Positions 1 to 41,526 of a stretch of 41,526 nt of DNA are shown piece after piece. This DNA is from an uncultured Candidatus Saccharibacteria bacterium (GTDB lineage: Bacteria > Patescibacteriota > Saccharimonadia > Saccharimonadales > Saccharimonadaceae): positions 1 to 41,526 of the forward strand of contig CAZFGY010000002.1 in NCBI GenBank assembly GCA_964518465.1. Direction: 5' to 3'. Position numbers and translations under genes: made by a program. The notes beneath the pieces are model-generated. The model saw only the letters and a list, made by a program, of their open reading frames with translations, ran no database searches and was not told where the DNA came from. The number at the start of each line of letters is the position of its first letter. The stretch's first letter is position 1.

Positions 1-51
1 CCAAATTTTTTGCCATTTTTGTTCAATTTTCAGGGGGTCATATCTATCCAT
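1..51 (-). CDS. leuS: 5' end (17 codons) of a class I aminoacyl-tRNA synthetase, most likely leucine--tRNA ligase; continues off the window
   Basis: My translation of 51->1 is MDRYDPLKIEQKWQKIW, matching the typical LeuRS N-terminus (YxPxxIExKWQxxW); ValRS starts similarly. TATAAT at 59-64 (-) lies 7 nt upstream of the ATG. Confidence 0.7.
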   Translation of the reverse strand, partial: MDRYDPLKIEQKWQKIW

Positions 52-112
52 GTTTTACATTATAACACAAACGGGCGGGGGTGGGTATCTGGAGACGCGA
101 CACTACTCGATA

Positions 113-142
113 AAAACATAGGTCGGCTAGCACTAGCCGACC
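113..142 (-). terminator. Intrinsic terminator downstream of the small ORF 165-362
   Basis: Perfect inverted repeat GGTCGGCTAG-ca-CTAGCCGACC (121-142), followed on the - strand by TATGTTTTT. Confidence 0.75.
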
Positions 143-164
143 TTCTTGGGTTTGATAAGGTCCT

Positions 165-362
165 CTACATGGACGTAGCTCTAGGATGACCGCCGCCGCT
201 ACAACCGCCACCTGATCCGCACGCGCACACTGCGTTAAACAAGTCTGGCCGATAAGGCTCCGTATCCTCGGTAATACATTCAAGGATCTTTCCTCTTACG
301 ATGGTGCCTCCGCGAGCCATCTCTTTAATATTACGCTGCGCGGTTTGTGCTTTTCTTCTCAT
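165..362 (-). CDS. Small hypothetical peptide (65 aa) with a basic N-terminus and Cys/Gly-rich C-terminus
   Basis: GGGAGG RBS upstream of the ATG, own promoter TTGACA-17-TACGAT (467-439) and a downstream terminator. Confidence 0.6.
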   Translation of the reverse strand: MRRKAQTAQRNIKEMARGGTIVRGKILECITEDTEPYRPDLFNAVCACGSGGGCSGGGHPRATSM

Positions 363-438
363 GTTCTTGCCCTCCCTTTTTGTTTTATTGTTTTATTGCG
401 CGAGTTCTAAGCATATGAACTAAGGCACTCACAGCTTA

Positions 439-504
439 ATCGTATCATTGAATATTGATTCTGTCAAAATTTACATTGACTTTTTTGATGAAGTGTGCTA
501 TAAT
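439..504. promoter_or_regulatory. Back-to-back sigma70-type promoters
   Basis: Minus strand: TTGACA (467-462), 17 nt, TACGAT (444-439). Plus strand: TTGACT (476-481), 17 nt, TGc-TATAAT (499-504). Confidence 0.65.
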
Positions 505-550
505 GAGGAGATAGAGCATCTCTTAGTAATACTGGGTATTATCTCCTCAC

Positions 551-575
551 AAACCCCCCTGCGATGGGGGCTTTT
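551..575. terminator. Probable bidirectional terminator at the 3' end of the TrmH-family gene
   Basis: AAACCCCCC-tgcgat-GGGGGCTTTT hairpin with T-runs on both strands. Confidence 0.6.
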
Positions 576-1101
576 AGCTATTTTGTAAACCCCAGAGCGC
601 GATGCCGGTCGCGACAGAAACGTTGAAAGATTCTTTGCGGCCCTGCATGGGGATTTCGAGAAAATAATCGATTGTTTTGCGTAAATCCGCGGGTATGCCA
701 TGGACTTCTTCGCCGAGAATGAGAATTACTTGGTCATTGAGCGCCAGAGGTTCGCCCCTGGTAGTTTTGCGTTGGCTGAGGACAACTTGGCGCGACAATT
801 CGGAAGGGTCGAGATTATTCTCGAGCCCGAGAATTGTATAGCCTTCTGTGCGCTGCTTCGAGAGCCAAGCAACCGGGTCGTCGACGAGAATTTGCGGAAC
901 GAGGGTTTCCGCGCCGAGGGCAGATTTGGCGATTTGATGATTGAGCTTCGTGCGCAGATGCGGTAAAAGATTTGGATCGCCAAAACGCGGGGTGTAGCCT
1001 GAGAAAGCGACGCTCTGCACGCCCAAGCCTTCGGCAGTGCGTAAAATGGCACCGACATTATAGATGGAGCGAATGTTATGAAGAAGTAGAGTGATTTGCA
1101 T
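574..1101 (-). CDS. SpoU/TrmH-family RNA 2'-O-methyltransferase
   Basis: SPOUT motifs NIRSIYNVGAILRTAE, LGEEVHG and IPMQGRKESFNVSVA. Confidence 0.9.
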   Translation of the reverse strand: MQITLLLHNIRSIYNVGAILRTAEGLGVQSVAFSGYTPRFGDPNLLPHLRTKLNHQIAKSALGAETLVPQILVDDPVAWLSKQRTEGYTILGLENNLDPSELSRQVVLSQRKTTRGEPLALNDQVILILGEEVHGIPADLRKTIDYFLEIPMQGRKESFNVSVATGIALWGLQNS

Positions 1102-1104
1102 AGG

Positions 1105-2322
1105 CTAGACCGGGATTTCGAAATTACGATTATGAACGGCGATATGGCGGTGGCTATCAAGGCTTGCGCGGCGATTTTCATCATAGGTGGCTTGGGTGAG
1201 TGTACGGGTTAGGGTAATAATCTGGACAAAAGTATCGTCATCGGTTGTGTGCTGATCAAAAATCTCACCATTGCGGCGGCAGCGGTCCATGCCCTCTTCG
1301 ATGAAATGGTCGTGGGCTTTATGTAGCAAGGCATTTTCGATCTGTTGACGCAGGTTTGGGGAATTTGGATGTGACTTGGCATATTCTAAGACTTCGTACG
1401 GAACATAACGCCGGGCGATAAGTTCGCGAGAACAAACTGCCAGAGCATGCTTTAGATTCTCGTCTGCGGCTTCGATATAAGTACTGGCGCGTTGGATTAG
1501 AGGATCTTCACTGTCGTAGGCGTCATCAGGCAGCATGGCTTCGAACAGTTCATTTTGGGCGCGGATTTCGGAGAGCACTTTGAAACGCGCCTGGAGCATT
1601 TGCGGCGAGAGCATATTGGGTAGCCACTTGCTATCCTCGTTGCCACGCTGGAAAGTTTCCGCTAGCTGTTGGACTTCTTCGCCACTGACGCCGATGACAT
1701 AGCGCGGGACGAGCGGGAGGTAATGCTCAACCTCACCATCGGTATAGTAGTCGATACTGCTAAATCCGAAGGGGAGCTGCCGATTGTCATTATAGGAACG
1801 GGTAAGCTTATCAAGGACTTTAGCGCGGTCGACTTGCAGAGTGACGTCAAAAGCAAGCGGTAATGTAGTGAGTTCAAGCCCAGCACTTCCTTCGAAGCTC
1901 TCCGCAAAAGTCAAAGTCGAGAAGGCGTCGACGCGGTGGCTGAGGTCGTCATAGCGAGTAGCTGCGAAAGTCTGGGTCGTAAACTGCTCGCCATCTGCGG
2001 ATGGGAGATTTCCTAACCAGCGTCCAATCTGGACGCCTTGAGCAAAAATACGCTCGAAAGTTTGGGCGAGCTTACCGCTATCTGGGTCGTGATTGAAGCG
2101 CGCTTCAGTACGCTCAACATAAGCTTGGTCACGTTCCAACTTATGCGTAGAATAAAGCTCATTAAAATCGGTTAGTTTTAGCTCAAAAGAACGCCCGCAA
2201 TATGGAACTTGCCGAGATTCTAAGTTCATCTCCGCGGCTTCGATCACTAAATGACCTACCCGCTGCCCAGGACGCTCAAGAGCAGAAGCGGTTTCAGAAT
2301 GAGGAATTTTTTCTAAATTCAT
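1105..2322 (-). CDS. Hypothetical protein (405 aa)
   Basis: Long ORF tightly coupled to the TrmH gene; TATAAT 8 nt upstream of the ATG; no motif recognised. Confidence 0.75.
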   Translation of the reverse strand: MNLEKIPHSETASALERPGQRVGHLVIEAAEMNLESRQVPYCGRSFELKLTDFNELYSTHKLERDQAYVERTEARFNHDPDSGKLAQTFERIFAQGVQIGRWLGNLPSADGEQFTTQTFAATRYDDLSHRVDAFSTLTFAESFEGSAGLELTTLPLAFDVTLQVDRAKVLDKLTRSYNDNRQLPFGFSSIDYYTDGEVEHYLPLVPRYVIGVSGEEVQQLAETFQRGNEDSKWLPNMLSPQMLQARFKVLSEIRAQNELFEAMLPDDAYDSEDPLIQRASTYIEAADENLKHALAVCSRELIARRYVPYEVLEYAKSHPNSPNLRQQIENALLHKAHDHFIEEGMDRCRRNGEIFDQHTTDDDTFVQIITLTRTLTQATYDENRRASLDSHRHIAVHNRNFEIPV

Positions 2323-2354
2323 ACTGATACATTATATCATTACTTAAAGGTAAG

Positions 2355-2378
2355 AAAAACCGCATCCAGCGGATGCGG
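2355..2378 (-). terminator. Intrinsic terminator of ORFan 2394-2702
   Basis: CCGCATCC-agc-GGATGCGG (2360-2378), followed by TTTTT on the - strand. Confidence 0.7.
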
Positions 2379-2393
2379 CAAAAGGTATGGAGG

Positions 2394-2702
2394 CTAAGGT
2401 GCGGTACAAAGATCCTTTAAGTGCTGGCTAGCCAGACGGATCGAATCCGTCAGCAGAGTGAGATTCCGTTCGTGAAGGCCATAGGCCGGGTTTAATTGTA
2501 CCTGGATCAGGCCCACTGCTAAATCCCTGAGGTTAAGCGAGATTGCCCCGCCAGAGCGCATAGCGATCAGACACGCAAGTTCATCGAAAGCCTTGGGATC
2601 GGTCGGAATCTCCGTAGGGAGAAACCAGATTTTACAAAAGATTTTAGAACACTGTTCCAGTTTAATCGAAGGGTTTTCAAGATTGACTACACTGAGGCGC
2701 AC
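2394..2702 (-). CDS. Hypothetical protein (102 aa, ORFan-like)
   Basis: GTG start with AGGAGGTGAGG RBS, promoter TTGACT-17-TACAAT at 2790-2762 and own terminator. Confidence 0.65.
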   Translation of the reverse strand: MRLSVVNLENPSIKLEQCSKIFCKIWFLPTEIPTDPKAFDELACLIAMRSGGAISLNLRDLAVGLIQVQLNPAYGLHERNLTLLTDSIRLASQHLKDLCTAP

Positions 2703-2820
2703 AAGACCTCACCTCCTTTTAAAACATCTGGACTAAACCTTCAAGTGAGGTTTCATTTACCATTGTAGCACAGATTATTGAAAAAGTCAAGTATTTTGAC
2801 ACAAAATTGTGGGGAATGCT

Positions 2821-3552
2821 CTATTTGACGAGAATGTCTTCTTCGGGGAGCGGACGAATACCGGATTCAGAGCGAAAACCGTCGTAATAATTGGTTTTGA
2901 TAGGGGGATGGCCGATTTTATTGGCGGCTTTGACGATTTCATTGACGTCGTCGGTCATTTTGTAGATTGCGAGGTCATTCTTGGAGATCAAGCCAAGGGG
3001 AAGCATTTTGGAGCGATAGAACTTATCAAGCGGGCGCCAAAAACTCTTGCCGAAGAAGAAAACCGGCATTTTGGGCATTTTGCGCTCTTGCATCAGGATG
3101 GTAATCTCAGAGAGCTCGTCCATGGTACCGAGGCCGCCGGGAAAGAAAACGTAAACTTTGGCTGACATCGCCAGCATAACTTTGCGAGCGAAAAAGTACT
3201 GAAATTGCAAGGTATCGGTCAGATAAGGGTTCGGGAATTGCTCATGGCGCAAGGTGATATTGAGACCGATACTGCGGCCGCCATATTCAAAGGCACCACG
3301 GTTGGCGGCTTCCATAATGCCAGGACCGCCACCGGTAATGACGGCGTGGCCATTCTGGGCGAGGAGCTGGCCTAGCTCCCTGGCCTTCTGACAATATTTG
3401 TGATCTTGAGCGAGCCGCGCAGAACCGAAAATTGTCACACCTTGAGGATAAGTGCGAATGATCTTGAGACCGCGCTCGAGATCGTTGGCATAAGCTTTGG
3501 CACGTTCGACATCGGCAGCTTCGAGTTGTTTTAGGATTTCTTCATCAAGCAT
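2821..3552 (-). CDS. LOG family (TIGR00730-like) nucleotide phosphoribohydrolase
   Basis: Motifs FGSAR, TGGGPGIMEAANRGA, FFARK and PGGLGTMDE. Confidence 0.9.
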   Translation of the reverse strand: MLDEEILKQLEAADVERAKAYANDLERGLKIIRTYPQGVTIFGSARLAQDHKYCQKARELGQLLAQNGHAVITGGGPGIMEAANRGAFEYGGRSIGLNITLRHEQFPNPYLTDTLQFQYFFARKVMLAMSAKVYVFFPGGLGTMDELSEITILMQERKMPKMPVFFFGKSFWRPLDKFYRSKMLPLGLISKNDLAIYKMTDDVNEIVKAANKIGHPPIKTNYYDGFRSESGIRPLPEEDILVK

Positions 3553-3561
3553 GTTACTCCT

Positions 3562-4524
3562 TTATTTTACTTCTTGAATCGGCATAGGATGGAGATCGAC
3601 TTCTCCGGCCAAGATACCCGCGGTGGTACCGTATTTCTGAGTGACTTTGGCGGCGTTGGCCGAGGCGAAGGTAAGAGCGCGCTTAAAATCCGCCGTGGCG
3701 GCATACTCGGCCAAAAAGCCTGAGCCAAAAGCCGCGCCAGCACCAGTCGCATCACGCAAACGTTTCTGTTCATAAATGCCAAGACGGTAGGTCTTGTGAT
3801 GATTGGTCGCGATAGCACCCATTGCTCCATCGGTAATAATAACGGTAGGACAATAATTGGCCAGGTGAGACAAGAGTTCAGAAAGTAGGACGCCAGGGAC
3901 GATTTGCGCCGCTTGATGTTTATTGACGATGAGCACATCGACATCTTCGAGCAGGCCAATAAGCTTTTTCGGCTCGGCAAGCTCAGCGGTACCAGGATCG
4001 AACATGACTTTCGCGTCTAGTGCGTGGGCGGTTTCGAAAAATTCCAGCAACTTGTCCATGTCGCCATGGAGGCTCGCGGCATAGAGCCAATCCGGATGGA
4101 TAGTTTTCAGGTCGTCAGCTTGAAGATTTTGAGTCCGGCTAGAAACGCCCTGATAAGTCAAGGTCGTGCATTCGCCAGATTTAGCGTCAAGCAATACTAC
4201 AGAGCAGCCGGTAGAGCCACGGAGAAATTCGAGGCAACTACTGTCGATGTTTTCGATGTCTAAGCAGGTGGTGACGGCTTCGCCGGCAGCGTCGTGAGCG
4301 AGGTTGCTGATGAGGATGGTTTCGTGATCGTGGCGCGCAAAAGTCACCGCGGCGCTCAAGGCGTCTCCGCCCACCGAGAAAACAGCCTTATCGATGTCGA
4401 CGTGGGTACCGATCAGCATTTTACCAAAAATTGATTGATTGCCAATCTCGAGACCTTCGAAATCATCGTGATCGACCATGCGAATGTCCTGAATAGCGGT
4501 GCCGAGCGAAACGATCCGGCTCAT
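3562..4524 (-). CDS. PfkB/ribokinase-family carbohydrate kinase (catalytic Asp apparently substituted)
   Basis: FDPG, IVN and ITDG motifs; the C-terminal signature reads DATGAGAAFGSG where the canonical form is DxxGAGDxF. Confidence 0.8.
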   Translation of the reverse strand: MSRIVSLGTAIQDIRMVDHDDFEGLEIGNQSIFGKMLIGTHVDIDKAVFSVGGDALSAAVTFARHDHETILISNLAHDAAGEAVTTCLDIENIDSSCLEFLRGSTGCSVVLLDAKSGECTTLTYQGVSSRTQNLQADDLKTIHPDWLYAASLHGDMDKLLEFFETAHALDAKVMFDPGTAELAEPKKLIGLLEDVDVLIVNKHQAAQIVPGVLLSELLSHLANYCPTVIITDGAMGAIATNHHKTYRLGIYEQKRLRDATGAGAAFGSGFLAEYAATADFKRALTFASANAAKVTQKYGTTAGILAGEVDLHPMPIQEVK

Positions 4525-5168
4525 ACCAGTACGCCTTTCTTCTCTGATTCAGCGACGAGAGATTGGTACATAGCGGCAGGATCGGCGGCTTTTGAGATTG
4601 CGCTACCGACATTGATGACGTCGATGCCAGCGTGGGCAAGGGCGCGGACGTTGCTGAGGTTTGCGCCACCGTCCCAACCGATTTCGAGGTCAGATTTAAT
4701 AGCCCTGAGGAGAGGGACTTTTTCGATCTGGAGCATATCAATATTGCCACCCTGGCGACCTAATTCACCGGCAAAAATCATGGCGTGATCCGCGGAAGCG
4801 ATCAGTTCACGAACTTTACCGGGGAAAGTACTCTTGAGCAGAGCGATGCCGACCTTAATGCCAGCGCTGCGAAGTTGCGCAAAGAGACCAGGGAGATTAT
4901 CATCGACCTCGGCGTGCAAAATACAGAGGCTGGGCTTCAGACTTAAGACGGTGGCGAGGTGCTCGCTCGGGCGCGCGGTCATGAGATGTAGGTCAATGCT
5001 GACGTTTTCTGGGAATTTCATATTCGTGAGCGGAACCATATTGGTCGGGGCGAAGCTACCGTCCGAGGCGTCAATCTGAATGCGTTTGCTGAATTGGCTA
5101 AATTTGGCAAGATTAGCGTCAAAAACCGCCTGGTCGTCGGTGGTGATGGTGGGGACGATAAGGGACAT
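4521..5168 (-). CDS. rpe: Ribulose-phosphate 3-epimerase
   Basis: IDASDGSF, DLHLM, WDGG and VGSAI motifs; in an operon with rpiB and gap. Confidence 0.85.
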   Translation of the reverse strand: MSLIVPTITTDDQAVFDANLAKFSQFSKRIQIDASDGSFAPTNMVPLTNMKFPENVSIDLHLMTARPSEHLATVLSLKPSLCILHAEVDDNLPGLFAQLRSAGIKVGIALLKSTFPGKVRELIASADHAMIFAGELGRQGGNIDMLQIEKVPLLRAIKSDLEIGWDGGANLSNVRALAHAGIDVINVGSAISKAADPAAMYQSLVAESEKKGVLV

Positions 5169-5626
5169 TAGTTTTGCTCCTGGTCAAGGCGCTTGGCGCG
5201 GCGAAGATATTTTGGATTCGGGTCGGGATGAGCATGACAGAAAGCTTTAATAATGTCATCCATGGTATTTGTATCGAGATAATCTGCGGAAAGGCAAAGG
5301 ACGTTGGCATAATCGTTGGTGCGCGCATGCTGGGCGCTTTCCACAGTCGCAGCATTAACGGCACGGATACCCTTGAAACGATTAGCCTGCATAGTGACAC
5401 CGTGAGCTGAGCCACAGATGAGAATACCGAAACTGTGCTCGTCGGCCAAGACGGCTTTCGATACGGCAATCGCAGCATCATTATAATCATCCTCGGGGCC
5501 ATATTCTTCCGGACCCAGGTCTTCGACAATGACATTCTCGTGGCAATCGCGCAAAATCGGGAAAAGTTCCTCCTTCTTACCGAAACCGCGATGGTCAGAA
5601 CCTAAATAAAGATGGTATTCCTGCAT
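5168..5626 (-). CDS. rpiB: RpiB/LacA/LacB-family ribose-5-phosphate isomerase
   Basis: GSDHRG, ILICGS, ANRFKGIRA, ARxxxxANVLCL and C-terminal YLRR. Confidence 0.9.
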   Translation of the reverse strand: MQEYHLYLGSDHRGFGKKEELFPILRDCHENVIVEDLGPEEYGPEDDYNDAAIAVSKAVLADEHSFGILICGSAHGVTMQANRFKGIRAVNAATVESAQHARTNDYANVLCLSADYLDTNTMDDIIKAFCHAHPDPNPKYLRRAKRLDQEQN

Positions 5627-5638
5627 ACTTATATCCTC

Positions 5639-6637
5639 CTAGCGTCCAAAATCTACTGCTAGCTCGACCAGACGATTAGAGTAACCCCATTCGTTGTCGT
5701 ACCAAGCGATTACTTTGACCATGTTGCCCCCGACGACGTCAAGCAGAGGCAAATCAATGATAGTCGAATGCGAATTGCCCCGTAGGTCGGTACTGACCAA
5801 AGCATCCTCGGTAACTTCCAAAATGCCTTCGTAATATGGCTCTTGGGAGGCGCGCTCAAAGACTTTGGACAGCTCCTCGATCGTGACATTGCGCTTCAGG
5901 ACGGCGGTAATATCCGCCAGTGAAACCACAAGGGTAGGGACGCGGACCGAAAGACCGTTGAACTTCCCAGCTAGGCTCGGGATGGTAAGGGCGGCAGCTT
6001 TCGAGGCGCCAGTAGTCGTAGGGACGATATTGACGGCAGCGGCGCGAGCTTCGCGCAGGTCCTTGGCAGCATCATCAACGAGTTTCTGCGAAGCGGTATA
6101 AGAGTGTACGGTGGTCATCATGGCTTTTTCGATACCGAAATTATCTTCGAGGATTTTCATAGCTGGAGCGATACAGTTCGTAGTACAAGAGGCGCAAGAG
6201 ATGATATCGTCATCAGCGGTGACGACTTCTTCATTAACGCCGAGGACAACGGTCTTGGCGCCAGGACCTTTCGCAGGGGCGGAAATTACGACCTTGCGTG
6301 CACCGGCCTTGATATGAGAGCGAGCATCCGCAGGGTTGCAAAAACGTCCAGTACATTCCATGACAGTATCAATTTTGAGCTTATCCCAAGGCAAACGTAG
6401 CGGCTCAGGCTCGGAGAGGAAAAGAATTTTATGACCGTCAACGATAATGTGTTTGTCGTCGTAATCAATTTCGTGGTCATAAACACCATAAGCTGAATCG
6501 TACTTAAGCAAGTGCGCAAAAGTAGCAGGATCACCTAGACTATTGACGGCAATGACTTCCGCATCGCGCCTTTCAAAAGCGATCTTGAACGCCGCGCGCC
6601 CAATCCGTCCGAAACCGTTGATTGCGAGTCTTACCAT
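5639..6637 (-). CDS. gap: Type I glyceraldehyde-3-phosphate dehydrogenase
   Basis: INGFGRIGR, active site ASCTTNC and WYDNEWGYS. Confidence 0.97.
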   Translation of the reverse strand: MVRLAINGFGRIGRAAFKIAFERRDAEVIAVNSLGDPATFAHLLKYDSAYGVYDHEIDYDDKHIIVDGHKILFLSEPEPLRLPWDKLKIDTVMECTGRFCNPADARSHIKAGARKVVISAPAKGPGAKTVVLGVNEEVVTADDDIISCASCTTNCIAPAMKILEDNFGIEKAMMTTVHSYTASQKLVDDAAKDLREARAAAVNIVPTTTGASKAAALTIPSLAGKFNGLSVRVPTLVVSLADITAVLKRNVTIEELSKVFERASQEPYYEGILEVTEDALVSTDLRGNSHSTIIDLPLLDVVGGNMVKVIAWYDNEWGYSNRLVELAVDFGR

Positions 6638-6664
6638 CTTACCTCCTAGAATATACTTACGCCT

Positions 6665-6693
6665 ATTATAATCCTAATGTTTCTGACCGTCAA
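6665..6693 (-). promoter_or_regulatory. gap operon promoter
   Basis: TTGACG (6693-6688), 17 nt, TATAAT (6670-6665); AGGAGG RBS before the gap ATG. Confidence 0.7.
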
Positions 6694-6747
6694 TGTAATA
6701 TCTTGAGTGAAAACCATCCATGAGATCTATATTAAGTTTAGGAAAAT

Positions 6748-6951
6748 GGCTTCGTCCGCAGCGGGTACGCAGGTATTAACCAACACATGCTTACTTTAAT
6801 AGGAAATTTTCTCCGTCTTATAACTGGTCGTAGTATGTCTATAGATAAAAATTATACATTTCGCGTTGATGGTGAGGGTCGCGTCTACAGTGTCGTAGCA
6901 CCAGATTACCGTTTCTATGCCTTTCCCCTCCGTTGCCTAGTCTCTACTTAG
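6748..6951 (+). other. Cassette A1: C-terminal CLec/Fib_succ_major-like module with no start codon ahead of its first motif
   Basis: Translates GFVRSGYAGINQHMLTLIGNFLRLITGRSMSIDKNYTFRVDGEGRVYSVVAPDYRFYAFPLRCLVST*. An in-frame TAG lies at 6739-6741. The YNWS motif is present but in another frame (TATAACTGGTCG). Confidence 0.75.
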
Positions 6952-6979
6952 GCTATAGGTATGAAAGAAAACAGCTTAA

Positions 6980-7186
6980 CCCTTCCTCCGCGCCGGGCTC
7001 GTTGACCCTTGGGGTAGTACCCGAAAGATTCGACGCATTAGTGGTAATGCCTTCTTCTGGTCTTCTATTACGGCTTTAGAGGCTAATTATGCTCAGTATT
7101 TCCTCTTTACTCCTCAAGAGATCTATCCATCCCGTTCCCTTCATTATCTCAATGGCTTCCCCCTCCGTTGCCTCTTGCTAGGCTGA
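6980..7186 (+). other. Cassette A2: start-less CLec/Fib_succ_major-like module
   Basis: Translates PFLRAGLVDPWGSTRKIRRISGNAFFWSSITALEANYAQYFLFTPQEIYPSRSLHYLNGFPLRCLLLG*, directly preceded by an in-frame TAA (6977-6979). Confidence 0.85.
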
Positions 7187-7199
7187 TCTATGGAAAAGA

Positions 7200-7400
7200 G
7201 CGCGCGCCGGATTACCGGCTCCATCTTATAATCTGCAAGCTATGCGAAGGGTAAATAAGGAGGGTGACTTTTGGTCAAAGAATAGTGCGTCTACAATTCG
7301 TACTTATGTTGTAGCTTTAAACGAAACGACAGTTTTTCCTCTTAACTCTGGTAACCGTTTCTTCGGTTTCTCCCTCCGTTGCCTTATGCTACTAGGATAG
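7200..7400 (+). other. Cassette A3: CLec/Fib_succ_major-like module with no start codon ahead of its first motif
   Basis: Translates ARAGLPAPSYNLQAMRRVNKEGDFWSKNSASTIRTYVVALNETTVFPLNSGNRFFGFSLRCLMLLG*; in-frame TAG at 7179-7181. Confidence 0.85.
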
Positions 7401-7493
7401 GAAGGATGATGATCTGCTATGGACTATGGACTCTATACATGATATAATAGGTAAGTTCGTTATTGTATGGATAGTACTGTGAGGAGGGCTAGC

Positions 7494-7778
7494 ATGAATT
7501 ATCCAGATCACGATTTTTTGACTCCTGAGGAGGAGCGCACGCTCTTCGACTATTTCGCTTTATTGCTAGATACTATGAAATTGTTTGACGGTTCGGATTT
7601 AGACATTTGGATGACGGCGGAAGATGAGAAAGGGTTTGTGCTGACGCACGGAGCTACAGAAACCAGCGTGCTGGTGCCGATTGGCAAGGCCAAGGAAGCC
7701 TATGACTGGTTGGTTGACGCCAAGAAAATCGTTCAAGATGGACGCACATTATTATTAGAGCTACAGCGAGCATTGTAG
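7494..7778 (+). CDS. Hypothetical acidic protein (~94 aa) directly downstream of array A
   Basis: GAGGAGG RBS at 7481-7487 favours ATG 7494 over 7467; TGATATAAT at 7440-7448; a terminator follows. Confidence 0.7.
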   Translation: MNYPDHDFLTPEEERTLFDYFALLLDTMKLFDGSDLDIWMTAEDEKGFVLTHGATETSVLVPIGKAKEAYDWLVDAKKIVQDGRTLLLELQRAL

Positions 7779-7785
7779 CGCCTTT

Positions 7786-7809
7786 ACCGCCAGTTGATCT
7801 GGCGGTTTT
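7786..7809 (+). terminator. Intrinsic terminator
   Basis: ACCGCCAG-ttgat-CTGGCGGT followed by TTT. Confidence 0.7.
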
Positions 7810-7889
7810 GATTGCGCGTTGATAAAATCTACAGATTAGGCTACAATGTGGTTAACCTTTGGTCAGAAGGTTGATCTTTAAGAAAGGAT

Positions 7890-8072
7890 GTGAATCAAAT
7901 GAGACGACAACAGTGGCTTGAAGGGGTGCGCCTCAACGTGCCTGAGCGACCAAAACCGCGGTTTAAACCTATTGTCCGTCGAGAGAAATTTGGCTACTCT
8001 GTATGCCGAGGGTTTGGTGGCTATTCTCCAAATCCACCTCGAGGCAAAGATAATTACAGGAGCTGTTTCTAA
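7890..8072 (+). CDS. Small basic Arg/Pro-rich hypothetical protein (60 aa)
   Basis: Promoter TTGATA-17-TACAAT (7819-7847), AAGAAAGGA RBS and terminator at 8156-8178; the start could be ATG 7899. Confidence 0.5.
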   Translation: MNQMRRQQWLEGVRLNVPERPKPRFKPIVRREKFGYSVCRGFGGYSPNPPRGKDNYRSCF

Positions 8073-8155
8073 GTCGGCTCGTCACTGGCTGTTGCGAAGA
8101 GATAGCAAATGGTCAAACCACTAGCTGGACTCAAATCGTTAATCACATACCCTTG

Positions 8156-8211
8156 GCCCCGCAAATGCGGGGCTTTTTCTTGTGACCAGAAACCCCCGGG
8201 TGTCCGGGGGG
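8156..8211. terminator. Two adjacent terminators for convergent transcripts (small ORF on +, rpsL-rpsG on -)
   Basis: GCCCCGCA-aa-TGCGGGGC-TTTTT (8156-8178, +) and CCCCCGG-gtgt-CCGGGGG (8193-8210), followed by TTTCT on -. Confidence 0.7.
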
Positions 8212-8240
8212 CTGGTTGTTTGTTGCGACTACTAAAACGT

Positions 8241-8720
8241 CTAAGCGCGAGCAAAGTGTGCGAAAGCACGGTTCGCTTCGGCCATGCGGTGGCAATCTTC
8301 CTTCTTCTTGAAGGCGGCACCTGTTTCGTTGTAGGCGTCAACGATTTCTGCTTCGAGGCGCTTTGCATATGGCATACCTTGGCGGGCACGAGCGGCCTGA
8401 ACGAGCCAAGAGAAGGCAAAATGTTGCTGACGGTGGCCAGAAATTGGGAATGGAATCTGGTAGTTTGCACCACCGACACGGCGGGATTTCACTTCAAAAT
8501 CTGGAGAAACATTGGCCAGAGCCTTCTCGAAAACAGCAACTGGATCTTCGGATTTGAGCTTTTTGGCAGCGCCTTCAAGAGCGGCATAAACTGCGCGCTC
8601 AGCGGCCTGTTTTTTGCCATCGAGCATAGATTTGTTGATCAAACGCTGCACAGAAACAGATTGGTATTTGCGATCTGGGATGACTTTGCGTTGGAGAGAT
8701 TTAGTAACTTTGCGTGGCAT
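8241..8720 (-). CDS. rpsG: 30S ribosomal protein S7
   Basis: EVKSRRVGGANYQIP and HRMAEANRAFAHF. Confidence 0.97.
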   Translation of the reverse strand: MPRKVTKSLQRKVIPDRKYQSVSVQRLINKSMLDGKKQAAERAVYAALEGAAKKLKSEDPVAVFEKALANVSPDFEVKSRRVGGANYQIPFPISGHRQQHFAFSWLVQAARARQGMPYAKRLEAEIVDAYNETGAAFKKKEDCHRMAEANRAFAHFARA

Positions 8721-8723
8721 AAA

Positions 8724-9134
8724 TTATTCTCCCTTCTTTGCGCCGTATTTAGAACGGCCTTGTTTACGACCCTGGACACCTTGGAGATCCAAAGTGCCAC
8801 GGACGATATGATAACGGACACCTGGAAGATCTGGCACACGACCACCACGGACCAGCACGACGGCGTGCTCCTGGAGGTTGTGACCTTCACCACCAATATA
8901 AGCCCAAACTTCTTGACCATTAGTCAAGCGAACGCGAGCAACCTTGCGCAAAGCGGAGTTTGGCTTCTTTGGTGTCTTAGTAGTAACCTTGAGACAGACA
9001 CCGCGTTTAAGAGGAGCAGCTTGCTCGTAGCGGCGGGTCTTAAGAGTATTAACGATTGAACCAAGCGCAGGAGCCTTTGACTTTTTTGCGGACTTCTGGC
9101 GTGGTTTACGAATCAACTGATTGATAGTTGGCAC
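8724..9134 (-). CDS. rpsL: 30S ribosomal protein S12
   Basis: [29 protein letters not shown] and DLPGVRYH. Confidence 0.98.
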
Positions 9135-9255
9135 GATAAAATTCCCTATTAACTTTAATATGTGACTGTTTTGTTTACAGCAATGACAAACCAGTCTGAA
9201 ACTCTGTAGTTATTATACTCTAGTTGGGATGAAAATGCAAGAGTTTTCCTGGAAA

Positions 9256-10164
9256 TTAATGGTGGTGAGCGTGGCCGTGGCTATGGGACTCGACAGTAGC
9301 TTCTTGGCATTTTAGTTCGTGACAATGCTCGCCCGGTAGTTCGAGCTCAAGCGTGCTATGCTCAATTCCATGCTTTTTTAATGCAGCTTTAATCTGTGAC
9401 TTCACTGCCGGGCGGTTCTTTTTACAGACAACATGCAATGTTGCGAAATGGTGGTAACCGTCTAAGCTCCAAAGATGAAAATGGTGAATATCTTCGACCT
9501 CAGGGATTTTCAAGAGTTCTTCTCGGATATAGTCAAACGAAAGGCTTGATGGATTTTTTTCGAGCAAAACATCGAGGATAGAATTGCAGTTTTTTAGTGC
9601 TGCCCTAAGAATAAATAGCGCGACTAAAACAGAGAGAATAGGATCAATAACAACAAAATCGGTAAATCGCATAATGATTGCACCGACGAGGACTACTACC
9701 CAGCCGAGCACATCTTCTAACATGTGCAAATTGACTGATTTTTGATTTAGGGATTCCCCCTCACGCGTAAACCAGGCAGCGGTAAAGTTAACTACCACAC
9801 CGATAGTCGCTAGGACAATCATACCGTCATAGTTAATGTCAACTGGGTTAACCAACCGTTCGATTGCACTGATAATAACTATAATTGAACCGACGACGAG
9901 AATTATAGTAGTAATAAGACCACCAAGTAAGGAATAGCGGCCATAGCCATAGGTATATTTTTCATCGGGTTGACGCTTACTTTTGCGCTCCAGAAAATAA
10001 GAAATACCAATACTAAGAGCGTCACCTAAATCATGGATCGAATCGGAAATAATAGCCACACTACCTGTCAATGTGCCACCAATCAGCTCATAGACCGAGA
10101 AACCTAGGTTGAGCAAAAAAGCTACGAGAATTTTTGCGGTTGATGTTTTAGCGTGTTTTGTCAT
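9256..10164 (-). CDS. czcD: Cation diffusion facilitator (CzcD/ZitB-like Zn/Co/Cd exporter)
   Basis: SDSIHDLGD and HMLED metal sites, YTYGYGR and a His-rich tail. The start is moved to ATG 10164 because of a GGAGG RBS. Confidence 0.85.
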   Translation of the reverse strand: MTKHAKTSTAKILVAFLLNLGFSVYELIGGTLTGSVAIISDSIHDLGDALSIGISYFLERKSKRQPDEKYTYGYGRYSLLGGLITTIILVVGSIIVIISAIERLVNPVDINYDGMIVLATIGVVVNFTAAWFTREGESLNQKSVNLHMLEDVLGWVVVLVGAIIMRFTDFVVIDPILSVLVALFILRAALKNCNSILDVLLEKNPSSLSFDYIREELLKIPEVEDIHHFHLWSLDGYHHFATLHVVCKKNRPAVKSQIKAALKKHGIEHSTLELELPGEHCHELKCQEATVESHSHGHAHHH

Positions 10165-10534
10165 ATTTTTCCTCCGGTTGGTGCTTAATATGCGTGAGGC
10201 TAAGGCCGATCGCTTCTTGAACATGAGCGTCATCGAGCGAATAATACACTTCTTTGCCGGACGGACGAGCATAGACGATGTTAGCCTCTCGGAGACGACG
10301 TAATTGGTGTGAAATAGACGACTTCGACATTGAGAGCACGTTGGCTAAATCACAAACACATAACTCTTGATTGGCCAAGGCGAGGCAAATTTTCAGCCGG
10401 GTAGGCTCACTAAGGATTTTATAGAAGTGCGCAAGGTTAGCTAGGACGTTTGGTTTAGGAATGCTGGATATAGCTTTTGCTACCGCTTCGGGGTGAATGG
10501 CCTCGCAGTCACAGAGAAAATAGTTTTTGGGCAT
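10148..10534 (-). CDS. ArsR/SmtB-family (CadC-like) metalloregulator
   Basis: LSEPTRLKI, ELCVCDLA, SSISHQLRRLR, GKEVYYSLDDAHV and an N-terminal CDCxxIH. Confidence 0.92.
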   Translation of the reverse strand: MPKNYFLCDCEAIHPEAVAKAISSIPKPNVLANLAHFYKILSEPTRLKICLALANQELCVCDLANVLSMSKSSISHQLRRLREANIVYARPSGKEVYYSLDDAHVQEAIGLSLTHIKHQPEEKYDKTR

Positions 10535-10548
10535 TTTAGATTCCTTTC

Positions 10549-10603
10549 ATAGTTGAATGTATGCTCAACTATTTCTAGTATAGTTGAACGTATATTCAGC
10601 TGT
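10549..10603. promoter_or_regulatory. Two SmtB/CadC-type operator palindromes overlapping the arsR-czcD promoter
   Basis: ATAGTTGA-atgtatgc-TCAACTAT (10549-10572) and ATAGTTGAA-cgtata-TTCAGCTGT (10580-10603); TTGACA at 10606-10601 (-). Confidence 0.8.
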
Positions 10604-10634
10604 CAAGCCTATCCTTATGTCAAAAATGCTACTA

Positions 10635-10665
10635 AAAATCCCCTGGTCATTGGCAAGGGGATTTT
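10635..10665 (-). terminator. tig terminator
   Basis: AAAATCCCCT...AGGGGATTTT inverted repeat. Confidence 0.65.
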
Positions 10666-10681
10666 AGTTAACCGAATGAGA

Positions 10682-12037
10682 CTATTTATCCGATTTCTCA
10701 GACTTTGGAGTTTTGGCTGCTTTGACTTTCTTCTTGACCGGTTGATTCATAATAGCATCTCCGCCATTTGCTGCAACTAGAAAATCTATGGTCTTATCGA
10801 TTATCAAGCGATTCTTAATATCTTGACGGACTTCGGGTTTCTTGAGGTTGGCGAGAGCTTCTTTAGATTTCTGATAAAGGTCTCTAAGCTCAGCGATTTT
10901 TACGTCGACTTCCTCATCAAGCGCTTTAATTCCCTCTTGCTGGGACAAAATTTGCAAAATCAATGATGATTTGACTCTGGCTTCAGCCACTTCGCGGGCG
11001 CTTTTCTCCCAATCTTCGAGACTCTGGCTGGCGTACTCGAGATATTGTTCGAAGTTCATACCGCGACTAGCGGCGCTACGCGTAACGTCGTCGCGAATGA
11101 AGCGAAGCTGGTCTTGGATAAGAATTTCCGGAGCGGCAACTTTGGAATTTTTAACTAGTTCGGCGACAAGATTTTCACGGTACTTTTCGAGGGCGCGATG
11201 CCGATTTTGGCCCTCGAGATTCTTCTTGATATCGGCTTTCAGTTCCTCAATGTTCTTAAAATTACCGCATTTTTTGGCTAATTCGTCGTCGAGCGCAGGC
11301 TTTTTGACTTCATTGACTTGCTTGAGTAAGGTTTCGAAGACTACTGGCTGGCCAGCTAAGGTCTTTTCAGGATAATCTTTGGGGAAAGTAACTTTAAGAT
11401 CGAATTTATCGCCCGCAGAGTGGCCAACGACGCCATCTTCAAAGCCGGGGATAAACTGTCCTGAGCCGAGCATAAGATGGTGATCTTTAGCACTACCGCC
11501 TGGAAATTCGACGCCATCTTTCTTGCCTACAAAATCAATAATTACTTCGTCGCCGAGAGCAGCAGGTTTTTTCGCAACCACTTTTTCGGCGTAAGCGTTG
11601 ACGATATTATCAAGAATTTCTTGCACATCTTTGGCGGACGGTTCGGTTTTTTCCATCTTAGCTTTGAGTTTTTTGTAGTCACCGAGCTTTACCTCTGGCA
11701 AAATGTCAGCTGTAGCGATATATTCAGCAGATTCGTCAGGAACATATTTCGTGACGCTAACGTTCGTAATAGCAATGGGGTTCAGCTTCGCTTTACCAAA
11801 AGCCGTCGGCATCGTACTACGGACGGCGACATCAATAGTTTCATTAGCAATATCGTTGGGAGCAAGGTTCCTCTCGACCAGTGATGCTGGAGCTTTGCCC
11901 TTGCGAAAACCTTGGACTTTGACATTCTGAGCGAGGTGAGCAATAGCTTGGCTACGCGCGGTTTTTAGATCTTGATCATCAAGCGTTACTTTGACTTCCA
12001 CCCTTGTATCGGATATTTTCTTTGTTGTAGTCTTCAT
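10682..12037 (-). CDS. tig: Trigger factor
   Basis: GFRKGKAP ribosome-binding motif and FKBP domain (IDFVG, FIPGFEDG). The start is set at ATG 12037, 7 nt after TATAAT. Confidence 0.95.
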   Translation of the reverse strand: MKTTTKKISDTRVEVKVTLDDQDLKTARSQAIAHLAQNVKVQGFRKGKAPASLVERNLAPNDIANETIDVAVRSTMPTAFGKAKLNPIAITNVSVTKYVPDESAEYIATADILPEVKLGDYKKLKAKMEKTEPSAKDVQEILDNIVNAYAEKVVAKKPAALGDEVIIDFVGKKDGVEFPGGSAKDHHLMLGSGQFIPGFEDGVVGHSAGDKFDLKVTFPKDYPEKTLAGQPVVFETLLKQVNEVKKPALDDELAKKCGNFKNIEELKADIKKNLEGQNRHRALEKYRENLVAELVKNSKVAAPEILIQDQLRFIRDDVTRSAASRGMNFEQYLEYASQSLEDWEKSAREVAEARVKSSLILQILSQQEGIKALDEEVDVKIAELRDLYQKSKEALANLKKPEVRQDIKNRLIIDKTIDFLVAANGGDAIMNQPVKKKVKAAKTPKSEKSDK

Positions 12038-12057
12038 ATCTTTTATTATAACATACT

Positions 12058-13647
12058 CTATCGGGTAATCATACCGCCTTTTTCCCGGCAACGGAGATGG
12101 CGAATAGTGTTCTTAACGTCAGCACCCAATTTGACATCCGGGTTCAGGATGTTATTTGGATCGAAGGCTTCTTTGATACTGCTATAAAGCTGGCGCTCAC
12201 CGACGCCAAGGGTTTTGGACATCATGAGAGCCTTGACTTGGCCTTCGGGCCCATTGCCGGTCAAAGAACCTTGGCAGTCGACTACGAGCTGGCTATAAAG
12301 CTTCAAAAACTCGACTAACTTGCGCCGGCCTTCGACCGAAGTACAATCAATTTCGGGACGAACGCTATAGTTCGAAGTAATAAAAGAACCGAAAACTGGG
12401 AGATCGAAACCAAGATTTTTCTCAAGATTTTTGAGACCATAGAGATAATCACTGAAATGCATGCTGGGAATAAAAACGTCGTCTAGCACTGGCGTACGCT
12501 CACCGCGCGTGGTGTCATTAAGATAGCTGAGCAAGGCACTTTCGAGACTGCTAATATTTTCGATATTATCAGGGCCTTCTTCAACGTAAAACGTACTCTC
12601 AGGTAAGGCCTCAAAACATTTTTTCATTTTTTTGGATAGTTTCGGGCGGCGATAGTTGAAGGTGAGAATCACCAGGATACCTTTGCCAATTTTACGAACA
12701 AAGAAATCTGGTTTCTTGCCATGCTCGTTGGCTGCCTCCATGATGCGCAAATCATAAATCTTAATTGTGGAGGGCTCGAGATCACAGACGTAATTGAGAA
12801 AACGCTGGGCCGCTTTCAGGTCGTGGAAAGAAATGATCAAGCGATGAGGAGCGGGCGGCAAGGGCTCGACATGTAAGATAATATCACTGATAATGCCCAG
12901 CGTGCCCTGAGAAGCAAAAAGAAGTGGCAAGAGGTTGATCGAGCGCTGGCTACGTACCTGAGTAATATTGGAATACCCAGCAGCATCAAAAGGTTGCATG
13001 GTGCGATCCAAGATGGTATCACCATAATCATCGACGATTTGTTCGATTTTTTGGTAAAGCTGGCTTTCTGCGGAATAGGCGTCCTTGCGGTTCTCAATAG
13101 CGCGGATGCTAACAGGCGCCAATTGCACGACGTCGCCACTTGCTAATACGACTTCCGCACGCTCGACAAAATGGTAGATCCCGCCATAGCGATCCATTAA
13201 ATCATCGCTCGGGCAAGTGGCGATTAGGCCACCAATAGTAGCGCGCTCATCGTAGTCAATTGGAAGCCACAATCCTTGCAGAGCCAAGGCTGAATTTAGC
13301 TGGCCGAGAGTAACACCGGGCTGGACGCGCACAAGTCGACCCCGAATGTCGATTTCTTCAATATGATTGAGTCGTTCGGTAGAAATTACTAGCCCAGGTC
13401 CGATACTGGCGCCAGTTTTGTCGATGCCGGAACCTCGTACCGTGACAGGGAGGGAGAAATCACGATTCGCTAATTGGTTGGAAAAACGCAGAAGCTTGCG
13501 AATATCATTAGTACCCAGTGGAACCGCCACGAGCCGGGGCATAATTTGCAAAATAGAGCGATCGGTGGAGTAACTTTGACAGAGAGAAGGGCGATCAAAA
13601 ACATTGCCAAGAATGTGTTGATTCAGATATTCCGCCAGCTTGCTCAC
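12058..13647 (-). CDS. FAD-binding oxidoreductase (GlcD/D-lactate dehydrogenase-like fold)
   Basis: RGSG, VQPGV, ATIGG, SQGTLGII and C-terminal IKEAFDPNNILNP. Confidence 0.85.
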   Translation of the reverse strand: MSKLAEYLNQHILGNVFDRPSLCQSYSTDRSILQIMPRLVAVPLGTNDIRKLLRFSNQLANRDFSLPVTVRGSGIDKTGASIGPGLVISTERLNHIEEIDIRGRLVRVQPGVTLGQLNSALALQGLWLPIDYDERATIGGLIATCPSDDLMDRYGGIYHFVERAEVVLASGDVVQLAPVSIRAIENRKDAYSAESQLYQKIEQIVDDYGDTILDRTMQPFDAAGYSNITQVRSQRSINLLPLLFASQGTLGIISDIILHVEPLPPAPHRLIISFHDLKAAQRFLNYVCDLEPSTIKIYDLRIMEAANEHGKKPDFFVRKIGKGILVILTFNYRRPKLSKKMKKCFEALPESTFYVEEGPDNIENISSLESALLSYLNDTTRGERTPVLDDVFIPSMHFSDYLYGLKNLEKNLGFDLPVFGSFITSNYSVRPEIDCTSVEGRRKLVEFLKLYSQLVVDCQGSLTGNGPEGQVKALMMSKTLGVGERQLYSSIKEAFDPNNILNPDVKLGADVKNTIRHLRCREKGGMITR

Positions 13648-13779
13648 CCAATTTACCCTTTTATACTTGTTACTATATTAGCATAAAGGTTAAGTTTTGT
13701 GTAGCAAATTTGCAAAGTGCTTGACAAAATCTATTATCTGTGATACAATGAAAAGATAGGCTATAGCTAAAACAACAAA

Positions 13780-13974
13780 ATGAGTAAACCGAGATATTAT
13801 GAGCATAATGCTAAGATGTGCTGGGTCGGAGAACAGCAGAAGGTTTGCTATGATTCAAAAGAGGAAGCTGAAGTGGCTGCTCTAGTCGCCCAGCACGATT
13901 ACGGAGCGCCGAAACTAGAGGTGTATAAATGTGAATACGGCGATCATTGGCACTTGAGTTCCAATCATCATTAA
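13780..13974 (+). CDS. Small hypothetical protein with a probable Zn-binding motif (C..K.CY...YKC..G.HWHL)
   Basis: Own promoter TTGACA-17-TACAAT (13721-13749) and a Cys/His pattern. Confidence 0.7.
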   Translation: MSKPRYYEHNAKMCWVGEQQKVCYDSKEEAEVAALVAQHDYGAPKLEVYKCEYGDHWHLSSNHH

Positions 13975-16049
13975 ATTCTCCAAGTGGTTTCTAGGTAACC
14001 GGCGCTCAGACTGGGGTTATAAAGCAAGTGGGCAGCCGAATCAGGAGCACTAGGATAAGTTGTACGCAAATCGAGCTGAGCGGGTATTCCGCGCTGACCG
14101 TCCTTACCGTAAGGAATAAGAGTGAGACGAAGGTGATCAGTAACATCATTAAGGGTGAAGCGACCGCTATTTTGATATAGCTCAGTGAAACCCAGAACAG
14201 CGTCGTTGAGCACGAGCAGGACTTTGCTGGCATTAGTTTTAAAACTGACTTGAGCTGATCGATCATCTCGGATGACATGTTTCAGATCAGTAATTGTCGC
14301 AAGCTGAGGTTGGCTGTTCGTCACGGTAAGTTTGGCGGACATAGTGCTAGAAACACCATCAATACTCCGGACGCGAACTTGGATAAAACCAGAAAAATCT
14401 TTGTCGTAACGCTTAGTAACCACTGCGCCCTGATTTTCTAGTTCAAACTTGTTGTCTCCGTCTAAATCCCAATCAAAACTTAGCTCCGAACCGTCGGGTG
14501 AATAAGAACTTGAGGCATCAAAGCGAAATTCCTCGCCGACATTGCCTCGATATTCCATTAACGCCAGCTGAGCAACAGGACGACCAAGAATTGTCTCGGT
14601 AGAAAGTTCGAGTTCAGTGTCAATATCGAAAACCTGCCCGCCAGTAGCTTCGGCAAGCTCCTCGTGTAGCTCACGAATGCTCGGCGAATGGTTATTAGTC
14701 ACTACGTAGACATTGACCGGGTCGATTTCGAGGCTACGCTTCGTGACATCTTCGAGAGTGACTCCGTCGCGATCAGGAGAAAGATAGCGCGCATCGGTCA
14801 AGATCACAGCAGATTTAGTCGCTCCGAGCATCCAGTTGAGGGAGTTGAGTGCAGTCATGACGGCGGACAGTGCAGATTCGCTCGCGTCGCCACCGCCGTC
14901 AGCTTCGATGGCGTCAATTTTGGCCGAAAAGTCATCGTAAGTGCAGGTGAAATTGCAATGCATTTTGGTCTCAAAAGGATCGCTCAGGTCACGATATTCG
15001 AAGAGGGCTACCCGTCCATTGCCCTGAATGACTTGACGAGCAAGACGCTTGGCTTCGGTTTTGTACTGGTCAATGAGTGGCTGCATGGATTCAGTCGAAT
15101 CGATGATGATCGCGACATCGTGAGATGTAGGTTTATTAAAGGAAAACCCTAATGAGCCAGAAGCATTCGGAAAAGCTATTCTAATACGTGATCTAATAAT
15201 CCGAGCCGCGGCTTGATAAAAATTATTCGCAACATACTCGCCGTGGTCACTAATACTAGAGCCGGAGCTGCACATGATATCGTCATCATTACACCAAGTG
15301 CCAATTTTGCCGGCATAGACCTCGGGTTGATAGGGACGCTGGCTACCTAGCACACCTTCGTAAGCATAACAATCGGGAACGTGAGCGCGATAGGGCGACA
15401 GGTTTTTGCCCATACAAGCGTCGGGGACTTTAGGAAAAATACCCATGGTATGGCTATTACCTTCGGGAAGATAAAGTTTCGGATCGCCAAAAGTGGCAGC
15501 GTAGAGAATCTTCTTTGCATCGAGGTCGGGCAAAGTTTTTGAAATTATCATGGCACCCTGCGAGTATCCACCGAGCACAAACTTGGTTTTAGGACAAAGT
15601 TTGGAAATTTTTTGGGTGTAAGCTTTCAGCTCGCCAATTCCCTGCGCCACGCTACGTCCAAAAGTGAACGATTCGCCACTACTGATAAAGGCACCTAGCA
15701 GATTGACGAATCCGCCTAGACTGCCGCTGACGGCGCTAGCGGGATATTGGTATTCGCCTTGCTTCGCACTGCCGAGCTCGTAAAAGTGGTAGCTTAGTCC
15801 ACTAGATGCAAGCTGATTACGATTCTCAGCTTCCCAAGCTGTAGCGCTGGGGCTGCCTAGAGCTTCACCCGAACCGCGAGCAAAGATGAATTCTAGGTCC
15901 GAGCATTCGTAAGAATCTGCCAAAGCCGGCGGCGATTGTTGCCAGATCGTATAGAGCGCGAAACAAGTTAGGACTAGCAGCAATAAGATGCCCAATTTCA
16001 GCCAACTAACATGCAGGTAGTTATAAAATTTTGAGAAATGTTCAATCAT
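13971..16049 (-). CDS. Secreted or anchored cutinase-family + vWA + PKD-domain protein
   Basis: N-terminal hydrophobic segment; cutinase motifs FARGSGE, GYSQG, FGDP and CxxDDIMC; vWA MIDAS DSTES and LTDA; PKD FDASSS..WDLDGD. The start is set at ATG 16049 (GGAGG RBS). Confidence 0.85.
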   Translation of the reverse strand: MIEHFSKFYNYLHVSWLKLGILLLLVLTCFALYTIWQQSPPALADSYECSDLEFIFARGSGEALGSPSATAWEAENRNQLASSGLSYHFYELGSAKQGEYQYPASAVSGSLGGFVNLLGAFISSGESFTFGRSVAQGIGELKAYTQKISKLCPKTKFVLGGYSQGAMIISKTLPDLDAKKILYAATFGDPKLYLPEGNSHTMGIFPKVPDACMGKNLSPYRAHVPDCYAYEGVLGSQRPYQPEVYAGKIGTWCNDDDIMCSSGSSISDHGEYVANNFYQAAARIIRSRIRIAFPNASGSLGFSFNKPTSHDVAIIIDSTESMQPLIDQYKTEAKRLARQVIQGNGRVALFEYRDLSDPFETKMHCNFTCTYDDFSAKIDAIEADGGGDASESALSAVMTALNSLNWMLGATKSAVILTDARYLSPDRDGVTLEDVTKRSLEIDPVNVYVVTNNHSPSIRELHEELAEATGGQVFDIDTELELSTETILGRPVAQLALMEYRGNVGEEFRFDASSSYSPDGSELSFDWDLDGDNKFELENQGAVVTKRYDKDFSGFIQVRVRSIDGVSSTMSAKLTVTNSQPQLATITDLKHVIRDDRSAQVSFKTNASKVLLVLNDAVLGFTELYQNSGRFTLNDVTDHLRLTLIPYGKDGQRGIPAQLDLRTTYPSAPDSAAHLLYNPSLSAGYLETTWRI

Positions 16050-16142
16050 TTTGCCTCCGCAAAAAGTTAAATTAATATTATTGGCGGAGTATAACAAAAT
16101 TTTTTCTTAAAATACAAGCACAGCCGTTATGTTTTGACAAAA

Positions 16143-16790
16143 TTACCAAACAATTTCGGGCAGATTGTGCTGTTTGAGAAAGTCGTTAGCTTGGCGGAAA
16201 TGATTATTGCCAAAAAATCCGTTATAGGCGGAGAGTGGTGAAGGATGGGCTGACTCAAGTACTAAATGCTTACTAGTGTCGATGAGCGTTTTCTTGCTCC
16301 GAGCATCACGACCCCAGAGTAAAAAGACTAGATGTGGACACTTTTCGTTTAAATATTTTACCGTTGCTTCGGTAAAAGTTTCCCAGCCATGCCCGCGATG
16401 CGAACCGGCTTTGTGCGCTTCCACGGTCAGGACATTATTTAGTAGCAATACACCTTGCGTCTGCCAAGGCCGAAGATTGCCGGTAGGGTTAGCGTGGTGT
16501 CCATATTCTGCATCAATCTCCTTATAAATATTGATTAGTGAAGGGGGAATAGGCTGAGAACTAGGGACAGAGAAAGCTAATCCATGTGCGGCGCCCGGCG
16601 TATGATAAGGGTCTTGACCAAGAATGACTACTTTGACCTGATTAAGATCAGTGGTGAAAGCGCGAAAGACTTGGGTCTTAGTTGGAAACACAGTTGTAAT
16701 TTCGTAAGCTTGGTGCAAGAATTGGCTAAGCTCCTGGAAATACGGTTTAGCAAATTCTGAATCAAGAAAAGGTTTCCAACTTTCATGCAT
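16143..16790 (-). CDS. ung: Uracil-DNA glycosylase (family 1)
   Basis: GQDPYH, GLAFS, GVLLLN and HPSPLS; start at ATG 16790. Confidence 0.96.
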   Translation of the reverse strand: MHESWKPFLDSEFAKPYFQELSQFLHQAYEITTVFPTKTQVFRAFTTDLNQVKVVILGQDPYHTPGAAHGLAFSVPSSQPIPPSLINIYKEIDAEYGHHANPTGNLRPWQTQGVLLLNNVLTVEAHKAGSHRGHGWETFTEATVKYLNEKCPHLVFLLWGRDARSKKTLIDTSKHLVLESAHPSPLSAYNGFFGNNHFRQANDFLKQHNLPEIVW

Positions 16791-16791
16791 G

Positions 16792-17910
16792 TTAGGCCTT
16801 TCGGGATTTTTTGGTGGTGCTGCTAGCGACAGGCTGCGCATTCTTTGAAGGTTTCAGGCAACGCACGATCAAACCAGCGCCCAAGATCATGGCGAGGAAT
16901 CCGGTAAGAATATTAAGGCCTGGGATCATCGCGAGGCATCCCAAAATAACGATACCAAGTAAAGCTTCGATGAAAGCATTGCCTTTGCTATGGGCTAATT
17001 TTTCAATAATAAGATGGCCAAGCCAAAGTCCGGCAAAACCTTGTGAAAGATAAATCAGAACAATATAGAGGAGAGCGATCATGATTGCGACTGGCGCACC
17101 AATAAAGGAGAGAAGCAAAAGTACGAAAAGGATGGGCGCGAAGATAATGACGCCACCACCGATTGCCAGATCTAAACCAATTTTGCCAGTTGTATCTTCA
17201 TCCCCAATGCGGCGATGAGTGTTGGGACAAATAATTAAGATAATCAACATAGCTAGGAAGAGACCTAAGATGCTGATCAATTTGCTAAACCAAACGCCAA
17301 GGGGATTTAGTTCATAGGAGTCTGGAGTGTAAAGATTTAGGCTGCCGTAAGTGACGTTATCGGAACCGGTGACCGCCGCGTCATCATTATAAGTAAGCGT
17401 GCCGCCTATGTCCACTTTACCTTCAAAGGCAATAGTTGCCGCAGAGAGATTAACATTCCCCTTAATTTTGACATCGCGGAGGACAACAGTATTCGCAGAA
17501 GCGGAGAAGTCGCCGGAAAGATCGGCGCGGTTTTCGACACTATAGCCAGCGGCATAGACATCGCGTCCGATTTTGGCATCTGGAGCAATGGAGACGATAC
17601 TCCCAGCGAGGAAAATGTCTTTCTCGGCTTCGGCTGCAAAGTCGACGGTATTACCGCCAACGAAAGCGTATTCTGAGTGGGATTCCAAAGTAAGTTTATT
17701 GCCGAAGCTGAAGAAGAGGCCTTTAACTGTAGTCTGATCGATGACATTATTACCTGCTAGTAGTAAATTATCACCGAACCATAGCGATTCGCTCTCACCG
17801 GTGGCACTAGTTTCCTCACGGAAAGTTGGCTCCGCAGCCAAAACTGGTACGCCGATCAACAGTGCGCACAATGCAGCGGCAACGGTTAAAATTTTAACTT
17901 TGATTTTCAT
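16792..17910 (-). CDS. Membrane protein with signal peptide, beta-helical (bactofilin-like) repeats and C-terminal TM helices
   Basis: Signal-like N-terminus, repeated GxxV/D(I/V)xxAG units and several hydrophobic C-terminal segments. Confidence 0.7.
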   Translation of the reverse strand: MKIKVKILTVAAALCALLIGVPVLAAEPTFREETSATGESESLWFGDNLLLAGNNVIDQTTVKGLFFSFGNKLTLESHSEYAFVGGNTVDFAAEAEKDIFLAGSIVSIAPDAKIGRDVYAAGYSVENRADLSGDFSASANTVVLRDVKIKGNVNLSAATIAFEGKVDIGGTLTYNDDAAVTGSDNVTYGSLNLYTPDSYELNPLGVWFSKLISILGLFLAMLIILIICPNTHRRIGDEDTTGKIGLDLAIGGGVIIFAPILFVLLLLSFIGAPVAIMIALLYIVLIYLSQGFAGLWLGHLIIEKLAHSKGNAFIEALLGIVILGCLAMIPGLNILTGFLAMILGAGLIVRCLKPSKNAQPVASSTTKKSRKA

Positions 17911-17922
17911 GCAATATACCTC

Positions 17923-19104
17923 CTATTTGATATGTTTATCGATTTCTGCATCAGATATTTCGTATTTACGCTTGCGAGCAAAGTAGGTTAAACCTTTGGT
18001 GGCTCCCCAACCGATAAATGCCAAAATAAAGAAATATATAAATCCAAAAGTAGTGAAAGTCGGCTCGGATTCGGTAAAGAGGCTGAGAATAGCTGCGCCG
18101 GCCGACATGGAGGTGACAATCGTCAAGCTATCGATAGAACTAGAAGTGACGTCCTGTTTAATACCCTCGAAGAGCTTTTGGGCAGAATGTACATAATGCT
18201 CGGTCATCGTCCAAAGGTCTTTGACGTATTCAAGTGTATCGCGCAAAGTTTCATAACGATAGCCAGAAATAGCCAAAAAATCCGTGAGATCACGGTCTTC
18301 TTTGGCGATGCGCTCGCGAGTGGAAATATAAGTCGACATTTGATTAATGCGACCATCGATTAAGTTCACTGTCTTAGCATAGCTATCGAGTTTGGTAGAA
18401 AAATTAATAATATCACTGCCTTTGACTTTGTCGCGCTCTTTGACCGCATCGATCTTTTCCCAGATGATGCGGTGGAGATTCAAATAACGGTGAAGCTGAC
18501 CTTTAAACTCGCGGATAAAAACTTGCTCTTCGATATAACGTTCGATATTGCCAATCTGGGCTTTCTTATTATTGATAAAGTAATATTTATCACCGCGCAA
18601 AACACTGTAATTTTTATTGTCGAATTCAAAATATTTTTGACGCTCGGTCTTGGAAAGAAGTTCAGCAATGTCTTCATGCGTCGCATTATTGCAGACGATG
18701 AAATATGGGAAGATATTTTCGATGTGTGCAAGCTCTTTCGGTACAGGAGCACCGAGACTAAAAAGATAGTTGATGGCAGGTGAAAGCTTGCCTTCGTAAT
18801 AGCCCTTCAGACGTTCAATATCGGCAAACATAGTCGCCTCACTCACTTGATCGCTGCTGACGATAATCAATCCGTCCTCAAAAATTTTGACTTTGATCTG
18901 GTCGCTGGTATTAAAAGATACAAACTCTTCGCCGGCGACACCATATTCGATGCTACCGATATTGAGGTTGCGATGTAAATCTTCTAATTTTTGTTTATTA
19001 AGACGCAGCTGAGTACTAGCATCGCGCAAAAAATCATAAACTTCCGAAAGCTGCAACATTGTGCGCTGGAACCAGCCACCAATGTAGATACTATTAATTT
19101 TCAT
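17923..19104 (-). CDS. Hypothetical membrane protein with CorA-like architecture (soluble helical domain plus 2 C-terminal TM helices)
   Basis: Long ORF with GGGAGG RBS and two C-terminal hydrophobic segments; there is no GMN motif, so function is uncertain. Confidence 0.6.
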   Translation of the reverse strand: MKINSIYIGGWFQRTMLQLSEVYDFLRDASTQLRLNKQKLEDLHRNLNIGSIEYGVAGEEFVSFNTSDQIKVKIFEDGLIIVSSDQVSEATMFADIERLKGYYEGKLSPAINYLFSLGAPVPKELAHIENIFPYFIVCNNATHEDIAELLSKTERQKYFEFDNKNYSVLRGDKYYFINNKKAQIGNIERYIEEQVFIREFKGQLHRYLNLHRIIWEKIDAVKERDKVKGSDIINFSTKLDSYAKTVNLIDGRINQMSTYISTRERIAKEDRDLTDFLAISGYRYETLRDTLEYVKDLWTMTEHYVHSAQKLFEGIKQDVTSSSIDSLTIVTSMSAGAAILSLFTESEPTFTTFGFIYFFILAFIGWGATKGLTYFARKRKYEISDAEIDKHIK

Positions 19105-19218
19105 TTAACCTCCCATCGTGCGCGGCGTACTGATATTTGCAATTACCTCGCTATTTACTTTCATCATATCATAAAAGGTTTAGGTTGTGTGAAGTTTGAC
19201 AATTTTATAGTTTCGCGG

Positions 19219-19503
19219 CTATAGGATTTCGATGAGTTTGTGGCGGGAGCTGGCGCCACATTTAATAACGACGCAGGACTTTGCAACGCAAAAATACTCA
19301 GCAAGAAGCTTAATGAGGGCAGCGTTCGCGGCACCGTCGACCGGCTTTTCGCGGAGATAGACGGTGAGATGGCTGGCGACCGCAGAGTTGTTAGCCTGGA
19401 TCGTGGTGGCGCCGTTCGAGAAATTGCCAGAAGCCGCGGCAGGAGTTTCGACGACGAGCGGACCCTTTTTTGAACCGGGCTTAACAGTGACAGAGTAAAT
19501 CAT
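19219..19503 (-). CDS. DUF167/YggU (UPF0235) family protein
   Basis: VTVKPGSK...[18 protein letters not shown]...G..SRHK. Confidence 0.85.
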
Positions 19504-19504
19504 G

Positions 19505-20191
19505 CTAACTTTCGAGCAACCATTTGATAACTTGCGCTTTCAGGAATAAATATTCGTCTTTTTCGAACTGCATGTTGGCAATACAGTATTCTTTTTGTTC
19601 GATGTGGGAGCAGAACATACATTCGTGAAGAGTGTTGGCGTCTTGGATGAAAAGCGAGTTGGTGATTTTGTTGCTACAAATCACGCCATAAGAATTGGAG
19701 CAGTTGCTTGAATCGTCGGTGCGAATACAAAAGTTGAGCGTGCCGCTGCGCGAGCAGGCAAGGCAAAAACTACAATCATAACTATCGTCGCAGTAGAGAA
19801 GGTTTTTGCCGCGGCCGCAATTCGTCGAGCCGTAGATATTGACGGAATCGTAAATCGGATCGCTACAATGAACATTCTCGCTATGATAAACGCGCTCGGT
19901 CGACATATCGTTGATGTCATCCCAAGCGGCGAGGACATCTTTCATGCTAGAGAGCGGGCGATATGGCCGTTCCCATTTATAGTCCCAAGTGTTCTTATCG
20001 ATCATAAATTTCTTGGCGTTTGGAACGGAGGTATAGGTAGTTTCGCCGGAAGTGCTATCTTTGACTACAGTCGGAAGCTGGAGGTCGAAAGCAAATTTTT
20101 CTTTTAACTTCTCGAGCGTGAAAGGGTTGTCCTGGCCGAAGACGGCTTGGAAGATTTTGTCGGCGGTAGCGAGGGCTTCGGGAGCGAGCAT
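19505..20191 (-). CDS. Cys/Ser/Asn-rich repeat hypothetical protein
   Basis: Periodic C/S-x-N/D-C repeats in the C-terminal half, ending [13 protein letters not shown]. Confidence 0.7.
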
Positions 20192-20203
20192 GTTTTTTCC
20201 TTC

Positions 20204-22186
20204 TTAGTTTTGCTTGACTTCTGAATTCATAGCTTTACGGCTGGTGCTAGAAGCGCGAAGCACGTCGGCCGCGCTAGCAGAGTCGTCGAATGAAAAATTA
20301 AATTGTTTGTTCTGGTTTAATTGTAGTACAGGTTCGGTTTGATGAACGGGGTTCGTGGCTAAACTTTGCATGGCGGAGGTTGCGAAGGGCTGAGGGACGA
20401 CTGCGGGCAGACCGAAATCGAGCGTGCGGCCTTTGCAGCCAGGATACGTTTCATCGCCGCGGCTAATTTGGATGAAACATTCGCGTGATTTCAAACCAGT
20501 GAGGAGAACCTCTTTGTCTTCAGTCTTGTCGCTACCGGCGAGACTGATGTTCAAGTTATGGGTAAGAAGCTCGGCATCGCTTTTGGAGACGCGAAAAACG
20601 TAATAATTTGCGGTATTAGCAAAAATCGCCGAACGCAATTCTTCGCTGAACTGACCGAAATATTGGCCGGCGAGCATGACCGAAGTTTTATATTTGCGCA
20701 GTTCGGAAAGAAAGCGGGAGAGAATGGGATTTTCGATGATGGCAACTTCGTCAATAATCACGATGAGGTGCTGGTCGATGAGAGATTTCTGAGCAAAGAG
20801 GAAAAGTTGCTGGAGCAGTAGACCAGCGATGGTTTGAGTGACTTTATTGCCGAGGCGCGGGCGGCTGAGCGAGAAAATTGTGAGAAAATTACTACGGATT
20901 TGCGTAGAAAGGTTACTAGCGGAAGTTTCGTCGTTAAAAACCGGCACCATTTGCATTTCGTCGATAAAAACAATAATTGGCGCGACGGCAGTGGCATAGG
21001 CGCGGGTGCGGAGCTCGTTGAAATCAGCGAGGAAGAAACGAGTGACACTGATCGGAACGTTGTCTTTTTCCTGCTCAATAATTTTATTGCGGTATTCGAC
21101 ATCGGTCAAAAGCTCGCGCAAGCGAAGGAAAGAAAAGTCGCCGGCCGTCATCAGCAAGAAACTTGCATAACGCAAAACGCGCTCAAGTTCGCTATTATAA
21201 TCACTGCCCATCAACGAGCGGAACAAGGTCAACATCAATTCGACGCCCACATTAATATCGTCGGCGTTAGTCTGGAAAAGGTTGATACTCTCGCGTGAAG
21301 ATTGGAAGTTGAGAATATTTTTACTTTCGATGCCGGCGCAATCATTTTTTAGAGCATCGTGCGGGTCAATGATGACAATTTTATATTGATCGGGCGCAGT
21401 GCGATAAATTTTATCGATGAAAGAGGCGAGAAATTTAGATTTGCCGGAACCAGAGCCGCCTAAAACTAAAGAATGTTTCGCAAAATCGTAAGAATCGTGG
21501 CGCAAAAATGCGTTTATTTTATAATATGGAAAACTATCAATTTCGAAGAGCGAATTATTTTCGGATTTATTTAGTAATTTTAAAACTTTTTCGATTTTCA
21601 AATATTTCGGAAACTTTTTGAAAGTATAATTTTTAGTTTTGGAGAAATTAACAGCCAGCAAATTCGCAGGGTTAAAAAGCGCGAGACGACGGCGATAAAG
21701 TCGATCTTTCGCTGTGGTAATGTCGGGATGTTTCGCTGCAGCAGGTTTGGGGATTTTGTGTTGCTCGGTAGAGTAAATTAGATGGGCAGAGCCGGTGAAA
21801 AGTTTTTTACAGGTGCGAAAATTGAGAGTGAGACTCTGGAAATTGGCGCCGGACTTTTGCAGTTTGCGAGCGAGATGGAGGCAGGTTTCATCTTGGCGAT
21901 TGAGATAAGGGATTTTTGCGCGGGAAGGAGCGGCAGGGAGTTGAAGTCTCGCAAGATCTTTAGTTGTTTTCAATTCTTTAAGTAGAAAATCGGCAAGGCC
22001 GAAGCTGAGCGGGAGGGGCTTTGGGCTTTCGAGATAGTAATGTAGAGTAGTAGCGTCAAGACGAAGGGTGATTCTCCAGGAAGCAAAAAGACCGAGATAA
22101 TCTGCGACGGTTGACAAAAACTCACGCCATTTCGCTGCGTCTAGATCGCCACCACCTAGAAAAATTTCATAGGTCCAATTTTTCAC
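20204..22186 (-). CDS. HerA/VirB4/TraG-like P-loop ATPase (DUF87-type)
   Basis: Walker A GGSGSGKS, IIDPH, Walker B VIIDE and SELRKY..AGQY. The probable GTG start is 6 nt after TATAAT. Confidence 0.8.
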   Translation of the reverse strand: MKNWTYEIFLGGGDLDAAKWREFLSTVADYLGLFASWRITLRLDATTLHYYLESPKPLPLSFGLADFLLKELKTTKDLARLQLPAAPSRAKIPYLNRQDETCLHLARKLQKSGANFQSLTLNFRTCKKLFTGSAHLIYSTEQHKIPKPAAAKHPDITTAKDRLYRRRLALFNPANLLAVNFSKTKNYTFKKFPKYLKIEKVLKLLNKSENNSLFEIDSFPYYKINAFLRHDSYDFAKHSLVLGGSGSGKSKFLASFIDKIYRTAPDQYKIVIIDPHDALKNDCAGIESKNILNFQSSRESINLFQTNADDINVGVELMLTLFRSLMGSDYNSELERVLRYASFLLMTAGDFSFLRLRELLTDVEYRNKIIEQEKDNVPISVTRFFLADFNELRTRAYATAVAPIIVFIDEMQMVPVFNDETSASNLSTQIRSNFLTIFSLSRPRLGNKVTQTIAGLLLQQLFLFAQKSLIDQHLIVIIDEVAIIENPILSRFLSELRKYKTSVMLAGQYFGQFSEELRSAIFANTANYYVFRVSKSDAELLTHNLNISLAGSDKTEDKEVLLTGLKSRECFIQISRGDETYPGCKGRTLDFGLPAVVPQPFATSAMQSLATNPVHQTEPVLQLNQNKQFNFSFDDSASAADVLRASSTSRKAMNSEVKQN

Positions 22187-22193
22187 ACTTATA

Positions 22194-23645
22194 TTATAAC
22201 ATCTCTGTCTGGCCAAAGGTGCGCTTTTCGGTCCAATCTCTTTCCAAAAGGCTAGCTACTTCAAGACAGTTTTCGGCGGTAACTTGAAGCTGATGTCCAA
22301 AATCAGCTAAGGTAGTTAGACTGCTACCAAACCCTGCCAAAGGCCCGTCTATCATAGTTACCAAAGTGGCATTTGGAGCGAATTGCAGTCCTTTTTGAAC
22401 AGTTTTATGTAAATCTTCAAAGGTTCGAGAAAGGTAAAACTCTTTCACTTGATCGGCTAGCAAGCTCTTGGTGTCGGCAAAATTGTTAGTAATGGTCCCC
22501 AACCCAAAAAGAGCGAGAAATGCTTTAGCCATTTTAAACAAAAATGGGGGCACTGCGATATTGTATTGGGTAAAAACTCCGATCATTTCAACGAAAAATT
22601 GTGCCACTGGCATATTCCGAAGTTGCGAAACTTTTTCTTCCATCTCATGAGTAAGCTTCGCTCGATCTACTGCGCTAGATGTGCTAGCAGAAAGTATCCA
22701 ATCTACAATTCTGTCAGCTTTCCCTATATAGGAATTGAGGAAAAGTTTTCGGGTTAGCTCCACTTCAGTAGCATCGAATTGGAACACAAGCCCCATGTCT
22801 AGAAAACCAATATTCCCGACTTCATCTATGTAGATATTGCCACTATGCGGATCACCGTGAAAAACTACCGGTAAATTATGCAATAAAGCATAGAAGGAGA
22901 GACGAATGTAATCGTTCTCTGCGCGCGCAATACGCTGTTTATTTTGAGTCGTGAGTGGTATCTTATTGATCGTTGGTGTAGAAATATATTGCATCACGAT
23001 AACATTAGTAGTACACAAATTCTGGTATAGCTTTGGGGTTTTAATTTGAACTGCTCCCGCTATTTTGCCATTGACGTTTTCTGCAAATTCTTGATAGTTT
23101 TGGATGTTTTGGCGTTCGTGAACGAAATCTGCTTCTTGCATAATCCAATTTAAATAATTTTCGAGTGCCTCATCGCCACCAAGTAAATTAGAGAAACCGA
23201 CGAAGCGTCCAAAACGATGCATAAAACGACGGATTTGCTTAATGTCACGCTTGGTTTTACGCAGAACGTTTGGACGTTTAATTTTAAGGGCGACCTCTTC
23301 GCCAGTTTTAAGTACTGCACGATGAACTTGTGAAATTGATGCAGAGCCTAGCGGTAGAGGATCAATATGTTGGAACTTCTCTTCCACTCGGCAATGATAT
23401 TCATTTTCGAGCAAATGTTTCATTTTGGAGAACGGTAATGGATTACAACGATCACAAATCTGAGCGAGTTGTTGGCGATCCTCTTCAGAAAAAACACCAT
23501 CAATATTCTGCATAGCTAAGATTTGGGCAATTTTAATATAGACCACGCCCATTTTTTCCGCAAAGCTGCAAATTACTTTTCCTGTACTTTGACGAAAGAC
23601 ATACTTTCGGACCAGCATAACTGCCGCATAAAAATATAATCTCAT
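22194..23645 (-). CDS. ABC1/UbiB/AarF-family atypical kinase
   Basis: YIKIAQ, SASISQVHRA, VALKIKRP, FHGDPHSGN and LDMG. Confidence 0.9.
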   Translation of the reverse strand: MRLYFYAAVMLVRKYVFRQSTGKVICSFAEKMGVVYIKIAQILAMQNIDGVFSEEDRQQLAQICDRCNPLPFSKMKHLLENEYHCRVEEKFQHIDPLPLGSASISQVHRAVLKTGEEVALKIKRPNVLRKTKRDIKQIRRFMHRFGRFVGFSNLLGGDEALENYLNWIMQEADFVHERQNIQNYQEFAENVNGKIAGAVQIKTPKLYQNLCTTNVIVMQYISTPTINKIPLTTQNKQRIARAENDYIRLSFYALLHNLPVVFHGDPHSGNIYIDEVGNIGFLDMGLVFQFDATEVELTRKLFLNSYIGKADRIVDWILSASTSSAVDRAKLTHEMEEKVSQLRNMPVAQFFVEMIGVFTQYNIAVPPFLFKMAKAFLALFGLGTITNNFADTKSLLADQVKEFYLSRTFEDLHKTVQKGLQFAPNATLVTMIDGPLAGFGSSLTTLADFGHQLQVTAENCLEVASLLERDWTEKRTFGQTEML

Positions 23646-23676
23646 GGCACTCCTTTTTTACAGTATAATATAGATA

Positions 23677-24387
23677 ATGAAGTTACGGGAAGGAATCATT
23701 CGAGAACTAAAAAGTCAGCAGGATCTGAAATATCATGATTTTCATGGTAGTCTTTGCCCGGGCACAAGCAATATAATCGGGGTCAGAGTACCGGTGCTAA
23801 GAAAAATTGCACGGCAAATAGCACATGACGATTGGAGAGAATTTCTGGAAGCGTGTCAGAATGAATTTTATGAAGAAACGATGGTCGAAGGTTTGGTTAT
23901 TGCAACCGCGAAAATGGGCTTCAAAGAGCGCTTAGAAAGGCTCAGTAAATTTGTACCGAAAATTGATAATTGGGCGGTTTGCGACGTAGTTTGCGCCAGT
24001 ATTCGGACGTCAGAAGTAAATCAGCCAGAAATGTGGAATTTTCTACAATCTTATCGTAATCGCACGCGGGAATTTGAACTGCGCTTTATGATTGTAATGA
24101 TGATGGATCATTTTTTGGAGGAAGAGTATTTGACGCAAATTTTCCAAACTATAGACCAGATTAATGCGCGCGATTACTACGTCGAGATGGCAATTGCTTG
24201 GCTAGTTGCTACTGTTTTTGCAAAATTCCGGAGCGAAGCCTTAGCGTTTCTGCAAGAAAATCATCTGAGTGATTTTGCACAAAACAAGTCCATCCAGAAA
24301 ATTCGGGAATCATACCGGGTTTCTGATCAGGACAAGCAATTGGTTTTGGAGTTGAAACGACCTCAGAAAAATCGGAAGTTGCACTAG
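23677..24387 (+). CDS. AlkD-like DNA alkylation repair protein
   Basis: IGVRVPVLRKIA, IDNWAVCD, YYVEMAIAW and IQKIRESYR. Confidence 0.88.
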   Translation: MKLREGIIRELKSQQDLKYHDFHGSLCPGTSNIIGVRVPVLRKIARQIAHDDWREFLEACQNEFYEETMVEGLVIATAKMGFKERLERLSKFVPKIDNWAVCDVVCASIRTSEVNQPEMWNFLQSYRNRTREFELRFMIVMMMDHFLEEEYLTQIFQTIDQINARDYYVEMAIAWLVATVFAKFRSEALAFLQENHLSDFAQNKSIQKIRESYRVSDQDKQLVLELKRPQKNRKLH

Positions 24388-24556
24388 CTGATTCGGATTG
24401 ATGCCCAGAAAAAGCAATGAAGATTGCTGGGACGATGAGACATTCGACGACATGAAACAGTAGATGTAAAACGAGTAGCGCAACTCCGAAAGCACCCAGA
24501 CGTTTCACCCGCAGAGTGTGAAAATGTTCTTTGAAGCCACAATGACAATGTTTCAT
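24209..24556 (-). CDS. His/Cys-rich small membrane protein (3' part overlaps the AlkD-like gene)
   Basis: TGATATAAT 7 nt upstream of the ATG; MKHCHC...EHFH, then hydrophobic LLVLHLLFHVVECLIVPAIF. Confidence 0.5.
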   Translation of the reverse strand: MKHCHCGFKEHFHTLRVKRLGAFGVALLVLHLLFHVVECLIVPAIFIAFSGHQSESASATSDFSEVVSTPKPIACPDQKPGMIPEFSGWTCFVQNHSDDFLAETLRLRSGILQKQ

Positions 24557-24574
24557 GTCAATGATTATATCATA

Positions 24575-24985
24575 CTACTTGCCAGAGAAAAGCCAGTAAA
24601 TAAAGGCACCGACAACAGCGGCCAACATTACAGTCGCAAGCCAAAAGAGTACACCAAGAAAACCGGAAAACCAACGGCGAACTTTACGTTTATCATAAGC
24701 TGCAATCGCTTCGCTAAGCTCGTCATGCAAAATTGCATCTTCACGCAGGCTACGACGGACAATTTCTGTCACAGCATCAATGGCCAGGACTTGAGTCGAG
24801 AGACATCCCGCAAAAGTACGAGCAAAACGTTCATTGCTCTTAAGACGACGCTCAAGACGCACTAGTCTCTGATCAAGATCGCTGAGCTTGTTATCTTTTT
24901 TTAGCAATGCCTTACTAAGATCGACCAAATCTGGGTTTAATTTTGTATTTTCGAGCGCAGTATCTTGAGCTGCTGCTTTTTCCAT
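24575..24985 (-). CDS. Coiled-coil protein with a C-terminal TM anchor
   Basis: GGAGG RBS before ATG 24985; heptad-like middle and hydrophobic C-terminus. Confidence 0.7.
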   Translation of the reverse strand: MEKAAAQDTALENTKLNPDLVDLSKALLKKDNKLSDLDQRLVRLERRLKSNERFARTFAGCLSTQVLAIDAVTEIVRRSLREDAILHDELSEAIAAYDKRKVRRWFSGFLGVLFWLATVMLAAVVGAFIYWLFSGK

Positions 24986-25084
24986 CTTGGGCCTCCACTT
25001 CCTCATATGTGCACTTTGCCCAAGAGTGCTTAATTTTCCCTTTTCCCACTCGTGCTTTTCTTTAGTATAGCATAACAGGTATAA

Positions 25085-25113
25085 AAAAGTGTTGTAAAAA
25101 TTACAACACTTTT
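25085..25113. repeat. AT-rich palindrome, copy 1 (terminator or protein-binding site)
   Basis: AAAAGTGTTGTAA-aaa-TTACAACACTTTT; near-identical copy at 32441-32467. Confidence 0.75.
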
Positions 25114-25125
25114 GAGGATGGTTAT

Positions 25126-26052
25126 TTAGATTTCTATGAGTTCGTAGGCGCGTGAGCCTAGACCGATTTTTTCGGCATGTTCGAGCATGTGTTCACCGTT
25201 TTGACGCTTAACACGCGCAAGGAACTTCTCACGACCCGGATCGGTAGAATTCTTGATTTGGTCGAGACAAGCCTGATCGAGCGCAACTGGATCGAGCGAA
25301 GCTAAAATGCCGATGTCTTGCATACAAGGAGTTTCGGGATGAGCGCTACAATCGCAATCGCGAGAAAGATTATTCATTACGGCAATATATAAAATGGGGT
25401 GCTCTTGATTAGTCTTAGCTGCAAAATAATCTGATACAGCTTTGGCTGCTTCGGCCATGGCTTCGAGAAAGTCATCTTGGATAGCGTCAAGATCAATGCC
25501 CTCAGGAGGATTTGGACTCCAACAAGCCATGAGTTTTTGCGGATCGCGCGTACGGCCAACGGTGTGAAGGTAAGCTTTGCCGGCGGCAGAAGCGATGCCA
25601 ATGGATTGATTTTTGATTACGCCACCAAATCCACCCATAGGATGACCTTTGAAATGCGCGAGATTGATCAAGCTATCATAATTGGCGAGGTGCTGTCCAA
25701 CGGGATCGACGTCCAACTTTTCACCGTGCACTGGAAGGTCCATGTCGCCATCAGCATCCATAATATCGACTTCGGCAATATCAGTGAAACCATGCTCCTT
25801 GGCCGCCTGAAGGTGAGATGTAGTATCGCCGCGACGTCCACCATAGGCAGTATTACACTCGACAATTGCCCCAGAAACTCGATGAACTAAGTCCGCGATC
25901 AATTCAGGTTTGAGATAATTTTTGCCGCCTGGTTCTCCGGTGGAAATTTTCACAGCGACTTTCCCTTGTGGCGTTACACTGAGTTTTTGAAAAAGATTCA
26001 CCAACGCGGTGGGGGTGATTTCTCGAGTAAAATAGACTTGAGATTTTGGCAT
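25126..26052 (-). CDS. DUF362-domain (putative Fe-S) protein
   Basis: VAVKISTGE, ECNTAYGG.R, HFKGH..GGFGG.IKN, DCDC and DPVALDQAC. Confidence 0.85.
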   Translation of the reverse strand: MPKSQVYFTREITPTALVNLFQKLSVTPQGKVAVKISTGEPGGKNYLKPELIADLVHRVSGAIVECNTAYGGRRGDTTSHLQAAKEHGFTDIAEVDIMDADGDMDLPVHGEKLDVDPVGQHLANYDSLINLAHFKGHPMGGFGGVIKNQSIGIASAAGKAYLHTVGRTRDPQKLMACWSPNPPEGIDLDAIQDDFLEAMAEAAKAVSDYFAAKTNQEHPILYIAVMNNLSRDCDCSAHPETPCMQDIGILASLDPVALDQACLDQIKNSTDPGREKFLARVKRQNGEHMLEHAEKIGLGSRAYELIEI

Positions 26053-26104
26053 AATTACTCCTGTTTGATTTTCTTTTACTATTATAACGTGTATAATGAT
26101 GATT

Positions 26105-26569
26105 ATGAAGATGCGAGGTTTTGAAATTGCTAAAGGATGGGAAAATAAAGGAATAAATTTACCAAAGCGATCGACTAAACATGCCGCGGGCTATGATATT
26201 GAAGCAGCTGAGGATGTAGTAGTGCCGGCTTTTATGCCGGGCGCAAAGCCAACTTTTGTACCGACGGGGTTAAAGGCTTACTGCCAGCCAGATGAATGTT
26301 ATTTTGTGATTAATCGTAGCTCTGGAGCTGGCAAAGGAATTGTGCTGGCAAACGGCATTGGTGTAATCGATGCAGATTATTACGGAAACTCTAGCAATGA
26401 TGGTCATTTCCAGGTGCTAGTATTTAATGTCTTAGACCATGATATTACAATTCGAAAAGGCGATCGCATTGCGCAAGTAATTTTCCAAAAGTTTTTGCTC
26501 GTGGATAACGACGCAGCTTCGGGAGAGCGAACGGGCGGGTTTGGCTCGACTAATTCTCTTTTGGCTTAG
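26105..26569 (+). CDS. dut: Trimeric dUTPase
   Basis: AGYDI, RSS, GVIDADYY, RIAQ and RTGGFGST; start ATG 26105 is 7 nt after TATAAT. Confidence 0.93.
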   Translation: MKMRGFEIAKGWENKGINLPKRSTKHAAGYDIEAAEDVVVPAFMPGAKPTFVPTGLKAYCQPDECYFVINRSSGAGKGIVLANGIGVIDADYYGNSSNDGHFQVLVFNVLDHDITIRKGDRIAQVIFQKFLLVDNDAASGERTGGFGSTNSLLA

Positions 26570-27431
26570 AGGGCTGTGGCGGGACTTTCTTCACGCCGTC
26601 GGTATTGCGTGGTTTGTAGTAATGGGGCTTTGGGTGAGAAGTATGGTTGGCGTGCTCGGATTTAACGAAAGGTTGAGCTTGGAGCTTCTCATTAGATTTG
26701 TTCGCGTCGCTCGAGGATTTATTGTCAGCATGAGAAGGTTCCGCAAGAGTCTCATTCTCGTCGACAACGACGGTTTTGATATGCGGCAAAACAACGTACT
26801 TAGCTAGTTTACCGCTCGCCACAAAGTCGGCAAACATTAATAGATAACCAAGAAGGAGATTGATAGCGCTGCCAAAAAGAAGCCATTCCAGGAGCATGAG
26901 CGGACTGGATTCGCCGAGGTTCAAAAATGGTAAAGGATAGAGCAGCAGTGTGTCTTTCGGGAGTAGCTCACTGCTAAATAAAATTGCTGCAATATAAATT
27001 GTGGGGCAAGCAAGCCAGTATAGAGGCTCGATCACGCGCCAGCTGCCTTTCTTTGCAAAGAGCGCCCAGTCTAATAGTACTAACACGGGTAAAATAAAGT
27101 ACACTAAGGCAGCATTAACGCCGGCCAAGCCGGGCAGATCGCTGCCCGAGGCGTGGTAGATGATGACAAAAATGCATAAGGTCGCATACGAGACAATAAT
27201 CGCCCCGTCGAGCATGGGGCAAGGTATATTTTCGGGCGGTCGTTTGCGATCCAACACTAAAATCAGTGCGGTAATAAGAAAATAAAGTGCTGAAACGAGC
27301 AAAAGACTTGTAGAAAAAAGACGCCAGGCAGAAGCGCCAAATTGTAAAAGTGAAACCCAAAAAAGACTGAGTGACAGAACTCCGAGGAATAGTTTGTAGA
27401 GGGACGAGATGAGACGATGCTGAATATACAT
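26550..27431 (-). CDS. Integral membrane protein (Pr6Pr/FAR-17a-like)
   Basis: About 6 TM segments, ILPVLVLLDW, YPLPFLN and a polar tail. Confidence 0.65.
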   Translation of the reverse strand: MYIQHRLISSLYKLFLGVLSLSLFWVSLLQFGASAWRLFSTSLLLVSALYFLITALILVLDRKRPPENIPCPMLDGAIIVSYATLCIFVIIYHASGSDLPGLAGVNAALVYFILPVLVLLDWALFAKKGSWRVIEPLYWLACPTIYIAAILFSSELLPKDTLLLYPLPFLNLGESSPLMLLEWLLFGSAINLLLGYLLMFADFVASGKLAKYVVLPHIKTVVVDENETLAEPSHADNKSSSDANKSNEKLQAQPFVKSEHANHTSHPKPHYYKPRNTDGVKKVPPQPSKPKEN

Positions 27432-27450
27432 GAGTATATTATAGCGCTAT

Positions 27451-27867
27451 CTAGGTGGACTGGCAATCTTTCGACGAATGAGTGTCAAGATAAGATTGGA
27501 TTGCAGCGGCAAGAGCTTCGTGCCCTAATACAGAACAATGAAATTTGTGTTTAGGTAATCCGCCTAGGAATTCAGCAATTTCGTCGGGGCCGATTTTGAG
27601 AGCTTCGTCAAGCGTGCGGCCTTTGGCAAGTTCGGAGAGCGCGGATGTCGAAGCGATGGCACTAGCACAGCCGTAAGTTTTCCATTTAATGTCGGCAATG
27701 AGACCGTCTTGGACCCGAATAAACATTTTCATTTGGTCACCACAGATAGGATTACCAACCATTCCTACCGCGTCGTGAGGATATTGCGATTCGTCTCCCA
27801 TCAGGAAATTGCGTGGGCTCAGGAAATGTTCCTTAACGATCTCAGTATAAACCCAGGTTTGTTCCAT
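27451..27867 (-). CDS. iscU: Fe-S cluster scaffold IscU/NifU-like
   Basis: HFLSPRN, GNPICGD, GCASAIAS and KFHCS. Confidence 0.92.
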   Translation of the reverse strand: MEQTWVYTEIVKEHFLSPRNFLMGDESQYPHDAVGMVGNPICGDQMKMFIRVQDGLIADIKWKTYGCASAIASTSALSELAKGRTLDEALKIGPDEIAEFLGGLPKHKFHCSVLGHEALAAAIQSYLDTHSSKDCQST

Positions 27868-28994
27868 TATTTGTCTCCTACTTTAACGGTACTAATTCCC
27901 TGCAGGCGCTTGATGATACCAGGCAAAACTTGCATGATTTGATCTATATCTTGTTTAGTAGTTTCAAGGCCGAGCGAAAAGCGAATACTGCTGTGCGCGA
28001 CTTCGGCGTCACCGCGCGTAGCCATGAGGACATGGCTAGGTCGGATGTCGCCAGCCGCGCAAGCAGAACCAGTGCCAGCGGCAATAGCTTCGGCGTCGAG
28101 GTAGAGTTGAATTGATTCACCCTCGGCAGCTTTAAAACTGGCATTTAAAAGATTCGGCAGACCCCCTTCCGTAGGACTGTTGATGCTACTATAAGGGATT
28201 TCTGATAAAATACGCTGAGCGAGTTGGTCTCGAAGTGGCTTGATTTTTTCGGCATATTGTTGCCAGCTTTGATTATCATGGCACCATTTTGCGGCTTCAC
28301 CAAAGCCGGCAATGGCAAATACATTGCTGGTACCGGCGCGACGGCGGTTTTCTTGATGACCGCCGTAGATGAGCGGCACAAAAGGAGCACCCTTCTTCAC
28401 ATAGAGTAGTCCAACACCAAGAGGCCCACCAATTTTGTGAGCGCTTGCCGTTAGGTAATCAACGCCTAATTCCTTAACATCGATTTTGATTTTTCCTAGA
28501 GCTTGAGTAGCGTCGGTATGCACAAAAATGTTGTAATTTTTACAACGTTCTACAATCTCCTGGATTGGTTCGAGAGTTCCAAGCTCATTATTTGCCATCA
28601 TAACAGAGATTAATTGTGCGCTTGTAGGGATCTGGTCCGAATGAACCCTGCCCCATACGTCTACAGGAAGAATACTGAGCTGATTAGTGCGGGCTTTCGC
28701 GGCTTCTAGTATGGATGGATGCTCGATACTACTGACGGCAATGGCTTGACCCGCAAAGCAATTGATGACAGTATTATTGCTTTCGCTACCACCAGATGTG
28801 AAAATAATTTCTTCAGGATCAGCATTGATTAATGTTGCGGCTGCTTCGCGAGCGGTTTCTAGGAGCTGCTTTGCACGTTGACCTGGGGAGTGCAAAGCCG
28901 AGGCATTACCTAGCTCTAAATCAATAATCTCTCTTAGCTTAGCTTTGACACACGTTAGCAGCGGAGAGGTGGCGGCATGGTCGAAATAAATCAT
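27867..28994 (-). CDS. iscS: Cysteine desulfurase IscS/NifS
   Basis: YFDHAATSP, FTSGGSESNN, SAHKIGGP and GSAC. Confidence 0.93.
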   Translation of the reverse strand: MIYFDHAATSPLLTCVKAKLREIIDLELGNASALHSPGQRAKQLLETAREAAATLINADPEEIIFTSGGSESNNTVINCFAGQAIAVSSIEHPSILEAAKARTNQLSILPVDVWGRVHSDQIPTSAQLISVMMANNELGTLEPIQEIVERCKNYNIFVHTDATQALGKIKIDVKELGVDYLTASAHKIGGPLGVGLLYVKKGAPFVPLIYGGHQENRRRAGTSNVFAIAGFGEAAKWCHDNQSWQQYAEKIKPLRDQLAQRILSEIPYSSINSPTEGGLPNLLNASFKAAEGESIQLYLDAEAIAAGTGSACAAGDIRPSHVLMATRGDAEVAHSSIRFSLGLETTKQDIDQIMQVLPGIIKRLQGISTVKVGDK

Positions 28995-29473
28995 GCCGCC
29001 CTCGTGTACTCAGACATTGTGTACTGAATGCCATCGAGTTCGCCTTGCTGCAGAATCTTGCGAGTAAATTTGTTCCTATCGAAAGTTGGGAAAAAAGTAT
29101 CGGCAGGCTTCGTAGCAGCGACTTCAGTCAAATAGAGCTTATCAACCAGATCAAGATAAGATTTATAAAGCATCGCTCCGCCAATAATGAATTTTTCTCC
29201 TGGAAGGGTGTCTAGATATTGATCAAGTGCGTCACGATCATGAAAAACACGAGCTCCTGCCACTTCCAATGGTTCGTGAGAAAGAATAATGTTTTCGCGA
29301 CCGGGCAAAATTTTGCCAATTGAGTTAAAAGTGCGAGCGCCCATCACTACAGGATGATGCATAGTAGTATCACGGAAAAATTGCATATCGGGCTTGAAAG
29401 ACCAGAGCAACTTACCACGGTAACCGATGCCGAGGTCTTGACTGATGCAGGCGATCATTGATAGGTTTTTCAT
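28991..29473 (-). CDS. folA: Dihydrofolate reductase
   Basis: GIG..G.LLW...DM.FFR, VVMGART, LPGREN, IIGG and ADTFFP. Confidence 0.92.
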   Translation of the reverse strand: MKNLSMIACISQDLGIGYRGKLLWSFKPDMQFFRDTTMHHPVVMGARTFNSIGKILPGRENIILSHEPLEVAGARVFHDRDALDQYLDTLPGEKFIIGGAMLYKSYLDLVDKLYLTEVAATKPADTFFPTFDRNKFTRKILQQGELDGIQYTMSEYTRAA

Positions 29474-29967
29474 TATTCTGCCCTCAAAATTCTTCCGGTA
29501 CCGTGCTCTAAATGCAACAGACGTTGATTGCGCGAGCCGCGGAATTTCAAAGTTAAATCACGTTCGGCGAGGATAAATGGTCCGTCAATAAGTGCGTCGA
29601 GGCTTCTGAGGAAAGCTTTGGCTGGCTCGTCCATTTTCGTCATGATGTACTCGTAGGTAAAGCCTGAGAAAGACCAGACGTTCCAGCCGAGTTCTTTTCG
29701 GCACCAGTTGGAGATTTCGAGGCAAGCTTCGGGCTGGACAAAGGGCTCGCCCCCACAGAAAGTAATGCCAGCTTGCCCGCGAAATTCTCGTAATTTAGCC
29801 TTTACTTCATCGATATCGACTAAAACTCCACCGTTAAAGTCCCAGGTCTCAGGGTTTTGACAACCGGGGCAGTGGTTTGGACAACCTTGTGTCCAAAGCA
29901 CCGCACGCAAACCGTATCCGTTGACGATATTATCGTGTTCTAAGGGACCGGAGAGCCGAATTTTCAT
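29473..29967 (-). CDS. nrdG: Anaerobic ribonucleotide reductase activating enzyme (radical SAM)
   Basis: GCPNHCPGCQN, GGEP, DGPF and FRGSRNQR. Confidence 0.95.
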   Translation of the reverse strand: MKIRLSGPLEHDNIVNGYGLRAVLWTQGCPNHCPGCQNPETWDFNGGVLVDIDEVKAKLREFRGQAGITFCGGEPFVQPEACLEISNWCRKELGWNVWSFSGFTYEYIMTKMDEPAKAFLRSLDALIDGPFILAERDLTLKFRGSRNQRLLHLEHGTGRILRAE

Positions 29968-32312
29968 TACATTTTCCCTGTCATGGAAGCTTGCTCACTT
30001 TTAGCAGCCTCACGAGCACGTTTTTCGTCGGTATTATAGACGCCTGCGACGTTATGCTTCACGCGATCACGCTCCTCAGCTTTCTTGCCATCGTTCCAGC
30101 GCTCGAGGCTACCGACGAGATAACCAGTGATGCGGCGGAGACGTTCAAAGGCAACGTCACCTTCTTCACGGCCACAAGCTGGGCAACGAGTACCAGAAAT
30201 GATGCCAGAATAGCCACAGACTGGGTCGCGGTCGACAGGGTGATTGACAGAGCCGTAGCCGATGCCAGACTCCTTCATTTTGCGAATCACAGCCTCGAAA
30301 GCTTCGATATTCTGAGTAGGATCGCCGTCGAGTTCGATGTAAGTGATGTGACCGGCATTACAAAGGGCGTGGTAGGGAGCTTCGATCTCAATCTTTTCAA
30401 AAGCGGAGATGGGATAATAAACCGGGACGTGGAAGGAGTTGGTGTAATACTCGCGGTCAGTCACGCCAGGAATGACGCCATATTCCTTTTTATCGATTTT
30501 GGTGAAGCGGCCCGCAATACCTTCAGCTGGAGTAGCGAGTAGGCTGAAGTTGAGATGATATTTCTTGGCGTAGTCATCACAGCGCTCGCGCATATGTGTA
30601 ATGATGTCGAGACCGAGCTCGCGAGATTCTTCGTCTTCGCCGTGATGTTTGCCGGTCATAGCAACTAAGCATTCTGCCAGGCCGATGAAGCCGATACTAA
30701 GGGTACCGTGCTTGATAACGTCGCGCAAGGTGTCGTTTGGCCCAAGTTTTTCGCTGCCAAACCAGTTGCCTTGGCCCATCAAGAATGGGAAGTTGCGCAC
30801 ATGTTGATTGGCTTGGAATTCGAAGCGCTCGAGCAGCTCTGCGGCGATTAGGTCCATCTTTTCGTCAAGTTCGTGGTAGAATCCGGACCAATCGGCTTCT
30901 TTACGTTCACCGAGGCAGATACCATATTTGATACCAAGGCGTACGAGGTTGAGCGTGGTGAAGCTGAGGTTGCCACGGCCGGTAGTAATACCATCGGATT
31001 CTGGGAAAACGCTGCTGTAGACACGAGTGCGGCAGCCCATGGTCGCGATCTCGGTGCGATAATCGCCAGGTTTGTAGTTTTTGAGATTGAATGGCGCGTC
31101 GATAAAGACGAAGTTCGGGAAGAGGCGCTTGGCGGAGACTTCCATGCTGCGTTTGAAGAGATCGTAGTTGGGATCTTCAGGATTATAGTTAACGCCTTCT
31201 TTGACTTTGAAAATTGAAATTGGGAAAATTGGCGTTTCGCCATGGCCAAGACCAGCATCCGTAGCGTCAAGCAGTGATTTACTAATCAAACGACCAGCTG
31301 GAGTGGTGTCAGTACCAAAGTTGATCGAGGTGAATGGAACCTGAGCGCCAGCGCGAGAATGCATGGTGTTAAGATTATGGATGAAGCCTTCCATAGCTTG
31401 GAAAGTCTGTTTTTCAACATCATCATTAGCGTCTTCGATAACACGCTCAGGGAGACCCATTTCCTTGAGTTTCTCGATGTCTTTGCCGTATTCAATATCG
31501 TCAGGGATCTCAATTTTTAAATCATTGTCGGTGAAATCATTGTATTTCTTCAAATTACTCTTCAAGGCTTTGCGGAAGCTTTTGTTGACACCCGGGGCCA
31601 TAGCATAGTCGAAATTTGGAATTGACTGGCCACCGTGCTGCTCGTTTTGGTTAGCTTGAAGAATGATGGCGGCGAGAGCACCGTAGCTGCCGATGCTATT
31701 CGGAGTGCGGAGATGACCATGCCCAGTGTTGAAACCGCCGTTTTCGAAGAGGCGGAAGGGGTCAGTCTGGCAACAAGTTAAGGTGCCGGTAGCGTAGAAG
31801 TCAAGATCGTGAACATGAATGTCGCCGTTATCATGTGCAGCGGCAAATTCGGGACGCATGAGCAAGGACTTAGTAAAGATTTTCGAACCTTCGGCGCCGA
31901 ACTGGAGCATTTTACCCATAGCGGAGTTGCCATCAACATTGGCGTTGCCGCGCTTGACGTCGGAGTCTTCTGAAGCATCGGCGACAGCGATCGTCTTATA
32001 AATGTTCATCAAATTACTTTTTGCCTCGCGGACGCGATTGCGCTCCTGGCGGTAGGTGATGTATTCCTTGGCAGTGCGTTTGAAGGCTGATTCCATCAAA
32101 ATCTGCTCAACGATGTCTTGGATCTGCTCGACGCTCGGTACGCGTTGTTTGATGGTTTCTTCAGCACGGCGTACAGCCTTCTCGGCGAGCTGCTTGGCGC
32201 GATCATATTTAAACTCTTCGGTAACAAGCCCGGCTTTAGCAATTGCTTCGGTAATCTTCTGCGGTTCGAAGCTTACAACTTTGCCATCACGCTTAATAAT
32301 TTTTTTGAACAT
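29967..32312 (-). CDS. nrdD: Class III anaerobic ribonucleoside-triphosphate reductase with an N-terminal ATP cone
   Basis: IIKRDG ATP cone, TCC, MGCR, ATPAEG, YYTNS, Zn site and glycyl-radical loop RITGYL. Confidence 0.97.
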   Translation of the reverse strand: MFKKIIKRDGKVVSFEPQKITEAIAKAGLVTEEFKYDRAKQLAEKAVRRAEETIKQRVPSVEQIQDIVEQILMESAFKRTAKEYITYRQERNRVREAKSNLMNIYKTIAVADASEDSDVKRGNANVDGNSAMGKMLQFGAEGSKIFTKSLLMRPEFAAAHDNGDIHVHDLDFYATGTLTCCQTDPFRLFENGGFNTGHGHLRTPNSIGSYGALAAIILQANQNEQHGGQSIPNFDYAMAPGVNKSFRKALKSNLKKYNDFTDNDLKIEIPDDIEYGKDIEKLKEMGLPERVIEDANDDVEKQTFQAMEGFIHNLNTMHSRAGAQVPFTSINFGTDTTPAGRLISKSLLDATDAGLGHGETPIFPISIFKVKEGVNYNPEDPNYDLFKRSMEVSAKRLFPNFVFIDAPFNLKNYKPGDYRTEIATMGCRTRVYSSVFPESDGITTGRGNLSFTTLNLVRLGIKYGICLGERKEADWSGFYHELDEKMDLIAAELLERFEFQANQHVRNFPFLMGQGNWFGSEKLGPNDTLRDVIKHGTLSIGFIGLAECLVAMTGKHHGEDEESRELGLDIITHMRERCDDYAKKYHLNFSLLATPAEGIAGRFTKIDKKEYGVIPGVTDREYYTNSFHVPVYYPISAFEKIEIEAPYHALCNAGHITYIELDGDPTQNIEAFEAVIRKMKESGIGYGSVNHPVDRDPVCGYSGIISGTRCPACGREEGDVAFERLRRITGYLVGSLERWNDGKKAEERDRVKHNVAGVYNTDEKRAREAAKSEQASMTGKM

Positions 32313-32381
32313 AAAAAATACCTCCTAGTTGTTTATACTATGTTTATTTTTTGAATTATTGGCTTATTTTATTATTCCCTG

Positions 32382-32430
32382 ACACCATATCTAGTGTCTT
32401 ATGACTATTTTAAGACACTATATATAGCGT
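32382..32430. promoter_or_regulatory. Tandem NrdR boxes upstream of nrdD
   Basis: ACACCATATCTAGTGT (32382-32397) and ACACTATATATAGCGT (32415-32430) match the consensus acaCwAtATaTwGtgt and start 33 bp apart. Confidence 0.88.
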
Positions 32431-32440
32431 GTCAATATAA

Positions 32441-32467
32441 AAAGTGTTGTAAAAACTACAACACTTT
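32441..32467. repeat. AT-rich palindrome, copy 2
   Basis: AAAGTGTTGTA-aaaac-TACAACACTTT, one mismatch to the 25085 copy over the shared span. Confidence 0.75.
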
Positions 32468-32506
32468 ACAGAGGTAAATAGATGAAAAAACTTTTTATGT
32501 TTGTAA

Positions 32507-35044
32507 TTATTTTTTGTTAATAAGTAATTTGTATAATTCGAAGACGGTAAATGGAATAAAGAAATTGAGCAAAACTGTCAGAATCAGGGCGAAGAACGGG
32601 ACGGGAACGACATTGACGACGTTTGAAAGTGGTCCAAAGAGCGCCAGAAGTTGCAATATGATTGCCGCAATCAGAGCGAAAAGAAAACTGTTATGCTTAA
32701 CTTTGAGGCGTTTTAGAGCCGGTTCGTAGATGCCACGAGCAGAAAAGGCGCTAGCCCACTGCATAACTACGAGGGCGGTGAAGGCGAGTGTATTGGCCTG
32801 GGCCGGGTCGCCGAGAAGAGCAGTGGCGATATAATAAGTCGAAAGCGTGCCCGCCGCCATGGTAAACGCGATCATGGCCATCCGTCCAATTAGAGACATG
32901 GAGAGGATGGGCGCGTCCTTCGCTTCGGGCTTTTGGCGCAGGATTTTTTGCTCGGGCGGTTCAAGACCAATTGGAATGACCATTAGAGAGTCGGTGACAA
33001 GGTTAATCCAAAGAATTTGGATGGGCGTGAGCAACTGGCTACCCGAGAAAATCAAAGCGCCGAGCATCGTGAGAGCTTCGCCCGCGTTAGTTGCCAGCAG
33101 ATAGCCTAGCATGCGACGGATGTTGGCGAGCACGGTACGACTTTCCTTAATTGCTTCAGTGATATTGCGGAAATTATTGTCGAGCAGCACAATATCACCG
33201 GCGTCCTGGACAATTGACGGACTATCACCCATGGCAATGCCGACGTGGGCACCGACAAGGGCCGGTACATCATTGACGCCATCACCGGTCATAGCACAAA
33301 TCTCGGTGGTCTTGATGGCATTGAGAATGCGATATTTATCTTCTGGAGTGACTCGAGCAAAGATCGTGGTAGTTTTGACTAGCTCGTTGAGATCATCATC
33401 ACTGATGTTGCCCAGTTTAGAACAGTCGAGCACTTGCGAAAAATCATTGGCCAAACCCAGCTCGCGGCCAATCACGTAGGCTGTGCCAGCATGATCGCCC
33501 GTCACCATCTTAGTCTTGACGCCCATGCGAGCAGATTGACGAATGGCGGCTGGAGCTTCTTTGCGCAAAGCGTCAGCTACCGCAATAAATCCTTCAAAAC
33601 TAAAAATGCTATTCTTATCGAGTCGTGCAAGTTCATTGATTTCGTGATTAATAGTCGCGGTAGCAATGGCAATGACTTTGTAGCCCTTACCGGCTAGTTC
33701 TAATAGCTTGGCGTCGGCAGCATCGCGCTCGGCTTGGCTCAGCTTACTACGTGCCAAAATCGTTTCCGGCGCACCTTTGACCTTGAGCGTCAGTTTCCCT
33801 TCGTTGGAATAAAGATTGCCCGAGAGTTTAATGCTCTGATCGAAGGCATAGAGTTTTAGTGATTCTAACTTAGCAATATGAAAATCCTTCTCCTTGAGAT
33901 AGTCAATGATACAGGCGTCGAGCGGGTCCATGACACCAACCCCGCCGTCGGTATCCATCAAAACCGATTCTAGAAGCGCCGTGCGAGCAAGCGTGTCGAG
34001 AAACTGGCGTTCCGGCTTCGTCGTCCAAATTTCCTTGAGAGCTAAACGGTTCTCGGTCAAAGTACCAGTCTTATCGCTGGCAATCGTCGTAACGATGCCG
34101 ATTGATTCAATAGCTTGGAGCTCTTTAATCAGGGCATTTTTCTTAGCCATACGTTTAGCGCACAAGGCTAGAATGATTGAAATTGCAATCGGTAAGCCCT
34201 CAGGCACAGCCGAAACAATCATCGCCAGAGTAAATTCCAGGGCGTCGAGAATAGCAATACCGTCGACTAGCTGGATGATGAGCACAACGATTGCCAAAAC
34301 AACCACGACTACGGCGATTTGAGCGACGAGTTTATTCATTTTGGTCTGAATCGGGCTTTCTTCACCAAGAGAGGAAGCTAGTGAAGCAATACGGCCATAT
34401 TCGGTAGCATTACCAGTCGCCGTGACGACGAACTTGGCAGAGCCAGTAATGACAAACGACCCAGCAAAGACCATGTTGCGTTGCTCGTAAACTTTGCGGG
34501 CGCCCGAAATTGCCTTAGCGTCCTTAGCAATCGGGTCCGATTCACCGGTGAGCATAGACTCGTTGGAAAGTAGACCAGATTCCAAAATAATCCGTCCATC
34601 GGCCGGAATTCGGTCACCCTCGCGTAAAATCACAACATCGCCAGGTACCAATTCGGTGGACTGGAGCGCCTGTTCTTCCCCGTCGCGTAGAACCGTGATC
34701 ATCTGAATAGTGCTATTTTTCAGGGATTGAAGAATTTTTTCGGTCGAAAAACGCTGAATATAATATATGATGGCATCAACAGCGATAATAACAGCGATAG
34801 CAATAGTCTCGATCCAGTTTTGCTGTACGGCAGAAAGAACCAGCGCAATGAGCAAAATGACCATGAAGATATCCAAGAAGGGCTCGAGGAGCTTCTTCCA
34901 GAGCGGAGTTTCGACGACTTTTAAGAGATTTTTACCATATTTCGTTTGACGTTTCAGAGCTTCTTTGCTGCTCAAACCAAGGTCAGGATCAACCGCAAAT
35001 TCTGCTAAGACCTCCTTGATCGTACGGTTGTAGAAATTAGCCAT
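32507..35044 (-). CDS. Cation-transporting P-type ATPase (P2-type)
   Basis: LTGES, VPEGL, DKTGTLT, KGAPE, TGDH, TGDGVND and QILWINLVTD. Confidence 0.95.
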   Translation of the reverse strand: MANFYNRTIKEVLAEFAVDPDLGLSSKEALKRQTKYGKNLLKVVETPLWKKLLEPFLDIFMVILLIALVLSAVQQNWIETIAIAVIIAVDAIIYYIQRFSTEKILQSLKNSTIQMITVLRDGEEQALQSTELVPGDVVILREGDRIPADGRIILESGLLSNESMLTGESDPIAKDAKAISGARKVYEQRNMVFAGSFVITGSAKFVVTATGNATEYGRIASLASSLGEESPIQTKMNKLVAQIAVVVVVLAIVVLIIQLVDGIAILDALEFTLAMIVSAVPEGLPIAISIILALCAKRMAKKNALIKELQAIESIGIVTTIASDKTGTLTENRLALKEIWTTKPERQFLDTLARTALLESVLMDTDGGVGVMDPLDACIIDYLKEKDFHIAKLESLKLYAFDQSIKLSGNLYSNEGKLTLKVKGAPETILARSKLSQAERDAADAKLLELAGKGYKVIAIATATINHEINELARLDKNSIFSFEGFIAVADALRKEAPAAIRQSARMGVKTKMVTGDHAGTAYVIGRELGLANDFSQVLDCSKLGNISDDDLNELVKTTTIFARVTPEDKYRILNAIKTTEICAMTGDGVNDVPALVGAHVGIAMGDSPSIVQDAGDIVLLDNNFRNITEAIKESRTVLANIRRMLGYLLATNAGEALTMLGALIFSGSQLLTPIQILWINLVTDSLMVIPIGLEPPEQKILRQKPEAKDAPILSMSLIGRMAMIAFTMAAGTLSTYYIATALLGDPAQANTLAFTALVVMQWASAFSARGIYEPALKRLKVKHNSFLFALIAAIILQLLALFGPLSNVVNVVPVPFFALILTVLLNFFIPFTVFELYKLLINKK

Positions 35045-35076
35045 AAAGCCATTATAACGGGGTAAAAAGGTTTTGT

Positions 35077-36051
35077 CTACTGGTCGTGTGACGAAAGTAC
35101 GCGGGCCTTGTTCCAGCTAGCGACGTCGCTCCAGACCGCCGTCTTGCCAATTTCATTGAGAATTTCATGACGCATGCCTGGATAAAGTTTTGATCTCAGA
35201 TGACGGTAGCCGCGTTCACGCATAAAATTCACGGCTTTTTCAAAATCTTTGGGGCTAATAATACAAGGATCATCCGCGCCAGCAATGAAGAGAATCGGCA
35301 CCTCAGGGTTATGCATTTGCCAACCTTTTTTGCTGTAGGCTCGTTTGAGAAGATTGAAAAGGACAATGAAGCCATTCAAAGTAAAAGTGAAACCGTCGCG
35401 TTCATCAGCATCGTAAGCAGCCACAACGGCTGGGTCGCTGACAATCCAAGAATTCGGGCTAGTGTAGCTATTTTTCGCCGTAGTATTACCATTGGCCAAA
35501 GCGAGACGAGCCGATTTTTGATTGTAATTCGGAAAAGCTAAACGATTGACGAAGTTGCTCCGGTAATGATCGCCGCGGAAGAGCTGAATGGTTTTCGCGA
35601 TCAGGACCGCTAGACTAGCACCAAACCGTTTACTAGGCGAGCCGCAGACGATCAGCCCATCGACGCTTTTATCGTATTCTTGCATATAACAGCGCACAAT
35701 TAGAGATCCCATGCTGTGACCAAACAGAGTTAAAGGTAGCTCGGGAAAGCGCTCGCGGATATAGCCCGTGATTTGGTGGACATCCTTAATAATAGCTTCG
35801 AGACCGTTTTCGTAAAAATAGCCATAATCATCAGTAGATTTGACGCTAGCGCCGTGCCCGCGGTGATCATGAATAATGACAACATAGCCCTGCTCGGCAA
35901 GATAATCCATGAAATCATGATAGCGCTCGCGGTGTTCGGCCATACCGTGAACGAGCTGGATAATGCCGAGCGGATGTTCCGGAATACGTAAACTGACGCC
36001 GAGTTCAAGATCATCCTGACGGCTTTTGAGAGTAAATTCTTCCTTGGTCAT
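35077..36051 (-). CDS. Alpha/beta hydrolase (lysophospholipase/monoacylglycerol lipase-like)
   Basis: HGMAEH, DHRGHG, GHSMG nucleophile and RHEILNE; start ATG 36051 is 6 nt after TATAAT. Confidence 0.9.
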   Translation of the reverse strand: MTKEEFTLKSRQDDLELGVSLRIPEHPLGIIQLVHGMAEHRERYHDFMDYLAEQGYVVIIHDHRGHGASVKSTDDYGYFYENGLEAIIKDVHQITGYIRERFPELPLTLFGHSMGSLIVRCYMQEYDKSVDGLIVCGSPSKRFGASLAVLIAKTIQLFRGDHYRSNFVNRLAFPNYNQKSARLALANGNTTAKNSYTSPNSWIVSDPAVVAAYDADERDGFTFTLNGFIVLFNLLKRAYSKKGWQMHNPEVPILFIAGADDPCIISPKDFEKAVNFMRERGYRHLRSKLYPGMRHEILNEIGKTAVWSDVASWNKARVLSSHDQ

Positions 36052-36122
36052 GGCTATATTATACATGAATCTGGGAAATAGTTCTGCTTGACATTATTGA
36101 ATAAGTGTAGTATAATGGAAGT

Positions 36123-36698
36123 GTGAGTGGCTTTTTGGCTGCTAGCATTATTTTAAGAAGGATGTGGGATACAGTGATGCACAGAAGACAAAGCCTAACT
36201 AAGGAGGCGGGTGGACCTTTCTTGCAACAACTAATGACTAAGTCTGGGCGTAGTCGCTATGCCCCGGATTTCGCCATTACTACAACTCCTGGTGACCTCT
36301 TTGGTGAGCCTATCGTGGCTTTATACTGTTTTCAGGAGCTGTCTAACGCTTTCGGCATCAATTTTGACGGCAGTCGTATTCCCGAAGTAATAGTGGGTAG
36401 TTTTGCCGATGGTCTATTTAAGATCGCCGCTCCAGAGGATATTTTGGAGGCTCCTCATGTCTTACTTAAGGTGAACTGGACAGGAAAGCATAGAGGTAAA
36501 GAAAAATCCCTAGCCAAAGTACTCGGAGCAACACATTTTTATACAACCTGCAATAATCTTTGCACTTCTGGTGTCGATTACTGGATTATGCCAGTATCGA
36601 AAGCTCAACCAAGCGAGGAAGAATTCAAACGCATCTTGGCAGACTTCCAGGACTTGGTGCAAACATTAAATCAAAGCGTTGCTGTCTATATGCGCTAG
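36123..36698 (+). CDS. Hypothetical protein (ORFan-like; the start may be 36162-36177)
   Basis: Promoter TTGACA-17-TATAAT (36088-36116) and terminator at 36718-36746. Confidence 0.65.
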   Translation: MSGFLAASIILRRMWDTVMHRRQSLTKEAGGPFLQQLMTKSGRSRYAPDFAITTTPGDLFGEPIVALYCFQELSNAFGINFDGSRIPEVIVGSFADGLFKIAAPEDILEAPHVLLKVNWTGKHRGKEKSLAKVLGATHFYTTCNNLCTSGVDYWIMPVSKAQPSEEEFKRILADFQDLVQTLNQSVAVYMR

Positions 36699-36717
36699 CA
36701 ACGCTGATGTACTTCTC

Positions 36718-36746
36718 AAAGCCCTCGGCGGAACGCCGGGGGCTTT
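36718..36746. terminator. Bidirectional terminator between the ORFan and tRNA-Leu
   Basis: AAAGCCCTCGGCG-gaa-CGCCGGGGGCTTT. Confidence 0.75.
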
Positions 36747-36768
36747 AACTTATTCATAGTTCATGGTC

Positions 36769-36853
36769 TGGTGCCCGAGACTGGACTTGAACCAGCACGC
36801 CTTGCGGCATATGCTCCTAAGGCATACGTGTATACCAATTTCACCACTCGGGC
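36769..36853 (-). tRNA. tRNA-Leu (anticodon TAG) with encoded CCA
   Basis: GCCCGAGTGGTGAAATTGGTATACACGTATGCCTTAGGAGCATATGCCGCAAGGCGTGCTGGTTCAAGTCCAGTCTCGGGCACCA shows an acceptor stem, long variable arm and GGTTCAAGTCC T-arm. Confidence 0.96.
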
Positions 36854-36885
36854 ATGCTCCGATTGTACCATGTTTTACGGGAAAA

Positions 36886-37482
36886 TCATAGGCTGGAATT
36901 ATAGACTGTGAGCCTGGCGCGGGCGTAAGTATGACTTTTTTCAATCGTGAAGCCGTCCAGAACGGGCGCTGGCAGCTCAGCAGGCGACGATAGGACCAAA
37001 GTGCCGTTGTGACGCAATAATTTGCCTAAACTGGTAATTTCGGCCTCTAGGGGGCTCGCTAGAGGTTCGAGAAGGCCAGTGGTTTTTTTGAAGCCATCAT
37101 AGGGCGGATCGGCCAAAATCACGTCAAAATAGCCCTTAAATTCGTTTCTAGCGCAAAATCTGCTCGCGCTTTCCGTAAAAATTGGTGTCCCGGCAGGGAT
37201 TTTACTGAGAATTTGGGTCAAATTAGAGCGTAAAACCTGGGCAATTTTGGGGGATTTTTCGACAAAAACGACGGATTTGGCACCATGACTGAGAGCTTCG
37301 AGCCCCAAAGCGCCCGATCCGGCGTAAATATCAAGGACGTCACAACCGGAGACGGATACCATGTTGAAGAGGGCGAGTTTCTCACGGGAGCCCATGGGAT
37401 GGGTGCCGCTATCGGCAGGAGAAGCAAAGCGTCGACCTCGGTAAATTCCGGAAATAATGCTGAGGTCTCTACTTGGTTTCAT
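36886..37482 (-). CDS. rsmD: RsmD-family rRNA methyltransferase
   Basis: IISG.YRGR, THPM..REKLALFN, LDIYAGSGALGLEALS and DPPY; start ATG 37482. Confidence 0.88.
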   Translation of the reverse strand: MKPSRDLSIISGIYRGRRFASPADSGTHPMGSREKLALFNMVSVSGCDVLDIYAGSGALGLEALSHGAKSVVFVEKSPKIAQVLRSNLTQILSKIPAGTPIFTESASRFCARNEFKGYFDVILADPPYDGFKKTTGLLEPLASPLEAEITSLGKLLRHNGTLVLSSPAELPAPVLDGFTIEKSHTYARARLTVYNSSL

Positions 37483-38353
37483 GGGGCGGCCTCGGACGAA
37501 TTTTATAAGCTTCGGCAGCGGCAGAATACCAACCGAGAGCAATGGTTTTGACGATTTCCGGTATTAAGATATTTTTCGTTTCAAGAGCCAGCTCAGTAGT
37601 CCAGCCTTCCTCAAGGAAGCGATCATACATTTTGTGCTTGCGAATGAATTGCAGAGCTTCCAAAAAAGTTTGCTCCAGATCAAGGTTTTGAAAATCTTGC
37701 GGCTCGATCTGGGGCGTAAGGGTGCGCCGGGGCATGGCGGCGACGATCATCATTACGCCGTATTCGTAAGCAACGTGTTTCGACATGTGTCCGCCCGCTC
37801 CCCAATAAAGCCAGTTGTTGCGCAAAGTTTCGAGCATGCTGCGCCCGTGCATGACGCCTTTGATCGGGGCGCCAAAGAATTTTACCATTTCATTGTCGGT
37901 CATGAGCTCGTTTTTCACCTCTGAAAGCGGGAAATGGTGAGCCGGAGTCAAGCCATCGGTGATCATATGCGCCATCCAAGCGGCCTCAAAAGCGGCGCGG
38001 ACCTGATTCTTATCCTTCAAAGCTTTGACGAGATTCCAACGATGGTCAAAAATCATCGTCAGGACTGAGCGTTCATCGAGGGTTTCGTGACCGCCTGCCG
38101 AGGACGGGCTAGAGCTCGGATCGTCAGGGGAAAGCATATGCGAGGGATCGTCGACGCCGGGACTCTTACGCTTCAACCCGTCTGGCCCACGCGTGCCTTC
38201 GAAGTGAATAATATCTTTCGCGCTGGGGAAAAATTTACCACGAGGAAGGACACCAGAGAGAATCTTGCGGGCGGCCTGATCGAGCTGTTGATGGGTGCCA
38301 ACAATTTTACCCGAGAACTTGGAATTTTTGACGATAGTAGTAGTAGAATACAT
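37469..38353 (-). CDS. Hypothetical protein, possible Zn-dependent phospholipase C / S1-P1 nuclease fold
   Basis: Spacing of GTH, GPD, AHMITDGLTPAHH and HVAYE resembles the tri-zinc ligand pattern. Confidence 0.6.
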   Translation of the reverse strand: MYSTTTIVKNSKFSGKIVGTHQQLDQAARKILSGVLPRGKFFPSAKDIIHFEGTRGPDGLKRKSPGVDDPSHMLSPDDPSSSPSSAGGHETLDERSVLTMIFDHRWNLVKALKDKNQVRAAFEAAWMAHMITDGLTPAHHFPLSEVKNELMTDNEMVKFFGAPIKGVMHGRSMLETLRNNWLYWGAGGHMSKHVAYEYGVMMIVAAMPRRTLTPQIEPQDFQNLDLEQTFLEALQFIRKHKMYDRFLEEGWTTELALETKNILIPEIVKTIALGWYSAAAEAYKIRPRPPHETK

Positions 38354-38528
38354 TATCTACTATATTATAGCATTTTTGTAAGGTTTCTAAGCTTTTTGCG
38401 CGGATTTGCAATTTTGCAAAAATAAACATAAATAGTATTGACATTTTTTGATATCTGTGCTACAATGGTGGTAGATTGAGCAAGAAAATGCCCATCTGGT
38501 ACGTTAATGTGTATAAATTAAAGAAAGA

Positions 38529-39101
38529 ATGGTGAAAGTAATGAAGTCCCACAACATCGCGTTTCATCCTAATTGTCTCCCTGTCTTCGACCTGATGTTT
38601 AGCAACCACGAACTCAACCAAAAACCGGACGGCTCGAGGAAACCTCTTCTTGGCTTAGAAGTTAGTGTTAAGCTTATTGACAGCGGTCTCCTTGAAGATG
38701 TCGTAGAGGCGTTGGTTAATGCTTGCACCGAGCCGCGTTACCCCGACCGTAACAACCAGATGCTCAGGAAGTCCTTGTACGATATCTTAGTTGGTCGTCC
38801 GTCCGAAGAGTGGCGGATTACCCAAGTCGGATGCAAGGAGGGATTTGTTGTATTTACAATGACCGATCGCAATGGGACTTCCTGGAAGATGGTGGTTCAT
38901 GGAGCTAATTTCCCTAGAACGAACGTAAGGTTGCATTTCACTGCACTGCATGATGAGCTGTCTCTTAGTCTGTATATGCCCGGTCGGCTGATAGCCTTTT
39001 ATGAGGGCCGCTCCGGCACCGAGCGTTTTGACCTCCGCTGTGAGCTCAACGAGAGAAACCATACTTGGTATCTCTCCGACCACGCCGTCACTGGATATTA
39101 A
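38529..39101 (+). CDS. Hypothetical protein (190 aa, ORFan-like)
   Basis: Promoter TTGACA-17-TACAAT (38438-38466) and terminator at 39120-39148. Confidence 0.65.
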   Translation: MVKVMKSHNIAFHPNCLPVFDLMFSNHELNQKPDGSRKPLLGLEVSVKLIDSGLLEDVVEALVNACTEPRYPDRNNQMLRKSLYDILVGRPSEEWRITQVGCKEGFVVFTMTDRNGTSWKMVVHGANFPRTNVRLHFTALHDELSLSLYMPGRLIAFYEGRSGTERFDLRCELNERNHTWYLSDHAVTGY

Positions 39102-39119
39102 TTATACACAACAACCTCT

Positions 39120-39148
39120 ATGCCTCCGACAGCCAGTTGGAGGCATTT
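39120..39148. terminator. Terminator between the convergent ORFan and recG
   Basis: ATGCCTCCGAC-agcca-GTTGGAGGCAT followed by TT. Confidence 0.65.
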
Positions 39149-39170
39149 GCAATATCGGAATATTGATAGG

Positions 39171-41240
39171 TTAGTTTAAAGTCGTGAGTTGCTGATATTT
39201 TTTAATACGAGCGGCCAGTTCGGGGTAGTCGGCCATAGCCTCGGGATGTTTGGCAAACTCGGCAGCATGATGGCTAGCTTGAGCAATTAAATCTGTATCG
39301 GTCAAATTAGCAACTTGAAGATTGAGTTCGCCATGCTGCATGGCCCCGTAAATTTCTCCCGGTCCGCGCAGTTTCAGATCGACCTCGGCCAGATGAAAGC
39401 CGTCAGTAGACTTTTCCATTTCCCGTAGACGCTTGGAAGGTTTGCCTTCACCAGTGGTCAAGAGGTAACAATAAGCAGGCTGATCACCGCGCCCAACACG
39501 ACCGCGGAGCTGGTGAAGCTGCGCCAGACCATAATTCTCGGCATCTTGAATAATGATCATGTTGGCGTTGGGAACGTTCATACCCACTTCGACAACAGTG
39601 GTAGAAACCAGTAACTGAATACGATTACGGGCAAAATCGTTCATGACTTGGTCTTTTTTCTCGGGTTTCATCTTGCCGTGCAATAAACCAACCTCGAAAT
39701 TAGAAAACAGCTCAGTGAGTTTTTTGGCTTGTTTTTTCACAGAAGTGGCAATATTGGAGTTTTTTTCTTCGATTACTTGACAAATCCAATAAATCTGCTG
39801 TCCTTTAGCTAGAATTTCTCGCATTTTAGGATATAGTTCATCATGTTGTTCGGTTTCGTTCAATATCTTAGTCGTAATGGGCTGGCGTCCGGGGGGTAGC
39901 TCATTAAGCAGCGAAACGTCGAGATCGCCAAAAATCGTCAGCTGCAAAGAGCGCGGAATAGGAGTAGCGGTCATAGAAAGGAGGTGCGGAGCGGTGTTTT
40001 CGGGAGATTTCAGGAGGAGTTTTTGACGCTGACCGACGCCAAACCGGTGCTGTTCGTCGATAATGCAGAAGGCTAGGGACTGAAAATGCGTGTCATCGGT
40101 GAGCAAAGCATGAGTACCAATCACCAAATCGATCTCGCCGGACTTAATCAGGCGTTTCAGCATACGTTTATTAGGAGTGGAACCGATCAGTAGGGCTACG
40201 CGTGGCATCGTCAGGCCAATATCGGCCTCCTCGAGCGTCTGGAAGAGCTTTACAAGGCTTTCGAAATGTTGGGTGGCTAGGATGGCGGTCGGTGCGAGCA
40301 GGGCGGTCTGGTGGCCTGCTAGAGTGGTCTGAGTGGCAGCTATGGCGGCCACAATGGTCTTACCGGAGCCGACATCTCCCTGTAAAAGCCGGTTCATAGG
40401 GATGCGGCGCTCTAGAGATTGGAGAATTTCCCAGGTCGAGCGACGCTGGGCGTTGGTAAGCTGGAAAGGCAGGCTTTGGACCAGTTTTTTGGTAAAATCC
40501 GCATCAAATTTGAGAGAAATAGCCTTGAGGCGACGATTTTCTTGCTTGTTCAGCTTAGCAGCGAGAATTAACTCAAAAAGTTCCTCATAGGCGAGGTATT
40601 TTCTTCCCTGTTCGGCTTCTTCCGGTGATTCAGGAAAATGAGCCGCAAAGAGGGCTTCGGCGCGTGCTCCCGGCTTGACAAAGTCAGGATCGCCTTCTGT
40701 AAATGGCAGTAAATCAGGTATTTTGGCAAATTCAGGACGCAGGCCAGAGATAATTTTATGGAAAACTTGAGGTTTAATAGCACTTTTGGCGGAATAAATC
40801 GGCTGAAAACTAGCTGCAGCGCCATCTTTTTCGACGTCCTGGACTAATGCCGCAGTCGGCGAAGTCAGGACGTATCGACCGCCTTTAAGCTCATATTTGC
40901 CAGTAAAATAGTACTCGCGCTCGGGGTCAAACTGTTTCGCTCGATAAGGTTGGTTGAACCAAACAGTACGAATCGCACCTGTATCATCCCGAATCACGCC
41001 CTCGGTCAAGGTCAACTTGCGGCGGCTAGTGCGAATAACGTGGAGACCATCAATTTTGCCCCGCACAATCACCTTGCCAGGCCGCAGATCTTCAATATTG
41101 ACCGTGGTTTGATAATTTTCGTAAACGCGTGGCAGGCAGTAAATAAGGTCGCCGACCGTATTGAGATTGGCGCGCGCAAAAGCCTCGGCGGTCTTGGGGC
41201 CGACGCCTTTAATCGTATCAATGGGGGCAGACATGTCCAT
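39171..41240 (-). CDS. recG: ATP-dependent DNA helicase RecG
   Basis: QGDVGSGKT, DEQHRFG, MTATPIPR, QLHQLRGRVGRG and DLKLRGPGE; start ATG 41240 is 7 nt after TATAAT. Confidence 0.97.
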   Translation of the reverse strand: MDMSAPIDTIKGVGPKTAEAFARANLNTVGDLIYCLPRVYENYQTTVNIEDLRPGKVIVRGKIDGLHVIRTSRRKLTLTEGVIRDDTGAIRTVWFNQPYRAKQFDPEREYYFTGKYELKGGRYVLTSPTAALVQDVEKDGAAASFQPIYSAKSAIKPQVFHKIISGLRPEFAKIPDLLPFTEGDPDFVKPGARAEALFAAHFPESPEEAEQGRKYLAYEELFELILAAKLNKQENRRLKAISLKFDADFTKKLVQSLPFQLTNAQRRSTWEILQSLERRIPMNRLLQGDVGSGKTIVAAIAATQTTLAGHQTALLAPTAILATQHFESLVKLFQTLEEADIGLTMPRVALLIGSTPNKRMLKRLIKSGEIDLVIGTHALLTDDTHFQSLAFCIIDEQHRFGVGQRQKLLLKSPENTAPHLLSMTATPIPRSLQLTIFGDLDVSLLNELPPGRQPITTKILNETEQHDELYPKMREILAKGQQIYWICQVIEEKNSNIATSVKKQAKKLTELFSNFEVGLLHGKMKPEKKDQVMNDFARNRIQLLVSTTVVEVGMNVPNANMIIIQDAENYGLAQLHQLRGRVGRGDQPAYCYLLTTGEGKPSKRLREMEKSTDGFHLAEVDLKLRGPGEIYGAMQHGELNLQVANLTDTDLIAQASHHAAEFAKHPEAMADYPELAARIKKYQQLTTLN

Positions 41241-41296
41241 AAGAGGTATTATAGCATGAGTCTGGAAAAACACTTAGAGATGCGAGGATTGCAAAA

Positions 41297-41497
41297 ATCC
41301 TCCGCGCCGGGTACGTCCATCCTTGGGCTGGCTACCAGCAGGTTCGGGCTGTCGGTGCCGCTGCCTACTTTTGGTCGTCTGTTGTTAATTCCCCTATCGA
41401 CGCTCAGGACCTCCACTTTAATCCTTACAATGTCTACCCTTCCAGCATCAATGCTCGCTTATACGGCTTTCCCCTCCGTTGCCTCTTGCTAGGCTGA
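41297..41497 (+). other. Cassette B1: start-less CLec/Fib_succ_major-like module, first unit of a second array
   Basis: Translates ILRAGYVHPWAGYQQVRAVGAAAYFWSSVVNSPIDAQDLHFNPYNVYPSSINARLYGFPLRCLLLG*. There is no ATG or GTG between the in-frame TAG at 41252-41254 and the cassette. 41465-41510 matches 7154-7199 at 45/46 nt. Confidence 0.88.
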
Positions 41498-41526
41498 TCT
41501 ATGGAAAAGAAGGGTGCGATGTGGCT
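41498..41526 (+). repeat. Inter-cassette linker and probable start of the next cassette (truncated by the window end)
   Basis: TCTATGGAAAAGA linker identical to the A2/A3 linker, then GTG CGA TGT GGC (VRCG, compare VRSG/LRAG). Confidence 0.6.

Follow-up and report, generated by a model that had tools for sequence, protein, structure and literature searches.

A dispersed library of variable-region cassettes, probably copied from the target gene of a DGR, in a Saccharibacterium

The genome from which this DNA comes (G000; its contigs are numbered with C, congener genomes with other G-numbers, and sequencing runs, represented by contigs only, with X) holds a dispersed library of cassettes that correspond to the variable 3' end of a few FISUMP genes, one of which is the target of a DGR. 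We put at roughly 70% the probability that silent intergenic slots receive copies of tips made by the DGR and that recombination between short conserved ends later brings these back. As the first step of such a pathway, sequence differences indicate that the C29 gene has adenines of its variable region mutated by the DGR, whose reverse transcriptase (RT) is encoded on contig C29 and whose template lies on C73. Snapshots of this region would then enter intergenic slots, in many cases where a cassette already in place ends, and with both orientations occurring, a step for which the argument is strong. Cores are also duplicated between slots and sometimes swap class ends: 28 core pairs with at least 90% identity occupy different loci, and two pairs cross classes. 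Finally, the full-length gene may be reloaded with cores, for which gene conversion of the RecA type is the probable route; motifs that we take to be recA-, ruvB-, recG- and dprA-like are present in G000. To judge from sequence, the cassettes are presumably silent and the full-length genes expressed.

The window, by which we mean the whole analyzed stretch of 41,526 nucleotides, contains four cassettes (Table 1). As stated in the original prediction, three open frames with conserved ends stand head to tail, each with an in-frame stop just 5' and, as read from the sequence, with no ATG, GTG, or TTG ahead of its first motif. Stops had been placed within three to four codons of LRCL, which does not hold for unit 3, where the stop is the fifth codon. 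The description as a tandem three-unit array overlooked the fourth unit, and across the 53 loci, of which this array is one, orientations are often mixed and not purely tandem. Four copies of the 12-mer CCCTCCGTTGCC are present in the window, where 0.01 would be expected, and none of 100 shuffles reached four; the fourth copy belongs to the further unit at 41297-41497. Between units 1–3 the cores are highly divergent, with 55–70 matching bases of ~155.

Table 1. Features of the window (plain coordinates) and of the two DGR-bearing contigs.
Feature	Position	Strand	Description
GAPDH-like gene, left flank	5639..6637	-	presumed from its INGFGRIGR motif
Sigma-70-like promoter match (11/12)	6665..6693	-	points away from array
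Cassette 1	6751..6964	+	class V; FVRSG...AFPLRCLVST then stop; frame 6751-6951, stop 6949-6951; conserved tail to ~6964
Cassette 2	6983..7199	+	class L; FLRAG...GFPLRCLLLG then stop; frame 6983-7186, stop 7184-7186
Cassette 3	7200..7409	+	class M; ARAG...GFSLRCLMLLG then stop; frame 7200-7400, stop 7398-7400
Sigma-70-like promoter match (10/12)	7420..7448	+	downstream of array
94-aa ORF, right flank	7494..7778	+	no Pfam or NCBIfam match
RecG-like gene adjoining cassette 4	39171..41273	-	presumed from its helicase motif; treated as flank only
Cassette 4	41297..41510	+	class L; unit 41297-41497
DGR reverse transcriptase	C29:6206-4956		417-aa frame; motifs GIVIGNLTSQ and YVDD; Pfam RVT_1 at E 8.8e-7, slightly below the cut-off
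Template	C73:338-530		Asn-rich, AAC-rich; reverse end of C73 bears L tail

Cassette 1 belongs to the class of the full-length gene on C51, and its core is identical to that of cassette C22:-95. Cassette 2 differs from the DGR template at 25 of 42 adenine and 44 of 151 non-adenine sites and is, to judge from this pattern, an old relative of it; it is 96.8% identical to C1:+33895, whose tail is M-like. The core of cassette 3 is identical to C24:+10559. In cassette 4, 17 of 42 adenine and 4 of 151 non-adenine sites differ from the template, which marks it out as a young DGR product. The two sigma-70-like sites in the window are weak evidence, given 1.9 expected by chance, and no + strand match of this kind was found upstream of the array in the window scan, so that no promoter-like site reads into it.

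The G000 assembly (784,081 bases in 89 contigs, 82% complete) contains 186 cassette tails at the 53 loci, which lie on 41 of the contigs. Classes V and L account for 75 tails each and class M for 36; 108 tails are on the + and 78 on the - strand, and a few of the 186 are probably the ends of full-length genes. Each locus comprises one to eight units located between genes, mostly beside housekeeping genes or on the 5' side of paralogs, and three loci touch a predicted ORF of at least 130 aa. On C3, C41, C44, C59, and C84, arrays or tails lie just 5' of FISUMP paralogs.

At least a dozen FISUMP paralogs or fragments are found in G000. The complete paralog on C41 scores 51.1 bits on TIGR02145, against a cut-off of 41.65, with matched residues that include the cassette-like segment, whereas the truncated C29 and C51 proteins score 30.7 and 22 bits, under the cut-off. 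The full-length paralog thus belongs to FISUMP/Fib_succ_major (TIGR02145, PF09603), of which the cassettes represent only the last 60–65 residues. A structural model of the C41 paralog (297 residues, pLDDT 94) places the cassette-type segment in the last fifth or so of the protein. Comparison of this model, which is that of the paralog and not of the target, gave middling Z values: 7.2 for TvpA (rmsd 4.0, 159 aligned; joint top), PvdO, and CarF, 6.9 for InvE, and 5.7 for TaqVP and Mtd. Foldseek with the same model gave no match at E<=0.001, the cassettes alone gave none in Pfam at E<=0.1, and a cassette profile against PDB sequences returned a single row with E 0.54. The Fib_succ_major/CLec origin that had been predicted agrees with a FISUMP parent domain of predicted CLec-like fold, on evidence from the full-length paralogs and not from the cassettes alone. 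With an N-terminus that resembles a signal peptide by eye and this predicted fold, the full-length protein is probably secreted and may bind host bacteria or other surfaces. Further full-length paralogs (C33:6631-7707 on the - strand, C23:3-419, and C64:1-399) have fixed ends resembling cassette classes, and the C33 paralog ends in an apparent V tail read through its stop.

A DGR RT, an AAC-rich template, and full-length genes with matching flanks had all been predicted, and all are present: the RT is on C29, the template on C73, and the genes on C29 (class L) and C51 (class V). The C29/C73 system is a member of the DGR family. The full-length target on C29 is oriented divergently to the RT gene and runs off the contig inside its L-type segment; we infer that C29 and C73 are contiguous. 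In the assembled part of the C29 variable region, within which the contig ends, 8 of 26 adenine sites and 1 of 88 other sites differ from the template. An ORF of 300 aa, considered as a possible accessory gene (Avd or equivalent), overlaps the RT start and has no significant Pfam or NCBIfam match; an Atlas lead points to a cluster with 13% bAvd members, with a score of 0.78 that is within the chance range. The G000 RT was located by its motifs. The RTs of both G000 and G010 escaped a genome search with Pfam RVT_1, so that such a search cannot demonstrate absence. Relatives of the RT are found in records named Saccharibacteria, and in one Ca. Nanosyncoccus, and relatives sit beside template/variable-region pairs; 19 of 24 congeners have RT matches. 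No V- or M-type template was found among the unpaired heads or Asn-rich windows of the 82% complete genome, and the same assembly contains no full-length M-class gene.

The differences between L cassettes and the template carry the adenine signature of the DGR. In the eight of 66 L cassettes nearest the template, which were selected for few non-adenine differences, 159 of 336 adenine and 48 of 1104 non-adenine sites differ. The remaining 58 have more than 13 non-adenine differences from the template. Old L cassettes reach 35–40% non-adenine difference yet keep the adenine excess, and in the 43 oldest of the same length 55% of the adenine sites differ versus 34–40% of the others. There is no support for another round of mutagenesis acting on the other strand: in young cassettes, T differences amount to 6.4% against 2.7–3.5% for G and C, and they cluster near the tail.

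The ends of the cassettes point to the gene from which they were copied. Tails of L cassettes match the 3' flank of the target gene and not that of the template, which argues that what was copied is the variable region of the target, as opposed to raw cDNA of the template. The match to the full-length gene extends from usually 5–9 nt (up to 25) before the R codon to ~25–32 nt past the LRC motif, and 5' extensions of 5–25 nt match target coding sequence. C74:-71, a truncated copy inside an array, bears ~85 nt of C29 coding sequence. Three young cassettes, including cassette 4, have 6 of 8 derived alleles in common with the C29 variable region (permutation p<=0.0006, in a test that models neither site-specific mutation nor selection bias), and one has none. 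Altogether, the ends and alleles argue strongly for a copying of the DNA of the full-length gene into the slots. Reverse transcription of target mRNA can be ruled out as the source, since the tail adenines are unmutated (0 of 525 changed in class L; the counts are 17 of 444 in V and 13 of 315 in M).

For the return path, from slot to gene, the evidence comes from the V class. At its end, the C51 gene has 49 nt identical to cassette C80:+1536, and upstream of the R codon the two have only 6 nt in common. A 3171-nt contig of run X1 is identical to the C51 gene as far as the head, beyond which 190 different bases lead into a V tail. The mixed consensus of two contigs at this loose end resolves into cassettes C71:+2308 and C35:+6682, of which only C71:+2308 fits the deduced start, length, and four end mismatches of the X1 core. 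The end of the C51 gene carries the C80 core in this assembly and, by our deduction, the C71 core in X1. The two cores are unrelated by eye and different in length, so one template could not yield both. The C71 slot has 36 nt in common with the full-length gene. This presumably exceeds the word length of X1-type contigs (31), so the X1 join could be an assembly choice. In X5, a run from another study, the start of core C15:+17038 follows an L tail and a 33-nt V-gene extension, in a slot unlike that of G000. Identity between a full-length gene and a cassette gives by itself no direction of transfer, and the C29 variable region, almost without non-adenine change, gives no sign of old cassettes reloaded into the L gene. 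A swappable library and accumulated DGR products had been offered as alternatives; they look like two stages of one system, in which switching into the full-length gene is suggested by assembly differences between contigs.

Copy-out from the full-length gene is thus better supported than reloading, as would be expected if the cassettes were one-way junk, by-products of DGR activity or of DNA uptake that accumulate unused. Such a reading, with which the 4 of 175 two-ended cassettes that are frameshifted and the few that are truncated would also agree, is very improbable in view of the state of the frames. The other 171 two-ended cassettes are in frame without stops, compared with ~7% for shuffled cores, and dN/dS is 0.31 for eight V/M pairs, 0.16 for three pairs in G010, and 0.64 for eight L pairs, in which it is mixed with DGR changes. 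The pairs were picked by nucleotide identity, as picking by amino-acid identity gives bias. The neutral decay that would have spoken against the original prediction is not seen, with dN/dS of 0.16–0.31 outside class L. Moreover, 3 of 95 G010 cores have clear G000 homologs (41–46% aa identity, E<=6e-13) although the ends are species-specific, and in these pS is 0.64–0.84 versus a pN of 0.38–0.42; hugely diverged cores common to both species have thus remained in frame. The 168 cassettes with a recognized head sum to ~37 kb, near 5% of the assembly, and have been retained, and within each species the ends are uniform although the cores are old, both of which argue against unused debris. Reloading would expose the cores to selection and so explain their intact frames.

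Intact frames and a dN/dS below 1 would also suit cassettes that are mutated and selected in place, either as remote DGR targets or as separately translated mini-proteins, and the available part of PMC5758913 includes remote targets, one of them short and single-domain. This reading is distinctly improbable. An in-frame ATG precedes the head in only 45 of 165 cassettes (81 counting GTG and TTG), which by our estimate is about chance expectation and makes selection as separate genes unlikely. In the model, the segment makes up no more than about the last fifth of the protein, and the window scan found no promoter-like site that reads into its array. For remote targets, retrohoming would reset non-adenine sites, whereas only eight of the 66 L cassettes are near the template, and the 82% complete genome yielded no template for V or M. 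To all appearance, the cassettes are not DGR targets, most being startless and 58 L cassettes so far from the template. Periodic use in the full-length gene probably accounts better for the selection on them.

The layout of the arrays raises the alternative of a shufflon- or integron-like site-specific system, in which a recombinase would invert, excise, or insert cassettes at their conserved heads. The R64 pilV shufflon reportedly has swappable C-terminal segments in mixed orientations, with a dedicated invertase and the array behind a constant gene. The likeness lies in the mixed orientations (56 of 133 neighboring cassette pairs are on opposite strands, and the arrays of G079 alternate) and in the short inverted repeats at head-to-head joints, where the R codons are only 11–14 nt apart in 18 of the 33 joints listed; others have a palindromic spacer. 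We nevertheless regard such a system as improbable here. Unlike the R64 arrangement, the library occupies dozens of unlinked loci, and its cores are duplicated and not merely moved. At none of the 53 loci was an array seen fused behind a constant 5' part, although the DNA downstream of the V gene lies outside the assembly and an adjacent array is possible there. Instead of a dedicated invertase, the one tyrosine recombinase found in G000 is Xer-like, its best matches being XerD/XerC models at scores below their cut-offs. The cassette end points, furthermore, vary by several bases at both ends. Such ragged ends argue against a single fixed cut, and the near-identical spacing in the 18 joints suggests that the heads seem to be preferred joining points.

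Palindromic spacers between opposed heads occur singly (~39-nt joints) or doubled (~94-nt joints), for example on C1, C3, C6, C14, C20, C23, and C25. Of 27 matches to their half-sites, 24 are at most 450 nt from a cassette, and the spacer could be a binding or cutting site. The tyrosine recombinase gene (L001, C50) is located 200 nt from a cassette array, beside genes that are presumably pilus-assembly-like.

The assembly is fragmented, and many contigs break at cassettes, as an artefact produced by a hypervariable gene in a mixed population would predict. Such an origin is barely credible, since many other arrays sit inside long contigs and nine other genomes hold libraries with ends of their own. 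In addition, the junctions between flank and cassette at the window array recur without differences in X1 and X3, whose contigs cover the array as overlapping pieces, none of which spans it; X1–X4 may be source samples of this DNA. The depth of the cassette 1 core is ~3x that of the flank in X1 and 2x in X3, and that of the cassette 3 core ~2x. Cores without coverage in X5 and X7, at depth 4–5, were not counted as absent.

Cassette libraries are widespread in one genus. Among 200 congeners sampled, 183 have a profile match and 29 have at least 60 first-look candidates, which are unscored and include full-length paralogs. Cassettes were read in the fetched parts of nine congeners (G010, G014, G016, G024, G053, G070, G079, G093, and G185), whose libraries have end sequences of their own; tail counts are 140 in G010, 86 in G014, and 63 in G016. 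Upstream of the GAPDH-like gene, the slot is occupied by cassettes in G000, G010, and G079; none were seen there in G014, G016, G023, and G024. A search for an empty insertion site gave no match across the cassette among 60 relatives of G014. In G079 (97% complete, 137 matches) the G000 RT protein query found no match, which by itself does not prove absence. In its library (L127-L140) the 5' heads are long and conserved, the 3' tail shows almost no conservation, and orientations alternate, so that the library looks like a different design.

G014 has a V-type template, from which the region beside its DGR differs at 20 of 52 adenine and 0 of 133 other sites, and its cassettes grade from 3 to 54 non-adenine differences. 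This suggests that the V cassettes of G000 may descend from such a template. Classes V and M are likely archives of templates since lost, so that the library would persist after its own DGR had disappeared. We give even odds to the broader proposal that the cassettes constitute a heritable memory of DGR-diversified tips, with dedicated copy-out, maintenance across speciation, and reloading, which survives the replacement or loss of template and RT. The template of G010 is of the L type, while its counted tails are V-type, and G010 has a second template-like copy away from the RT, between V cassettes (L078:5450-5767, G010:C1 ~73550). Two further RTs of ~560 aa are found on C39 and C40 of G014, and in G124 (C4:17098-18224) a DGR RT matches as two pieces with an internal TGA.

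DGRs, of which that of Bordetella phage BPP-1 is an example, are thought to overwrite their target, so that earlier variants are forgotten. Silent-cassette systems remember variants, and the filling of their libraries is largely an open question. Saccharibacteria, for their part, are host-dependent epibionts. In G000, a single protein module has both a DGR and a cassette library. Its cassettes include young and old ones, its template is known and serves as a reference, and related species are many, so that the filling, aging, and reuse of a library become measurable. The system also suggests that, in these small-genome gut bacteria, strong pressure to vary acts on a protein family that is a candidate for host-cell recognition.

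The present system resembles DGRs in its RT, AAC-rich template, adenine-specific differences, and C-terminal variable region in a CLec-like domain. The DGR of Treponema denticola TvpA has remote targets, according to parts of PMC5758913 and PMC4891356; leftover target genes without an RT are described in a part of the latter. The maxima given in the consulted sections of PMC5758913 are eight tandem and seven non-adjacent targets, described as genes. Trans-acting targets and recombination of CLec ends are discussed in passages of PMC10907252 and PMC8144416, and the survey in PMC8144416 would, by its own statement in one such passage, miss remote targets. Unlike the DGRs described, the one studied here is accompanied by ~180 startless copies of the variable region only, two of the three classes have no template found, and many copies are too diverged for current targets.

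The cassette set may work like an msp2/pilS library. In the consulted part of PMC4534519, Anaplasma phagocytophilum msp2/p44 has ~100 functional pseudogenes, Neisseria pilS/pilE up to 19 copies at six loci, with short homologies sufficing for pilE, and Borrelia vls/vlsE 15 cassettes. The common traits are promoterless or startless variable cores, conserved ends, dispersed clusters, and a matching full-length gene (here for classes L and V). In contrast to those systems, described there as one-way donors in immune-evading pathogens, the library of G000 seems to receive its content from the full-length gene, with a mutagenic RT as its seed; it also comprises three interleaved libraries, and its bearer belongs to the Saccharibacteria. 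The elements that seem new are the role of a DGR in seeding the library and the apparent transfer of copies to it from the full-length gene: variable-region-only libraries tied to a DGR are not described in the literature searched, which included few subscription papers, and such loci might be listed in the supplements of PMC5758913 and PMC8144416.

The window also contains near-perfect palindromes, ~29 nt long, that form a second family and have no relation to the cassettes; they occur at 25084-25112, 28518-28551, and 32439-32467, as well as upstream of the GAPDH-like gene of G016 (L086), possibly as a regulator site.
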